The translations under genes were made by a program, and so were the position numbers. Positions 1-64,000 of a stretch of 64,000 nt of DNA are shown piece after piece (position 1 is the stretch's first letter; every line of letters starts with the position of its first letter). A model generated the notes under the pieces. That model made no database searches. It was not told the DNA's origin and saw nothing but the letters and a program-made list of their open reading frames with translations. The stretch spans positions 23,880 through 87,879 of IMG/VR virus record IMGVR_UViG_3300011989_000010, one strand, 5' to 3'. This DNA is from a virus. Taxonomy: Duplodnaviria > Caudoviricetes.

Positions 1-198
1 ATTGTAAAACATTATAGTTATTATATTAATTTTTGTAATAAAGAATTGCATCAAGTTAAAAGAATTACACCGCATATAGATTCCATTAAATTAGAAAAAA
101 TCAAAAATGTTAAACACATTGGCCAGAAAGAAACTTTTGACATTACTGTTGATAATGACAATTCTAATTTCTTTGCAAACGGTATTGTGACCCATAAC
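1..198 (+). mobile_element. C-terminal part of an intein in the portal protein
   Basis: Intein block F/G pattern KIKNVKHIGQKETFDITVDNDNSNFFANGIVTHN, with His-Asn at 193-198 followed by Cys (199-201) as the first C-extein residue. Confidence 0.9.
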
Positions 199-1548
199 TG
201 TTCATATCTGAACGGGGCGAGACGGCACTGGCGAATGCTAAGCCTCATGGAGGACTTAATGCTGATATATCGTCTTGAGCGTTCTATTGAAAGACGTGTC
301 TATAAAATTTACGTTGGTGCAATTGATGATGCCGATGTCCAAGCATACGTAGAAAACATTGCAAACAATTTTAAGAGGACACCTATTATAGATCCTATGA
401 CAGGGCAGCTAGATTTAAGGAAGAATATCCTTTCGTGCGATCAAGATATTTTTATTCCTGTACGTGACCAAAATGCACCTACACCTATTGATACTTTGTC
501 AGCCGCTCAGAATTTGACTGCAATGGATGACATTAAGTTTGTTCAGGATAAGGTTTGCACTGCGTTGAGAATCCCTAAGACTTTCTTGAACTTTGAGGAA
601 GCGCAAGGAAATGGAAATAACCTTGCTTTGGAGGATATACGTTTCACACGTACAGTTAATAGAATTCAACAGGCTTTCTTGATGGAGTTGACAAAGGTTG
701 CAAGTATTCACCTTTATCTTTTAGGCTTTACTGATGACCTTACAAACTTCAATCTTACGATGAACAACCCATCAACTCAGGCTGAACAACTTGAAATTGA
801 TAACCTTCAGAAGAAGATTACTGCTGCACGTGATGCAATATCAGACCCAGGTAATGGTATTCCAATCATGTCTCAAACAAGGGCATTGAAGGAGATTATG
901 AAATGGTCAGAAAAGGATATTAAAGATAACCTTGAAGAAATTCGTCTTGAAAAGGGTATCGCTGCCGAACTTGAAAAAACATCGCAAATCATCAAGAGAA
1001 CTGGTTTATTTGATACCGTTGATAGAATGTACGGAGAACCAGGTGCTGAATACCAAGATGATGTTCAGCAACAAGGAGACCAAATGGGCGGAGGAGGTCT
1101 CGGAGGAGGCGGAGGCGCTCCAATGGGCGGAGGTGACTTCGGTTCAGACCTTGATGACTTAGGTGCTCCTGATAGTGACGAGAATGGTGATATTGCAGGT
1201 GCTGAAGGCTCAGAACCAACTGCTGATATGGAAAGTGGTACTGACACAGGAGGTGGTGATGAGACAGAAGGTAATCCAATGGAATCACGTAGAGGCAGAA
1301 AGCCAATTCTTGCTGAAGCAAAACGAAAAATGTATAAAAAACTAATCAAAGAATCAGAACAAAAGGCTGACCAATTATTCTCACAATATCTAAAACGTTT
1401 GGATGAGGCAAACGAAAAGAAGAAACAGGAAACTTCAATTGAAAAGGCAGACATTTATGATAAATCATTAATGATTAATGAAGAGTTTAACAAAATGTTA
1501 AATGGACTTGATAAAAAGTTAAATGAAGATAACGAAAAGGCGGATTAA
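1..1548 (+). CDS. gp20: T4 gp20-like portal vertex protein, 5' truncated by the window edge, interrupted by an intein
   Basis: Frame is open from base 1. After the intein junction it reads CSYLNGARRHWRMLSLMEDLMLIYRLERSIERRVYKIYVG...NPSTQAEQLEI, typical of the gp20 portal core. Acidic Gly-rich C-terminal tail. Lies upstream of the protease, scaffold and capsid genes. Confidence 0.9.
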   Translation: MVKHYSYYINFCNKELHQVKRITPHIDSIKLEKIKNVKHIGQKETFDITVDNDNSNFFANGIVTHNCSYLNGARRHWRMLSLMEDLMLIYRLERSIERRVYKIYVGAIDDADVQAYVENIANNFKRTPIIDPMTGQLDLRKNILSCDQDIFIPVRDQNAPTPIDTLSAAQNLTAMDDIKFVQDKVCTALRIPKTFLNFEEAQGNGNNLALEDIRFTRTVNRIQQAFLMELTKVASIHLYLLGFTDDLTNFNLTMNNPSTQAEQLEIDNLQKKITAARDAISDPGNGIPIMSQTRALKEIMKWSEKDIKDNLEEIRLEKGIAAELEKTSQIIKRTGLFDTVDRMYGEPGAEYQDDVQQQGDQMGGGGLGGGGGAPMGGGDFGSDLDDLGAPDSDENGDIAGAEGSEPTADMESGTDTGGGDETEGNPMESRRGRKPILAEAKRKMYKKLIKESEQKADQLFSQYLKRLDEANEKKKQETSIEKADIYDKSLMINEEFNKMLNGLDKKLNEDNEKAD

Positions 1549-1564
1549 TCATCCGCCTTTTTTT
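1535..1564 (+). terminator. Rho-independent terminator after the portal gene
   Basis: AAAAGGCGGA-ttaatca-TCCGCCTTTT followed by a T run. Confidence 0.85.
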
Positions 1565-1604
1565 ATTAACAAGAAATATTTATTAAATAATAAAACGTTT
1601 TATA

Positions 1605-2552
1605 ATGGAAAATAATAGTAAACAATTTCTTTCACAATTAGAGAAGGGCTATAAAGGTTTGGCTGCTGCGTTAAAGAAGAATGATGCAGAGATTGCTGAT
1701 ACTTGGTTTAGAAGGCTTCAGAAAGATTATGAGGAATACAAAAATGATATAGAGTATCAGGATAGTGTCACTAATTCAACTGTTGGCGAAATGGGTACAA
1801 TGTTCGAGTCAGAACTTCCAAAACTTTTCGTTAAGAACAAAAGGGCAGTTGGAGAAATAACAAGACTTATCAAAGAGGATGCAAATATCAAGTCTCAGTT
1901 GCAGTTCTTTGAGGCAATGAAGAATTATGATGGTGTTGCTGATGCAAAAGAATATATTAAGGAATCAGTGGAGTTGGCTTCCAAAAATATCAATCTTAAT
2001 ACCTTGAAGGAATCTAATGATAAGTTTGCTAAGTTAATTATTAAATATGGTGTTAAAGGTGAGGATGAAATTAATGAGAGCAAGAGTGCTTTTTTTAATG
2101 CAGGTACTTATCTTCTGACACATAAAAAGAAATTAAATAATCTTTCTCAGATTTCAGCAAATAGAAACATTGTGGAGTCATATATTAATGACCATAAGAA
2201 AACCATTCAGGAGGATAGAATTAACATCAAGAAACTAACTGAGGATTTCGACAAGAAGATGGCTATGCTCAATGAGGATGAACGTGCTTTGGTTAATGAC
2301 ATTATCAATTCAAGGTCTTCAGTTGCTGAGAAGAGGCAGATTAAGTTCTTTAACGACTTGAAGGAAAAGTGTCTTGATAAGATTAACAGGATGATTACCG
2401 AATCAAGTGATGAGGATAGAGAAGGTTTGGAATCCATCAAGGAAGAGATTGCATCAATGCAGTATTGCAAGGAAACTATTATTAAAGATACTGCAAAATT
2501 GCTTGAAGTTGGTGCAGTTTTATCTGATAATGATAACAAAAAGTTTTTTTAA
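1605..2552 (+). CDS. Hypothetical protein in the head module (helical, many I/LxE motifs)
   Basis: 315-aa ORF with phage codon usage and TATTTAT at 1577-1583. Confidence 0.75.
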   Translation: MENNSKQFLSQLEKGYKGLAAALKKNDAEIADTWFRRLQKDYEEYKNDIEYQDSVTNSTVGEMGTMFESELPKLFVKNKRAVGEITRLIKEDANIKSQLQFFEAMKNYDGVADAKEYIKESVELASKNINLNTLKESNDKFAKLIIKYGVKGEDEINESKSAFFNAGTYLLTHKKKLNNLSQISANRNIVESYINDHKKTIQEDRINIKKLTEDFDKKMAMLNEDERALVNDIINSRSSVAEKRQIKFFNDLKEKCLDKINRMITESSDEDREGLESIKEEIASMQYCKETIIKDTAKLLEVGAVLSDNDNKKFF

Positions 2553-2637
2553 TTGAAAACTCAATAAATTCACTAAGTCTTTAGCTTATTGACGCTTTCA
2601 TTATTTTTATTATTTTTTATATAGAATGGCATAAATA

Positions 2638-3066
2638 ATGAAAAGATTAAATAAAGAATACATTTTAGATTTTTCTAATGATATTGACGTTAGATTTGGC
2701 TCAGTGAACAAGGATGACCCAAAAGTAATTTATCTTTCAGGTAAGTGTTGGGTATCACCTAAATTTGAAGACGATTATAGCAATATTTTTGAGACAATTA
2801 AAAGGGACTTTAAACATTCGATTTCAACGTTCCTTTTTGGTAACAATTATTATTCAAGCAGATTTATTTTAGACTTTGACATTAATTGTGATGGGCTGAA
2901 AATGAATCAGAAAAAATTCTTGTCATTTAATATATTTTTTAGACAGGCAAATCAGCCACCTTGTAAATTAACTAATGAATCTTTATCAGATAATTTTTCA
3001 AGTTTGGTTAATTCTTTACTGAGGTCTTTAAGAGAAAATGAATTTTCGGTTTCTAAACATAAATAA
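2638..3066 (+). CDS. Hypothetical protein
   Basis: 142-aa ORF, co-oriented with neighbours, AT-rich leader. Confidence 0.7.
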   Translation: MKRLNKEYILDFSNDIDVRFGSVNKDDPKVIYLSGKCWVSPKFEDDYSNIFETIKRDFKHSISTFLFGNNYYSSRFILDFDINCDGLKMNQKKFLSFNIFFRQANQPPCKLTNESLSDNFSSLVNSLLRSLRENEFSVSKHK

Positions 3067-3092
3067 GAACTATTTATAAGGAAAAATACATT

Positions 3093-3533
3093 ATGAAAAG
3101 GATTATAAGATTAACCGAAAGTGACTTGCATAGAATCATTGAAAATTCTATTAATACCGTATTAAATGAAATAGGTGATACAGACAGTGGTAAGGATGCC
3201 ATTGCACAGGTACAGGGTAGAGCTGCTGCAAGAATAATGAAAGACCCTTCACATGCTGCCAAATATCAGAAAACATATAATGATGCTGAAAACAGACTTA
3301 AAGGTCAGAAAAACGGAAAAGGCTTCCAAAAAGGTTTTCAGAAAGGTATAAAAGAGGCAAAAAATGATGATATTGAAAACGGCATAGATAATGACTTTGA
3401 CTTATATAATGATGACGGGACATATGATTATACTGAAACACCTGATTATGATTCATTGTATGGGGATATGAGTGATGATGATATGCAGCAGTATATGGAT
3501 GATGCAGATGCTGACAGATTTATAAACTTATAG
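3093..3533 (+). CDS. Small protein with MKRIIRLTESDLHRIIENS leader and acidic tail (candidate internal head protein)
   Basis: Leader nearly identical to that of 19927..20262. TATTTAT at 3071-3077. The TAG stop spans the IS left junction (T|AG). Confidence 0.75.
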   Translation: MKRIIRLTESDLHRIIENSINTVLNEIGDTDSGKDAIAQVQGRAAARIMKDPSHAAKYQKTYNDAENRLKGQKNGKGFQKGFQKGIKEAKNDDIENGIDNDFDLYNDDGTYDYTETPDYDSLYGDMSDDDMQQYMDDADADRFINL

Positions 3534-4869
3534 CCAAGAAAACCCACAAGTCTTCAGGTTGTTGGATGAATTGGCTATTAATAAATATAATTTAAAAAAT
3601 ATAACTATATATTTATTTAATTCATATTTTTTGTATATATTTGTATATATAAAATAACTTTTATGAGGTACAAGGCTTATAAATATAGAATTTATCCTAA
3701 TAAGAAACAGCAGGAACTGATAAACAAACATATCGGTTGCTGCCGCTATGTCTATAACCTTTGCCTTGAAAAGAAAATTAATGCTTATAAGACTTCGAAG
3801 AAAAGCATTTCATGCTTTGAACTTATTAAACTACTTCCTGCTCTAAAGAAAGAGCAAGAAACGTCTTTCCTTAAAGAAGTAAACTCTCTATCACTTCAGG
3901 CTGCAATTCGTAACCTTGATAGTGCGTACCAAAGGTTCTTTAAGGAGAAGAAAGGTTTCCCAAAGTTCAAGTCAAAAAGGAATGCAAGGCAATCTTTTCA
4001 AATCGTACAGAATACTACTGTTGACTTTGACAAGAAGAAGGTTTATATTCCCAAATTTAAAGATGGCATTAAATGTAGATTTCATAGGTTCTTTGATGGG
4101 AAGATTAAAACTTCTACCATATCAAGAACATCAACAGGTAGGTATTATATATCCATTTTAGTACAGTTTGATGAAGACAATCCAAGTAAGAAGCCCATTG
4201 ACGAGAACAAAGCAGTGGGAATCGACTTGGGCATCAAGACTTTTGCCACGCTATCCAATGGAGAAGAAATACCAAATCCAAAGAATTTAAAGAATGCATT
4301 GGTCAGACTGAAAAGACTTCAGAAAAGGTTATCAAAAAAGACCAAGGGTTCAAACAATCGTGATAAGGCAAGAAAGGTTCTTGCTTGTCAGTATGAAAGA
4401 GTGACCAATAGGAGAAATGACTTCCTTGAAAAAGTCACTCATCAATTGGTTACAAATTACGATACCATTTGTTTGGAAACCTTGTCTGCAAGGAATATGA
4501 TGAAAAATCATCATCTTGCGCAAGCCTTGTCAGATATTGCCATTGGTAGGTTTAATGAACTCATTGAGCAAAAAGCCGAATGGTACGGTGTAAACATCTT
4601 GCGTATTGGTAGATTTGAACCAAGTAGTAAGATGTGTTCCTGCGGCTATGTCTATAGAGATTTGAAGTTATCTCAACGTGTTTGGACTTGTCCAAATTGT
4701 GGAAGGACAAACCAGAGAGACTTGCTTGCGGCCAACAACATAAAGGCCTTTGCATTCAATAAACGGCATAATACCGCAGGAACTGCGGAAATTCACGCTT
4801 GTGGAGATATGAACCTCAAAGAGGTTCAGCCCAAGAAGCCCATAAGTCTTTAGCTTATGGGTAGTTCAC
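3532..4869 (+). mobile_element. Non-autonomous IS200/IS605-family element (tnpB only, no tnpA)
   Basis: Left end begins AGCCAAG-AAAA-CCCACAAGTCTTCAGGTTGTTGG after target TTAT (3528-3531). Right end has GAAG, then hairpin CCCATAAG-TCTTTAG-CTTATGGG (4839-4861), and finishes in TCAC (4866-4869). AAAA/TTAT and GAAG/TCAC fit the IS608-type guide/cleavage tetranucleotide rule. Confidence 0.88.
3663..4853 (+). CDS. tnpB: TnpB RNA-guided endonuclease (IS605 OrfB)
   Basis: N-terminal KAYKYRIYPN...GCCRYVYN. RuvC residues GIDLG, ICLETL and RDLLAANNI are intact. Zinc finger CSCG...CPNCG. Confidence 0.95.
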   Translation: MRYKAYKYRIYPNKKQQELINKHIGCCRYVYNLCLEKKINAYKTSKKSISCFELIKLLPALKKEQETSFLKEVNSLSLQAAIRNLDSAYQRFFKEKKGFPKFKSKRNARQSFQIVQNTTVDFDKKKVYIPKFKDGIKCRFHRFFDGKIKTSTISRTSTGRYYISILVQFDEDNPSKKPIDENKAVGIDLGIKTFATLSNGEEIPNPKNLKNALVRLKRLQKRLSKKTKGSNNRDKARKVLACQYERVTNRRNDFLEKVTHQLVTNYDTICLETLSARNMMKNHHLAQALSDIAIGRFNELIEQKAEWYGVNILRIGRFEPSSKMCSCGYVYRDLKLSQRVWTCPNCGRTNQRDLLAANNIKAFAFNKRHNTAGTAEIHACGDMNLKEVQPKKPISL

Positions 4870-4886
4870 TACCTTTATATTCTGAT
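4770..4886 (+). ncRNA. Predicted omegaRNA (reRNA) of the IS605 tnpB plus flank-derived guide; boundaries approximate
   Basis: Hairpins CCGCAG-GAA-CTGCGG (4774-4788), TGAACCTC-AAA-GAGGTTCA (4810-4828) and the right-end hairpin overlap the tnpB 3' end. Predicted guide starts at 4870 (TACCTTTATATTCTGAT). Confidence 0.7.
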
Positions 4887-4957
4887 AATAATTCTAATTC
4901 AGGATGTTCAATAGATAATTGCTCTTTAAATTCTTCAGTTGTTTTCTTTTTAGGCAT
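4850..4957 (-). pseudogene. 5' fragment of a free-standing endonuclease-type gene cut off by the IS right end
   Basis: Reads MPKKKTTEEFKEQLSIEHPELELLSEYKG, then runs into IS sequence and stops. Same TTEEF...YKG pattern as 58868..60037. A TAnnTTTG box lies upstream at 4986-4993 on the minus strand. Confidence 0.65.
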
Positions 4958-5027
4958 AAAAAATATTTATTTATATAATATATTGCAAATATATAAATAA
5001 ATATATTTAGGTGATAGTTTTTGAACT

Positions 5028-5735
5028 TTAATTTTTCAAGATTCGTTGAATTTTTTGTATTTTTTCATTTATAACATTTTTTTTAGGATTCATTTCTTTA
5101 CTTTCTACCCAAGATTCAAGACCTTCATGGCCATTCATGGTAATATACGCATTATTTGTTGACGGGTCTGAAACTATGTCCCAGCATATTAATTCAAAGT
5201 CGGACCCAACTATATAAGTTCCCAATTTATTTTCAACTGAGCCTACACCTCTTGAAGACACTCCAATCTTATAACCATTAAGCAAAAGATTTGCTGCCAT
5301 ATCACCCATAGTTGAAACAATGCCTTCGTTTACGAAACCTTGTGAAATGTTCAATTCCATCTTGCCAACGAGGGTATGACCTTCCCAATGTAATTCAATA
5401 ATATTGTGAGAAATTCTGCCCAAGTCAATTGTAGATTCTGCTGGATGATTTAATTCACCATATGCTCGATGCTCAGCAATTTTCTGCTGATAAGCCTCAA
5501 CTTGTCTTTTAAGTACATTTTCAGGGTAAATACGACCATTTGCATTCTTTATATCAAACTTCTGAAAAACTGCGTCAATTACAAATGGATAAGGTACGTG
5601 CCATCCACCATCAGCAACACCTTCCTTAATGGTTCTATTATTCCCTTCATTAAGTGAGATGTAGCCATCGTTATCTATAATAAGACCTGTACCTGTCTTA
5701 CCCTTTTTTATTTCTACTAATTCGTTTTTATCCAT
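5028..5735 (-). CDS. gp21: T4 gp21-like prohead core protease
   Basis: Motifs NANGRIYP, AYGELNHP, IGVSSRGVGS and DIVSDPS. Likely start is MDKNEL at 5735 rather than 5831. Confidence 0.93.
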   Translation of the reverse strand: MDKNELVEIKKGKTGTGLIIDNDGYISLNEGNNRTIKEGVADGGWHVPYPFVIDAVFQKFDIKNANGRIYPENVLKRQVEAYQQKIAEHRAYGELNHPAESTIDLGRISHNIIELHWEGHTLVGKMELNISQGFVNEGIVSTMGDMAANLLLNGYKIGVSSRGVGSVENKLGTYIVGSDFELICWDIVSDPSTNNAYITMNGHEGLESWVESKEMNPKKNVINEKIQKIQRILKN

Positions 5736-5975
5736 AATATGATATTTATAACTATAAATATATAATAAATATATCTTTGAAATTATAAAATTAGTGTAAA
5801 TAAAAATCATTTTATATTTATTACAGAGCAAGAAAACTAACTCAATAAATAAAAAATAGAAAAATCGCTGATATTATTAGGTTTTTTGAAGTATTTATTA
5901 ATGATAAAAAATAATTTTTTTTGGTTTAGTAATATATTTATATATAAAATAACTTAACAATTCATTTTTTTCATA

Positions 5976-7508
5976 ATGAAGAATAATAAAATAAGAAGCA
6001 AAGTTGTAAAGGAATCTTTATTGGACTATAACAATCTTGCTAATACATTGAAAGAGAATACAACTGCTGCCGTTAGGGATTTACTTTCCGAGGCAGTACG
6101 TGATACATATTCTAAGATTCTTACCGAGGATGACGAGGATAAGGATTATGATGTAGAGGAAGTGGATGATACTGATTCTGGAACGAGTGGCGATGCAGAC
6201 GCAACAGTAGATGATACTGACGCAGAAGGCTCTGACGATGTGGATGCTGTGGATGTTGATGACACTGAAGACAGTGGTGACACCGAAGATGTTGATGACA
6301 CTGAGGACGACGGTGAAATGACTGACGAAGTACCTGCTGAAGGTGAGGGCGAAGACGGTGATGAATGGTCTCAATTCGACAAGTACAAGGTTTCAGATGA
6401 CGAGTATGACTTCTCAAATGCGGAAGACGATGAAATCGTAAAAGTTTACAAGTTATTGAACAATGATGACCAAGTAATCGTTAATAAGAGTGATGATAAT
6501 AAGGTCAACATTAAGGATAACGAAACAGGCGCTGAGTATCTTATTGACTTAGGTGACGATGGCGCATCAGAAGATTTCGGTGGTGCTGAAGATGATTTTG
6601 GAGGTGATGACACTGGTTTCGATGATGAAGATGACTTTGATAACGAAGAAGATAACGATATGAATGAATCTAGAATTTATGAAATAGCACTTGATGAATA
6701 TGATTCTCATGTTGGCTATACTGATAATTATCAGAGCAAGGACGTATTAGACACAAAGGGCGTTCCTGTCGCAGACGACAAGGACAGTAACGATTGGGGT
6801 TCTAAGGGTCTTAAGGATAGAGGCAACAGAAAGCCTTGGTCAGGAAAGAGAAATAACGCAAGCGAAAATCAGCCATTTACTGCTAGTAAGGGTAAGACTG
6901 TAGAAGAGGAAGATGACATCGAAGGCGGCGATGCAGAAGCAGCAATCTCAGAGAGTGCTGGCGAGTGTGGCGCTAAGATGGGTGCTAAACGTAGAATGAG
7001 AGGTACTAAGTCTCACAATCCAAATACAGGTGATGATGAAATCCCTTATGTTTCAAGCCATGCTTCAGTAGCAGGTGAATATAAGGGTAGTAAGGCTGAT
7101 AAGTCTTATGGAAGTAAGGTTGAGTCAGTTATGCGTAAGGCTAACAAGATTTTCGCAGAAAACAAAGAACTTAAATCTGCACTTGGCAAATTTAAGAACG
7201 TACTCGAAGAGGCTGCGGTTACGAACGTCAACCTTGGCCAGATTATCAAGTTGATTTCTGAAAACACAACATCTCAGAATGAGAAGAAGGAAATCATCGC
7301 ACGATTTGGCAAAGAGGCTAAGACAGTTGAGCAGTCTAAGAACTTGTACGAATCAATCTCAAGAGATTTGCAGAAGAAGAATACCATGAATCTTGACGAA
7401 GGAAAGCAGTACGGAGTTGAGGGTTCTAAGCAAATCAACGAGACACAAATCTATCAGTCAAAGGATTTACTTGATTCACTTGACTTAATGCATAGACTTT
7501 GTAAGTAA
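5976..7508 (+). CDS. gp22: Prohead scaffold/core protein (gp22-like position), very acidic
   Basis: Directly upstream of the capsid gene. D/E-rich, many (I/L)xE sites, coiled-coil C-terminus. TATTTAT at 5935-5941. Confidence 0.75.
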   Translation: MKNNKIRSKVVKESLLDYNNLANTLKENTTAAVRDLLSEAVRDTYSKILTEDDEDKDYDVEEVDDTDSGTSGDADATVDDTDAEGSDDVDAVDVDDTEDSGDTEDVDDTEDDGEMTDEVPAEGEGEDGDEWSQFDKYKVSDDEYDFSNAEDDEIVKVYKLLNNDDQVIVNKSDDNKVNIKDNETGAEYLIDLGDDGASEDFGGAEDDFGGDDTGFDDEDDFDNEEDNDMNESRIYEIALDEYDSHVGYTDNYQSKDVLDTKGVPVADDKDSNDWGSKGLKDRGNRKPWSGKRNNASENQPFTASKGKTVEEEDDIEGGDAEAAISESAGECGAKMGAKRRMRGTKSHNPNTGDDEIPYVSSHASVAGEYKGSKADKSYGSKVESVMRKANKIFAENKELKSALGKFKNVLEEAAVTNVNLGQIIKLISENTTSQNEKKEIIARFGKEAKTVEQSKNLYESISRDLQKKNTMNLDEGKQYGVEGSKQINETQIYQSKDLLDSLDLMHRLCK

Positions 7509-7554
7509 AACGAAAAAATAAATTAAAATTTTTATTAATAAAAATCTTTTATAA

Positions 7555-9537
7555 ATGAGAGAATTTTTAACTAGCGGTCAGGTCGGCAATATCGAGTTGA
7601 ACGCACAAAAGAAGATACGTGAGGACATTCAGAATCGTTGGGACCAGTTAGGTTTCACTGAGGGTCTTGATGGTACAATCAAGGAGAATGTTGCTACATT
7701 GTATGAAAATGAGGCTAAGCACTTGATTTATGAGGCTACTGCTTCTGATAACTCTGGCTCTTTCGAGACTGTAGTTTTCCCAATTATCCGTCGTGTATTC
7801 AGCAAGTTACTTGCTAACGACATTGTATCAGTTCAGGCTATGAACCTTCCTGTTGGTAAGTTGTTCTTCATCCTCCCTGTTACATCAGAGCGTGAGTGGG
7901 AAGTTCCTGCTGATGGCGCGGCTGCCGCAGCTGCTGGTGACATCGTAGATGGTACTACAGGTCGTCATAAGGGTCTTATGGGCTATGACCGTACTAACCG
8001 TAACAAGGAAGGTCGTGTTGAGCCACGTTACTATCTTCCTGATGAGACGGTTGCTGACTTGGAGAAGGATAAGTGGTATGTACCACAGTTGAATCAGACA
8101 CCTGCTGATGCTACTACTTACGATGCAGCATTGAAAGCAGCTAAGGATGCAGGTCTTGGTGTAACTGCTCTTCGTCAGGATGGTCCTGAGGTTACTCAGT
8201 ACTTCGAGAAGAGTCTTTACGACTTGTTCTACAACGACTTCCTTTATGATAATTCTAAGGGTAAGGTAACTATCAAGGTAGGTCAGGCTTCTCTTGCTAA
8301 GTTGACTCCACGTGGTATGGAGGATTTCGCAGCAGGTGATACAGTACAGGTTAACGGTTTCGATGGTACTGTTCGTAACGTAATCCTTAAGGTTTCAGGT
8401 TTCTCTTCATTCAACGCTTCTAAGTTGACTGGTCCTGATGGTAACGAGATGGACACTGAAGGTTTCTTGGCTTCATTGAAGGTTATTACAACTGAAGCTA
8501 TTGCATCTACAGGTGTTGAGGGTGCAAGTGGTGTTACTACTGCATCGTTCAAGAAGTATGAAGCAGTTCCTTTCCGTGTTGCTACTCAGAAATATGGCAA
8601 GGGTATCGTAGAGTATGGTAATGCTTGCGATGCTGAAGGTAATATGTATCTTGAACTTGACCTTGCTAAACCAGTTGTTCAGCAGGCAGGTACAATTGAT
8701 GGTTATGTAGGTGTTGCACCTACTGCTATCACAGATGCATCAATGTTCAAGGTTGCTTGGGCACAGTATGACTCACTTGAGTTGGAGACTGAGATTGGTG
8801 AGGTTTCATTCAAGTTGGATTCAGTAACTGTCTCAGTTGAGGAGCGTAAGTTACGTGCTACATGGTCTCCAGAGTTGGCACAGGATGTTAGCGCATTCCA
8901 CAACATTGATGCAGAGGCAGAGTTGACTGCTATTCTTTCTGAGCAGATTGCTGCTGAGATTGACCGTGAGATTCTTCGTGACCTTCGTAAGGGTGCACCT
9001 TGGCAGGCTCGTTGGGATGTAAATGGTTGGAGACGTATGGCAGCTTTCTCTACTAACTACACTCAGAAGGATTGGAATCAGGAGTTATTCACAAAGATTA
9101 ATCAGATTTCTGCTCAAATCCACAAGGCTACTCTTCGTGGTGGTGCTAACTTCATCGTAGTATCTTCAGAGATTTCTGCATTGTTCGATAACCTTGAGTA
9201 CTTCCACGTAAGTGATGCATCTGCTGAGTCAGATCAGTACAATATGGGTATTGAGAAGATTGGTTCTTTGAATGGTCGTTATCAGGTATATCGTGACCCG
9301 TATTCTCCACACTGGTCAATCATCATTGGTCACAAGGGTAAGTCACTTCTTGATACAGGTTACATCTATGCACCGTATGTACCAATGCAGTTGACTCCTA
9401 CAATGTACAACCCATTCAACTTTGCTCCTGTAAAAGGCATTATGACCAGGTACGCTAAGAAGATGGTGAACAACAGATATTATGGTCACATTCGTGTCGA
9501 TGGTTTGGTCCATTGGGATATTGCTGAACTTAGATAA
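7555..9537 (+). CDS. gp23: Major capsid protein, T4 gp23-like, with a large internal insertion
   Basis: FPIIRRVFSKLLANDIVSVQAM, RKLRATWSPELAQDVSAFHNIDAEAELTAILSEQIAAEIDREIL, YAPYVPMQLTP, GIMTRYA. Confidence 0.97.
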   Translation: MREFLTSGQVGNIELNAQKKIREDIQNRWDQLGFTEGLDGTIKENVATLYENEAKHLIYEATASDNSGSFETVVFPIIRRVFSKLLANDIVSVQAMNLPVGKLFFILPVTSEREWEVPADGAAAAAAGDIVDGTTGRHKGLMGYDRTNRNKEGRVEPRYYLPDETVADLEKDKWYVPQLNQTPADATTYDAALKAAKDAGLGVTALRQDGPEVTQYFEKSLYDLFYNDFLYDNSKGKVTIKVGQASLAKLTPRGMEDFAAGDTVQVNGFDGTVRNVILKVSGFSSFNASKLTGPDGNEMDTEGFLASLKVITTEAIASTGVEGASGVTTASFKKYEAVPFRVATQKYGKGIVEYGNACDAEGNMYLELDLAKPVVQQAGTIDGYVGVAPTAITDASMFKVAWAQYDSLELETEIGEVSFKLDSVTVSVEERKLRATWSPELAQDVSAFHNIDAEAELTAILSEQIAAEIDREILRDLRKGAPWQARWDVNGWRRMAAFSTNYTQKDWNQELFTKINQISAQIHKATLRGGANFIVVSSEISALFDNLEYFHVSDASAESDQYNMGIEKIGSLNGRYQVYRDPYSPHWSIIIGHKGKSLLDTGYIYAPYVPMQLTPTMYNPFNFAPVKGIMTRYAKKMVNNRYYGHIRVDGLVHWDIAELR

Positions 9538-9566
9538 TCTATTGATTACTAATAAGTTATATAATG

Positions 9567-9601
9567 AAAAGAGTTCTCATTTTTGGGAACTCTTTTTTTT
9601 T
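9567..9601 (+). terminator. Terminator after the capsid gene
   Basis: AAAAGAGTTCTC-attttt-GGGAACTCTTTT followed by a long T run. Confidence 0.85.
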
Positions 9602-9631
9602 TATCTTTTCCAATAAATAAAACCTTTTAAA

Positions 9632-9663
9632 TTTGCTTTTAATAAAAATTTATTATATATTTG
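9632..9663 (+). promoter_or_regulatory. Bacteroidota primary-sigma promoter
   Basis: TTTG (9632-9635), 20-nt spacer, TATATTTG (9656-9663), matching the -33/-7 consensus TTTG...TAnnTTTG. Confidence 0.8.
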
Positions 9664-9689
9664 CAATATGAAAAATAAATTAAAATTTT

Positions 9690-11399
9690 ATGGGAAAGAA
9701 AGTAACAATAAATGAAAATGACATAATTAATGATTACAAATCATCAGTTATAAGTGTTGACTCCTTAGCTAAAAAATATCATGTTGGCAAAATAAGAATC
9801 AGGAAAATACTATCTGATAATAATGTTGAAAGGAGGAAACGTGGAGGACAGGAAAAAGGTTTTAATTTTAAACCTGATGATTGGAAAATTGAAAAGTATC
9901 CAAAAATAAACGGAAAACACTACATTGCTTATTCCAAAGATGGAAAATATTATACAAATGATTATATGAATCAGGCAGGTAAGCTTACTTCATACATTAA
10001 AACATTGGGTATTGAAATTCCGACATTGTATGATAGAAGAAAATATTATATGATGAATGGAAATTATTGGTGGGAGCAGTGGTTTGATATTAAGTTAATT
10101 GACGATAAACCTGTTAAAAAATGTCCATATTGTGATTGGGAAACAACTGATATTGAGAACAAAAGTGGAATGTTTATGCAGCATTTAATAAAAGAGCATA
10201 AACTAACCATTGAAGAATATCTTAAAAAACACCCTGAAGATAATGATTATTTTCAAAAACAAGCTAAAATTATAGCTAAAAATAAACTATTAATTGATGA
10301 TGGGAATTATGTCAAATGCCCCATTTGTGGTAAAAAAATGATGAGAATGACTTATTGGCATATTAAAAATCATGGACTTACCATAACTGAATTTAAATAT
10401 AAATTTCCTGATTTTAAAATGGAATCAGAATTAATGGAGGAAAAAGATAGGGAAAACCAAAAATTAAGCAATTTAGCTGAGCGAAAAACAGAAACCGTAT
10501 CACTTGCTGAAAAAGAAATATCAGATTTTTTAGAAAAAAATAAAATTAATATTGTTAAGAATGACAGAAAAATATTAGATGGGAAAGAAATTGACATTTT
10601 AATTCCTGACTATAACATTGGTATTGAGTATGATGGGCTAAGATATCATTGCGAGGGGGTATCTAACAAAACCTCTGATAGTCATTTGTTTAAGACAAAA
10701 AAAGCCGCCGAAAAAGGAATCAATTTAATACACATTTTTGAAGATGAATATCAAATTCATAAAGAATTAGTTTTTGATAAAATTAAGCAAATATTGCATT
10801 TAAATAATAATATTAAAATAGGTGCAAGAAAATGCAAAATAAAAGAAATTAATTCAGATGCAGCTAAAGATTTTTTAAATGCTTTCCATTTACAGGGGTT
10901 TGCCAACTCATCAGTTTATATAGGTGCTTTTTATAACAATGAACTTATTGGTGTAATGACTTTTAAAAAGAATGGCTTGGACAAAACTGAACAGTGGGAA
11001 TTGAATAGATTTGCTACCAATTTTAAATATAATTGTCAAGGACTTGGTAGTAAATTATTTAAATATTTCATTAATTTAAAAAATCCATATACTGTATCAA
11101 GTTTTGCTGATAGAAGATGGACTCTTAACCCATTTAATAATTTATATATAAATTTAGGCTTTAAATTCAGTGGCTTTACAAGACCAAGTTATACATATTT
11201 TAAATTAAAATGGGGTAAAGGCGAAGATAGATATAAAAGATTTCATAAGATGGATTTCAGAAAGCATATACTTCTTAAAAAGCATTCTGAATTATCTTCT
11301 GATATGACTGAATATGAAATGGCTAAAACATTAGGCTATGGCAGAATATGGGATTGTGGTATGCTAAAATATGTTTGGTATAATGAAAACATAAATTAA
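9690..11399 (+). CDS. Free-standing endonuclease-like protein: HTH, zinc fingers, PD-(D/E)XK-type domain and a C-terminal GNAT-like domain
   Basis: CPYC...H...H and CPICGK...H zinc fingers. EIDILIPDYNIGIEYDGLRYH nuclease motif. C-terminal ELIGVMTF...WELNRF...SFADRRW...WDCG. Own promoter and terminator, lower GC than the capsid gene. Confidence 0.75.
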   Translation: MGKKVTINENDIINDYKSSVISVDSLAKKYHVGKIRIRKILSDNNVERRKRGGQEKGFNFKPDDWKIEKYPKINGKHYIAYSKDGKYYTNDYMNQAGKLTSYIKTLGIEIPTLYDRRKYYMMNGNYWWEQWFDIKLIDDKPVKKCPYCDWETTDIENKSGMFMQHLIKEHKLTIEEYLKKHPEDNDYFQKQAKIIAKNKLLIDDGNYVKCPICGKKMMRMTYWHIKNHGLTITEFKYKFPDFKMESELMEEKDRENQKLSNLAERKTETVSLAEKEISDFLEKNKINIVKNDRKILDGKEIDILIPDYNIGIEYDGLRYHCEGVSNKTSDSHLFKTKKAAEKGINLIHIFEDEYQIHKELVFDKIKQILHLNNNIKIGARKCKIKEINSDAAKDFLNAFHLQGFANSSVYIGAFYNNELIGVMTFKKNGLDKTEQWELNRFATNFKYNCQGLGSKLFKYFINLKNPYTVSSFADRRWTLNPFNNLYINLGFKFSGFTRPSYTYFKLKWGKGEDRYKRFHKMDFRKHILLKKHSELSSDMTEYEMAKTLGYGRIWDCGMLKYVWYNENIN

Positions 11400-11404
11400 A
11401 GCTG

Positions 11405-11437
11405 AATGGAGGTTCTTAATTGAATCTCCATTTTTTT
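11405..11437 (+). terminator. Terminator after the endonuclease gene
   Basis: AATGGAG...CTCCATT followed by a T run. Confidence 0.7.
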
Positions 11438-11515
11438 ATTTTTATATATTTAATATTTATCATCCTTAAAAACTATTTATATAAAAATAAGCATATTAAT
11501 AAATTATAATAAATT

Positions 11516-11788
11516 ATGTCCAAACTTTTTGACCCATTGGCATCTTATGTAACAATGCCTTCAAGTGCAGAAAGCACTAACTATATAAATGGTGATTTTG
11601 CACCTGACCATAAAGGAGATTACAGAAAAGGTATTGCAGTAACTTCTGAAGAAATAACAGGTGATTTGTCAGATGACAATTTACCTTTTGCCTTAAGAAC
11701 TGAATTTAAAGAAGAAACAAAGGCTTCTGATACAAATAAAGATGCTGCAAGTGCAAAAACTGATGATTCTTCTGATTCAAATAAATAA
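11516..11788 (+). CDS. Hypothetical protein
   Basis: 90-aa ORF with TATTTAT at 11474-11480. Confidence 0.65.
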   Translation: MSKLFDPLASYVTMPSSAESTNYINGDFAPDHKGDYRKGIAVTSEEITGDLSDDNLPFALRTEFKEETKASDTNKDAASAKTDDSSDSNK

Positions 11789-11816
11789 TTTAGCAAGGGA
11801 ATAAAAATTAAATAAA

Positions 11817-12059
11817 ATGAATGATTTAAAGCTTAATAAGCAGAATAAGGGTAATTATGTATCTGCAACAACACTTGACAATTACTATACTAAAGAACAG
11901 ACAAGTGCTGCAACTGCAATACAAGAGGCTTTAAATTGTAAACAGGATACAGGTAATTATGCATTAAAATCTGATTTGATTAGTGGATATAGTGAGGATG
12001 ATTTAGTCGGCTTAATTAAAAAATTAGATGAAAAAATTACAAAATTAGAGAATAAATAA
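11817..12059 (+). CDS. Small fibre-like hypothetical protein
   Basis: 80 aa. LDNYYTKEQT motif resembles the YYKKEETS repeat of the next gene. Coiled-coil end. Confidence 0.6.
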   Translation: MNDLKLNKQNKGNYVSATTLDNYYTKEQTSAATAIQEALNCKQDTGNYALKSDLISGYSEDDLVGLIKKLDEKITKLENK

Positions 12060-12061
12060 AT

Positions 12062-14992
12062 ATGACAAAAATTAGACATTTAGAGCCTTATGGCTTTAAT
12101 GAGCAACCACAATTTAATGGTCTTGCAAATACTGTTAAGGCTAATATTGAAAATATTAAGGAAAAGAATCAGGAGCAAGACAAAAAAGATGAATCACAGG
12201 ATGAAAATATCAAACAAGCCATTGATAAATCTGTAGTTTCACTTGAAATGCTAAGTACCCCAACAGAAGGAAGCAACAGAACATATGCAGTTAAACAGGG
12301 TGGAAATGAAATTGGAAAGATAGAGATTCCATTCAGTAGCCTTGTTAAGTCAACAACTTATGATGCAGAAAAAAATCTTCTTATATTCACAATTGACCAT
12401 GACAAGGAGATAAAAGTTAACTTGACAGACCTAATTGAAGATGCTGACTTGGTGCAAAGGAGAATATTTGATGACTTCAAAAATGAAGTTAATTCATTTA
12501 GCTCTAATACAACTGATTCAATATCTGAACTTGTACAAAAATTAGGAAGTGGATTTACAGGCGCAAATACTGTTACATCTGTTATTGAGAGAAACGAAAA
12601 AGTAGTTTCTTCATCACTCAATGACTTGAATGATAGAAAACTTGACGCATCTGCATATACACCTACAGACTTGTCAGATTATTATAAGAAAGAAGAAACA
12701 AGTGGCAAGACGGATTTAGATACTGCATTTAATTCAAAAGCTAATAAGACTGACTTAGACACCCATATTAGTGATAAGATAAAGCATATTACTGCTGATG
12801 AAAGAACTAAGTGGGATAACGCTACGGATACATTGGCAACCCATACAGGAGATTCTACTATTCATATTAGTGCCGATGAAAGAACTAAGTGGGATAACGC
12901 TACGGATACATTGGCAACACATACAGGCGATTCTGCAATCCATATCACTTCAGATGAAAGAACTAAGTGGGATGGAAAGATTTCAAACGCACAGTATAAT
13001 AGTAGTGACAAAAAGATATACTTCTATAGTGGGGCAACTACAGAAAGCCCAGTAGCAAATATTGATGCTACAGATTTTATTAAGGACGGAATGGTATCTA
13101 ATGTGGAAATAAAGGATGTTGAAAACAGTGGTTCTTGTCTTGTTATAACATTTAACGCGGACGCTGGAAAGCAAGATATTAATATTCCTATTTCCACAAT
13201 ATTTAATCCCACAAACTATTATTTGAAGACTGAAACAAGTGGTAGTACTGAGCTAAATACAGCATTTGGCTTAAAGGCTAATCAATCTGATTTCACTGCC
13301 CATACAGGAAATAACGGCATACATATTACTGCCGATGAAAGAAGTAAGTGGAATAATGCAGCAGCAAGCAGTCATACACACACAAATAAGGCTATATTAG
13401 ACACGATAACAACTATTGATACTGAGCTTAATGAAAATTCAAAGAACTTAGTGGAAAATTCTGCCATAACAAAGGTAATACTAGAAAATGAAAAAATAGT
13501 TTCAGCATCACTTAATGATTTAAATGACAGAAAACTTGATGCATCTGCATATACTAAAACAGACTTGTCAGATTACTACAAGAAAGAGGAAACAAGTGGA
13601 AAGACGGATTTAGATGCTGCATTTAATAAAAAGGCTAATTCTACTGACTTGGCTACAAAGGCTAACCAATCTGACTTTACTGCCCATATTAGTGATAATA
13701 TCAAGCATATTACTTCAGATGAAAGAACTAACTGGAATAATGCTGCCACAAATAGCCATACACACGCAAATAAAGACGTATTGGACAAGATAACAACAAT
13801 TGATAGTGAACTTAGTGACGCATCAAACAATTTGGTTGTAAATTCTGCCATCACAAAGGTAATAGTAGATAATGAGAAAGTAGTTTCAGCAGCTCTTAAT
13901 GACTTGAATGATAGAAAACTTGACTCATCTGCATATACGCCTACGGACTTGTCAGATTACTACAAAAAGGAAGAAACAAGCGCTAAAACTGAATTGACAA
14001 CGGCATTTAATTTAAAGGCTAATTCTGCTGACTTAACTGCTCATACGGGCAATTCTGCAATCCATATTACTTCAGATGAAAGAACTAAATGGAATGGAAA
14101 ACTTTCAAATGCTCAATACAGTAAAGCTGATAAGAAGATATACTTCTATAGTGGATCAACTACAGAAACACCAGTATTAAACATTGATGCTACGGATTTT
14201 ATTAAGGATGGAATGGTATCAAAAGTAGAAATAAAGGATGTTGAAAACAGTGGTTCTTGCCTTGTAATAACATTTAATGCAGATGCTGGCAGTCAGGTTA
14301 TAACAATTCCTGTGTCTAAAATATTCGATTCTGGAAAGTATTATTTGAAGACTGAAACAAGTGGGAAGACAGAAATATCTGGCGCACTTGCGCTAAAGGC
14401 TGATACGTCTGCATTAACTGCCCATACTGGAAATAACGACATACATATTACTACCGCTGAAAGAACAAAGTGGAATAATGCTGACGCAAATAGCCATACA
14501 CACGCAAATAAAGACGTATTAGACAAGATAACGGCTATTGACACAGAACTTAGTAAAACATCAAACAATTTGGTTGTAAATTCCGCTATCACAAAGGTAA
14601 TACTAGAAAATGAAAAAATAGTTTCAGCATCACTTAATGATTTAAATGACAGAAAGCTTGATGCTTCAGCATATACTAAAACAGACTTGTCAGATTACTA
14701 CAAGAAGGAAGAAACAAGTGGCAAGTCAGAAATAGATACAGCATTAGCAGCAAAGTCTAATACAGGGCATAAGCATCAATCTAGTGATATAAGTGATATC
14801 GTTACTGGAATTACAGCTTCAAATAGTGGTTCAACAAGTGTACCAACAGTGAACGCAGTTATGCAGTTAATTAATGCTAAGTTAGATATAAATTACACTG
14901 GATTCACAGGTACTACACTTACAGGAGTTACAACTATTGTTGAGGCAATTCAAAAAATTGCTGACAAGTTAGATAAACTTCCAAATAGCTAA
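12062..14992 (+). CDS. Tail fibre-like protein with internal repeats
   Basis: 976 aa with repeated HITxDERTKWxN, SLNDLNDRKLDASAYTxTDLSDYYKKEETS (4 copies) and IDATDFIKDGMVS...LVITFNADAG (2 copies). Confidence 0.75.
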   Translation: MTKIRHLEPYGFNEQPQFNGLANTVKANIENIKEKNQEQDKKDESQDENIKQAIDKSVVSLEMLSTPTEGSNRTYAVKQGGNEIGKIEIPFSSLVKSTTYDAEKNLLIFTIDHDKEIKVNLTDLIEDADLVQRRIFDDFKNEVNSFSSNTTDSISELVQKLGSGFTGANTVTSVIERNEKVVSSSLNDLNDRKLDASAYTPTDLSDYYKKEETSGKTDLDTAFNSKANKTDLDTHISDKIKHITADERTKWDNATDTLATHTGDSTIHISADERTKWDNATDTLATHTGDSAIHITSDERTKWDGKISNAQYNSSDKKIYFYSGATTESPVANIDATDFIKDGMVSNVEIKDVENSGSCLVITFNADAGKQDINIPISTIFNPTNYYLKTETSGSTELNTAFGLKANQSDFTAHTGNNGIHITADERSKWNNAAASSHTHTNKAILDTITTIDTELNENSKNLVENSAITKVILENEKIVSASLNDLNDRKLDASAYTKTDLSDYYKKEETSGKTDLDAAFNKKANSTDLATKANQSDFTAHISDNIKHITSDERTNWNNAATNSHTHANKDVLDKITTIDSELSDASNNLVVNSAITKVIVDNEKVVSAALNDLNDRKLDSSAYTPTDLSDYYKKEETSAKTELTTAFNLKANSADLTAHTGNSAIHITSDERTKWNGKLSNAQYSKADKKIYFYSGSTTETPVLNIDATDFIKDGMVSKVEIKDVENSGSCLVITFNADAGSQVITIPVSKIFDSGKYYLKTETSGKTEISGALALKADTSALTAHTGNNDIHITTAERTKWNNADANSHTHANKDVLDKITAIDTELSKTSNNLVVNSAITKVILENEKIVSASLNDLNDRKLDASAYTKTDLSDYYKKEETSGKSEIDTALAAKSNTGHKHQSSDISDIVTGITASNSGSTSVPTVNAVMQLINAKLDINYTGFTGTTLTGVTTIVEAIQKIADKLDKLPNS
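12590..14760 (+). repeat. Modular coding repeats in the fibre gene
   Basis: For example, 44 identical nt at 12797-12840 and 12875-12918 (78-nt period), and four copies of the RKLDASAY...KEETS block. Confidence 0.9.
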
Positions 14993-15017
14993 CAAATAAT
15001 ATAATATTAAAAAAATG

Positions 15018-15063
15018 AAAACGTATGAATGCCAAATAGCAAAGGCAATCATACGTTTTTTTT
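15018..15063. terminator. Hairpin between convergent genes (bidirectional terminator, possibly also a DGR cis hairpin)
   Basis: AAAACGTATGA (15018-15028) pairs with TCATACGTTTT (15049-15059), with A and T runs on either side. Confidence 0.7.
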
Positions 15064-15100
15064 TGTATTAATTAAAAATAAATAAAAAGATAAATAAATC

Positions 15101-15832
15101 CTAACCAAGCACGCCACGCACGGAGAACCCGTAGTAACGGTAGTTGTAGTAAAGGTCGACAAAGCTTGAACGGAAGCCGAGGTACTGCCCGTAATAGACA
15201 TTGCCCGTACTCAGCATAGAGGACCAAACGACACCGCTGCTACCACTATAGGCAAGTGAACCACTCGAAGCGTAACCTGCAGCAGGAATAAAGATAGATT
15301 TTGAAGTATCAGTCTTTGAAGTAAACAATCTACCATTTACTCCATCCAGTTTCGTCCACGTGCTTGTAGTGCCATTAAGAAGCTCCTGAATTTGTGTAGG
15401 TGTAGGCATTTTCCAAGTACCTCCCATATTAACGTATGCAGCATCGTCCTCTAATTCTAATCTTGCACCAGTGGTTTTGTACTTGCTAAAGTTTGAAGAA
15501 CTTCCATCAATGCTCCATTTGTAATTATCCCAGTCGAACTGTTTATCCTTTCCTACTTGTTCAGCTGTGTAACCAGTTGTGTCTCCCCATTGGAAGTAAA
15601 GACCTGTATCACTTGGCTTAGATGCCCCCACATTCATTGTAGCCCAAAGTGTTCCACTTGTAAGCCCTAAATCTACATAATCGTGCCCATTAGCTTTTGG
15701 TTTTGGTGGGTAGTTATAGTATACGCTCTCCTTGTCGTCACTAAACGACACATTCGGCTTCAAGTATTTACTCTTGTCATCTCTATATGCCAAATAGTTC
15801 GTTTCAGTGTCAAATAATTTTAAATATTCCAT
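15101..15832 (-). CDS. C-type-lectin-fold (DUF1566/Fib_succ_major-like) protein, probable DGR target
   Basis: GHDYVDLGLTSGTLWATMNVGA...GLYFQWGD...W(K)MPT...FIPAAG...WSS...YRYYGFSVRGVLG, the usual architecture of Bacteroidota DGR targets. Confidence 0.85.
   Translation of the reverse strand: MEYLKLFDTETNYLAYRDDKSKYLKPNVSFSDDKESVYYNYPPKPKANGHDYVDLGLTSGTLWATMNVGASKPSDTGLYFQWGDTTGYTAEQVGKDKQFDWDNYKWSIDGSSSNFSKYKTTGARLELEDDAAYVNMGGTWKMPTPTQIQELLNGTTSTWTKLDGVNGRLFTSKTDTSKSIFIPAAGYASSGSLAYSGSSGVVWSSMLSTGNVYYGQYLGFRSSFVDLYYNYRYYGFSVRGVLG
15110..15274 (-). other. Putative DGR variable region (VR)
   Basis: The last ~55 codons are about 53% GC by hand count in an AT-rich genome and rich in NNC/NNT codons (TAC, AGC, GGC, GTC, GAC) where a template would carry AAC/AAT. 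Confidence 0.75.
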
Positions 15833-15917
15833 ATATTAAATTAATTTTTTAATTATATATAAATATCAAAATTTGATGAAACATTGGATAACTTTTGTTT
15901 TTAAAAAACTACGTTCA

Positions 15918-16631
15918 CTAATTAATATTATTCCACTTATCAAAGATAGCTTTATCCTTGAGTTCTACTATTTTCTTAATTTGAAGCCAATTATTTTTAT
16001 TTATATCATCTCTGCTTCCTGTATGCCTCCTATATTTGAACAGAATCTTGTCTTCCCTAAACACCTTTGGCTTTCTATCAAGTAAACGTATAAAGAACTC
16101 CCAATCTTCATATGCTTTAAGGTGTTCATCAAATCCTCCTACTTCATCAAAATCTTTCTTCCTTATCATTGACGTGCAATATATGCAGTTTGCCATAAGG
16201 AAGTCTTTCATATCCTTGAACTTTCTTAATCCCCATAGATTTTCTGTTCCATTATCCCAAAACATGATAGCCATTCCATAGAATAAAGCATAATCATTAT
16301 TGTTATCCAAGAAATTAACACCATCAAGCAAATAATCTTCAAGTATAATATCATCGGCATCCAAGAAAAGAAGATATTTACCTGTTGCAACACTTGCCGC
16401 ATAATTTCTTGCCTTTCCTGGTCCTCCGTTTTCTTCTGTAAGATATTTGAACTTGTCATTTCCTTTAATCTTTTCAAGTACAATCTTTTCACTATTGTCA
16501 GTTGAACCATCATTGACAATTATACATTCCCAATTTTTATACTTTTGATTAATAACACTGTCTAATGTTTCACTTATGTATTTTTCCGCATTATATAATG
16601 GAATTAAAATGCTAACCTTTGAATCATTCAT
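15918..16631 (-). CDS. Glycosyltransferase family 2
   Basis: VSILIPLYNAEKYISETLDSV...IIVNDGSTD...LFLDADD...EDWEF. Likely start MNDSK at 16631. Confidence 0.92.
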   Translation of the reverse strand: MNDSKVSILIPLYNAEKYISETLDSVINQKYKNWECIIVNDGSTDNSEKIVLEKIKGNDKFKYLTEENGGPGKARNYAASVATGKYLLFLDADDIILEDYLLDGVNFLDNNNDYALFYGMAIMFWDNGTENLWGLRKFKDMKDFLMANCIYCTSMIRKKDFDEVGGFDEHLKAYEDWEFFIRLLDRKPKVFREDKILFKYRRHTGSRDDINKNNWLQIKKIVELKDKAIFDKWNNIN

Positions 16632-16793
16632 ATTTTTTATTTTTATATAAAAAATATTCAAAATACTTGTTATTTAAATAAAAAATGCAGCCATTTCTGA
16701 CTGCATTATAAATAATTAAATTAAAAAAAAAGGTAAATAAATAAATCCTTCAATAAATATATCAAGTTGTACTTAATTAAATACAAATATAGG

Positions 16794-17542
16794 TTAGCCA
16801 ATTACACCACGAATAGAACAGCCAAGACAGCGGCCTACGTCACTTGCCAAAGATTCCGATCTGTTACAATAAAGAACTAAACCCCTATTATCATTACGGC
16901 TACTTAGCATAGATGAAAAAATTATTCCTAATTTTGAAATTTTTATAACCGAACCTTCAGAAGCCTGACCTGCCATAGGAATGAATATAAACTTTGACGT
17001 ATCCTTTTTGGAAGTGAATGCTATACCGCTTACTCCATCAGATGTTGTCAAAGCAGTTGTGGTATTGTCAATAAGTTCTTGACATTGGCCAGAAGTTGGC
17101 ATATGCCAATCTCCACCCATATTTACGTGAGCCGCATCATCTTCCAATTCCAACGTTGTTAGACCATTAAATTTATACTTTCTAAAGTAATTATCTAGAG
17201 TAGGCTGACCCCACTTATAATCTCTATAATTATCAGCAAACTTCTTTTGTCCTTCACCTGTTCCAACTTGTTCGGCTGTGTATCCAGAAGTATCTCCCCA
17301 TTGGAAGTATAATCCATAATCTTCTGGCTTTGAAGCACCCACGTTCATTGTTGCCCAAAGCGTTCCACTTGGAAGTCCTAAATCTACATAATCGTATCCA
17401 TTATTATTTATTGGGGGGGGGTAAAGTTGTAGTACACGTTTCCGTTGTCATCAGAAAGTGATACATTTGGCTTCAGATAGTTACTACTATCTCTGTAAGC
17501 CACATAATCATTTTCAGTACTAAATTCTTTTAAGTAAATCAT
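16794..17542 (-). pseudogene. Paralogous C-type-lectin gene frameshifted at a poly-C tract (possible phase variation)
   Basis: The 5' part MIYLKEFSTENDY...YYNFTPPQ* and the 3' part NGYDYVDLGLPSGTLWATMNVG...SIRGVIG are in different frames. C10 (or C7) instead of C9 joins them; C10 gives a 249-aa homologue of 15101..15832. Confidence 0.85.
17413..17421 (-). repeat. G9 (sense C9) homopolymer at the frameshift point
   Basis: Plus strand reads TT-GGGGGGGGG-TAAAG. Confidence 0.9.
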
Positions 17543-17660
17543 ATCATTAAATTTTATATATAAATATTTTAAAGGTATAATAATTTGTTTATGTGGAAAT
17601 AAAAAAGGTATGATTAATGAACCACACCTTTTATGTTTTAATGAACTATCTAATTTGTTA

Positions 17661-18470
17661 TTAATCAAGTCTATCAAGAATTTTAGTGATTATAGGGTTT
17701 CTAACAATATCTTCCCTATTGAATTCAGTTACTCCGACCTCTTCCATATCAGAAAGTCTTTCAGCAACGAAAGCCAAACCACATTCTTCTCTACCTTTTA
17801 CGATTTCCCTTCTGTTTACTTGTTCGCAATCTCCTGTAATAATTATTTTTGAATTTTCACCAATACGTGTAAGGAGCAATTTCATATTATCCTTAGTATA
17901 TTGTTCAGCCTCATTTACAAGAATTAAGGCATTATCGAAAGTCTTACCTAAAATGAAGTTAATAAATTCATATCTGACATAGCCACCATTAATCAAAGCG
18001 GAAGCGGTTATTTTAGCTTCTCCATTTCCGCTAATCTTAAGAATCTTTTCTATAGTGTCTTTGTCTGCTTCCTTGTAAGGTCTTGTTTTGTCTTCCAACT
18101 CGCCCTTCAAGAAACCAAGTCCTAAGTCCGCACCTCCTGCTGGGGCTGTAGGAACAATCATAATGATTTTCTCGAAATTTTGCTCTTTTAATTCCTTTAA
18201 TGCATATGACAATGAAATAAAAGATTTACCAGTGCCTGCACTTCCAATGCCAAAGCAAACTTCCTTTGTCTTGTCCTTCAAAATATTCAAGAACTCCTTT
18301 TGCTTTTGATTTTTGCACTTAATTTCGAGTTTGTAATTTAATGTTTTGAGTTGATTCTTATACGCATCAAGATATTCTAATCCTGATGATAAAGCATCTG
18401 CTCTCATCTTTGAATCAATGAACTCCATATCGAAACCATCAATTCCTTTAAGGTGCTTTTTTCTACCCAT
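17661..18470 (-). CDS. phoH: PhoH-family ATPase
   Basis: KNQKQ, Walker A GSAGTGKS, LVNEAEQ, LLTRIGENSKIIITGD, DIVRNP. Confidence 0.93.
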   Translation of the reverse strand: MGRKKHLKGIDGFDMEFIDSKMRADALSSGLEYLDAYKNQLKTLNYKLEIKCKNQKQKEFLNILKDKTKEVCFGIGSAGTGKSFISLSYALKELKEQNFEKIIMIVPTAPAGGADLGLGFLKGELEDKTRPYKEADKDTIEKILKISGNGEAKITASALINGGYVRYEFINFILGKTFDNALILVNEAEQYTKDNMKLLLTRIGENSKIIITGDCEQVNRREIVKGREECGLAFVAERLSDMEEVGVTEFNREDIVRNPIITKILDRLD

Positions 18471-18642
18471 AAATTTTTTTGTTTATAAAATCTTATTATA
18501 AAATGAAAAGGGCGGAAAATAGTTAAATATCTCACGCCCATACATTATATATAATTTAGATAGTCCATAAGTAAAAATCCTTTCAACTTTTCTATAAATA
18601 TTCTGCCAAATATAAAAAGCAATGAAAAAAATAAATAAACCA

Positions 18643-18804
18643 TTAACATATTTTAATAAAAAAGATTTTGCGGTCTAATAATAAAATAGTATCATTGGGG
18701 GTGTTGAGACGAACGAAAGTTTGCTCAATGGAAAAAAAAAAATAAATCGTTAATATCTTTTAACAAAAAAGATTCTGAGGTTTAATAATAAAGTAGTATC
18801 TTTC
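18643..18804 (+). promoter_or_regulatory. Tandem duplicated promoter module (two ~50-nt copies, host-sigma-like)
   Basis: TTAACATATTTTAATAAAAAAGATTTTGCGGTCTAATAATAAAATAGTATC at 18643 and TTAATATCTTTTAACAAAAAAGATTCTGAGGTTTAATAATAAAGTAGTATC at 18750. Each has a near-consensus -33 box, a 19-nt spacer and a near-consensus -7 box. Confidence 0.7.
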
Positions 18805-18839
18805 GAACGTTAAACAAAAAATAAGTAATTCTAAATAAT

Positions 18840-19883
18840 ATGAGCAACTTAAATTTCGGTGCATTTCAGATGCCAACAATGAACGTAGCAACAGTAAATA
18901 ACAATGCAGCAGTCTCTGAGGCACCAGCTGGGGTTGACTTAGATCACTTCGAGGATTGGAATCTTCACAAGGTTCAAGACATCACCCTTGATCAGTTGAA
19001 GCAGACTTCTCGTGAGTTGGGTGGCAATGGAGCGCCTAACAATGGTATTCTTCACTACGTCTTCATCAATCGTGTGCTTGATATGTGCAAGGAACACAAT
19101 TTCAATGCTGAGATTCGTGACCTCTTCGCTTGTAAGCAAGGTTCTTCTCAGTGGCCAGGTGTTTCTGTAGTTGACAACATTGCAAAGAGAATCAATGAGC
19201 CTGAGTTGATGCAGCAACGTAACATTCACGCAACTATCGTTCGCCGTGTGTTCTGCAACATCACCATCAGAGATTTCGATGACAATTCTGAGTATACAAA
19301 TGCCCTCACATTGTCTTACTCTCAGCGAGGCATTCAGGCAGCTGTAGGTCAGCACGTATGGGCTTGCCACAACATGACCATCCTTGGTGCAGACCAAACC
19401 ATCTCTACCTTCAATGATGGTACTTTCGAGAGCAGTAATAAGTATACACGTGTAAAGTATACATTTGAGGATGTACTCGCACGTATTGAGGATTGGCTCA
19501 GCCATATGGACTCAATAGCACATAGCGGTAGCGAGAAGATTCGCAAGATGAAGGAGACTGTTATCCCTGCCAATGTGATGTATGGTTTGTTTGGCTTCCT
19601 CTCAGCATATCGTGTTCAGTGCGATAGCAAGAATGATAGCATTCGCATCAAGGAGACCTATCCACTCAATAACTCTCAGTTGAATCAGTTCATTGAGTCT
19701 TGCCTCATTAAGGCAAAGCAGAATGAGTATGCAAGTCCTGACCATACTGGCTTCATTACTGCTTGGGACTTCTACAACGCAGCTACTGATACACACAAAG
19801 CACATCAGATGGATAGCGTTCAGGTTGTTCCTCAGAACGTAGCATTGATGAACTTCATGGATAAGTTCGTTCTTGGATTGTAA
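18840..19883 (+). CDS. DUF932/DUF3871-like protein
   Basis: 347 aa. RRVFCNITIRDF...GIQAAVG...CHNMTILG pattern resembles Bacteroidota mobile-element proteins. Higher GC, opposite strand to neighbours. Confidence 0.55.
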   Translation: MSNLNFGAFQMPTMNVATVNNNAAVSEAPAGVDLDHFEDWNLHKVQDITLDQLKQTSRELGGNGAPNNGILHYVFINRVLDMCKEHNFNAEIRDLFACKQGSSQWPGVSVVDNIAKRINEPELMQQRNIHATIVRRVFCNITIRDFDDNSEYTNALTLSYSQRGIQAAVGQHVWACHNMTILGADQTISTFNDGTFESSNKYTRVKYTFEDVLARIEDWLSHMDSIAHSGSEKIRKMKETVIPANVMYGLFGFLSAYRVQCDSKNDSIRIKETYPLNNSQLNQFIESCLIKAKQNEYASPDHTGFITAWDFYNAATDTHKAHQMDSVQVVPQNVALMNFMDKFVLGL

Positions 19884-19890
19884 ATCAATA

Positions 19891-19924
19891 AAAAAAAGGG
19901 GACTCAAATCGAGTTCCCTTTTTT
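19891..19924. terminator. Bidirectional terminator
   Basis: AAAAAAAGGGGACTC-aaatc-GAGTTCCCTTTTTT between convergent genes. Confidence 0.85.
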
Positions 19925-19926
19925 AG

Positions 19927-20262
19927 TTAAATTCCTCTTTTTCCACGACCGTACGAATGCTCGTCATGGTAGAGACTATCGCCCATTGTTCTCCAAGTTC
20001 CTTTATATCCTCTCGCTCTTTCGCCTTTATCGAAAGGCATTGAGTAACCATCATCATAATCATCCTCACATGGTTCTAATTGTGCTTCCATACCATATCT
20101 GCCTCCATCATCCCAGACATTTTGGTTAGCGTCATCAGAAAGATATGGCTCATCTTCGTACTCGTCATAGTCGTCATAAGAACTTTCTCTTAAAACTCTC
20201 TTTACTGAATTTTCGATAATGCGATGCAAATCGCCTTCAGTTAATCTAACAAGTCTTTTCAT
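19927..20262 (-). CDS. Small acidic protein with MKRLVRLTEGDLHRIIENSVKRVLRE leader
   Basis: Leader shared with 3093..3533. Sense TATTTAT at 20282-20288. Confidence 0.75.
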   Translation of the reverse strand: MKRLVRLTEGDLHRIIENSVKRVLRESSYDDYDEYEDEPYLSDDANQNVWDDGGRYGMEAQLEPCEDDYDDGYSMPFDKGERARGYKGTWRTMGDSLYHDEHSYGRGKRGI

Positions 20263-20288
20263 TTTAATATTTTTTTATATTATAAATA

Positions 20289-21812
20289 TTATGCGTATTT
20301 GTTATCCAAATCATCTACGATTCTAAAATGAATCATATCGTGATGAATAATAGATTGCATACCATAATTTATTTTTATGTCAATGTAATAATTCTGAGGT
20401 ATAAGCATATTGGTATCAATAATCATATAACTCTCACTTATGGTCTTATTTAAATTCTCCCAATTGATTACATCAATTTCTCTCTCACCATCTTTCACAT
20501 AAAGTCTTGCTTCAATTCCATTGATGTTTTGCATTTGTGTGGTATTATATTTAACTCTTGTAGCAACACCGAGTTTTCTTATGTCACCTCGTTTAATTAC
20601 CTCGTTTGATGCTATTCCAAACACACTTGGTGTGAATGTAGGTTCGTCTTCAATTGAGTTGCCAATGTTAAACCAATTGGTTGGTTCTTTAAGCGTAAAA
20701 TCGAGTTCTACGGGGCTTAATTCAGTTCCGTGGTAAACTATACCACCCCAAGTATCATAGAGCATTGTATTAGCCTTAAAATCGTTGTGAGACAACTTTA
20801 TATCAATATAATAAACACCTGTTGAATGGTGCTTAACCTCATACTCTTGTGAATACTCAATATACTCATCATTTGCATCATAAACCTCGCCAGAAACAAC
20901 ACAAGTAGGCAACTTATCAAGGTTAGTTAATTTACCTCCAATAGTGCAATAAAGATATAATTTATTATCTTTGTCTATTATAAAGTTTGCTCTATCATCT
21001 GAGATATAATCAGAATAATTTGTCTCAACGTATGGTTCAAAGAACGTGTTAGTCTTATCAGTTAAAAAGCCAACGTAATTTTCAGTTGATGCTTCTGAGT
21101 TATATTGTTGTGTGTAGGCATTTTTATCTGCTACATTTTCAAAGTCAGGTGTGAATGCAATACCAATCCCATAATTTTCTAAATCACCAGTGATAAACTT
21201 ATTAAAGACATCAGTAATATCCAATGATATGTTTTCATTTCCAATATCAAAATGTTGTCTTCCAATAACAATATCACTACCTTCTTCAGAAGAAAATTTG
21301 TCATATTCCAAAGATAACGTGTCAGTAGAATAAACGCCTTCCTCTTTCCAATTATAGCCATTTTTTGCTTGATACCAATTACTGCCATCAGTTGACACTA
21401 ATCTCGAAGCATTATGCGTGTTCTTAGTATCATAGAAATTCTCATTGAAGGCAGTCTTTGAATAATCGAATCCCTTTCCCCTGTCCCATTCTTGCGGTAT
21501 TAAAAAGAATAATACATCAAATGAAGTGGCACGTTTCTTTATGCCACTGCCAATTGAACTATACTCTTTGGTGTGCAACTGAGTAAAGTCTAATGACCCT
21601 GCATTAGTAATATGTAGCGTATGCTTCAGTTTATCAATGTTAGGGAAAATGCCATTGTCAACCATATTCTTAATTTTATTATGGTCAAAATAGCATAGAA
21701 TCCTTGATGTATGACCACCATAAACCAATTCAGCAACAGGGTTAATACCTGTATTGATATTACTACCTTTTACAATTGTACTGAATTTACTTAAATATGT
21801 TCTTTCTATCAT
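20289..21812 (-). CDS. Probable virion structural protein (baseplate region)
   Basis: 507 aa, beta-rich with a C-terminal Ig-like stretch. Adjacent to the gp5/GpV-like gene. Sense TATTTAT at 21834-21840. Confidence 0.55.
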   Translation of the reverse strand: MIERTYLSKFSTIVKGSNINTGINPVAELVYGGHTSRILCYFDHNKIKNMVDNGIFPNIDKLKHTLHITNAGSLDFTQLHTKEYSSIGSGIKKRATSFDVLFFLIPQEWDRGKGFDYSKTAFNENFYDTKNTHNASRLVSTDGSNWYQAKNGYNWKEEGVYSTDTLSLEYDKFSSEEGSDIVIGRQHFDIGNENISLDITDVFNKFITGDLENYGIGIAFTPDFENVADKNAYTQQYNSEASTENYVGFLTDKTNTFFEPYVETNYSDYISDDRANFIIDKDNKLYLYCTIGGKLTNLDKLPTCVVSGEVYDANDEYIEYSQEYEVKHHSTGVYYIDIKLSHNDFKANTMLYDTWGGIVYHGTELSPVELDFTLKEPTNWFNIGNSIEDEPTFTPSVFGIASNEVIKRGDIRKLGVATRVKYNTTQMQNINGIEARLYVKDGEREIDVINWENLNKTISESYMIIDTNMLIPQNYYIDIKINYGMQSIIHHDMIHFRIVDDLDNKYA

Positions 21813-21842
21813 TTTCTTAAAACTTATTATATAATAAATATT

Positions 21843-22793
21843 TTACGAAATGCGAACATACTCAGATAAGATAGTATTCAAGTCAAAATTAGATAGTGAT
21901 AAAACGTAATTCGCAAGTGTAGGAGGTAATTGGTTATACTTATGCGTATGTGTTAATAAAGCATCTCTCATCAACTTAAGAAATTTCACTAGTACATCAC
22001 CTTTAGGCAATTGATGCAATTCTGACATAATCTGCTCCATATCTTCATCACGAAGCATATCATTTCTATCGGTTTTAGATGGATTAATTTTATTATCTCC
22101 TACACCAATTAAATTGATTTTATCAGCAACTATATTAATAGCACTATTGGTTTTTGATGGTTCGCTTATTTTTTTACCAGCTTCTGCATTGTAATTTTCG
22201 ACATTACCAGCCAAATTAGATTTATACTTCAATTGTATATATGCAGGGTCGATGTCGTTAAAGATAACCTTGCCTATATTGGTAATGACACCTTCTTGTT
22301 TAGCGGCTGCATTTGTTAATGAGTCCTCTTTACGAACACCACATCTAATGAGCACTTGATCAGATCCTTCCCCAACCGCTTTGTCCATAATGATGTCCTG
22401 ACTCTCTCTACCAACGACTGAAACCGAGCCTAAACGTGCAAAAGAACCTTGCGTTCTTGCATCATTCTTGATATTAGGCAATGGTCCAATAGGTCCACCA
22501 TTTAAAACTGACATAGCCTGTCCTCTGCCATATGAGAACTCGCATTTCTCATTGTATTGTGGCTGAGAAATTATTGGTCCAATATAGTATCTATTACTGC
22601 CCTTGCCATTTTCTTCCAGCAAGAAAACGCCTTCACCTACTTTAGGTACGACTTGGAATTGTTTAGGTAGTAAAGGGAATGCCCAAGGAACTTCTCCACC
22701 ACCATCCTCATGTGCACGTGCTTTAATTCGTAGAGCACCTGCAGGGTCAATGTTGGTTTGCTCAACATGACCTAATTTAACTATCATTGCCAT
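21843..22793 (-). CDS. Baseplate hub/spike protein with gp5/GpV-type OB-fold N-terminus
   Basis: IDPAGALRIKARA...VPWAFPLLP...VVPKVGEGVFL...RYYIG, and C-terminal ALLTHTH. Confidence 0.75.
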   Translation of the reverse strand: MAMIVKLGHVEQTNIDPAGALRIKARAHEDGGGEVPWAFPLLPKQFQVVPKVGEGVFLLEENGKGSNRYYIGPIISQPQYNEKCEFSYGRGQAMSVLNGGPIGPLPNIKNDARTQGSFARLGSVSVVGRESQDIIMDKAVGEGSDQVLIRCGVRKEDSLTNAAAKQEGVITNIGKVIFNDIDPAYIQLKYKSNLAGNVENYNAEAGKKISEPSKTNSAINIVADKINLIGVGDNKINPSKTDRNDMLRDEDMEQIMSELHQLPKGDVLVKFLKLMRDALLTHTHKYNQLPPTLANYVLSLSNFDLNTILSEYVRIS

Positions 22794-22966
22794 ATACCCT
22801 TATTTCTATTTTCTACTTCCTTTTTGGCTTCGGCAAATTCAAGGTCAAGTTTCTGCATCTCCTGAATTAAGCCCAAAACCTTATGTTTTGTTGCCTCATA
22901 CTCATTTTCTAAAGTCTTCAACTTAAGGTTGAGTTCAGCGTTTGTATAGTTCTGATACTTTTTCAT
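22784..22966 (-). CDS. Small coiled-coil hypothetical protein
   Basis: 60-aa ORF tightly packed in the operon. Confidence 0.6.
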   Translation of the reverse strand: MKKYQNYTNAELNLKLKTLENEYEATKHKVLGLIQEMQKLDLEFAEAKKEVENRNKGIWQ

Positions 22967-22969
22967 TTT

Positions 22970-23362
22970 TCATTGTATTATTGCAGTTCCAGTTGCAAAG
23001 TTGGTGTTAATTCCTTGTGAAATCATTGGTCCACCACTATTTGCTCCTGAAGTGATTACATTAATAGCACCTGGTTGTATCGCTATTTGAGTATTAGCAT
23101 CTTGGTGTAATGCACGATAAATTTCCTCAACAATGGCAATTATTACGACAAGTGATTTATTTTCGTCACCATCTTCAGCAGCTCCAGTAGGTATACCATG
23201 TTTATTCATTGCTTTAACAATGTTGCCAACTGAAACAACTGTAGAAAGCCCAGGTCTTTGTGGACCACCTAATGCCATAAGCATAGGTGGGATTTGTGGG
23301 GCAGGACCTCTAACTTTACTAAAAATAGCTTTGATAGTGGATATTATTGATGTTATATTCAT
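22970..23362 (-). CDS. Hypothetical protein
   Basis: 130-aa ORF in the operon. Confidence 0.7.
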   Translation of the reverse strand: MNITSIISTIKAIFSKVRGPAPQIPPMLMALGGPQRPGLSTVVSVGNIVKAMNKHGIPTGAAEDGDENKSLVVIIAIVEEIYRALHQDANTQIAIQPGAINVITSGANSGGPMISQGINTNFATGTAIIQ

Positions 23363-23377
23363 AATGAAATTTCTTTT

Positions 23378-26374
23378 TTAGCAGTTATTGCTTACTGGTT
23401 TATCCGTATTATTTTCACTTGTTGAAGAGCCAATAATATCAGCATAATCAACATTATCAAGTACAGTTGGCAGGTCATAGTCAGTTCCCTTACCATTATT
23501 CTTATCTCCATACTTACTTAATAAAGCTTGTAATACTGAGTTCAGCCTATTAGAATATTCTTTGCCCTTTCTAAGCATTGCTAATAATTCTGACAAAATA
23601 TCTTGATATACTGAATACTGTTCTTTCTCAACCTTAAATGCTAATTGAGCTGCAAGAAGCCCTAAATAATCAAGGATATAATCTAACAACTTCTTCAAAA
23701 TAAGGTCTCTGAGTTCTTTTACAATGCCTACAACCAATCCTTTCATTCCATTAAGCAACTCTTCAGCATTGAATGTTTCACCTCCATCGCCCATTAATTG
23801 CTTATTAACTGAAATAAGCATCAAAACTTTAGGACTTAATAGTGACTGAATCAAAATAGCAGCAAGCTGACTTAGCATATTAGAGGCAAAATCTAACTTT
23901 GTCTTTTTTGAATCCTGCAAAGCGTAAACATTTTGGTTACCTGTTACCTTAGCAGTTGCAGCACTGATTGCATTGCTTAATACAGTCTTTTGTTCTTGTT
24001 TAGTACCATTCTCAGGATAATTCTGAAGGATTTCATAAACGTCACTTAAATCAACCACGTCAGTCTTATCATTAAGATATGGTTGTTGATGGTATCTTTT
24101 GTCTTCAGCCTGTTGTAGCATACTTGAATACTGATTATTATCAAAAGTAAAGAAACAATCTGTCAATTCAGTATCTTCAGTTTCGATAATTTTTCTTACA
24201 ATTTCAGTAATTCTTTGTTTGTTACCAAAATAGTCATACTCATTTTGGTCATATATCTTATTAATGCCAATTTTAAAAGTTGAATCGTATGATGGGTTTG
24301 TTGCCGCATCTAATAATTTAGCGCAAACTACTTTAGGGCTGAACAATCTCATGCCCATAATGTAGTCATAGTTAAATTCGTACACAGTTAAACCATTATA
24401 GCACTGAATCAAATGTTTCGTATAATCACCTTTTCTATTGTTAGGGTTGCCTGTTTGAGCCAAAAAATACTCACCAGTTTTTTTACTTATAAACAAGCTA
24501 CATTTATCAACCCTTTCTCCAACACCCATTATCACATAATCTTTATCAAGTCCTCCACCTTCTTTTGCTACTAAAGTTTGATAACACTCATTTAAAGCAT
24601 TAAGTATTTTTGCTTTTAATACTTCGGTATCGTATTCATTTTTGTTGTCTGGAATCCATTTATTGAAAGCCAAGTACAAAACTTTTGCATTCAAAGATGA
24701 ACCACTGCACTTAGCAATAATGGCTTCCTTTACTGCATTCATACCAGTTTTTCCACTAACGGTTTCATTGTGAACCATTCTCATAATGTCACTATAATCA
24801 CTATCGCTAAAATTCTTTGAAGCCTCTTGAATATGTTGTGCATAACCTATTGCTGAAATATTGTCATTGTGTACATATGGTCTATTTTCACTTGTCATTT
24901 TATCAGTAGGCAAAGAGAAATTGCCATTAGGGTCAGGATTACCATAGGCATCAAACAAAATACGTTTCCATCTCCATATAGGCTCATCGTTATTCAGATA
25001 AGGTATATAAACATACGGCTTAGGCAAAATGGTAAAATTAATCTTTTGTGTTGAGCCTCCTACATAATCAGTTTGATAATCAGTAGGCGACATAAATTGC
25101 AAATTGCAAATAGCTTTCTGATTAGCATAATCCCCTATTTGCTTATTTGTTCTATAGCCTAAATTATAGTTGTAGTATTGACTCTTATCAACATACCAAT
25201 CAGCACTATTCCAATTGCTTGAAACAGGTACAAACTCATTTCTAATTACTCTTGTTTCTCCAGTGTACATAGGATCCACTTGTTCGAAATGAGCGCCAAT
25301 ACAAAGTGAGATTTCATTTGGGTTGTTTTTGTTCACAATTGTACTACCGACTGACATAGTTGAACTACCTGATGATATAAGGTTAAGATTTAATGGGGCA
25401 AAAAGACTCGTCTTTCCACCTCCTTGACCAATTGTATCAACAAAATTTTTTCCGTCAATTGTTACAACTTGTCCATTAATTTCAGCAGGTGTAGGAGAAG
25501 GGAATTTAGCAACGTGCATTACAAACCATATGAACGCATTCATATCTTCTGCTCTGCACAACTCCCATTTGCTTTTCATACTACTGATATTTCCTACCCT
25601 TTGAACGCTTGTGCTTCCATCAGCATTTTCAACTGTACCATAACCTGTAGAATTATTAACACCCAAACCTTTATAAAATAACTCCATTTCGTCATTAATA
25701 ACACCGAAATAGTTATTCATACCTTTATCACTATAAGGCGAATATGCAAGAATACCTTCAGGGTCAATTGAATCACAATCAATTAACATACCTCTTTGCT
25801 TATCTACTTTAGGCTTACCTGTATATTCACTAAATTGATATTTTAATTTATCAAAATAGTATTCGCCACTTCTTTGACGTAATTGCTTTGGTATTCGTGG
25901 GTCTGCTGAACAGGAAACTATTGATTTAATATTAGCCAATAAAGCTGCCTTTAAACCAATTTCTACCTCAGGTAAAACATCAACTAAGAAACTAACCAGC
26001 CATTTCTCGATTTCCTCATCAGTAACGCCTATCGTATTTAGCAAATCCAATAAAAGTGCTAAAGGACTTAATGAGAAAGTAAACGAGTTACTTGTCAATA
26101 AGTCCATTCCTACATCAGTATATTCTGGTAGCTTCTCAAGGGTTGCCATAGCCGTATCAATATAGCTATAAACCTCCCTTTCAGCATCTTTTACTTTCTT
26201 TTGATACTGATTTATTTTGTCTTGTATTGAAGATATGTTTTGTTTTTTTCCTTCAGCGCTAGTTTTAGCTCCTTCAGTGTTATTAGGTAAAGATGCATTT
26301 GACGATGCTTTTTTGTTTTTACTAAGCATTTCGTTAATTTGGTCAACTGACATCTCCTTTACTTCGTTTGCCAT
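23378..26374 (-). CDS. Large hypothetical protein (baseplate-adjacent)
   Basis: 998-aa uninterrupted ORF, start abuts the stop of the upstream gene. Confidence 0.75.
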   Translation of the reverse strand: MANEVKEMSVDQINEMLSKNKKASSNASLPNNTEGAKTSAEGKKQNISSIQDKINQYQKKVKDAEREVYSYIDTAMATLEKLPEYTDVGMDLLTSNSFTFSLSPLALLLDLLNTIGVTDEEIEKWLVSFLVDVLPEVEIGLKAALLANIKSIVSCSADPRIPKQLRQRSGEYYFDKLKYQFSEYTGKPKVDKQRGMLIDCDSIDPEGILAYSPYSDKGMNNYFGVINDEMELFYKGLGVNNSTGYGTVENADGSTSVQRVGNISSMKSKWELCRAEDMNAFIWFVMHVAKFPSPTPAEINGQVVTIDGKNFVDTIGQGGGKTSLFAPLNLNLISSGSSTMSVGSTIVNKNNPNEISLCIGAHFEQVDPMYTGETRVIRNEFVPVSSNWNSADWYVDKSQYYNYNLGYRTNKQIGDYANQKAICNLQFMSPTDYQTDYVGGSTQKINFTILPKPYVYIPYLNNDEPIWRWKRILFDAYGNPDPNGNFSLPTDKMTSENRPYVHNDNISAIGYAQHIQEASKNFSDSDYSDIMRMVHNETVSGKTGMNAVKEAIIAKCSGSSLNAKVLYLAFNKWIPDNKNEYDTEVLKAKILNALNECYQTLVAKEGGGLDKDYVIMGVGERVDKCSLFISKKTGEYFLAQTGNPNNRKGDYTKHLIQCYNGLTVYEFNYDYIMGMRLFSPKVVCAKLLDAATNPSYDSTFKIGINKIYDQNEYDYFGNKQRITEIVRKIIETEDTELTDCFFTFDNNQYSSMLQQAEDKRYHQQPYLNDKTDVVDLSDVYEILQNYPENGTKQEQKTVLSNAISAATAKVTGNQNVYALQDSKKTKLDFASNMLSQLAAILIQSLLSPKVLMLISVNKQLMGDGGETFNAEELLNGMKGLVVGIVKELRDLILKKLLDYILDYLGLLAAQLAFKVEKEQYSVYQDILSELLAMLRKGKEYSNRLNSVLQALLSKYGDKNNGKGTDYDLPTVLDNVDYADIIGSSTSENNTDKPVSNNC

Positions 26375-26769
26375 TACTTCTTCAATTCTATGGTTTTAGT
26401 CTTGTCAGGTTCTTGATATGACTCACTTACCATCTGCTTGATTTTCTTAAGGTCAAAGGTAGCATTGCTTGCACCACTCTGTTCTACTGCCTCCTTAATA
26501 TCTCCATTATGGTTCATAATGTCAGTCATTAATTTAGCAATATCTAACTTAGTTCTAATCGCTTTGTCTTTAATGGTAAGATAATCATTCATTGCCTTGC
26601 TATACTTCTGCTTGGAGTCCATCACTTCGTCTTGCAGACGTGTAGCATTGGCTAATTTGTTCATTTCATCTTGTGCTTGGACAAGTTGTTGGTCTGCTAA
26701 TCTATACGTCTCCTGAAGCAAATCACGAACGTTGTTAGCATTGTTTAATTCTATTTTAAATTTAGCCAT
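26374..26769 (-). CDS. Hypothetical helical protein
   Basis: 131 aa, sense TATTTAT at 26786-26792. Confidence 0.7.
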   Translation of the reverse strand: MAKFKIELNNANNVRDLLQETYRLADQQLVQAQDEMNKLANATRLQDEVMDSKQKYSKAMNDYLTIKDKAIRTKLDIAKLMTDIMNHNGDIKEAVEQSGASNATFDLKKIKQMVSESYQEPDKTKTIELKK

Positions 26770-26797
26770 TTCCTTATATTATTCTATAAATAGTTAT

Positions 26798-27559
26798 TTA
26801 CGCATTTATCATAACCTTTTTCAGCCCATAATATGCGGTTTTATACTTCCTCATACCATCACGAATCTGCTTGGTATTCAATAAGGTAGTTTCTTTTAAG
26901 AAGAGTAAGATTGAACTCTTATTGAACTTATTGCTGCCCATCTGAGCAAATAAGTCTTCCCAATTGGTCATAAGTTCAACTAAAGCCTCTCCAACCTTAA
27001 TCTCATCCTCATTCAATTTATACTTGTCACGATTATCAATAATGTTATTAATTTCCTTAACAGTATTGCTCATTAATTCGTTTAAAAATGTAATTCGTCC
27101 AGAATTATCATCATAAGAGTATTTAACATTATTAGTCAAATCTGACTGCATAACATCATATCTTTCATTTCTTTTCTGTTTCTTATTGAATTGGTTAATC
27201 TTGTAAATTAAATAATTTTTACAAATAGTGCCACAATAAGAATAAGCCTTATAACCAGTGTCGGGATTAAAATTTTCAATTTTGGTCATCAAAAAAGAAA
27301 CCGTGTCATCAAAAGTTTCTTGAAATTCTTCATCGGGTGGATATAGATTGTATCTTCTAATAATTGATTCAATCATCTTTGTAAAAGCAGGCTCAAGCCA
27401 CTTGTTAAAGATTTTGTCTTTTTCTTCTTTAGTGGATGCGTGTAAATAATCCTTAACTGCTTGTTCTTGCTCTTCGTAAAAATACCCCTTTCTTTTCTTG
27501 CTTGGTTTTCTGCCTCTTTTTGCCATTGCTTTATATTTATATTTAGTTAAACTATCCAA
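26798..27559 (-). CDS. gp55: Phage sigma factor, T4 gp55-like (late transcription)
   Basis: FTKMIESIIRRY...KIENFNPDTGYKAYSYCGTICKNYLI resembles sigma region 2 of gp55-type factors. True start may be MAKRGRK at 27526. Confidence 0.7.
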   Translation of the reverse strand: MDSLTKYKYKAMAKRGRKPSKKRKGYFYEEQEQAVKDYLHASTKEEKDKIFNKWLEPAFTKMIESIIRRYNLYPPDEEFQETFDDTVSFLMTKIENFNPDTGYKAYSYCGTICKNYLIYKINQFNKKQKRNERYDVMQSDLTNNVKYSYDDNSGRITFLNELMSNTVKEINNIIDNRDKYKLNEDEIKVGEALVELMTNWEDLFAQMGSNKFNKSSILLFLKETTLLNTKQIRDGMRKYKTAYYGLKKVMINA

Positions 27560-27726
27560 TAATATTTATTTCAATACTAAATATCATCAAAGGCAAAAAT
27601 CTATGCAATTTCAGCACACTTTCTTCCACATTTTTTATATATAAAAAATCTTCGTGTTGCCGTTTTGATGTGTAAAAAAAAATGGTGCTAACCACCAAAG
27701 AATTAGCACCATTGAATTTATTTTTT

Positions 27727-28503
27727 TTAATCTTTTTTAACTTCTTCCTTGGAATATGGTGCTACTTCTCGTTGTTTAATGAAGAAATACTCCTTCTTAG
27801 CCACATTCATCCAATGTCTTGCTTCCTCATCGCTAATTGTAGCACGATAATTTTCAAGTAAAGAATCCTTACGACCAAGGTAATGTGCATAACCAACCTT
27901 AGGTATTACAAACACACCCTTACCCTTGTTAGTCAAACGTAAAAGGAACTCGTACCAAAAATATACAGGAATATTTGTCTTTAACCCACCAAGTTCCTTC
28001 CAATCAGCAGTATTGAAAACGCCACCAGTTAAGTAGAACTCGAAGAAGTTCTGCAAGCAATCAAGGTCAATAACACCAATCTCATTTGAGAATGATGAAG
28101 CCCAAGGTGCTTCGTTACCAATACCTGCATACTCCTTAGTATTGAAATCAACCAAATCCTCAAGAGGCAAGAATACACTTGTTTCAGGCTTAAACTCAAT
28201 ATAAGTCTTTACGTTGTTAAACCAAATAGGTGTATACTCATCATCATATTCGAGAATAGAAAACCATTTATAATCATCATTAACTGCACTATTGACAAGT
28301 GTAGGGAAATCAGTAGCATCATTGCCACTTACCTTTACATTCTTTTTATCTTTAAGTGCATCAGTTACATCCTTTACAATTGCATTTGAAGCTGAAACAA
28401 CAATGTCAATATCAGCAGGTACTGAATTAACTGCATCATTGAGCAAAGGCTTAACATCATCATCAAACTTGTGCAATGGAATAATTACTAATATATCGCT
28501 CAT
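27727..28503 (-). CDS. Glycosyltransferase family 2-like protein
   Basis: ILVIIPLH N-terminus, FSILEYDDEY acidic motif, FWYEFLLRL, IPKVGYAH. Confidence 0.7.
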   Translation of the reverse strand: MSDILVIIPLHKFDDDVKPLLNDAVNSVPADIDIVVSASNAIVKDVTDALKDKKNVKVSGNDATDFPTLVNSAVNDDYKWFSILEYDDEYTPIWFNNVKTYIEFKPETSVFLPLEDLVDFNTKEYAGIGNEAPWASSFSNEIGVIDLDCLQNFFEFYLTGGVFNTADWKELGGLKTNIPVYFWYEFLLRLTNKGKGVFVIPKVGYAHYLGRKDSLLENYRATISDEEARHWMNVAKKEYFFIKQREVAPYSKEEVKKD

Positions 28504-28543
28504 TTTTTTAATCTATTTTTAATTTAGTAGGTAATTATGTGAA

Positions 28544-29671
28544 CTACTCATTTGCATCAGTTTTTGATGCTTTACTTTCAACAACATTTACAAGTTGTTC
28601 CATCTCCTTCTTTCGATTCTCAATTATGCTATTAAGGTACTCACTGAACTCCTTCTGAGTAGTCTCGAATGGGTAAAGTTCATTTACCTTCTTAGCCTCA
28701 TCAAACAAAGTTGAAGGTACTTTATCAGTAATCCAAGAACGAACCACACTTGCGATTGCTCTCTGAACCTCATGGAAATCATCGAACCAAATGCAGCAAT
28801 TGCGTAACTTGCCAACCTTATCCTCAGAATCCTCATTCATCCACTTCAATGGCTCTTCAGGAATCTTAGCGATTACAATAGAACCACTCTTCATAGCCTC
28901 AAGTGCTGAATAACCGAAACTTGTCTTGTCGTCAACCCAAATTGTTATTGCTGCATCTCTCAATGATTCAGCAAACTGCTCTTTTGAGAAACCTCTCAAG
29001 TCACGGAATGAAACCCACTTGAATGAAGGGTATTTCCAATAGAAAGGTTTGATGATTCGGTTTATATCCTCCTGATCAGAAGCGACAATATTGACAATCA
29101 TCTTCTTAGGCTGAATGGTTGTTCCGAACATTTTATCAATGTAAGGGGTAATTACCTTTGTCTTAACATAAGGGAAAATATCTTTAAGCAACTCTGCATT
29201 GTGCTCAGTATTTGTAATTGCATCAAGAATACCAAAGTCTCCCCATTGTGCTGCAAATGGCATCTGCTCTACAAGATAATCATAATTCTGAAGGATTGCA
29301 ATTCTCTTACAAGGCAACTTCTTTGTTTGATTCATTACATTTGCGAAAATCTCAGGAATGAAAAGAATATCAGAAGGTGTGATTTCAACGTCATCACTTG
29401 CAATGTCATAATGTGGAATATTAGCATAATCCTCACCGAGCCAGTCCTTAACACCAACAAACTTATCATCCTTATCTGCACTCTGATAAAGCATAGCAAC
29501 CTTGTAGCCGTCATTTTTGGCAATCATAGCCAACTTGTAGATATATTCAAGACTACCACTTGGATTTCCCTTTGTATCAAGGATGAAAAAGAACACATTG
29601 TTCTCTTTTTTGTCAATCTTCTTTATTTCTGCTTGTACTCTCTTTAGAGCCTTTTCTTCTTTCTTATTCAT
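28544..29671 (-). CDS. GT-B fold glycosyltransferase-like protein
   Basis: DILFIPEIF, IAILQN, C-terminal TSFGYSALEAMKSGSIVIA (GT4-like ExxAxG motif). Confidence 0.75.
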   Translation of the reverse strand: MNKKEEKALKRVQAEIKKIDKKENNVFFFILDTKGNPSGSLEYIYKLAMIAKNDGYKVAMLYQSADKDDKFVGVKDWLGEDYANIPHYDIASDDVEITPSDILFIPEIFANVMNQTKKLPCKRIAILQNYDYLVEQMPFAAQWGDFGILDAITNTEHNAELLKDIFPYVKTKVITPYIDKMFGTTIQPKKMIVNIVASDQEDINRIIKPFYWKYPSFKWVSFRDLRGFSKEQFAESLRDAAITIWVDDKTSFGYSALEAMKSGSIVIAKIPEEPLKWMNEDSEDKVGKLRNCCIWFDDFHEVQRAIASVVRSWITDKVPSTLFDEAKKVNELYPFETTQKEFSEYLNSIIENRKKEMEQLVNVVESKASKTDANE

Positions 29672-30012
29672 TTAACCTCTTTAATTAAACCATAATTTAT
29701 CATTGTGTTAAGAACCATTCTCTGACCAAGCGACATTGGTGTAAGTGACGTATCAAGTTCTACATTATCCAACATACCAATAAAGGTCTTAACCAAATCG
29801 TATCTAATCGTCTCCTTTTCGGTAAAATCACTTCCTTTAACCTCGTGAATAACCCTACTTAGAAGAGTCTGTTTTCCTTCATCATTCAGTCCATAAGTCT
29901 CAGTGATTTCATTATCGTGAGTCTTTTCAGTTTTTGAATTCTCCTCAAAAACAAATTCCTTAATTTCGTTAAGGTCAAGAACTAAATTCTCATTAAGTTT
30001 TCCGTCTTCCAT
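29668..30012 (-). CDS. Hypothetical protein
   Basis: 114-aa ORF overlapping the next gene by 4 nt. Confidence 0.7.
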   Translation of the reverse strand: MEDGKLNENLVLDLNEIKEFVFEENSKTEKTHDNEITETYGLNDEGKQTLLSRVIHEVKGSDFTEKETIRYDLVKTFIGMLDNVELDTSLTPMSLGQRMVLNTMINYGLIKEVK

Positions 30013-30015
30013 AAT

Positions 30016-30627
30016 TTACTTTTTAAACTCAATTAATTTATCAAGGAATTTGTCATCTTCGATAACGTCTTCCATAGTCGCATAAGCAAACTTGTCATCA
30101 TCGTCTGCCTCGTTATTACCATTACTTAAAATCTTAACAGTTAACTTATCATTTTCTTTTGCCCAAGTTAAAGATTTCTCATCAGAAGAAATAATTACAT
30201 CGCACTTGTCCTTAAGTTCGTCAATAGCTTTTGGAAAAATTACTTCTCTTACTCTTGTGCCTAACTTACTTAAGAAGAAATAGGATGATTGAATAGTTAA
30301 AGCCTCTTCACCTAAACTATAATAAATCACTCTAAACTCTTCATCTTCCCTATTGGTCATTTCTTCCATCCAAGAGGTAATGTCTCTTGGCAGGTTTTTA
30401 TCCATAGCCTTTGCACAACCAAAAATCTCATATGGATAATCTATGTAAATAAATTCGTTACGTTCCCTTTTACTATCAAACTTGATGTACGTTTCAAGAA
30501 CATTCTCATGTTTTTCATCAATTTTATCAGTTTCCATCTCAGGATGATAATCTCTCTGATAGTACTTTAAGAGTTGTTTATTAACGTTTCGAATTACATG
30601 GTTTAATTCTATAGCTATTGTAATCAT
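30016..30627 (-). CDS. HAD/5'(3')-deoxyribonucleotidase-like protein with degenerate motif I
   Basis: ITIAIELNHVIRN in place of IxxDxDGV. YPYEIFG and downstream pattern resemble NT5C-like proteins. Confidence 0.5.
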   Translation of the reverse strand: MITIAIELNHVIRNVNKQLLKYYQRDYHPEMETDKIDEKHENVLETYIKFDSKRERNEFIYIDYPYEIFGCAKAMDKNLPRDITSWMEEMTNREDEEFRVIYYSLGEEALTIQSSYFFLSKLGTRVREVIFPKAIDELKDKCDVIISSDEKSLTWAKENDKLTVKILSNGNNEADDDDKFAYATMEDVIEDDKFLDKLIEFKK

Positions 30628-30657
30628 CGCATTAATTTAATTTCTGTACAAAATATA

Positions 30658-31680
30658 TTATTTTAGATTCGATAGTAAATACTTTTGTAGGCAATCTTTA
30701 CACATAGCCTTACCATAAGTGTATTTAGTTACATCAGCATCGTATGTATTAATCTCTTTGCCACAAATTTCACAATGTGCTACTCTAACTTGCCCACCAG
30801 AAATATCAATTGCAGTATTCTTTGCCTCATTTGTTTCATATTTTTTAGCCATCTTCTCATCGAAGAACTTAGCCTTTAAATCGTTTACATCATATATCTC
30901 CCACGTAAATGTTAGACGTATTTCAGCATTACTTTCTTCAACCTTGGTGAGTGAAGGAGAAATGAAACTATAAACCTTTAGGTCAGGTTCATCGTTTGTT
31001 GCTTTATAAGTTGTGAAATTTAGACTAATCATTGATGAAGCAATCTCATTATGCTTGTATACCTCATCAGCAATATGTTTGTCATTTATAAGTTGTGCAT
31101 TGTTATAAATCGCTAGCAACCTTTTAAGCTCATTGATAAATGGTGCTGACTTCTTTTCATAGCCATCAGGTATATTGCTAAAATGCAACGTAGTTGTTAC
31201 TTCTTTAGTTTCCTCATTTATGTCAACATCAATTTGGTTAGCGAATTGCTCCAACTTAAATTTAACCAATGGGTTATCATATGAAATCTGCAATGTGTAA
31301 ATTTCAGTACCATACTTGCCAACTCTTTTTAATTCTTCAAGCACATCTGAAGCAATCAATTTACATTCTTGTGAAAAATGTATTCGTTTAATATCAACAG
31401 GCTTAGCCTCTTTCTTAATTGCAGTTCCACCACCTAAATACTCATAGTTTTTAGCCTCATCATCGACCTTATAAGTTCTATACCTTAACTCCTTAACTGA
31501 TTGGGTTATTTCACCTTTTAGAAGGTGTTTTGCGACTCTTTCGTCTGATACTTCTTGATGTATACTCTGGCCCTCATCACCAATTGATTGACTTCCCATT
31601 ATTTCATTGTCAGCAGCCTTCATTCCAAAAGGTAGTGCGTATAATATTTTATAAGCCCATTTCTTAATTTTATTCGTCAT
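30658..31680 (-). CDS. Hypothetical protein with C-terminal CxxC...CxxC zinc finger
   Basis: 340 aa, CEICG...CKDC at the C-terminus. Confidence 0.7.
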   Translation of the reverse strand: MTNKIKKWAYKILYALPFGMKAADNEIMGSQSIGDEGQSIHQEVSDERVAKHLLKGEITQSVKELRYRTYKVDDEAKNYEYLGGGTAIKKEAKPVDIKRIHFSQECKLIASDVLEELKRVGKYGTEIYTLQISYDNPLVKFKLEQFANQIDVDINEETKEVTTTLHFSNIPDGYEKKSAPFINELKRLLAIYNNAQLINDKHIADEVYKHNEIASSMISLNFTTYKATNDEPDLKVYSFISPSLTKVEESNAEIRLTFTWEIYDVNDLKAKFFDEKMAKKYETNEAKNTAIDISGGQVRVAHCEICGKEINTYDADVTKYTYGKAMCKDCLQKYLLSNLK

Positions 31681-31918
31681 AAATTTCCATTAATTTTTCC
31701 TCAATTATTGACTTAACTGTGTTAAGCAGCTCAACGAACTTTCCACGTTTCTCATATGCCGCCTTAGTACCTGGTGGCATTCGTTGGAATGCAGGGTCAG
31801 CACTCATCGTAGCGTATGAGGTTAAAAGATTAGCATAATCTTCGCATACTAACTCAACCGCATTCCTTAGGTCAACTAAGCTATTTAAGCTTTTCTTTCT
31901 TAATTTTTCAACATTCAT
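31670..31918 (-). CDS. Hypothetical protein
   Basis: 82-aa ORF in the operon. Confidence 0.65.
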   Translation of the reverse strand: MNVEKLRKKSLNSLVDLRNAVELVCEDYANLLTSYATMSADPAFQRMPPGTKAAYEKRGKFVELLNTVKSIIEEKLMEIYDE

Positions 31919-31961
31919 AATTTAATTTTTTTTAGAATTATTAGCAAAAATTATACCAGTA

Positions 31962-32651
31962 TTATTTTTCTAAATCAATTGGATAGTAATCTTTATACTT
32001 CTCATTGATTTGGTTTCTATTCGTGTACCATTCAGGCTTCATTTCACCTACTGAATTGTGTGCTATTCTAATATTAGTTGTTACACCAATTTTAGTCTTT
32101 CCATCAATATAATTGGCAAGACAGAAATCAATGTCATAGAAATTAAAACCCTTAACTTCAGGGTCAAAGTTCTTTGATATTCTCTTTTTGTGTACTGCCA
32201 TAAAAAGACCGTCAATAACACAAACTTCCTGTAAATCGTGGTCTAATAACGGAGAGAATGCAGTAAGCCAAGACTTACCATCATGCCTATGTAAAACTTG
32301 ACCATACTTTTTATTGTATTGCCACCAAGCACCATTCTCATCAAATTGTGCAGAACCTGCAACGCCTATTATGCCATAATCCTTATGCTTATTGAAAAGC
32401 CTAAGTATTTCAGCACCCCATCCCTTCTTAAGAAATTCAATATCATCGTGTATGAAAATAATCACATTGCTATCAACCTTATCAGATTTAATCATATCTT
32501 CATAAATCTGAGTCAAACCAACACCATCTTGATTAATTAGGAAATATACATGTGCATTGCAACCACAAGTATCTTTGATATGCTGAATAAAATCTTTCTT
32601 CTGCTCGCTATTTTCTCTCGAGCAAACAACTACTGCTATACTATTGTCCAT
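31962..32651 (-). CDS. Glycosyltransferase-like protein (GT-A fold)
   Basis: IAVVVCS, IIFIHDDIEF, IIGVAGS, VCVIDGLFMA, FNFYDIDFCL. Confidence 0.85.
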   Translation of the reverse strand: MDNSIAVVVCSRENSEQKKDFIQHIKDTCGCNAHVYFLINQDGVGLTQIYEDMIKSDKVDSNVIIFIHDDIEFLKKGWGAEILRLFNKHKDYGIIGVAGSAQFDENGAWWQYNKKYGQVLHRHDGKSWLTAFSPLLDHDLQEVCVIDGLFMAVHKKRISKNFDPEVKGFNFYDIDFCLANYIDGKTKIGVTTNIRIAHNSVGEMKPEWYTNRNQINEKYKDYYPIDLEK

Positions 32652-32779
32652 TTATTTTTTTTATTCTAAAAAATAAAAAAAAATGTGACTAAATCAACAA
32701 AGACTTAGCCACATTCCAAAGAGATTTATATTTTATATATGCAAATAATAATTCCTTATTTTTTTAATTTCTTGATACT

Positions 32780-33910
32780 TCATTTATTCACTGACATATA
32801 AGTATTATTTGAAATCACTATAGTATCAGTATTAGTTATGAAATCATTCAACGTTTTGGCATTTGTATAAGACATTGCTGAACGAAGGTAATCAGTAAAA
32901 TTATCTACCCATTGTTTAAGAGTGTATTTTACCTCAACAATCTTTTCAATACCCTCACTTGTTCGTATTTTCTGACCGTGCATCAATTCTTGTGCTTTCT
33001 TGGAAGCCATACCAAAAAACGACTTCTTCAATGTTTTTATAAAAGTAAATGCCTCTTTTGATAGTACGTCAGAAACAAGCCAACCGCCATCATCTTCTTC
33101 AATGTGGTGGTGTGTTAGATAAATTCGTTCCCCATCAGAAGTCTCAAAGAACGTCTTAGCAGCGCTTTCTACCATTCGAGTGAACAATCCTCCAATCATA
33201 ACGTAATCAGCGCCAAGAGCCAATGCTTTTATGGCATCTGAGTAATTTCTAATACCACCATCAGCGATGATTTTTGGCAGTGATTTGTATGTACCATTTT
33301 TAACAACACCCCTCATTATTCCAACATATTTTTTCTGCTCACTTGTCTCGTCAATCAAGGAAGCCATTGGATAATGCACACCTAAATTTGATGATGTAAT
33401 ACAACCTTCACCACTACCAATTCCACAACGTATATAATCTACACCAACTTTAGCCATCTCTAAGTATGTTGAAGGATTGGCAATGTTCCCTACCATAATC
33501 TCGGTTTGAATATCTTTATACTTTTCCTTAAAATCCTTAACCAAAGATAGCATCTTTGCCATATGGCCATTTGCGATGTCAATAAGCGCTTTTATTTTCT
33601 GACCACTTACAGTCTTTTCAATAAAGACTTCTTCAAATTCCTTCAACCCAAATGCAGCCCATTTACCATTTACTGCATATGAAACTCGTGTGTTTAGGTT
33701 TACCGTTCTTGGAAGAATGGCATTGATACCATTCTCCTCGAACAAATTAAAGTTGGATTCGTCTACAACGCTACTCATTGGTGCAGTGAATAAAGGTAAT
33801 TTACCATCAATAAAAGGGTCACAATCCTTTCGATGCTCAATGTCAGAAGTGATTGTAGGTACAATACCAATATCATGATATGAATATTTAATTTCTTTTC
33901 GTAGCGCCAT
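32780..33910 (-). CDS. IMP dehydrogenase / GMP reductase family enzyme
   Basis: LFTAPMSSV, IDIANGH, catalytic loop GIGSGEGCITS, IIADGGIR, ALALGADYVMIG, FFGMAS, LRSAMSY. No CBS domains. Confidence 0.92.
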   Translation of the reverse strand: MALRKEIKYSYHDIGIVPTITSDIEHRKDCDPFIDGKLPLFTAPMSSVVDESNFNLFEENGINAILPRTVNLNTRVSYAVNGKWAAFGLKEFEEVFIEKTVSGQKIKALIDIANGHMAKMLSLVKDFKEKYKDIQTEIMVGNIANPSTYLEMAKVGVDYIRCGIGSGEGCITSSNLGVHYPMASLIDETSEQKKYVGIMRGVVKNGTYKSLPKIIADGGIRNYSDAIKALALGADYVMIGGLFTRMVESAAKTFFETSDGERIYLTHHHIEEDDGGWLVSDVLSKEAFTFIKTLKKSFFGMASKKAQELMHGQKIRTSEGIEKIVEVKYTLKQWVDNFTDYLRSAMSYTNAKTLNDFITNTDTIVISNNTYMSVNK

Positions 33911-34421
33911 AAATTTTCTTGTTTTTATTAATTAGCCAACCGACTTGCGCAGGCTTATCGTTAATCTTTTTAATGTTTAATACTGAGAAAATGCAGTTAA
34001 AACCCTCTGAATGTTCGTCAAGATTTGTTATTTTAAAAGGTGATACGATTGAAGCACTAAAGTCCAAATCCTTACCAAAAATCTGACAAGTAACTTTATC
34101 TCCATCCTTTAAAGTGTTTGAATCTAAAATAACATTATGGTCTACAAAATATCTCCATTTTCGACATACACTTTTAAATTTAGGATAGCGCTTATAAAAT
34201 TGAGAAGCAGACCAAGTAAATCCCATAAGTGGGGCTATGCAGTCACGATAACCAAAATTCTTAATCTTTTCATTAAGGACTTTTTTTGGCGTTGTTGTAT
34301 TTCTTCTCGTCATTTTGTAATAGCTATTTATGACTTCGCATTCATGGCTAATTGCATTAACGATCTCATCATACACATTTTCCTCTTTACAAAATCTATA
34401 GAATATTTGTTCTAATGTCAT
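33888..34421 (-). CDS. Hypothetical protein
   Basis: Likely start MTLEQIF at 34421, just after the dUTPase stop. Confidence 0.65.
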   Translation of the reverse strand: MTLEQIFYRFCKEENVYDEIVNAISHECEVINSYYKMTRRNTTTPKKVLNEKIKNFGYRDCIAPLMGFTWSASQFYKRYPKFKSVCRKWRYFVDHNVILDSNTLKDGDKVTCQIFGKDLDFSASIVSPFKITNLDEHSEGFNCIFSVLNIKKINDKPAQVGWLINKNKKIYGATKRN

Positions 34422-34425
34422 GTTT

Positions 34426-35058
34426 TTATTTTTTGTCCGTTGAACCGAAAGCACCAGTTCCACGAGATGTTTCACTTAATTCAGTTACTATTTGAATATT
34501 AACATCAGGATAAGGAAGCACTAACATCTGGCCAATCTTCTTACCAACCTCATAAGGCGCAAATTCAAGGTTTCGTGTCATTTCGATAACTCGCTCCTTT
34601 GTTTCCTCGTAATTCTTCATAGCTTTATTCATAACCTTTTTGATTCTGAATAAATTGAATGGATTTTTAAGACTTTTGAGCATTGAGTTAATATAAGCCT
34701 TCATTCCAATTGTTTCTGCACGTTGGTAAGTTGATGTACGTGACTTGAAACACCATATAAGTTCACCACGATAAATTGTTGTATCAATAAGACCAACTGA
34801 ATTAGCTAAATAGCAATCAGTCTTTCTGTTTGAAGACCTTGGGAACAAGAAAGTGCCGAATCCCTTGGCAGTTTCCATTGCTAAACCAGTGTGATAAATG
34901 TAGCAATCCTTCTTCTCATCCCACTCTGCTGAAATTGCAGTCATATCCATTCCAATGTCACCCTGGTTATTACCATTATCGTCTACGTGAGCATAAGTTG
35001 GTATAACTGCCCTATCGTCTAATTTCTTAAGTTTTAATGTTACTTCTTTTCTACTCAT
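34426..35058 (-). CDS. dut: Trimeric dUTPase with a helical insertion
   Basis: DIGMDM, FPRSS, GLIDTTIYRGE, IGQM, and C-terminal RGTGAFGST. Confidence 0.92.
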   Translation of the reverse strand: MSRKEVTLKLKKLDDRAVIPTYAHVDDNGNNQGDIGMDMTAISAEWDEKKDCYIYHTGLAMETAKGFGTFLFPRSSNRKTDCYLANSVGLIDTTIYRGELIWCFKSRTSTYQRAETIGMKAYINSMLKSLKNPFNLFRIKKVMNKAMKNYEETKERVIEMTRNLEFAPYEVGKKIGQMLVLPYPDVNIQIVTELSETSRGTGAFGSTDKK

Positions 35059-35065
35059 ATGTCAA

Positions 35066-35635
35066 TTATGCTTTCTTTGTATTAATATCCTGCAAATATG
35101 TCATCTCGCTTGCTTGTCTTACGATTGAAGCCAAAAGACTTGAATGCCAACGTGCTTGGTTATCACTCAAATCTCTATCATTAACAGTCATTGCCTCAGC
35201 CTCTTCAGGGGTGAAATTAATTCCAAAACTCTGAGCAAGAACCAATGAATGTAAACCAGTTCTAATTGAAGGTTGATTTGGTGTATATTTGTAAATAATT
35301 CCCCTATTTTTAACCTCATACTCATTGTCATTTGGAATGATTCGTACTGCCTTTGCAATCTGATGGAGAAGACAAATCTTCACAAGTGTATTTTGATTAA
35401 CTCTAATATCCTCAGGGAATAGATTATTCAATTTGACTGCATAAGGTGTCAAAACCTTGAGTATTGTTTCAATTAAAGTACCGTCTCCACAAAGACCACT
35501 TTCACTGTTGAGTGAAAAAGTACCATTCTTGAGTTTTTCACCAATCCCTTCAACCAAAGCATTTGTTTCAATTCCTAACTGATTCAATTTCTTGATAAAC
35601 AAATCAAAATTGTGTTGTTTTAGTTCTGTTGTCAT
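35066..35635 (-). CDS. HD-domain-like protein with degenerate metal motif
   Basis: KICLLHQIAKA where LLHDIGK is expected. GLHSLVLAQ and EAEAM resemble phage HD proteins. Confidence 0.5.
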   Translation of the reverse strand: MTTELKQHNFDLFIKKLNQLGIETNALVEGIGEKLKNGTFSLNSESGLCGDGTLIETILKVLTPYAVKLNNLFPEDIRVNQNTLVKICLLHQIAKAVRIIPNDNEYEVKNRGIIYKYTPNQPSIRTGLHSLVLAQSFGINFTPEEAEAMTVNDRDLSDNQARWHSSLLASIVRQASEMTYLQDINTKKA

Positions 35636-35678
35636 AACTAATTAATTAAAAAAGAAAATATTGTTTTTTGATACGTTA

Positions 35679-35710
35679 CAAATATACACAAAATAGTTAA
35701 GAAAAACAAA
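35679..35710 (-). promoter_or_regulatory. Bacteroidota primary-sigma promoter driving the nucleotide-metabolism/GT operon
   Basis: Minus strand TTTG (35707-35710), 20-nt spacer, TATATTTG (35679-35686). Confidence 0.8.
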
Positions 35711-35850
35711 AAAATCTTAAATAATATTTTTTTCTTTTAATATTTTCTTTTTTTATATAATATATAATATAATAACTAGAATAATATAATATTAATTAAA
35801 TTATATATGTTATAAAATATATTTATTATTATATATAATATTATATTAAC

Positions 35851-36090
35851 ATGAAGAAAAAATTATATAAAATAATATCCGAGGAAATTGAAAAACTTGC
35901 CAAGCAAGGAAATCACGAACCATTTGAAAATCCAAATGTGACTGCATCACGTCAATATAGAAATAATGCTACGCCTAAGGAATTCTTCAACGATGTTGTT
36001 GATTCCAATGAAAGCGAAGAGAGAATAAGTGAGGAATATTTACATGGAATTATTGAAAATATTGTAAAAAAAATTCTTAAAAATTATTAA
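35851..36090 (+). CDS. Small protein with IISE/IIE motifs
   Basis: 79 aa, TATTTAT at 35820-35826, hairpin terminator at 36098-36125. Confidence 0.65.
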   Translation: MKKKLYKIISEEIEKLAKQGNHEPFENPNVTASRQYRNNATPKEFFNDVVDSNESEERISEEYLHGIIENIVKKILKNY

Positions 36091-36170
36091 TAGTAAAAAG
36101 GGATATGTTTTTTGACATATCCCTTAATTTTAGCTAAAAAAGTAAATAAAATATTTAAATTACGCTCAGA

Positions 36171-37400
36171 TTACTTCTTTGAATTTTCAACAATCTTTTT
36201 ATATGCTTCAACTCTCTGCTTACAAATAGTTTCAAGTGAATACTTATCCTTAACTGACTCATAAAGGTTGTCTTGAAGCATTTTAACATACTCTGGATGT
36301 TCAGCTAAGAAATTAATATCCTTAACCCAATCCTTGTGATTTTTACGTGAGTCAACAAGCAATGCAGTACCCTTTTCATTGATTTTTCCACCACGCTCTT
36401 TAAGCGGAACTAAATCAAGTGTATAAGCACCAAAGTTTTGCGCAATAATGGCAGTGTGTGTAAAACCTGCTTCAATCTCTTTAAGTTGAGACTTCATCTT
36501 GTTGAACTCGTTTTCCTTCAACGGTGCAAGCAAAACATCAACATTTTCATAGTGTGTAGCATAGTTATTGATGTTACGTGTCCACATTCTACGATAAGGC
36601 TCGTCAACGAATGGGTCGTCAACACCTGATATAAATTTCATCAAGAAATCCTTATGCTCCTTTGAGATGTATTTATAGTTATTTGTAATAATTTTTTCAT
36701 ATTCGAACCAAACTGATTCTTGTGGCAAAATAGGTCTTCTTTCAACCTGACCTGTATCATTGTGATAGATTGTTCGAGTGCCATTAGTGTCAAAGCCACA
36801 TAGCACTAACTGAACATTAGTATCAGGTCTTGCAGTTTCGGAAATACCATTAAGCAACTCAATATCGTGCAGGTGTGAAGAACCGCAAATCAATCCAACA
36901 CGTAGCTTGTTTGATTTAGTCTTAGGGACAGTATACTGCTTCTCAGAAGGGTCAATAGCATTAGGGAAAATCAAAACATTCTTGTTATGCTTTTTAATCT
37001 CCTTAGCGAAAATAGGCGTAGTGGTAGATACATAATCGGCCATTTTCAAATGATTGATAATAGGCTCGTGCCACTTTTCCTTCTTTGCTGAAATGCTCAT
37101 TGGATGGTCATTACCAAGATAATAATGATCATCAACGTCTACAATAACAGGAATGCCTAAGAATTTAATAAGATTCATCAATTGCAATCCTTTATCCAAT
37201 TGCTTATGAATGTGAATCAAATCATATTGCTTGAAGAATGACTCCAAATTATCCATAGGAAGGTCATTCATATACATAATATCAACATCAAACTCATCCT
37301 TATAATGCTCTGCAATATAAACATGAGGATCAACTGAGCGGAACTTACCCACACCTGTACGGTCAGATGGGATAACTAACATTTTAATCTTTTTATCCAT
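36171..37400 (-). CDS. Glycosyltransferase family 4 (GT-B)
   Basis: VIVDVDDHY, IFPNAID, DVLLAPL...FNKMKSQLKEIEAG, DWVKDINFL. Confidence 0.88.
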   Translation of the reverse strand: MDKKIKMLVIPSDRTGVGKFRSVDPHVYIAEHYKDEFDVDIMYMNDLPMDNLESFFKQYDLIHIHKQLDKGLQLMNLIKFLGIPVIVDVDDHYYLGNDHPMSISAKKEKWHEPIINHLKMADYVSTTTPIFAKEIKKHNKNVLIFPNAIDPSEKQYTVPKTKSNKLRVGLICGSSHLHDIELLNGISETARPDTNVQLVLCGFDTNGTRTIYHNDTGQVERRPILPQESVWFEYEKIITNNYKYISKEHKDFLMKFISGVDDPFVDEPYRRMWTRNINNYATHYENVDVLLAPLKENEFNKMKSQLKEIEAGFTHTAIIAQNFGAYTLDLVPLKERGGKINEKGTALLVDSRKNHKDWVKDINFLAEHPEYVKMLQDNLYESVKDKYSLETICKQRVEAYKKIVENSKK

Positions 37401-37477
37401 TTATTTTAACCTTTGTTTAAAAAATAAAAGTAAAAATGCTTTAATCAAGATATTTATTTATAAAATAAACGTTTATT

Positions 37478-38059
37478 ATGAAAAATTTAAACAAGATTAT
37501 AACCGAATCAATTCACGAGACAGTTAATCAAATCATTCAAGAAGATATTGATAGGCAAAACCGCCTTTGTGAGCAAGTAATGATTAACGAGGGTATTTGG
37601 AGTGGACTTAAGACAATGTGGAATGGTGCTAAAGCATTGGGTGGACAGCTAAGAAATGCAGGTGCTTATGCTAAACAGGTCACCAATTTTCAGTCACAGT
37701 TGCAGAAGGTTAACAATGCAAATCAAGTAATCCAAGATATGGCTAATCAAGGTGTAATCAATGCTAGTACTTTAAAGTATTGGAATGAACAATTAGCCAA
37801 GTATACACAATACTTGCAGAATAATATTAATGCTGCTTATAATGGTGGCGCTGATTATAGAAATACACAAGCTGCATCTTATCAACAAGTTCAGCAAGCA
37901 AATGCAATCCCTAATCAGATTAAGCAGTTGCAGACGTGGCTTGCTTCAGCACAAAAGAAGGGTGATGCTAATAAGGTAGCAAAATATATGCAACAAATTC
38001 AAAACTTACAGAATCAGCAAAAACAATTGTTAGGTAGACAACAAATTCAAAATAGTTAA
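37478..38059 (+). CDS. Gln-rich protein with IITE/IIQE/MINE leader (candidate internal head protein)
   Basis: 193 aa, TATTTAT at 37451-37457, terminator at 38067-38104. Confidence 0.7.
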   Translation: MKNLNKIITESIHETVNQIIQEDIDRQNRLCEQVMINEGIWSGLKTMWNGAKALGGQLRNAGAYAKQVTNFQSQLQKVNNANQVIQDMANQGVINASTLKYWNEQLAKYTQYLQNNINAAYNGGADYRNTQAASYQQVQQANAIPNQIKQLQTWLASAQKKGDANKVAKYMQQIQNLQNQQKQLLGRQQIQNS

Positions 38060-38156
38060 AACAATAAAGCGAGATTCAACTAAGAATCTCGCTTATTTTT
38101 TTTTGCCTTTCCGAAAATAAGAAAGGACTTACTTTTATAGTATGCAATGCAATGCC

Positions 38157-38936
38157 TTACTTTTTGTCTTTGATGTTGCCTTTATAGACTAACTTAGCCT
38201 CATAAATATCACCATTTTCAGAAATGAAACTGAATTTGTTTCCAATTTTCATTGCCTTCAACTCGCTTATATTTCCCTTAGCCGTTGATTTATTTTCGCT
38301 AATTATTCTCTTATTAAGAGCGTTTGCATATTTCTTCACCGCACTCTCAATAATCGTCTTTATAAGACCATAATCAACTCCATTTGTTGTTTGTTCATTA
38401 ATAACGTTCTGAGTAGGCAAATTGTTAGAATTTTTCATAATCTGCTTAACCTCTTGAACTTCGTCATTTGATGCATCAATAGTGTCGTTACTAATTGGAT
38501 TTTGCTTAAATGCCTCAACAATTTCTTTAGGTAAGAATTTAGCTGCACGAGGTGCTTCCTCTTGTATCAATCTATTTTGATTAACTAAGCCTAAACCACC
38601 TGACATTTGTTGCTGATTTACCCCTTGTTGTAATTTAGCCATTCTCTGCTCAAGCATTTGGTCGTATTGAACACCTGCTTGGCCAACCTCCTCATTTACA
38701 GCACTTCTATTTGATGAAGTTGAATAACTATCCTCCATCATATCAAAAGCATCGCCTGCAAGAGATTTGGAATTCTTTAAGAAGTTACCTCTATCCCTTT
38801 GTCTCTCAGCAATTATATGTGAATCTTGTAATGCATCCTGATGTATCAACTTTCGTGCTTTGCTATTTCTTGCATTTTGTTTAATAGTTTCAAAAGCTGA
38901 ACTATCTAAAGCGGTAATTGTATCTGCTCCTGCCAT
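38157..38936 (-). CDS. Hypothetical protein
   Basis: 259 aa, contains LIKTIIESAVKK and IISE motifs. Confidence 0.7.
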   Translation of the reverse strand: MAGADTITALDSSAFETIKQNARNSKARKLIHQDALQDSHIIAERQRDRGNFLKNSKSLAGDAFDMMEDSYSTSSNRSAVNEEVGQAGVQYDQMLEQRMAKLQQGVNQQQMSGGLGLVNQNRLIQEEAPRAAKFLPKEIVEAFKQNPISNDTIDASNDEVQEVKQIMKNSNNLPTQNVINEQTTNGVDYGLIKTIIESAVKKYANALNKRIISENKSTAKGNISELKAMKIGNKFSFISENGDIYEAKLVYKGNIKDKK

Positions 38937-39714
38937 TTTTTAAATTATTGTAATCATTATCTTCATCGTCATAATCCTCATCATCAAAATCTTTGATTGG
39001 ACCACGATAATTGTCTAAATCATCATCCTTGTGAAGTTGACGTTGTTGGGCTTGTTTTTCTTGTTCTGCTCTATCGTAATCGCCCCAATACTTTTGCATT
39101 TCATCAGCATCTCTTTCGGTATCTGCAAGATTTTGCCTATATTGGGCATATTTCTTACTATTAGGTCGAGAAGTGTAAATATTATTCTTCTTTTGTCTAA
39201 TAGGTCCACTTGGCATTGTTTTAAGTTTGGACAAATCAAGCGCATTGCTATGATTAACCAATTGGTCAGTTTGTTTTCTCAGTTTATCCAAAGAAGGCTG
39301 ATAGAGATTTTCGTCCCCTTTATTAAAATGTACTTGAGTAATGACTGAAACTAAAGTGTTATCGCCATTTTCGTTATAAGCAGGTGCATCAAAACCTTGG
39401 TCTTTAGGCTCAAGTTCAAAAATAGAGTTCTTTAAAGGTTTCCATTTATTGATTCTATCAAGCCTAAATAACTTCCATTTAGGTATACCCCTTAATGTAG
39501 CACCTTGGTACTGATATGCTCGTAATGCCAAGTTTCCTGCCTTTGTTATACCTAAAGCATAAGGCTCGATAAGTCTTTGACCTGGTGCATTATTATTTTC
39601 ATCACTATAATCTATAAGGACACGAGTTCTGTTCTCAATAGCATTTGATACACTGTTTTGATCTATTGATTCATTTAATACGCTTTTTAAAATTGTGTAT
39701 AAGTTTAGACTCAT
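38902..39714 (-). CDS. WYL-domain protein
   Basis: IDYSDE...QRLIEPYALG...LRAYQ...WKLFRLDRI, the WYL signature. No N-terminal HTH. Confidence 0.85.
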   Translation of the reverse strand: MSLNLYTILKSVLNESIDQNSVSNAIENRTRVLIDYSDENNNAPGQRLIEPYALGITKAGNLALRAYQYQGATLRGIPKWKLFRLDRINKWKPLKNSIFELEPKDQGFDAPAYNENGDNTLVSVITQVHFNKGDENLYQPSLDKLRKQTDQLVNHSNALDLSKLKTMPSGPIRQKKNNIYTSRPNSKKYAQYRQNLADTERDADEMQKYWGDYDRAEQEKQAQQRQLHKDDDLDNYRGPIKDFDDEDYDDEDNDYNNLKNGRSRYNYRFR

Positions 39715-39725
39715 ATCCTGATTAG

Positions 39726-40139
39726 TTAAAGATTCTTTGTTGTTTGACCAATGAAGTATTGACCTTGTGATACGTTCTCAGCAGTCTTAATAAGGTCAGC
39801 ACCATATTGATTTTCGTTATTGTAAAGTTCAGAAGCCATAGCCTTTTTACGACCACCAATATCATTTCTACCTTCAATATCATAGATACCACCACCATTG
39901 AAAGTGTCGAAGTTAGAATAATCAATCATATTGGTTGGCTTAGAGCAATCAGGTAACCATGCAGTGTGACCTCCGTGACCTGTACCCTTACCAAGAGCAT
40001 CGCCATCGCTTAAAGCATCCTTGTGTGTTGGACCATATTGGTCTTCGATATTATAGTCTGAACGTACAATTTCGTTTTGTCTTTCAGTTATACCTCTCAA
40101 TTCAAGACAAGTTTGTCCATTCTCATTAATTGTTGACAT
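39726..40139 (-). CDS. Hypothetical protein
   Basis: 137 aa, sense TATTTAT at 40174-40180. Confidence 0.7.
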   Translation of the reverse strand: MSTINENGQTCLELRGITERQNEIVRSDYNIEDQYGPTHKDALSDGDALGKGTGHGGHTAWLPDCSKPTNMIDYSNFDTFNGGGIYDIEGRNDIGGRKKAMASELYNNENQYGADLIKTAENVSQGQYFIGQTTKNL

Positions 40140-40189
40140 AATCTTTATAAATTTTAAATATTTTATTTTAATAATAAATAGTTTCCTTG

Positions 40190-40738
40190 TTATTTTAGCA
40201 ATAATAATTGTTCTTCGTTAATCCTAATGGTCTTTTTAGATTCCCTAACTGTTACATTAACGTTTCCAACTTTAACTTGCTTAGGTGCTACTGCTTTTTG
40301 AGCATCAATAGGTTTAGCAGCCTTTGGAACTTTAGGAACAGTGTTATTATCTTTTACTGCACTTTCCTTTGCTCTGACATCTGATTGCAAATAATTTATA
40401 ATGGTTTCTTTTGCTTTTGGGTCAATGAAATTCTTTTCCTTCTTTAAGTCAATAACCATTTTACGTGCAGCAGAAGTTGGGAATTTAACGAGACCATCAT
40501 TCTTATCCAATTTAGGTGCGTTATCTTCCTTTGCTGAAATACCCTTATCCTTCTTTTTACCCTTGTTGTAAGATGCGTCTAACAATCTATTGACGGTCTT
40601 ATAACCGTCTTGTGTTTTGTTGTTGGCATACTCACCTTTAATCTTCAAGGCTAAATCGTGTATTTGTTTAGGGATTACAGTAGTTTTCTTACTTAATTTA
40701 CTATCAACTGCTTCGTCTATAAAAAGTGCCATATTCAA
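40190..40738 (-). CDS. Basic hypothetical protein ending in KKTIRINEEQLLLLK
   Basis: 182-aa ORF overlapping the upstream gene by 4 nt. Confidence 0.7.
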   Translation of the reverse strand: MNMALFIDEAVDSKLSKKTTVIPKQIHDLALKIKGEYANNKTQDGYKTVNRLLDASYNKGKKKDKGISAKEDNAPKLDKNDGLVKFPTSAARKMVIDLKKEKNFIDPKAKETIINYLQSDVRAKESAVKDNNTVPKVPKAAKPIDAQKAVAPKQVKVGNVNVTVRESKKTIRINEEQLLLLK

Positions 40739-40986
40739 TAGTTTAAAGCGTTATTGTGCGAGTTAATGCCTCCTAGAAAACCTTGATATGTGAGGCTACT
40801 AGCGACATCATCAGTATTTGGCTCTGAACCCTTCTTGATGTTACCATCTTCATCGTGAATAGGTGCAGTGTTAGAAATGCCTGTAGGGTATTCTAATGTG
40901 TCGTTATTATCGTCTAAAGTTGGTGCTTCGCCATCAATTTCGAACAATCTAGTATACTGAGATTCTGTTAATTTAATTACTTTCAT
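40735..40986 (-). CDS. Small protein with MKVIKLTESQY leader
   Basis: Likely start at 40986. Confidence 0.65.
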   Translation of the reverse strand: MKVIKLTESQYTRLFEIDGEAPTLDDNNDTLEYPTGISNTAPIHDEDGNIKKGSEPNTDDVASSLTYQGFLGGINSHNNALNY

Positions 40987-41005
40987 ATAAGACCTTTTAT
41001 TTAAA

Positions 41006-41019
41006 AATAAATATTTATT
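41006..41019. promoter_or_regulatory. Palindromic, bidirectional copy of the putative late-promoter motif
   Basis: AATAAATATTTATT gives TATTTAT on both strands between divergent genes starting at 40986 and 41044. Confidence 0.55.
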
Positions 41020-41043
41020 GGTATACAAAAATGGCTATTAGTA

Positions 41044-43044
41044 ATGTCTAACTTAAGGGAAAACAATTTACATAATATTAGACTAATGATAAACAAAGAT
41101 GAGTATTGGGATTTTTTCGTAGATAAAGATAGATACGGAAGATATTCATTCGGTAGTGGTTTGTACGATGGTTGTCTAATATCTTACATTGATGCTTGTA
41201 AAGATGAATGCGTTAGTGGTGATACTTGGTTATTCAGCACTAAAGATTACGCATGGGATGATGCCACATCAATAGATAATACCTTATATAACATATCATA
41301 CACTGGAAGTGATAATGGCTTATTCAGATTTAGAAAGGATAGAATATCTAACGAAGATTTCTGGAATTTATACCAAAACAATTCATTTAGACTTGAAGGT
41401 GATGATTTACGTTTAAAACTTCACTCAGTAAGTGGGAACACACTTCAGTATGAATATCCTTTACATGTTGAAGATTGCCAAATAAAATTAAATGGAGGCT
41501 TCTATCAAGGATTTTTTGAGACTGAATGTGATAAATATCAGATTTTACCTAACAAAATGATAGATAATACCCCTTGGGAGTTTGAATTTCAATTAAAGAA
41601 GTGTGATTTAGAAGCTGAATCAACAAAAACTTTAAATGATAAATACCCAAACAATAAGGGAATATTTTTTTACATTGGTACACGTTCTGAAAATAAATGG
41701 GTTTATCTTTATCATCCTGAAGACGATTGCTTTACTTTATCACCTGATGATTATGTAGAAGATTCACACATTGATAAAAACGACTATATAATTGGTAACT
41801 TCTATGACCCTGAACCTTATTTTGAGGAGACTTTTGATGATTATGTAGAGGAATATACAAATTACAATTATTATGATCCTAAGTATTACGAAAAGGATTG
41901 TGATGATGAGATATTTGGCCTTGAAGATTTCGCTGATTTCCCAAGTAAGCCTAAACTTATAGATGAGAATTTACCGCATAACAACTTTGATAGTTGGTGT
42001 TGTGATTGGGAAGAAACACCTAAGCAAAAAGAGATTAGAACCTTCTATAGAGGATGCCGTTGCTCTTCTTGCGGCTGCGGTAAATACACTGAGGTAAAAG
42101 GAAGAGATGTTACAAACACTGAAAGCAATTTAGGTAAAGGTTCTGATAATCAAGATTTATTATTTGGTGACGATTATTTCATTTCAGATTTTGATGGCTT
42201 AGGTTATGATACTGATTATTTTGAGCCAGAATTGGATATATCAGATTTTGATTACCAAACAACAAATGGTATCTCAATAAAAGAGGCGAATAAAGGCTTG
42301 CTTTTTACAACTGATAACAAATTCTTGTTGTTCAATAGGACTTGCACTGGATACACTACGAATAATTGGATTGAAGGTACACAAATGGAAGTGTATGGAA
42401 AAAAGACAAAATTCAGAGATAACTTGTTCATTTTGATGAATAGGACTTGCACTGGGTATACAGTTGATAACATAGACCAATTAAGGGATAAGGTTAATAA
42501 TCAATACGATTATCAAGATTTTTATGGTGATTTATACAATAATGCTTTGGCTTTTCGCATTACTGATGACGGTGAAATAGGATATAGATTATTGACAATA
42601 GATTGTAATAAGGAAGGTGATGATAAAACTGCCATAGAAGAGGGTTATTCGTTCCCTAACGTGATAAAAGACTGCAAGTGGCAAACAATACACGTTAAGA
42701 TAATTCCAACGTTAGACACAATGAAAATGTACTTCTACGTTGATGGCAAACTTGTATATATAACTAAGGAATTACCTAAATTAAATTTGAGACCATTGAA
42801 TGAAGAATATGTCAAGCAAGAAGGTGTCCCTTATAACATCTCTTTAGGTGGGGGAACACAAGGCTTGGCCGAGACAATATTACCAAATTATATGCTGAAT
42901 CCGACAAGAGTATATCCACTAGAGGAATATTTTGCTGGTTCATTCATTGGATATATGAAATCATTCAAATTCTATGACTGTGGATTGGAGTATGGCAACA
43001 TTTTAAGTAATTACAATTTTGAAAAGAAAAACAATACAGATTGA
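41044..43044 (+). CDS. Probable virion protein with a LamG/ConA-like beta-sandwich
   Basis: 666 aa. WEFEFQL, IFFYIGT, WQTIHVKI, YFYVDGKL, ISLGGG, FIGYMKSFKFY. Heads the fibre-gene cluster. Confidence 0.55.
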   Translation: MSNLRENNLHNIRLMINKDEYWDFFVDKDRYGRYSFGSGLYDGCLISYIDACKDECVSGDTWLFSTKDYAWDDATSIDNTLYNISYTGSDNGLFRFRKDRISNEDFWNLYQNNSFRLEGDDLRLKLHSVSGNTLQYEYPLHVEDCQIKLNGGFYQGFFETECDKYQILPNKMIDNTPWEFEFQLKKCDLEAESTKTLNDKYPNNKGIFFYIGTRSENKWVYLYHPEDDCFTLSPDDYVEDSHIDKNDYIIGNFYDPEPYFEETFDDYVEEYTNYNYYDPKYYEKDCDDEIFGLEDFADFPSKPKLIDENLPHNNFDSWCCDWEETPKQKEIRTFYRGCRCSSCGCGKYTEVKGRDVTNTESNLGKGSDNQDLLFGDDYFISDFDGLGYDTDYFEPELDISDFDYQTTNGISIKEANKGLLFTTDNKFLLFNRTCTGYTTNNWIEGTQMEVYGKKTKFRDNLFILMNRTCTGYTVDNIDQLRDKVNNQYDYQDFYGDLYNNALAFRITDDGEIGYRLLTIDCNKEGDDKTAIEEGYSFPNVIKDCKWQTIHVKIIPTLDTMKMYFYVDGKLVYITKELPKLNLRPLNEEYVKQEGVPYNISLGGGTQGLAETILPNYMLNPTRVYPLEEYFAGSFIGYMKSFKFYDCGLEYGNILSNYNFEKKNNTD

Positions 43045-43050
43045 TATTGA

Positions 43051-43087
43051 CAAAAAGGTGAATTTCTTTAAGGAGTTCACCTTTTTG
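43051..43087 (+). terminator. Terminator hairpin
   Basis: CAAAAAGGTGAATT...AGTTCACCTTTTTG. Confidence 0.8.
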
Positions 43088-43136
43088 TTGTTTTTAAAAC
43101 TATTTATTAACAAATAAGCGAAACAATAATAATAAT

Positions 43137-45182
43137 ATGAAGGGATTGTATTTTTACAAACTTGTATCTCCATATTCTGAAGATGTAACAAAAAATTGCA
43201 GATTGACAGTCAATGAAATAGATGGCAACTTTTTGAATCTTAAGGATGAGGACATTAAAAGCGCTGAATTCGATTGTGAAGCGAAAGTCTTAACTCTCAC
43301 AAGAAATAACGGCGAGACGCTGCAAGCCGATATGTCTTGTGCTTGGCAAGGGTTGACATCAAATTTCGATGTAACATTCGAAGATAGCGGTTGCACTGGT
43401 TCAGGTGTTCTTAAGTTCACTTGGGATGAAGATGGGGAGACATACGAGTCAACAATTAGAGGACTCGTAACAAAAGACAACATTGGTAATTATGTTATGA
43501 CTGAAGCAATTACTGATGGAACTATCATAGGTAATGGTAGAGATGGTAATCCATTGTCTCTCAACCCCGTTGAACAAACTGGTCATTATAGACCAGTTAT
43601 TGACTTGAAGGATATGACCAATGGTGAATCATTGCCAACAAATAATGAACTTGGAGATAGATACCTTACATTAGAAAAAATTGATGACTATGGTTATCTT
43701 TACAATATAGATGGTGTCAAAGAGTTAGAGGCTAAACTTTCAAATGGTTGGAGAATTCCTACTAAGACAGATTGGGACAATTTGCTTAATGCTATTGAAC
43801 CTTGCGCTTATAGAAGCCATCAATTACCCGATTGCCACGTAGAACTTGGTAAGATTGCAGGTAAAGAACTGAAGACTGCAAATGATTGGCCTTTTGACCC
43901 TGCTACAAGCGGAATTACTGACGATACTGCTTATCTTTTTGATGAGGTAGTACCTTCAGAGAAGCCTATCAATACTAAGGGTACAAATAAATACGGATTC
44001 TCAGCATTACCTGGTGGTTTTGCATACGAGAAGGGTGGTCAGATTCAGAAATTTGGTGAATATGCAAGTTTCTGGACAAACACACAGACTATGCCTGATG
44101 TACAAAGTGATTATTATACTAAAACTTTTATGTACAATAAGGCTGGCGTATGGCAGTCAGCAGAATGTCCATTTGATTATCGTTCAGTAAGACTTGTAAA
44201 GGATTATAACGGTAGCAATGCAAGGGAAAGCGCTTACATTGGTGGAAAGTATTATGAAGAACTTTTACTTCCTTCAATGAATTCTGAGCACGGCTTTGCT
44301 ATTTGGACTAAGACAAATGTTGATCTTGAGGTTTCTGACAAAAATCATATTAAGTATAGAGACTATAATGACTCTTACAATACAAAGTCTCATAACGTTT
44401 ATGTGATTAATGAGTGGACAGGTGAAGATTGGGAGAGAAAGATTATGCCTGAAGGTGGCGTAATTGTCATTAACAATGAGCAGTGTAGAGAGCTTAATGG
44501 TAAAGATTTTATATATGATGTAGATACTGAGTTCAGATTGGTTAAAGGTGAATTAAAGGCTACAGATGAACTTGTTTTTGGTAAAGTATGGGAAAAGCTT
44601 AATCCTATTATTTTAAACATCAATAATAAGATTTCTGCTGAGACTGAAGCGAGAATTGCTGCTGACGAGGCTTTATCTGGTGCAATAGAAACTGAGAAAC
44701 AGCAACGAATTGCTACTGACGAAGCGTTATCTGGCGCTATCGAAACTGAGACTGAAGAGAGAATTTCTGCTGACAATGCTTTATCTGGCGCTATCGAAAC
44801 TGAGACTGAAGAGAGAATTTCTGCTGACAATGCTTTATCTGGCGCTATTGAAACTGAGAAGCAGGAACGAATTGCTGCTGACGAAGCATTATCAGGTGCT
44901 ATCGAAACTGAGACTGAAGCTAGAATTGCAGCTGATGAGGCTTTATCTGGTGCCATAGAAACTGAGAAGCAGGAACGAATTACTGCTGATGAGGTATTAT
45001 CAGATGCTATTGACGCAGAAGAAAATCGTGCAAAGGCTGAAGAAAAGAGAATTGAAGGTTTAATTCATAAGGGCGGTCTTCGTACTATTCCAGCTAATGG
45101 TAGTGTAGTAATTCCTTCTTATGATGGTAATGAAGAAAACAATATCACCCTTAATTTCGATGGAAATTTCGGTGAGATATAA
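43137..45182 (+). CDS. Tail-associated protein with an internal Fib_succ_major-type lectin domain and coiled-coil repeats
   Basis: GYLYN...GWRIPTKTDWDNL...NKYGFSALPGG...ASFWT...YRSVRLVKD, followed by 18-aa repeats. Confidence 0.75.
   Translation: MKGLYFYKLVSPYSEDVTKNCRLTVNEIDGNFLNLKDEDIKSAEFDCEAKVLTLTRNNGETLQADMSCAWQGLTSNFDVTFEDSGCTGSGVLKFTWDEDGETYESTIRGLVTKDNIGNYVMTEAITDGTIIGNGRDGNPLSLNPVEQTGHYRPVIDLKDMTNGESLPTNNELGDRYLTLEKIDDYGYLYNIDGVKELEAKLSNGWRIPTKTDWDNLLNAIEPCAYRSHQLPDCHVELGKIAGKELKTANDWPFDPATSGITDDTAYLFDEVVPSEKPINTKGTNKYGFSALPGGFAYEKGGQIQKFGEYASFWTNTQTMPDVQSDYYTKTFMYNKAGVWQSAECPFDYRSVRLVKDYNGSNARESAYIGGKYYEELLLPSMNSEHGFAIWTKTNVDLEVSDKNHIKYRDYNDSYNTKSHNVYVINEWTGEDWERKIMPEGGVIVINNEQCRELNGKDFIYDVDTEFRLVKGELKATDELVFGKVWEKLNPIILNINNKISAETEARIAADEALSGAIETEKQQRIATDEALSGAIETETEERISADNALSGAIETETEERISADNALSGAIETEKQERIAADEALSGAIETETEARIAADEALSGAIETEKQERITADEVLSDAIDAEENRAKAEEKRIEGLIHKGGLRTIPANGSVVIPSYDGNEENNITLNFDGNFGEI
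44632..45020 (+). repeat. 54-nt (18-aa) tandem coding repeat, about 7 copies
   Basis: Unit type RIAADEALSGAIETE(T/K)(E/Q)E. Confidence 0.92.
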
Positions 45183-45209
45183 AATAATATAGAAAGATAT
45201 ATTAAGACA

Positions 45210-48200
45210 ATGATTAATAGATTACAATTTCTGCATAAAAGTGAGTTGTTCGAGACAAGAGAGAAAGCAATCGAATTCTTGGATGGTTTGCGAATAACAC
45301 GTCCTTCATTATTTGCAGAACCTGTTGTGGTAAGATATGGTAATGAGAAAGAGCCAAATGTAATTCTTGCAATTGGTGCTACTGGCTCAGGCACAAGTCA
45401 GCCAACGCTTGATACATCATATTTTATAATTGATGCTCAGGGTATTAAGGACGATATTCAAGAGAAATACAATGAAATCGAACATGCTCTTGCTAAACTT
45501 GCCTTTGCGGTAGTTGATACTGATACTTTGGATTTAGAAAAGATCGAGACTGAAGATAGTACTGCTTTAAAGGGTAATGTTAAAGTTCCTGAGGAGGTTG
45601 TTATTAATGGTAGTAATATCACGAATATCATCAAGACAAATAAGGATGGCCTTTATTCTTATGTAAATCTTAAGTTCGATGATAAGACAAATACTTTCAC
45701 ATTCCAAGTTAATGAAAACGTTAATACATTCTCAATTCCTGTAATTGAGAGCGGTAAATATGACATTAGTAAGGAAGCAATCGTTTTCACATTTACTGAT
45801 GGCACAACAACTGAGGTTGATGTCGATGACCTTATTGATGAGTGGACAACTGAAGAAGAGAACTCTGAAACTCCAATTGTTTTAACAAAGGAGAGACACA
45901 CTGACGAGAACACTGACATGGACGATAGGAATAAAGACCATTGGAAGGATGTACTTAAGGCTGATGTCAGAATTGCTCCTGATAAGGAGCATAACATTCT
46001 TAAAAAGACAGATGATGGTAGAAACCTTTACGTTCAGGGTACTGCTGATAATATCTTTTTCAAGGATGGCAAGAATGTTAAAGAGGCTATTGAAGCTATT
46101 AATACTGAGGTTTCTTCAGCATACACAGGCAATATCATCTTTAAGGACTATGCGAATAATGGTAACTACAATGGTATCGCAGCAAATGTTGATGTGGAGT
46201 ATAAAAAGGAAACTAACATACTTGTTTTCAAACGTTCAGACAATAATGGTCAAATTGTAAGTAAGGAGTTCAAACTTAATAGCGCTGCATTCATTGACGA
46301 CATCTCTTATGATACTGTAAATGAGAAAATTACAATCAGATACAAGGATGAGGAAGGCAAAGTTCATCTGACTGATATTGACCTTTCTACATTGCTTGAT
46401 GATTGGGTAACAAATAGTGACGGTCACAATGTTGAGCTTAATAAACAAATAAAGCATGGTGATAAGGATGTCTTAACTGCTGACGTTAAGTTGACTGCGA
46501 AGACTAATGATAATTACCAGATTCTTGAAGAAAGAGATAATAAACTTTACGTTAGGGGTACTGCTGACAACATTGTATATGATACTGAAAAAGGAGAGAC
46601 TGTTAAGTCTGCATTTGAGAGGATTGAAAATGAATTACAAACTGAGTCAGACAGATCCGTATCAGCAGAAAAAGCATTAAGCTCTTCTGTTGATACAATA
46701 AACAGTACTATTGGTTCAGGCTTTACTACATTAAAGACAGAGACTATAACAGACAAGTTCACGTCATTAAGTGGAAAGGTAGATAATGAAATTTCTGAAA
46801 GGAAAGAATCTGATGAGAATTTTAAAAAGTCTATTGAAACACTTACAGAATCTGCTGAAACTGCAAATACAAATATTACAAATCTGTATAACGGATTAGG
46901 CGATGATTATATCGGCAATAATGATTCACATACTGCTGAAAATACTGTAACAAACAGACTTCACAGATTAGAAGTATCTGCAACTACTGCTGATGCAAAT
47001 ATAAAAGAATTGTCAAGTAAGGCCGCAAATCTGACAAGTTCGGCTGAAACATCAAATGCAAAAAATTTAGAACTGACAAACAGTGCAAGTACTTTATTTG
47101 AAAAAGCTGATGCATTAGACGACAAGATTGATGCAGTAAGCGGAAGTGCTCATTTTGAGGTTGGTGATACCGATACTGTAGCAATGAGCAAGAATGCTGA
47201 TGTAACATCACATACAGTTACTGCTAATGTTAAGGTTTCTTCAAAAGAAAAGAATACCATTTTAGTTGATGGTAATAATGGTCTTTATGCTTCATTGGAT
47301 TATGATGCTAATAGAAATGTCATTATTATTTCTGATACTAATAACGACACTCATAAGAGGGAGATTCAATTGAACTCAGTTTCAGTAATTGAATACATGA
47401 GGTATGACAAAGCACGTGAGGTAATCGTTATTGGTTACAAGTCAAATGCTTCTTTAAGTGAAACAAATACCCTTGAAATTCCTATTACTGATGTATTGAG
47501 TGAGTGGGAAACAAACAACAATAGCCATAGCGTTAGATTAGTCAGGACTCAACATAGTGTAAATGGCACTGATGAATTATCAGGTGATGTTGTTCTTGCT
47601 ACTGAAGGTAATTACACAGACAACTTGATTAAGTTGGTCACAACGACTGCTTATGATGAGGAAATGAAGGGTCTTTACGTAAGCGGTGATAAAGTTAATG
47701 AGTCTGCAAGAGGTATTGCAACAGAAGAGGCTAAGGCTGCTGCTGATAAGGCTCTTGTAGATGCTAAAAGCTATACCGATTCAGTTCACGATACAGTTAA
47801 GAGCGAAATCAATACTGCTAATGAAAATGGCGTTAGTGAGGCTAATACTTACACTGATAATAAACTTGAAAGGTATGACCACAACTTGCACGATGAGTTG
47901 TCTACCATTAGTGCAAGCACAGTAAATCAGGCGGTTACAACCGCTAGTGCTTACACTGATAATAAAGTTAGTGGTGTTGATACAAAGGCACAAGGGTATG
48001 CTTCTGATGCTGAAATAAATTCAAAGAATTATGCTGATAGATTAAGGCAGACTTCTAAGGATGAGATTAGTGGGCTTACAACTAGCTTGCAGCAAATGAT
48101 TATCAGCGAGTCCAATGAAAGAGCTAGTGGTATCACTGATGTTAGCAATAAAGTTAGCCAAGAGACAAGTGCTAGAACCGCTGCTGATGACCTCATCAAT

Positions 48201-50339
48201 AGCAAGTTAGCGAGTGAAACAAGTGCCCGTCAAACCGCTGACAATACTCTTCAGACAAATATTGACAATGAAGTTTCAAATAGAACTGCCTCTGACACTA
48301 CTCTTCAGTCAAATATTAACACTGAAATTTTAGACAGAACTAATGCTGATAATAGGTTAGAAGGCCTTATTACTACTACGGCTAACGAGGTTAAGGGCTA
48401 TGCTGATACAAAGGCTACTGGGGCGATAGAAAGCGCTAAAACATATACTAATTCAGTTCACGACTTAATTAAGGGCGAAATCAATACCGCTAAGGAAAAT
48501 GGCATTAGTGAGGCTAGCGCTTATACCGATAATAGATTTAAAGCCTATGACCACACTTTGCACGATGAGTTGTCTACCCTTAGTGCAAACACAGTAAATC
48601 AGGCGGTTACAACCTCTAATGCTTACACTGATAATAAAGTTAGTGATGCTGATACAAAATCACAAGGGTATGCTTCTGATGCTGAAATAAATTCAAAGAA
48701 TTATGCTGATAGATTAAGGCAGACTTCTAAGGACGAGATTAGTCAGGCTAAAACTAGCTTGAGCCAAATGATTGGCACTGAGACTAGTGAAAGAACTAAA
48801 GCTATCACTGATGTTAACAATAAAGTTGACAAAGAGACAAAGGATAGAACCGCTGCTGATGACCTCATCAACACCAATTTAAAGAATGAAACAAGTGCCC
48901 GTGTAACTGCTGACACTAATCTTCAGTCAACTATTGACAAAGAAGTTTCAAATAGAGCTAAGGCTGACACTACTCTTCAGACAAATATTGACAATGAAGT
49001 TTCATATAGAACTTCCGCTGATACTACTCTTCAGGCAAATATTAACAATGAAGCTTCAGAAAGAAGTAAGGCTGACACTAATCTTCAGTCAAATATTACT
49101 GCTGAGAGTACTGCTAGAGAAAATAATGATAATAGGTTAGAAGGTCTTATTACTACTACGGCTAACCAGGTTAAGGCTTATGCTGATACAAAGGCTTCTG
49201 ATGCATTAGGAAAAGCTAAAGATTATACTGACGCAAAGAACGTTAGTTTGAGTGGCGCAATTAAGACCTATGTTGATAATGAAGTTGGTGACATCACACT
49301 TGTTGGCAATACAACTAAAACTGCTACTGTTAGCGTAAAAGATAAGAAAATTGCTGCTGACGTTAAAATCGCTTCAGGTGATAAGAATAGAATCGTAGCT
49401 AATGCTGATGGCTTATATGTAGGCGATATCAGCGCAGGATATAATGCTCAGACTAACACATTGACTATCAATGGACTTAATGGTCAACCAGTATTAACTC
49501 AGAAACTTAATAGTGCTTCGTTCATTGATAGTATCAATTATGATGAATCTACTCACTATTTAAACATTGTTTATCATACAACTGAAGAAAGCAGTGCCAC
49601 TACTGTAAATGTTAACCTTACAGACCTTATTAAGGACACTAAGGCAGACGAAACATCTAACACACCTATCGAAATTACAGTTTCAGCTACTTCAGAAAAT
49701 GGCGTTTCAGTTAATAAGATTAAGGGTGACGTTAACATCGCTAATAATGTCGCAGGAAATATTCTTAAAACTGTATCCCAAAATGGTAAGGGTGCTTTGT
49801 ATGCAGATGCTTCTAGTATCTTAAATGATATTAGTGCATTAAGTGCAACTACTAAGTCTTTGTCAACTAAAAATGATGGTGATAAGGAAGAAATCAACAA
49901 TATTGAGAGATCTGTTGGTTTGGATGGAGAAGGTAAGTATGTCCCTTCTAACAATCCTTATATTTCAGGTGCAACTTCACTGACTGATGCTGATGATAAA
50001 CTTGCAAATGCGGTATCAAAAGTTGATGAATCAATCAATAGCTTAATGCTAGGTAGTAAGACTTATTCAGTTAATGTGTTCACCGAGAAGGATGATGATA
50101 CTTATGCTTCATTGCTTAAGGCTGACGTTAGATTATCAGTTGCCAAAGGTCAAGACGAGTCTGAATTAACAAGAACTGAAATACCAAACGCAAATAATTA
50201 TGAAGGTAACTTGCTTCAAATTATAAAGGCTAAATCAAACGGTTTACAAATTGAACTTGGAAATAGTATTAATGGCTTGTATTTCGGCGGCTCTATTGAT
50301 TATGGAATGATGGAAGGTGACGATAACATAAACGGCTAA
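45210..50339 (+). CDS. Long tail-fibre-like protein
   Basis: 1709 aa with repeated LxADV(K/R)I and LYV modules, a duplicated ~220-aa block (about 47770-48430 and 48440-49200) and 18-aa RxxADxxLQxNI repeats. Confidence 0.75.
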   Translation: MINRLQFLHKSELFETREKAIEFLDGLRITRPSLFAEPVVVRYGNEKEPNVILAIGATGSGTSQPTLDTSYFIIDAQGIKDDIQEKYNEIEHALAKLAFAVVDTDTLDLEKIETEDSTALKGNVKVPEEVVINGSNITNIIKTNKDGLYSYVNLKFDDKTNTFTFQVNENVNTFSIPVIESGKYDISKEAIVFTFTDGTTTEVDVDDLIDEWTTEEENSETPIVLTKERHTDENTDMDDRNKDHWKDVLKADVRIAPDKEHNILKKTDDGRNLYVQGTADNIFFKDGKNVKEAIEAINTEVSSAYTGNIIFKDYANNGNYNGIAANVDVEYKKETNILVFKRSDNNGQIVSKEFKLNSAAFIDDISYDTVNEKITIRYKDEEGKVHLTDIDLSTLLDDWVTNSDGHNVELNKQIKHGDKDVLTADVKLTAKTNDNYQILEERDNKLYVRGTADNIVYDTEKGETVKSAFERIENELQTESDRSVSAEKALSSSVDTINSTIGSGFTTLKTETITDKFTSLSGKVDNEISERKESDENFKKSIETLTESAETANTNITNLYNGLGDDYIGNNDSHTAENTVTNRLHRLEVSATTADANIKELSSKAANLTSSAETSNAKNLELTNSASTLFEKADALDDKIDAVSGSAHFEVGDTDTVAMSKNADVTSHTVTANVKVSSKEKNTILVDGNNGLYASLDYDANRNVIIISDTNNDTHKREIQLNSVSVIEYMRYDKAREVIVIGYKSNASLSETNTLEIPITDVLSEWETNNNSHSVRLVRTQHSVNGTDELSGDVVLATEGNYTDNLIKLVTTTAYDEEMKGLYVSGDKVNESARGIATEEAKAAADKALVDAKSYTDSVHDTVKSEINTANENGVSEANTYTDNKLERYDHNLHDELSTISASTVNQAVTTASAYTDNKVSGVDTKAQGYASDAEINSKNYADRLRQTSKDEISGLTTSLQQMIISESNERASGITDVSNKVSQETSARTAADDLINSKLASETSARQTADNTLQTNIDNEVSNRTASDTTLQSNINTEILDRTNADNRLEGLITTTANEVKGYADTKATGAIESAKTYTNSVHDLIKGEINTAKENGISEASAYTDNRFKAYDHTLHDELSTLSANTVNQAVTTSNAYTDNKVSDADTKSQGYASDAEINSKNYADRLRQTSKDEISQAKTSLSQMIGTETSERTKAITDVNNKVDKETKDRTAADDLINTNLKNETSARVTADTNLQSTIDKEVSNRAKADTTLQTNIDNEVSYRTSADTTLQANINNEASERSKADTNLQSNITAESTARENNDNRLEGLITTTANQVKAYADTKASDALGKAKDYTDAKNVSLSGAIKTYVDNEVGDITLVGNTTKTATVSVKDKKIAADVKIASGDKNRIVANADGLYVGDISAGYNAQTNTLTINGLNGQPVLTQKLNSASFIDSINYDESTHYLNIVYHTTEESSATTVNVNLTDLIKDTKADETSNTPIEITVSATSENGVSVNKIKGDVNIANNVAGNILKTVSQNGKGALYADASSILNDISALSATTKSLSTKNDGDKEEINNIERSVGLDGEGKYVPSNNPYISGATSLTDADDKLANAVSKVDESINSLMLGSKTYSVNVFTEKDDDTYASLLKADVRLSVAKGQDESELTRTEIPNANNYEGNLLQIIKAKSNGLQIELGNSINGLYFGGSIDYGMMEGDDNING

Positions 50340-50420
50340 TAAAAAATAAATCTTACCAGAAAACTTCTGGTAAGATTTACACTATTTATTAATAATAAGA
50401 GAATATAATTATTAAATATA

Positions 50421-51740
50421 ATGAGACAATTACAACTTAAGAGATTCAACATAATTTTCAAGAATCGTGCGACTGCTTTGGCTAATCTACAGAAGTACGA
50501 GGATAGTTATGCTGATGGTGAGATAATGGCGGCCGCATTCTATAATAGTGATAGCCAAACAGCAGAAAATATAGCCTACATTGTTGGTATTTATGCCAAG
50601 AAGGACGGTAAAAATAAGTTGTTCACCATTGATGTAAAGAGCCTTGAAAAGCAAATCGAAGAAATACAATATTTTATTGACCATACTTTAAAATATGCAG
50701 ATGGTGTAGAATTAGTTACTGCTACAACTTATAGTGATAATACTACTGACAACTATAAGGTTGATATGAAAAATGATGGCAATAAGTTCTTCAGACTTTT
50801 CTTCACACCTGTTTCTAAGGATAATGAGAAGGTTTCAGTAAGTATTGGTGATATTAAAGCAGGTACGACTGCTGCTGAGTTGAAGAGATATACATTATCA
50901 AAATTGATTGATGCGATGTTGTTTAAGACAATTTATCCAACAATCTTAAATGACCCTTATGTTTCTATTTCAGTACCAACTAATTCATCTGAAGTTGAGG
51001 TAGGTACTTCAATTCCCAATGTTGGAGCATTTAAATTGGGGTACACACAAGGTCGTGCACAAGTTTTGATGGAGAGTGGGAACTTGGCAATTACTGCTGA
51101 TACAGGTGGTGAAACTTCAAGGTCAATTACATATAGTTTTAATGGTGGGACTTCGACTAATTTCGGATCATCTTTGAATTTAACAGGTTTTGGACGTTAC
51201 ACTTTCACAGGTACAGTAAATTATGCGCAGGGTAATACTTTACACGATTCAAAGGGTAATAGCGGTAATGAGGTGTTCGCAAATACCGCAGCAACTTCAA
51301 CTACAACACGTGCAAACCCACATCCAGCAGGTAGTGTCGCTGCAACAACTTCAGTTACAACATATTATAAACCAGGCGCAAATAATACTAATATTAATAC
51401 TATCGCTAAATTAAATATGAAAGCTTTCAAGGGCATGACTATTGATTTTAAAACAAAAGAAACAGTAGATGCAAATGGTAAAGTTACTGAAGGTGGTGGC
51501 TATCAGATTTTAGTACCTCACGCTGTTTGGAACGGTAAGAAGGGTAGTATTATGAAATATAATGCAGTTTCTGGCAAATATGATGGTGATGACACTGCGG
51601 ATTGGGAATTGACCCCAAATGGCAAAACATTAACAGATGCTGCAGGTAATACATATGTTTGCGACTTGTTGAAACATAAGAAAGGCTCAACGGGTAACGA
51701 TGGTACAGGCGCTGCACGTGTGGAATTCCAAATTAATTAA
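50421..51740 (+). CDS. Probable tail fibre/virion protein
   Basis: 439 aa, T/G/N-rich beta C-terminus, TATTTAT at 50383-50389. Confidence 0.6.
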   Translation: MRQLQLKRFNIIFKNRATALANLQKYEDSYADGEIMAAAFYNSDSQTAENIAYIVGIYAKKDGKNKLFTIDVKSLEKQIEEIQYFIDHTLKYADGVELVTATTYSDNTTDNYKVDMKNDGNKFFRLFFTPVSKDNEKVSVSIGDIKAGTTAAELKRYTLSKLIDAMLFKTIYPTILNDPYVSISVPTNSSEVEVGTSIPNVGAFKLGYTQGRAQVLMESGNLAITADTGGETSRSITYSFNGGTSTNFGSSLNLTGFGRYTFTGTVNYAQGNTLHDSKGNSGNEVFANTAATSTTTRANPHPAGSVAATTSVTTYYKPGANNTNINTIAKLNMKAFKGMTIDFKTKETVDANGKVTEGGGYQILVPHAVWNGKKGSIMKYNAVSGKYDGDDTADWELTPNGKTLTDAAGNTYVCDLLKHKKGSTGNDGTGAARVEFQIN

Positions 51741-51762
51741 TAAAAGGTAAAAATATAATAAA

Positions 51763-52533
51763 ATGGCAGTATCACAATATATAAAAAACAAGAATAAAGT
51801 TTATTTGGCTCTTGGTTTCAACGTCAACCAAGCAACCCCACTTGATGCAAGACTTGTAGTTACTGAGTATACTGGTTTAACCCAAGCATCACAAGGTGAC
51901 AACGTGTTTTATGATGGTATCGTAGTTTCAGTAGTTGATGACCCTGACTCAACTAAAAATGGTTTGTATCAGTTGATTCATATGCCAGCTAACAACATTA
52001 ACAATTGGCATAAAATAGCAACTGAGGCTGAGATTAAAAGTATTGAAAATACACTTTCAAACGTAAATGTAAATGGTGTTAGAGGTGTTAGAGACGGAAA
52101 TGGAGTAAACGTTACGATTAGTGGCGATTCAATTTATTTGGGCGAGAACTATGATGGTGAATCGAACTCTGAAGCACCATCAACGGGAGATACTATCAAC
52201 AATGCAATCAAGAAGATTGTTAACATAATTGTTGATAATGAAAAGGTTACTGCGGCGAGTGCGAATGACTTGAACGATAAGATTTCTAAACTCTCAGGAG
52301 ACGCTATAACTAATATTTCACTCGATAATTCTAAAACCAAATTAGTTATCACCAAAGATGGTAATAACATTGAAATTCCATTGACTGATTTGGCTAAGAT
52401 TTACACATTCGATACCACAGGCGATGCAGACCACAATGTAAAATTTACTACTAAAACAAACACAAATGGACAAGTAGTTATTCAAGGAAACATAACATCA
52501 CTTGATTGCGGAGAATATGAAGGCCAAAATTGA
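51763..52533 (+). CDS. Probable tail fibre-associated protein
   Basis: PLDARLVV N-terminal motif, IVDNEKVTAASANDLNDK module shared with 12062..14992, C-terminal LDCGEY. Confidence 0.65.
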   Translation: MAVSQYIKNKNKVYLALGFNVNQATPLDARLVVTEYTGLTQASQGDNVFYDGIVVSVVDDPDSTKNGLYQLIHMPANNINNWHKIATEAEIKSIENTLSNVNVNGVRGVRDGNGVNVTISGDSIYLGENYDGESNSEAPSTGDTINNAIKKIVNIIVDNEKVTAASANDLNDKISKLSGDAITNISLDNSKTKLVITKDGNNIEIPLTDLAKIYTFDTTGDADHNVKFTTKTNTNGQVVIQGNITSLDCGEYEGQN

Positions 52534-52541
52534 TTAAGCAC

Positions 52542-52573
52542 AAAAAAAGGTGAGGATTTTCCCCACCTTTTTT
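52542..52573. terminator. Bidirectional terminator
   Basis: AAAAAAAGGTGAGG-attttc-CCCACCTTTTTT between convergent genes. Confidence 0.8.
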
Positions 52574-52577
52574 ATTT

Positions 52578-55500
52578 TTAATCTAAGTTAGTGAATTCTG
52601 ACTTTATATCATCGAACACATATCCACCAGTTGAAGGAACTTTGTCAGGTATTTTCTTAAAGTAGAAGTGCATATCAGAACCCATAGTTACAATACTTGT
52701 AATGGAACTTGGTAGTGCGCCTGTGTCTTCGAAATTTCTGATTTCGCTATCAGAAAGATTGTTAAGAGCGTCCAAGTATTTCTGATTTTCCTCTTGGAAC
52801 AACTGACTGCTTTCAGCCTTAATATCTTCCTTATACTTAGCAACCAAACCATCCCAATCTTGGCCAATTTCCTTAACGAAAGGAGGGGTCTTACCCATTT
52901 TAAGCCAAAACTCAATTTCCTTTCTTTCAGGTGTCATAAGTACATCATACTTATCCTCGTCCTCGTCAGCATAAGGTTCGCCTGATACAAGTTTAGACTG
53001 CTCTTCAGTGAAATACTTTCTATCATTCGGATTTGTGATTAATATTTGGTCACGAATGTCCTTTGAGAATACAACAAGAAGAGGTGTGATTCGCTTATTG
53101 AATTGGTCAATGTATTTTTCAACATTGTATTCAATAGAGCCAAAACCAAGTTCTTCTGCTTGTGAGCAAAGTATATCTTTCTCGCTATCAACTATTTTCT
53201 GAGGAACTAACTTACAATTAAGAATGATTTCATCTTCCTCACGAGTGACATACTTCTTAAGCATTTCTTTCTTTTCCTTTGTTTTAAGGTTCTTATAAAG
53301 AATATTAGCCTTGTCACACTCAGGCTCTAATAGTTGGCGAGTAATCTTTGCGTTAAGCTCAACCTCTTCACCATTCAGTTTAACATACTGATGCGTGATA
53401 CGTTTAACGTCTGAGTCTGATTTTTTAGCACCAGTGTTGATATAATAAATTGAATCGCCCATATGGACATCCATATTGTTCTTAAGTGCCAACTCATACC
53501 AAGCCTGACGAGACTTTTTACTACCTGCCTTTGTAAGAGTTTTTGTATCAGTTACATACTCACTTAATTTTTTCTTAATATTACCCTTAGAAGCAATATC
53601 CTTAATAGGTATTCTATAGTTGTAAATATCGTCAATATAATTGTAATAGTCATTCAAGAACTCGTAACCCTTTTCGTGAAGCAATTGGTCGAGACCCTTT
53701 TCAAGGAACTTCTGCAAGAAACCTGACATCTTTCGAGACTTAATAGTATTACCAACTTTCTTTATCTTTCCATCAGGGAACAAGCAAGCATAGTTCTTAC
53801 GAGCAAAGTTAATGCCTGCGGAAATGATTTCCTCGCAATCAATACCCATCTTAAGAATACCACCGTCAAATCCTTTGGTGAAATATTTCTCCTCAAATTC
53901 AGCCATATCAGCATAAGGGCCAACATACTTTTGGTCTTTCTTTACATTTCGACTAATACCCTTACCGATATAAGGATGTTCTTCAGTATATCTAAATTTA
54001 TCTGGCATCTTAAGGTCGAAACCATCAGTATCACCTACAATTGGTTCATAACCAATATTCTTGCAATAAGAAATCATAAGACGAAGTGACTGACGGCCAA
54101 TACAAGTAACATTTTCTGCTGAATCGCAATCTCCCCAAGGGAACAAGTTAGAAGCACCATAAGAGCCAAAGAATGAGTTACCAATCACCTTCATAGCCAA
54201 CTGCTGACTATCTGCTGACTGTTTGATAGCAAGTTGTTTTTGCAATTTTGCCATCAATTCAGAGGTGTCTTTGCCCTCTTTCTTATACTTTTCAATTAAT
54301 TTCTTAGTAGCCTTTGCCTTACCTCCATATTCACTCTTTCTTGCTTTCAACTTTTCACGTTCTGTAAGAATATGTTCAAGAAGATGAAGCATAATGTTAT
54401 CAATGTCAAGAGGTGACTGAATATTCCAAGTCAATGTGATTGACGGATAAAGTGAGTTGAAGTCATTCTTGCAAAGATTCTTTGAATAACCTGTTTTTAA
54501 TAGTCGTGACAAACCACCAGTGAATCGTCTCTTTGGAACAGTTGCAGGAATTGCTAAACCATTTTCATAGCTCCAAGCTTGCATAATAAGTTTCCAAATA
54601 CCAGCAGTACCCATTGTGCAAACACGAGGGAATGTTGTTGGAAGCATTTTGGCCAAAGCGAAGTTTGAAGCGTTAAGTGCCAACTCTACTTTATCAGCCT
54701 CCCAAATATCATCAAGAAGATAACGTTCTACAATATATTTACCTGATTTAGGCGTGTAGCCATCTTTTAGTGGGTGTTTTTCATCTATTTTATACCATTT
54801 TCCATCTTCATCATTAAAAGCGTAATCTTCAGTTGTAACGTGCCATACAGTTGAAATTTCATTACCTGGTACGTATACACGATTAGGTTTTTTTAAGTCA
54901 AGAAATCGTGTGGCATATTTCAAATTTGCGGACTCAAAATCAGAATTAAGTGCCATTGCACGTCTTACTGCAAAAATTGAGTCTAAGATATTATGACCCC
55001 ACATAATAGTTGGGTAATATGTTTCCATTTCACCACCCAATTTAAGAATAGCCTCTTTCTTACGTTTATAAATTGGATGCTTAAAATACTTCAGTGAAAT
55101 TTCCTCAATGCTTGAACCCAAAATCTTGGCACGTACAATAAAGAAGTTCCAGTCGAATTGCTCAGTATTATGGCCAAAAATAGTGTCAGGTTTCTGCTCA
55201 GCCATTATTCTAATGGACTCGTCAATAGCATTTAACTCACTAATATTTTTCTCTTCTTCGGTCTCTCCCTCAACTGTAATGACACGTTCAAATCCCTTAT
55301 TGGTACGAATACCGATTTGCTCAATTCTATCAACGTTTGGGTCAAGTCCTTGAGTCTCAATATCCCAAGACATACGAGTCAAATCATCGTAGTTGGCATA
55401 TCCTTTAAATAATCGTCTACCTGTAGAAATCATATATTGTTCAACAGGAGAGCAAGTCATAATTTCCTTATCATCAGTTACATCATCAGAATTCTTTTTC

Positions 55501-55904
55501 TTTCTTTCATAGATAGGAGTACCTGCTTCTTGGAAGAACATCAAGAAAGTCTGAAAACTCATTCTTCTTGTTGCCTGATAAAGATACTTGTAGCCATTTT
55601 CAAGCCGTTCGTGAGCAGGCTTGCCATCCTTTGATGTCTTAAGTGCTTTAATGGTTATGCCATACTCTCTAAGTTTACGTTTTAGTGTGCCTCTATTTCC
55701 TTCAAACATACGAATGGCTGCACTATGCTTAACCCACGCAAAAGGCTTAAAAGCATCAAGTTTTAGCCTTTTCTCACCACTCTCGTTAACATATACTATG
55801 CTAACGTTTTCATCTTGGTAGTCGCATTCAATCGTGATAATACGTTCCATAGGGTCATGCCCCATAAGGAAAGTATTTACTACCTCCGAGGTAATTTCTT
55901 TCAT
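52578..55904 (-). CDS. polB: Family B DNA polymerase
   Basis: Exonuclease motifs WDIETQG, GHNTEQFDW and YLLDD. Polymerase motifs DFNSLYPS, KVIGNSFFG and GDTDG. Confidence 0.95.
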   Translation of the reverse strand: MKEITSEVVNTFLMGHDPMERIITIECDYQDENVSIVYVNESGEKRLKLDAFKPFAWVKHSAAIRMFEGNRGTLKRKLREYGITIKALKTSKDGKPAHERLENGYKYLYQATRRMSFQTFLMFFQEAGTPIYERKKKNSDDVTDDKEIMTCSPVEQYMISTGRRLFKGYANYDDLTRMSWDIETQGLDPNVDRIEQIGIRTNKGFERVITVEGETEEEKNISELNAIDESIRIMAEQKPDTIFGHNTEQFDWNFFIVRAKILGSSIEEISLKYFKHPIYKRKKEAILKLGGEMETYYPTIMWGHNILDSIFAVRRAMALNSDFESANLKYATRFLDLKKPNRVYVPGNEISTVWHVTTEDYAFNDEDGKWYKIDEKHPLKDGYTPKSGKYIVERYLLDDIWEADKVELALNASNFALAKMLPTTFPRVCTMGTAGIWKLIMQAWSYENGLAIPATVPKRRFTGGLSRLLKTGYSKNLCKNDFNSLYPSITLTWNIQSPLDIDNIMLHLLEHILTEREKLKARKSEYGGKAKATKKLIEKYKKEGKDTSELMAKLQKQLAIKQSADSQQLAMKVIGNSFFGSYGASNLFPWGDCDSAENVTCIGRQSLRLMISYCKNIGYEPIVGDTDGFDLKMPDKFRYTEEHPYIGKGISRNVKKDQKYVGPYADMAEFEEKYFTKGFDGGILKMGIDCEEIISAGINFARKNYACLFPDGKIKKVGNTIKSRKMSGFLQKFLEKGLDQLLHEKGYEFLNDYYNYIDDIYNYRIPIKDIASKGNIKKKLSEYVTDTKTLTKAGSKKSRQAWYELALKNNMDVHMGDSIYYINTGAKKSDSDVKRITHQYVKLNGEEVELNAKITRQLLEPECDKANILYKNLKTKEKKEMLKKYVTREEDEIILNCKLVPQKIVDSEKDILCSQAEELGFGSIEYNVEKYIDQFNKRITPLLVVFSKDIRDQILITNPNDRKYFTEEQSKLVSGEPYADEDEDKYDVLMTPERKEIEFWLKMGKTPPFVKEIGQDWDGLVAKYKEDIKAESSQLFQEENQKYLDALNNLSDSEIRNFEDTGALPSSITSIVTMGSDMHFYFKKIPDKVPSTGGYVFDDIKSEFTNLD

Positions 55905-55975
55905 TTTGAGTAATTTTAAATTGTTTATTCAACGCAATCTTTAGATGCATTCTGAACATCATTGATTGATTAATA

Positions 55976-56007
55976 CAAATATATATTAAAAACTGTTAAA
56001 AAACAAA
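55976..56007 (-). promoter_or_regulatory. Bacteroidota primary-sigma promoter for the polymerase gene
   Basis: Minus strand TTTG (56004-56007), 20-nt spacer, TATATTTG (55976-55983). Confidence 0.8.
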
Positions 56008-56074
56008 ATGTTTCAATAAAAACTTCTTTTGTGCTATTGATATTTATATAATATATAATAGTTTAGAAAATTTT

Positions 56075-56308
56075 ATGAATAGGATTAAACATATTATAAA
56101 AGAGGAAACAAGGAGATATTTGATGGAGTATGCTGATGTATACAAAGACCAAAACATGGCACAAAAAATGATTAATTATGCTGATGATTTGCAGAATGAC
56201 CTTAATAAGGTTATGACTGATGGCGTTCACAGTAAGCATGATATTGTTTTGCTGAAATGGCAGCAAGTAATTAAGGATTTAAGAACTGTTGCAAAAAGAA
56301 TCAGTTGA
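56075..56308 (+). CDS. Small protein with IKHIIKEE...LME leader
   Basis: 77 aa, TATTTAT at 56041-56047. Confidence 0.65.
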   Translation: MNRIKHIIKEETRRYLMEYADVYKDQNMAQKMINYADDLQNDLNKVMTDGVHSKHDIVLLKWQQVIKDLRTVAKRIS

Positions 56309-56330
56309 TAAAAAAAGAAAAGTTAAAAGT

Positions 56331-57965
56331 ATGATTATACAGAGTAAGTACACAAAGATTTTTCAATCAAAGGATTTAACTCGTCAGAAATATGATGAGT
56401 TATATGACTTTGCTGTGCTTATTCGAAACCATAAAAATATTGTATCACAATACGTCAATGATAATTTATTGCATTTTCTTGACTGCACAAAGTTTCAGTT
56501 CTTAAAAGAAATGATAGTCCATTTCAAAAATGCAATACCAAGTTCTTTTTATGAACAGTTATACAAACAAGTATTCACTTGTTATCAGAACAAATTTGAT
56601 GCAATTAAACGCAAACTTACATTTGATGTAACCACATTTAATGGATTTGAATTCTACAAACGTAATACCAATGATCACAAGAAAGGCGATTTGAAGAAAG
56701 TATTAATTGACAAGAAAAAGACTCCATTGTCAATTTGTCTTACTTATCTTGCAAGATATGGAAGTGAAAACACAATAGATTACATCAAAAGTCACATAGG
56801 AAAGTGCGATGAGAAGAAACGTGAATTCTATAATAACATATTAAGATGTTGTGATAAGTTCGGTTTTGAACGACTGTATAAGCTTGCCTTGTCAAAAAGG
56901 AAACGTATTGCTAAACATTATGCTGAATATCCTATAGAGTTTAAGTCTTTAGCTTTTGGAGGTAGATGCAGGAAGAAAAAAATAATTGATTATAATCATA
57001 GGTTTGGTTCAGTTATCAATTCATTTATAAGTCTTAGTGGATTTAGTAGAAAATCATTTGATATACCTGTAGCGTTTAGCAAAGAATGGCACGGAAATAT
57101 GAATGATTATCGAAAGAAAACTAATGATTATGAATACACCATTACCTTTAACGAAAAGAAACATCGAGTAAACGTTCATTTATGCAAGGACGGTGAAAGG
57201 TACATTCCACAAGTGAATGGAAAGACTATAGGAATTGATGTTAATTGTAAGCACAATTTATTTAGCTTGTCAAATGAAACAACATACGATTATGATAGAA
57301 AATTGGTTAATGATTTCTGCAAGTTATCTCTTAGCATTGATAGGCTGAAAGAACAAAATAAAAAATACAAGATTGGCAAACGCAAGCAATGGAAGCTTGA
57401 CACCTTAAAGTCCAAGATGATTAAATCTGAGCAGCAACTTATTGCCAATATGTGCAAAACATTGCATTCACAGGGTGTTGGTCATATCGTGATGGAAGAC
57501 CTTGATAATGGATTTGGCAAATGCTATGTTAAGGATAAGGGCAATGATGATATTAACTATAATCGTAAGATTAAATTTCTTGGCTTAAGTAGTTTGAAAC
57601 AAGAAGTAGAACATATAGCAAGAAAGTATGACATAGCAGTATCAACAGTGCAGCCAAGCTATACATCAAAAATGTGCACAGTGTGTGGGTGTATTGACGA
57701 TAGAAATAGATCAAGCCAAGAAACGTTTGAATGTGTCAAATGCGGGCATAAAGACAATGCGGACTTTAATGCTGCTAAGAACATAAGAAACAGAGTGCTT
57801 GTAACCGTGTTACGAGATTCGCTCTTAAAACAATTGGATAATGGTGCTTTTGAGCCTAAAAAGCTTAAACGTGAGAAGGTTAAGGAAGTGTTGTTATCGT
57901 TTCGAAGGAACTTGCAGGAAACTGCAAGGAGTGAATGTACAAAAAGTAGGCAATCTACTTTTTAA
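56331..57965 (+). CDS. tnpB: Large TnpB-like RuvC nuclease (about 544 aa)
   Basis: RuvC GIDVN, IVMEDL and NADFNAAKNI are intact. Zinc finger YTSKMCTVCG...CVKCG. The long N-terminal half is unlike the IS605 copy. Likely start MIIQSK at 56331. Confidence 0.88.
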   Translation: MIIQSKYTKIFQSKDLTRQKYDELYDFAVLIRNHKNIVSQYVNDNLLHFLDCTKFQFLKEMIVHFKNAIPSSFYEQLYKQVFTCYQNKFDAIKRKLTFDVTTFNGFEFYKRNTNDHKKGDLKKVLIDKKKTPLSICLTYLARYGSENTIDYIKSHIGKCDEKKREFYNNILRCCDKFGFERLYKLALSKRKRIAKHYAEYPIEFKSLAFGGRCRKKKIIDYNHRFGSVINSFISLSGFSRKSFDIPVAFSKEWHGNMNDYRKKTNDYEYTITFNEKKHRVNVHLCKDGERYIPQVNGKTIGIDVNCKHNLFSLSNETTYDYDRKLVNDFCKLSLSIDRLKEQNKKYKIGKRKQWKLDTLKSKMIKSEQQLIANMCKTLHSQGVGHIVMEDLDNGFGKCYVKDKGNDDINYNRKIKFLGLSSLKQEVEHIARKYDIAVSTVQPSYTSKMCTVCGCIDDRNRSSQETFECVKCGHKDNADFNAAKNIRNRVLVTVLRDSLLKQLDNGAFEPKKLKREKVKEVLLSFRRNLQETARSECTKSRQSTF

Positions 57966-58034
57966 TATGTTTAATTCTTCGAAACGACCCATTAAGATAT
58001 AATATAAGAGGTAGACGTTGGTAGATATAGAAAT
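57897..58034 (+). ncRNA. Structured RNA at the 3' end of the large TnpB (omegaRNA-like scaffold plus putative guide); 5' end may lie further upstream
   Basis: TCGTTTCGAAG (57897-57907) pairs perfectly with CTTCGAAACGA (57977-57987), enclosing CTTGCAG-GAAA-CTGCAAG (57911-57928) and AAAAAGTAG-GCAAT-CTACTTTTT (57941-57963). Confidence 0.65.
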
Positions 58035-58070
58035 AAAAAAAAGGAAGAAAAAAAAATTCTTCCTTTTTTT
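58035..58070. terminator. Bidirectional terminator
   Basis: AAAAAAAGGAAGAA...TTCTTCCTTTTTTT. Confidence 0.8.
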
Positions 58071-58452
58071 ATTGCGGCAAAATAACGATAGTTAAATCTT
58101 CTCTAACGGGCATATTTAAATTGCCTGTCGGATATTCAGTTTCATCTGATTTTATTTCCCCAAAAGTTAATTCAAACGTACCCTTAAATGTACCTGCTTC
58201 TTTAGTGTCACGTGGTTTCCAATCATAGCAGATGACATATTTATCAACGCACCCATCATCCTCTTTTAATTTGATATAGCAAGGTGCTTTTGCTATTTTT
58301 GTTATTTTGGTATCAACATTAACCATTGTGAATGTAATCGTACAATTTTGGACTGATTCATAGAATTTTCTAAAATCGTGTCTTCCATCTTCAATTAATT
58401 CCATACGTAATGTTGGTAAAGTGCTATTTTGTCGTATGTAGAAGTACTGCAT
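58069..58452 (-). CDS. BppU-N/Ig-like baseplate-associated protein
   Basis: YIRQNSTLPTLRMEL...ITFTM...YDWKPRDT...GTFKGTFEL. Sense TATTTAT at 58470-58476. Confidence 0.65.
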   Translation of the reverse strand: MQYFYIRQNSTLPTLRMELIEDGRHDFRKFYESVQNCTITFTMVNVDTKITKIAKAPCYIKLKEDDGCVDKYVICYDWKPRDTKEAGTFKGTFELTFGEIKSDETEYPTGNLNMPVREDLTIVILPQ

Positions 58453-58481
58453 TGTTCAAACGTTTCTATATAAATATTTCG

Positions 58482-58877
58482 TCAAGTCATTAAAATATTC
58501 TTCATAGCTAACTTTCTTTCAACCTCTTCCAATGTCTCACCGAACATAAAAAACAAACGTCCATCTTCAGGATATTCATCGTAGTCGTCAATATTCTCGA
58601 AACACAAGCTGACTACGCCGTCCATTGCTTGTTTAAATGAAAAACACCCGTTATCTTGAATTAAGTCAAATCCAATCGTAGTCTTCACAATACATATTTT
58701 ATTAATTTTATTTAAATCTATTTCAAAATCATTTAGTAAGCCACAAATAGAATCAATATCTTCATCATCATTAAAAGGACAAGTTTTTTCATTACTAAAA
58801 AAAAATTCATATCGGTATTTACCATCTTCTTCTCGTCCTAATAATTTTACAAAAACTAAATATTCATTCATATACAC
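58482..58877 (-). CDS. Hypothetical protein, paralogue of 60063..60479
   Basis: Shared G(R/Q)EEDGxYRYEFxF, LIQxxGCF, DGVVSLCF and FGxTxxEV motifs. Confidence 0.75.
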   Translation of the reverse strand: MYMNEYLVFVKLLGREEDGKYRYEFFFSNEKTCPFNDDEDIDSICGLLNDFEIDLNKINKICIVKTTIGFDLIQDNGCFSFKQAMDGVVSLCFENIDDYDEYPEDGRLFFMFGETLEEVERKLAMKNILMT

Positions 58878-60037
58878 TTTTTTATTTCTTCTTTAAGTTC
58901 GTTATAATCAGCTAAAACAACAAAAGGATAATTTTTAATTTCATCATATTTTTTATATGAAAAATAAAGTATCTTACATTTATTTTGTGCTGATAAAAAA
59001 TTTTTTCTTTTATCGTATAATAAGTTTTTCTTAAATTGTTTTTCTCCACCAAAAAGTTTTATAGGAAAAAAATGTTGCTCACCTTGATATTCAATAGCTA
59101 AATTATGTTTTGGGAAATAAAAGTCAAATGTCTGTCCTTTTAGCCAATTTGGTCTTGCTTGATAAATTATCTCTTCATTAATAAAATCTTTTTCTAACTC
59201 ATTTTTTAATTTTAATTCTTTAGAACTTTTCCCTCTAAAGCACATCGGGCAGCCAAACCCTGATAAATGATTAGTTGCTCGTTGCCAAAATTCACCATGT
59301 TCAGGGCATATAATGCAAACTTTTTCTTTAGCTGATTTGTAATCTACTTTGGAATAATCATACTTATCTCCATGCACAATTTTTGCTTTTTCTATAAATT
59401 CTTCAGTTGATGAAGTATTGTTAGCACTATTTAATTCGTTCCTACAAGCAAAACAACCTTTACCTGACAAATGATTTGATGGGAATTGCCAAAATTCACG
59501 ATGTTTAGGACATATTATGCAAACCTTTTCTTTATTTCCTTTGTATACAACTTTAGAATAATCATATTTATCTCCATGTATATTTTTTGCCTTTTCTATA
59601 AATTCTTCAGTTGTTAGCCTAATGGAATTTAAAGTTTTTATTCTGCCACATTTAGGGCATCCGTTGCCATGTAAATGGTCTGATGGTGTTTGCCAAAATT
59701 CGCCGTGTTCAGGACATATTATACATATTTTTTCCTCATTATTCTTCCCATATTTCGCTTTAGAATAATCATATTTATCGCCGTGAACCTTTTTAGCTTT
59801 ACTTATGAATTCTTCAATAGGCATTGTTTGTTTTTTGCCTGATTCCTCTCTTCCACATAAGTAACACCCTCTACCTAATAAATGATTTGCAGGCTCTTGC
59901 CAAAATTCACCGTGTTTAGGGCATATAATACAAACTTTTGTGTGCGCATTTTTATATATAGTTTTTGAATAGTCATATTTGTCGTGATGTATTTCTTTAG
60001 CTTTTTTAATAAATTCTTCAGTGGTTAATGCTTTCAT
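58868..60037 (-). CDS. Free-standing homing-endonuclease-like protein: repeated zinc modules plus PD-(D/E)XK domain
   Basis: Four ~70-aa repeats EEFIxKAKxxHGDKYDYSK...VCIICPxHGEFWQxxxxHLxGxGCxxC, then FDFYFPKHNLAIEYQGEQHF. Confidence 0.85.
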   Translation of the reverse strand: MKALTTEEFIKKAKEIHHDKYDYSKTIYKNAHTKVCIICPKHGEFWQEPANHLLGRGCYLCGREESGKKQTMPIEEFISKAKKVHGDKYDYSKAKYGKNNEEKICIICPEHGEFWQTPSDHLHGNGCPKCGRIKTLNSIRLTTEEFIEKAKNIHGDKYDYSKVVYKGNKEKVCIICPKHREFWQFPSNHLSGKGCFACRNELNSANNTSSTEEFIEKAKIVHGDKYDYSKVDYKSAKEKVCIICPEHGEFWQRATNHLSGFGCPMCFRGKSSKELKLKNELEKDFINEEIIYQARPNWLKGQTFDFYFPKHNLAIEYQGEQHFFPIKLFGGEKQFKKNLLYDKRKNFLSAQNKCKILYFSYKKYDEIKNYPFVVLADYNELKEEIKKCI

Positions 60038-60062
60038 TAAATCTATTTTTTTTTTTATTTGC

Positions 60063-60479
60063 TTAGCTTATTAATATATTATTTTTGGCTAATTGTTCTG
60101 CGACTTCATCATACGTGTCCCCAAAATTAAGTATTATTGGCTGATTTAAATCTTCATCTAAAGAAAAACATAAACTAACTACACCATCCATGCAATCTTG
60201 CATTCCGAAGCAACCACTGTTTTGTATTAAATAAAATTGTATTTTTGTTTTTACTATATGTGTTTCAGTCTTATATTCTTCTGCTACCATTAAACCATTA
60301 ACAATAGAGCAAGGCTTATATTCAAAATCATCACCCCATACTTCATCAGGATTATCAGTAAATATGAATTCATATCTATAATTTCCATCTTCCTCTTGAC
60401 CTACTAAATTTACAAAACATAAATAAACAGGTTTATTTTCAGTTAAATCTTCGTTCATTTTTTTACTTTTCTTTTTCAC
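60063..60479 (-). CDS. Hypothetical protein, paralogue of 58482..58877
   Basis: Same motifs as the paralogue. Start overlaps the helicase stop. Confidence 0.75.
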   Translation of the reverse strand: MKKKSKKMNEDLTENKPVYLCFVNLVGQEEDGNYRYEFIFTDNPDEVWGDDFEYKPCSIVNGLMVAEEYKTETHIVKTKIQFYLIQNSGCFGMQDCMDGVVSLCFSLDEDLNQPIILNFGDTYDEVAEQLAKNNILIS

Positions 60480-62427
60480 TTACAATTATTTGGTCGATAA
60501 CATTTTGTTTTCCTCTAACAATTTCAAGCATATGGTCAAAATAAGTCCCATTAAAAGACTGATAATAAACAGTGCAAGGTTTGGTTTGGCTTAAACGATG
60601 TATTCTATTTTCAGCCTGTAAGTTATCACTTGGTGTGAATGAGAAATTGTTAAATACAACCACATCTCCTGCCGTTAATGTCAGGCCAACAGACGCACTT
60701 TGAATGTTGCCAATAAAAACCTTTATATTATCGTTATTTTGAAACTGCTCAACGGCATCATTCTTTTTCTTCAAACTAATTTTACCATTATGGAAAACTG
60801 ATATGCTCTTAAATGCCTCTTTAAAAGTATTAATTTCGTTGTCATATGCACAAAATATAATAACTTTGTGATTCTTTTCAATGCACTTATTGACAAGTGA
60901 AATCGTTCTTGGTATCATCTTATCAGCAAGCCACTGCCTTAGGATGCTGCCTTCGATAAGTTTCTTATATTTTTCTGAATTTTCTACGTCTTTTTCAGTT
61001 TCCAACTGATTCTGATAGTCTTCCCAAACATTATTATAAGAAGCCTCCTCTTCAGGTGATAAAGTATAGTGAAGAAATTTCACTCTTTTCTCAACCATAT
61101 TCTTTAAATCATTAGTTACACGTCTTAAATAAAATGGTTTGATGATTTCTTGAAGTTCGTCCATATTAGTATCTTCACCTGGTATGATAATCTTAGGACA
61201 TTTCTTTTCAAGATATTCATCTAAATGACGTTTTTCATCATAAGTTAGGTCAGCCCAAGCATTTTTGCCATGTTGCTTTAGAAAAATGTTAGTATATGCC
61301 GTTCTGGGACCTTTTTTATAGAAAACTTTAGCACCACAATACTTTGTCATGTAGTCTTCCCAATTGTCAGTGACTCTACAACCAATAATTTTAAGCAAAT
61401 TGTAAAGGTTGTGTGCTCCATTTGTAATCATAGTACCTGTTAACTCAAAAATTCCCTCAGGTTTACTCCTTTTTAGAAGGTCTTTAATGATTTTAAAGCG
61501 TCCTGATGTTGAATTTGACAATCTATGAGCCTCATCAATGATAAAAAGGTCAAAATTTGACTTATATAACTGACTTTTATCCATTGCATCAGAAATAACC
61601 TGAGTATTTCTTGATACAATTTCCCTTTCCTTTACCTCAGTTACGATATTTCCATCATCATCTACGTTTAATTCCTTCTTTTTGATTTTTTGTGTTGGGA
61701 TTTTATAGAATGAATTTAATATATCATAATTTATGATTGTAAATTTCGCATCGTCCCATTTTGAGCCATTAACAATTGTTATATCTTTTTCATCAACGTA
61801 GTTTTTCAGCTCATTTTTCCATGTTTCCTTAACTGAAGCAGGACAAACAACCAAAATGTGCTTATAACCACCTGCAAGTGCTGCAACAATGGCAGAAACC
61901 GATTTCCCCAGGCCCATCTCATCCGCTAAAATAGCCTTTTTACGTGTTACAAGGAACTTTACAGCGTCTTCTTGATGAGGATAGAGAGTTCTTCCACTAC
62001 GTTTATTATAAGGGCTAAAATCTATTTCTTTTTTAGTCCAATCTTCTAATAGAAAATCAGTTAAAATTGCACTTTTTGGAACGAACATCATTTTAGCCTC
62101 AACTGATTGTCTATATTTGGCATAAAATATGTAAGTAGTGCTTGTATCTCCAATATACCAACCAATAACCAGTTTTTTAGGCGTAAAATCAGTACCCCAT
62201 TCTTCCTTTTTCTTTTCTCCCCACCAAGTGGCCACTTTAACCACTTTATTTATCAAAATAGGTTTTTTATTGTAGTTTTTTAGAATAAATTCAACTTGGA
62301 AATCATTTAATTGGGCTATTTTATATGCATATACGTTATTTTTAAGAGTTATGATGTATGGATTCTCACCATCATAATCCTTAAGTATTTGATATGCTTC
62401 TTCTGTCTTTTTTAATGATATTGCCAT
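60463..62427 (-). CDS. SNF2-family (SF2) helicase
   Basis: LYPHQ, ILADEMGLGKS, LVVCPASV, FIIDEAH, LTGT, GLTLTAG, QAENRIHRLSQ. Confidence 0.93.
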   Translation of the reverse strand: MAISLKKTEEAYQILKDYDGENPYIITLKNNVYAYKIAQLNDFQVEFILKNYNKKPILINKVVKVATWWGEKKKEEWGTDFTPKKLVIGWYIGDTSTTYIFYAKYRQSVEAKMMFVPKSAILTDFLLEDWTKKEIDFSPYNKRSGRTLYPHQEDAVKFLVTRKKAILADEMGLGKSVSAIVAALAGGYKHILVVCPASVKETWKNELKNYVDEKDITIVNGSKWDDAKFTIINYDILNSFYKIPTQKIKKKELNVDDDGNIVTEVKEREIVSRNTQVISDAMDKSQLYKSNFDLFIIDEAHRLSNSTSGRFKIIKDLLKRSKPEGIFELTGTMITNGAHNLYNLLKIIGCRVTDNWEDYMTKYCGAKVFYKKGPRTAYTNIFLKQHGKNAWADLTYDEKRHLDEYLEKKCPKIIIPGEDTNMDELQEIIKPFYLRRVTNDLKNMVEKRVKFLHYTLSPEEEASYNNVWEDYQNQLETEKDVENSEKYKKLIEGSILRQWLADKMIPRTISLVNKCIEKNHKVIIFCAYDNEINTFKEAFKSISVFHNGKISLKKKNDAVEQFQNNDNIKVFIGNIQSASVGLTLTAGDVVVFNNFSFTPSDNLQAENRIHRLSQTKPCTVYYQSFNGTYFDHMLEIVRGKQNVIDQIIVSEKEK

Positions 62428-62515
62428 TATATTTTATATTTCATATAAAATATAACTTTTTTCTTGAACAAATCAAGTATGACAATTTTATTAAGGATAA
62501 AAGATATTTATTAAT

Positions 62516-63049
62516 ATGGACTTTAATAAAAATATACCAAGACGAGTACCAATCAATAGGAATAACCTGTTTTACTCTGAAGAAGATTTCGCCTTTGAAA
62601 GAGAAGTAGGTAAAAACTATATTGAACAAGATATGAATCAGACTGTTGTGCTATATCAAGTTGACTTGGACAAAACAAATGCAGATGCTTTATATGGAGA
62701 GACCCAAGCCAATCAAGTGGTATATAAACCGCCTGTAGAGATTCATTGCGTTTATGAAATTAGTGAACCTGAATTGAAATCCTATGATAAAACAAAGAAT
62801 TTAGGTACATATATGAAAACAGGTAAACTTACAATTGGTGTTTACCAAGAAACACTTGACGAATTAGGTGTTGACATCAAGAAGGGTGATTACATAGGTG
62901 TTCAGATTAGTCAGACACATATGGAGTATTTCACCGTTTCTAATGATGGAAGAAATAACTACGATAACGCTCATACGTTATTTGGAATCGAACCTTTATT
63001 TCGCACAATTGAATGTTATAGCGTCGATACTAGCGAATTCAGTGCGTAA
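62516..63049 (+). CDS. Putative neck/head-completion protein (gp14-like)
   Basis: Pattern VLYQVDL...DALYGE...PPVEI...VDIKKGDYI resembles head-tail adaptors. TATTTAT at 62505-62511. Confidence 0.45.
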   Translation: MDFNKNIPRRVPINRNNLFYSEEDFAFEREVGKNYIEQDMNQTVVLYQVDLDKTNADALYGETQANQVVYKPPVEIHCVYEISEPELKSYDKTKNLGTYMKTGKLTIGVYQETLDELGVDIKKGDYIGVQISQTHMEYFTVSNDGRNNYDNAHTLFGIEPLFRTIECYSVDTSEFSA

Positions 63050-63139
63050 CTACAGGTTATCTTTTTATGGTACTGAAGCCTAACTTTTTGAATTTTTTTT
63101 AAAAAAAAAACTTATTTAAATGATTATCGAATTCGAAGC

Positions 63140-63868
63140 ATGAAAAGAATTATTATAACAGAACAACAACTTAAATTGTTCGAATATAGCATGAATAATC
63201 CTGAAGACCAAACAGTTTTAAACATAGTAAAGGCTTTGAAACGATTTGGTATAGATATGAAACCAGGTGGTGGATTAGGTAATTCATACTATTCAGTGGA
63301 AAAATTACCAATGATTATTGGTGGTAAAAGAAGATTTGGATATTTGCGTGTTTCTAACCATCCTGTTGATGTTTCAGTGTGGGAAAGGAATTCCAACTCT
63401 ATATATGGAGTTAATATAACTTTATCAAAAACCAACGTTTTTTCTAAACATGGAACTACTTCACAAGTACCTATTCAAATAGCAAACTATAACTTAGATT
63501 CATATGATTATGGTGCTTTTTCAAATGGTAATAAAATGAGAATGTTAGTTAGTGACATTTTGGCTATGTTTAATAGAGGTTGGAATAGAAATATTATTGA
63601 CGGACAAAGACCAATTGCCATTATATCAGGCAATGGTAGATGTCGTTTAGCACCAATATCTGAAATGAAACCTTTAAATGATAGAGAAATTGAGATAGTC
63701 AGAAGAGAAAATAATGCAATTAGGAGCAGAAATCAGAACTTTAGAAGACCTCAACGAGATAGGTTTAGAACTAACGTAACTGACGTACCTGTTCAGCCAC
63801 AAAGAATCATGAGACCAAGGAGAAAGAGAATTAATCCTGACGATTTAAATAATAAGTGGACTATCTGA
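63140..63868 (+). CDS. Hypothetical protein with MKRIIITEQQLKLFE leader and Arg-rich tail
   Basis: 242 aa. Central YLRVSNH motif, basic C-terminus. Confidence 0.7.
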   Translation: MKRIIITEQQLKLFEYSMNNPEDQTVLNIVKALKRFGIDMKPGGGLGNSYYSVEKLPMIIGGKRRFGYLRVSNHPVDVSVWERNSNSIYGVNITLSKTNVFSKHGTTSQVPIQIANYNLDSYDYGAFSNGNKMRMLVSDILAMFNRGWNRNIIDGQRPIAIISGNGRCRLAPISEMKPLNDREIEIVRRENNAIRSRNQNFRRPQRDRFRTNVTDVPVQPQRIMRPRRKRINPDDLNNKWTI

Positions 63869-63916
63869 ATAGTTCCCTTTTTGTTTTAATATTTATATAT
63901 AAAATTAATTTAATAT

Positions 63917-64000
63917 ATGATATACTTAAAAGAATTTAACACGGAAAGTGATTATATTGCTTATAGAGATGGCAGTAATTATCAAAAGCCGAATGTGTCG
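63917..64000 (+). CDS. 5' end of a third member of the lectin-gene leader family (truncated by the window)
   Basis: MIYLKEFNTESDYIAYRDGSNYQKPNVS closely matches the start of the gene at 17542. TATTTAT at 63890-63896. Confidence 0.75.
   Translation, partial: MIYLKEFNTESDYIAYRDGSNYQKPNVS

Follow-up and report, generated by a model that had tools for sequence, protein, structure and literature searches.

A likely DGR variable region at the end of a lectin-fold gene in a huge gut/rumen phage

The 3' end of gene P0001 in a huge gut/rumen phage very probably contains the variable region (VR) of a diversity-generating retroelement (DGR), encoding the ligand-binding C-terminus of a small lectin-fold protein (15093-15289, complementary strand). 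The window analysed here, 64,000 nucleotides long, corresponds to bases 23880-87879 of an 87.9-kb IMG/VR contig for which CheckV estimates a completeness of ~25%, so that the whole phage genome would measure roughly 350 kb. An earlier note on this DNA had read the region as a DGR target, a reading that is now supported by comparison with relatives, rather than directly, and by target-side signatures. We propose that a template repeat (TR) RNA, encoded at another site in this phage's genome, would be copied by a DGR reverse transcriptase (RT) that misreads template adenines, and that the cDNA would replace the variable tract (15131-15274), being primed or bounded at an IMH-like 3' segment that acts as the 3' boundary. 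About 20 AAY-templated codons would be randomised and the scaffold codons retained, with the TR and RT sitting in the unassembled three quarters of the genome. We infer that this phage has a TR and RT of its own, that the system is currently active, and that its products have a role in adhesion. DGRs, lectin-fold targets and remote targets are all already known; what is new here is a contig with at least five paralogous genes, including two intact VRs of two template types and one VR that has decayed.

The target gene and the edges of its variable region

P0001 (15101-15832, complementary strand) is an open reading frame whose 243-aa translation consists of a conserved N-terminal segment of ~45 aa followed by a domain with a predicted C-type-lectin fold (residues ~46-243). 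There are 3194 close homologues, and the family profile matches 33,993 cluster representatives. P0001 is identical on all three contigs that carry it, and the gene is also present in ENA assembly ERZ964372 (run SRR948137, PRJNA214227). Searches of Pfam, NCBIfam and PHROGs gave zero matches and a profile search of the PDB gave none; neither PF07603 (Lcl_C/DUF1566) nor PF09603 (Fib_succ_major) matches P0001 above the Pfam gathering score, and PF07603 has weak matches in 24 of 43 close relatives (best E 1.2e-4). AF2 run on 43 close homologues gave a pLDDT of 40, and an alignment of 96 sequences was used instead, giving a model with a pLDDT of 91. Aligned to PDB representatives with VIA-align, the model has as its top match the C-terminal domain of Legionella Lcl (8q4e, Z 7.6), followed by the Bd2740 C-terminal domain (7.4), Treponema TvpA (6.9), Bordetella phage Mtd (6.7) and Thermus TaqVP (6.4), with formylglycine-generating-enzyme-like proteins and dozens of C-type lectin domains ranking lower; these Z values (5-7.6 overall) are middling for that search, and the weight lies on the consistency of the match list, not on a single score. 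Foldseek against the PDB returned no clear match, and the top match in the viral library BFVD is a Fib_succ_major phage protein (prob 0.99). The model, and its matches to the Lcl C-terminal domain, TvpA, Mtd and TaqVP in particular, supports a C-type-lectin fold that is Fib_succ_major/Lcl_C-like at the fold level, in agreement with what the earlier note had said of the gene. With this predicted fold, P0001 fits the DUF1566/Fib_succ_major class of DGR targets (Wu et al. 2018, PMC5758913).

The convergent neighbour of P0001 (12062-14992, forward strand) encodes a 976-aa repeat-rich, tail-fibre-like protein related to PHROG families of tail and tail-fibre proteins (E as low as 1.6e-23), and P0067, a homologue discussed below, lies upstream of sheath and tube genes. 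These neighbourhoods hint, faintly, that proteins of the P0001 type are binding modules that may be carried on the virion. A 681-aa repeat-bearing protein is encoded elsewhere in the window (43137-45182, forward strand) and contains, at 43620-44201, a genuine Fib_succ_major domain whose score of 70 bits against PF09603 exceeds the cut-off. It is the only gene on the contig that PF09603 matches, has tandem 54-nt repeats at 44638-45069 and lacks a GC-rich, A-poor tract; it is a second, non-diversified lectin-like module of the phage.

VR1, the variable region of P0001, spans codons 187-243. The last 171 coding nucleotides are 52.6% GC with a coding-strand A fraction of 0.15, against 39.6% GC and 0.35 A in the rest of the gene and 33.7% GC in the contig overall; the jump to about 53% GC reported in the earlier note is thus real, and the codons quoted there match the sequence. 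Comparison with two other copies (P0007 and L106), together with composition, places the hypervariable tract at 15131-15274 (complementary strand; codons 187-234). Its edges can be defined against a 340-kb relative that carries a complete DGR (described below). On the 5' side, the invariant segment ATT CCT GCT GCA GGT (15275-15289, complementary strand) aligns with the 5' end of the relative's TR, and the homology between the relative's TR and VRs starts at the corresponding segment. On the 3' side there is an invariant GC-rich, IMH-like segment (15093-15130, complementary strand; ...TCCGTGCGTGGCGTGCTTGGTTAG GATTTATT) that includes the stop codon and 8 nt beyond it, and is identical or nearly so in paralog 2 (see below), in every VR of the relative and in the relative's TR. 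The final variable codon is directly upstream of the IMH-like segment at TCCGTGCGTGGCGTG, so that this segment bounds the variable tract, and the protein ends in ...YYGFSVRGVLG followed by the stop. TCCGTGCGTGGCGTG together with ~20 nt is common to VR1, to VR2 of paralog 2, to all of the relative's VRs and to its TR; the TAGGATTTATT flank, together with the invariant 3' segment, is common to the VRs of both phages. The relative's VRs and TR differ at the first base past the stop, with TAGG in the former and TAGA in the latter.

Approximately 41 nt past the P0001 stop, between the convergent genes, is an inverted repeat with an 11 + 4 bp stem (15018-15059). Its DNA fold has an energy of -16.2 kcal/mol (z = -6.2) and none of 200 shuffled sequences folds as well, in keeping with the hairpin reported previously at about 40 nt downstream. 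It is flanked by an A-run and a T-run, and a simple terminator scan made no call at this position (the fold has a 10-nt loop and the scan a limit of 8). The hairpin may act as a terminator, as the target-site hairpin of a DGR, or in both roles; we rejected it as proof of a DGR, because with its position between convergent genes and its A-run and T-run it may simply be a terminator. The relative's VRs have a different hairpin at a similar distance downstream.

Paralogs and frozen third positions

A tblastn search of the 87.9-kb contig with P0001 identifies at least five paralogs, counting P0001 itself as paralog 1 with its intact VR1. Paralog 2 (contig 7252-7986, complementary strand) lies 15.9 kb before the window and is intact, with a VR of 55% GC. 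Paralog 3 (window 16794-17542, complementary strand) has a frameshift at a run of nine C residues (17413-17421) and a decayed C-terminal region whose composition has come to resemble that of the genome. The remaining two are cut off by the ends of the contig: one at contig 1-54 (complementary strand, outside the window), and one at window 63917-64000 (forward strand), of which the first 28 codons are present and which is syntenic with P0067 in L104, the gene that precedes those for sheath and tube. Since the contig has at least five such genes, dispersed along its length, we regard P0001 as a remote member of a multi-target set.

The last 171 nt of paralog 3 have a GC fraction of 0.38 and an A fraction of 0.26, compared to 0.53-0.55 and 0.15-0.16 in paralogs 1 and 2. 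The frameshift sits between the N-terminal segment and the lectin domain and may point to a phase switch or a dead gene, or be an error in sequencing; the former VR now contains K, E and I codons, and the gene serves as an internal control for the appearance of a VR that is no longer serviced. Both ends of the contig fall within the conserved N-terminal region of the paralogs, and the assembly probably broke on this repeated gene family.

The third codon positions of VR1 and VR2 behave quite differently from those of the genes that carry them. VR1 and its counterpart in P0007, an ortholog from another sample (Logan, SRR21376889), differ over the 57 VR codons at 15, 13 and 3 sites in codon positions 1, 2 and 3, whereas the 186 codons upstream differ at 19, 19 and 55 (third positions 3/57 versus 55/186, Fisher p = 6.5e-5); in each of the three third-position differences within the VR, one of the two bases is A. 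L106 (IMG/VR 3300011989) contains a third VR1-type copy, which shares the scaffold and gives the same picture. Likewise, VR2 and P0067 differ at 11, 6 and 1 sites over 57 VR codons, compared to 29, 31 and 75 over 180 upstream codons (1/57 versus 75/180 at third positions, p = 2.7e-10). As a control, VRs under a single TR in the relative differ from one another at 0-2 third positions. Re-templating is therefore indicated, since the third positions of the VRs are nearly frozen while positions 1 and 2 differ heavily. VR1 has the target-side marks of a DGR: it is C-terminal on the lectin fold, is poor in A, and has a frozen scaffold and an IMH-like end.

No homogenisation is seen between VR1 and VR2: they differ at 13 of 57 third positions, and of their 45 differences 22 are at sites where the relative's TR has a base other than A. 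The possibility that one A-rich TR serves both was considered and rejected, as each type is self-consistent (among three VR1-type and two VR2-type copies) where the types differ. Because the copies agree within each type at those sites, two distinct templates must exist; and because paralogs 1 and 2 follow different template types, two TRs are to be expected in the unassembled part of the genome, or else one of the VRs goes unserviced.

Templates and reverse transcriptases in related phages

A BLAST search with the VR and an adenine-tolerant ungapped scan over the whole 87.9-kb contig found no TR and matched only paralog 2. No PF00078 RT is present on this contig, on nine related IMG/VR fragments or in the complete phage Lak-A1, and tblastn with the RT and accessory protein of the 340-kb relative gave no match on the contig. 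The earlier statement that the window lacks both TR and RT is correct and extends to the entire contig, and such an absence is expected for a remote target because the contig is only ~25% complete. Searches of IMG/VR and JGI metagenomes with scaffold and TR-specific patterns did not find a TR or RT for this phage, and a scan of IMG/VR with the IMH-like pattern found three VRs and zero TRs. The RT relatives P0359, P0272 and P0273 are associated with TRs of other types or of the TRa type, none of which fits VR1 or VR2 by adenine differences alone.

The relative is a 340,224-bp ENA contig (ERZ4903345 contig_54249), which carries P0040, a protein 73% identical to that of P0001. Its DGR cassette, in locus L015, has the order target gene P0040, a 178-aa accessory gene (L015:10843-11379), TR (L015:11498-11690) and a 397-aa RT of the DGR type. 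The RT matches PF00078 (1.5e-14), has the motifs IGNLTSQ and YVDD, and has as its best PDB match the 328-aa RT 8ub7 (E 2.7e-28), which we take to be the bRT of BPP-1, compared to 6e-11 for group II intron RTs. The accessory protein has no Pfam match and is not confirmed as an Avd. In the frame of the VRs, this TR translates as ...NVWSSMLNTDNVNNGQNLNFNSGNVNLNNNNRYNGLSVRGVVG / ...VWSSMLNTDNVNNGQNLNFNSGNVNLNNNNRYNGLSVRGVVG, and the template translation predicted from VR1 in the earlier note is nearly identical to it. A search of the kind recommended there, for a template copy beside an RT, returns only paralog 2 in the 87.9-kb contig; the relative's own VRs do have such a TR.

The single TR of L015 matches at least five VRs on the same contig, and in these five every mismatch (21-28 in each) is at a TR adenine. 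Two of these are in the flanking targets adjacent to the TR, P0040 and P0082 (24 of 24 mismatches each); another is in a member of a tandemly arrayed set of 205-aa genes ~20 kb from the TR (28 of 28), one is in P0069, ~64 kb away (21 of 21), and one is in P0093, ~163 kb away and next to PhoH (21 of 21). P0093 is the positional counterpart of P0001, and PhoH is 68% identical between the two phages. Three more VRs of the tandem array (L020; three of the four seen) have 25-28 mismatches at adenines and 5-12 at other bases, and P0050, the ClpB-adjacent paralog that is the relative's counterpart of paralog 2, has departed from the template, with an indel and mismatches at bases other than A. TR-VR-RT cassettes belonging to this family are also present in L039, L094, L108 and L114/L115, and TR-VR pairs that differ by adenines alone occur in L039, L094, L108 and L114 as well. 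The L114 and L115 TRs match the L015 TR at all but 4 of 187 positions while the RTs are 90% identical, so the templates evolve slowly. The relative's TR has 53 adenines in 187 nt; 28 of the 48 mismatches between it and VR1 are at those adenines (20 are not), as are 28 of the 42 mismatches with VR2, and because of the remaining non-A mismatches the templates of our phage must differ from that of the relative.

These pairs bear on whether a retroelement is needed at all. Lectin-fold binding loops are often under diversifying selection, and VR1 and VR2 differ from each other at many positions that are not adenine in the relative's TR, so that ordinary fast-evolving loops shaped by positive selection and recombination among paralogs might be invoked. 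Selection, however, leaves unexplained the jump to 53% GC and a loss of A confined to the coding strand, the near-zero synonymous change beside saturated first and second positions, and the TR-VR pairs with strictly A-only mismatches found among relatives in this gene family, and we consider such an origin very improbable.

The earlier note had placed the template in trans, elsewhere in either the phage or its host. The first option is favoured, as relatives carry TR and RT within phage contigs beside paralogs of the same gene, and the second is hard to credit. The idea that a TR and RT in the host bacterium act on the phage gene during infection has in its favour that both are absent from the contig and that DGR cDNA is able to reach distant targets in trans (Wu et al. 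2018, PMC5758913); it is set against the location of these elements in the relatives, against RT relatives on contigs of 170-413 kb (judged by size alone), and against an IMH-like pattern that is unmatched in 185,579 GTDB species genomes.

The main alternative to a serviced VR1 is an orphan or fossil region that was written by a DGR at an earlier time, or recombined in from a DGR-bearing relative, and that, with no matching TR or RT now, is frozen and will decay. The lack of TR and RT in 87.9 kb would follow, paralog 3 shows that VRs in this same window do decay, VR1 and VR2 are not co-templated, and in the relative both P0050 and three of the four tandem VRs of L020 have departed from the template. 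VR1, though, is still A-poor and GC-rich and retains its IMH-like end and 3' flank. Its scaffold synonymous sites are near-identical to those of copies from two other samples while the third positions upstream are ~30% diverged, and because of this contrast it must have been rewritten or acquired recently. As three quarters of the genome is unseen and the relative's counterpart gene lies 163 kb from its RT, we judge an orphan state unlikely, and favour a VR1 served by a template elsewhere in the phage genome. More broadly, the balance tilts slightly towards a clade of huge gut/rumen phages in which one RT and at least two TRs rewrite in trans 5-10 or more lectin-fold genes spread over more than 160 kb, tandem arrays included.

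Several other features of these genomes were noted. Distant homologues of the P0001 protein are present in Lak-A1, a complete 541-kb phage lacking an RT, and the protein family can thus exist without a DGR; one of these homologues (L013, Lak-A1 9735-10265) has two in-frame TAG codons, presumably reflecting the recoding of stop codons that has been reported in Lak phages. In the relative, the accessory gene also occurs in a second copy (73% identical), after which comes a second TR-like repeat (L017:2373-3220; repeat 3030-3220). This repeat has a 5' flank as in the true TR and no RT within 540 nt; its 5' half has scaffold features of VR2 (in a base-by-base reading by eye), its 3' half seems to have been mutated, and the flank beyond it has homology to the 3' flank of paralog 3 (window 16720-16793). 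A conserved element of ~70 nt (…GATTTATTCATCCTTCCAACCAAACC…) follows the stop codon in the relative's VRs (L015:10727-10830, L017:2257-2360, L019:2224-2330) and is missing from the TR. It ends in a hairpin whose inner stem has a possibly compensatory change in L019, and is a candidate target-recognition element or terminator. Homologues of the accessory protein follow target genes in several loci that have no RT close by (L073, L078, L040 and L057), and IS605/IS607-type TnpB genes are located a few kb from the DGR cassette in L015 (16430-17560) and L114 (4235-5368).

Relation to known systems

To our knowledge, DGRs are the only natural systems of targeted protein hypermutation in prokaryotes and their viruses, and those of phages are generally portrayed as compact cassettes whose one or two targets lie alongside. 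In the relative, one machinery serves numerous lectin-fold paralogs, at distances of up to 163 kb from the template, in a genome of more than 340 kb; its template has 18 AAY codons, and if each can give any of 15 amino acids, simple arithmetic yields ~10^21 variants per gene. Orphan VRs such as VR1 are real DGR targets that are invisible to RT-anchored surveys, and VRs can be recognised from the target side alone by the GC jump, the loss of A, the frozen scaffold and the IMH-like end. The questions as to how the cDNA finds many distant targets, for which the shared IMH-like end and 3' flank are candidates, and why a huge phage should diversify a whole battery of small binding proteins are raised by these findings. 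We found no description of a DGR in huge phages in the full-text literature searched, jumbo-phage genomics papers included.

The organization has clear parallels with the BPP-1 DGR (mtd-avd-TR-brt). As in that 42-kb phage, the VR is at the C-terminus of a protein with a predicted C-type-lectin fold (the model aligns to Mtd with a Z of 6.7, a middling value), the TR is rich in AAY codons and mutagenesis is restricted to adenines (both as seen in the relatives), the invariant 3' end is GC-rich and IMH-like with an inverted repeat downstream, and the relative's RT has the IGNLTSQ and YVDD motifs and 8ub7 as its best PDB match. BPP-1, however, has a single target, which lies beside its RT; the targets in the present case are numerous, small and paralogous, and are dispersed over more than 160 kb of a genome of at least 340 kb. 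The 178-aa accessory protein without a Pfam match, its identity as Avd not confirmed, the position of the hairpin ~40 nt from the stop and a 243-aa target lacking trimeric fibre domains are further differences.

In having one TR and several non-adjacent paralogous lectin-fold genes, the relative resembles the Treponema denticola TvpA DGR with its seven remote targets. Short targets with little beyond the lectin domain are typical of the TvpA and Legionella LdtA class, and further points of resemblance are the weak PF07603 matches in 24 of 43 relatives of P0001 and the alignment of the model with TvpA (Z 6.9) and the Legionella Lcl C-terminal domain (Z 7.6). TvpA and LdtA belong to the CLec2 class (DUF1566/DUF823/Fib_succ_major) in category 'd' (Wu et al. 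2018, PMC5758913). Unlike these cellular elements, the remote targets here are inside a phage genome and have no lipoprotein signal, and two template types coexist.

The largest number of non-adjacent targets recorded is the seven of Treponema, and no targets more than 100 kb away are expected for phage-associated DGRs (Wu et al. 2018, PMC5758913). If the dispersed target set proposed here is real, it contradicts this published expectation of no remote targets for phage DGRs. The DGRs of gut phages, such as those of Hankyphage, the crAss-like phages and the MGV survey, are similar in that a receptor-binding-type domain of a gut or rumen phage is diversified, but they are detected as an RT with an adjacent VR. 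Metagenome surveys of that design miss remote targets (Roux et al. 2021, PMC8144416), and if the proposed arrangement is correct, RT-centred surveys miss most targets, and two template types would coexist in this phage.
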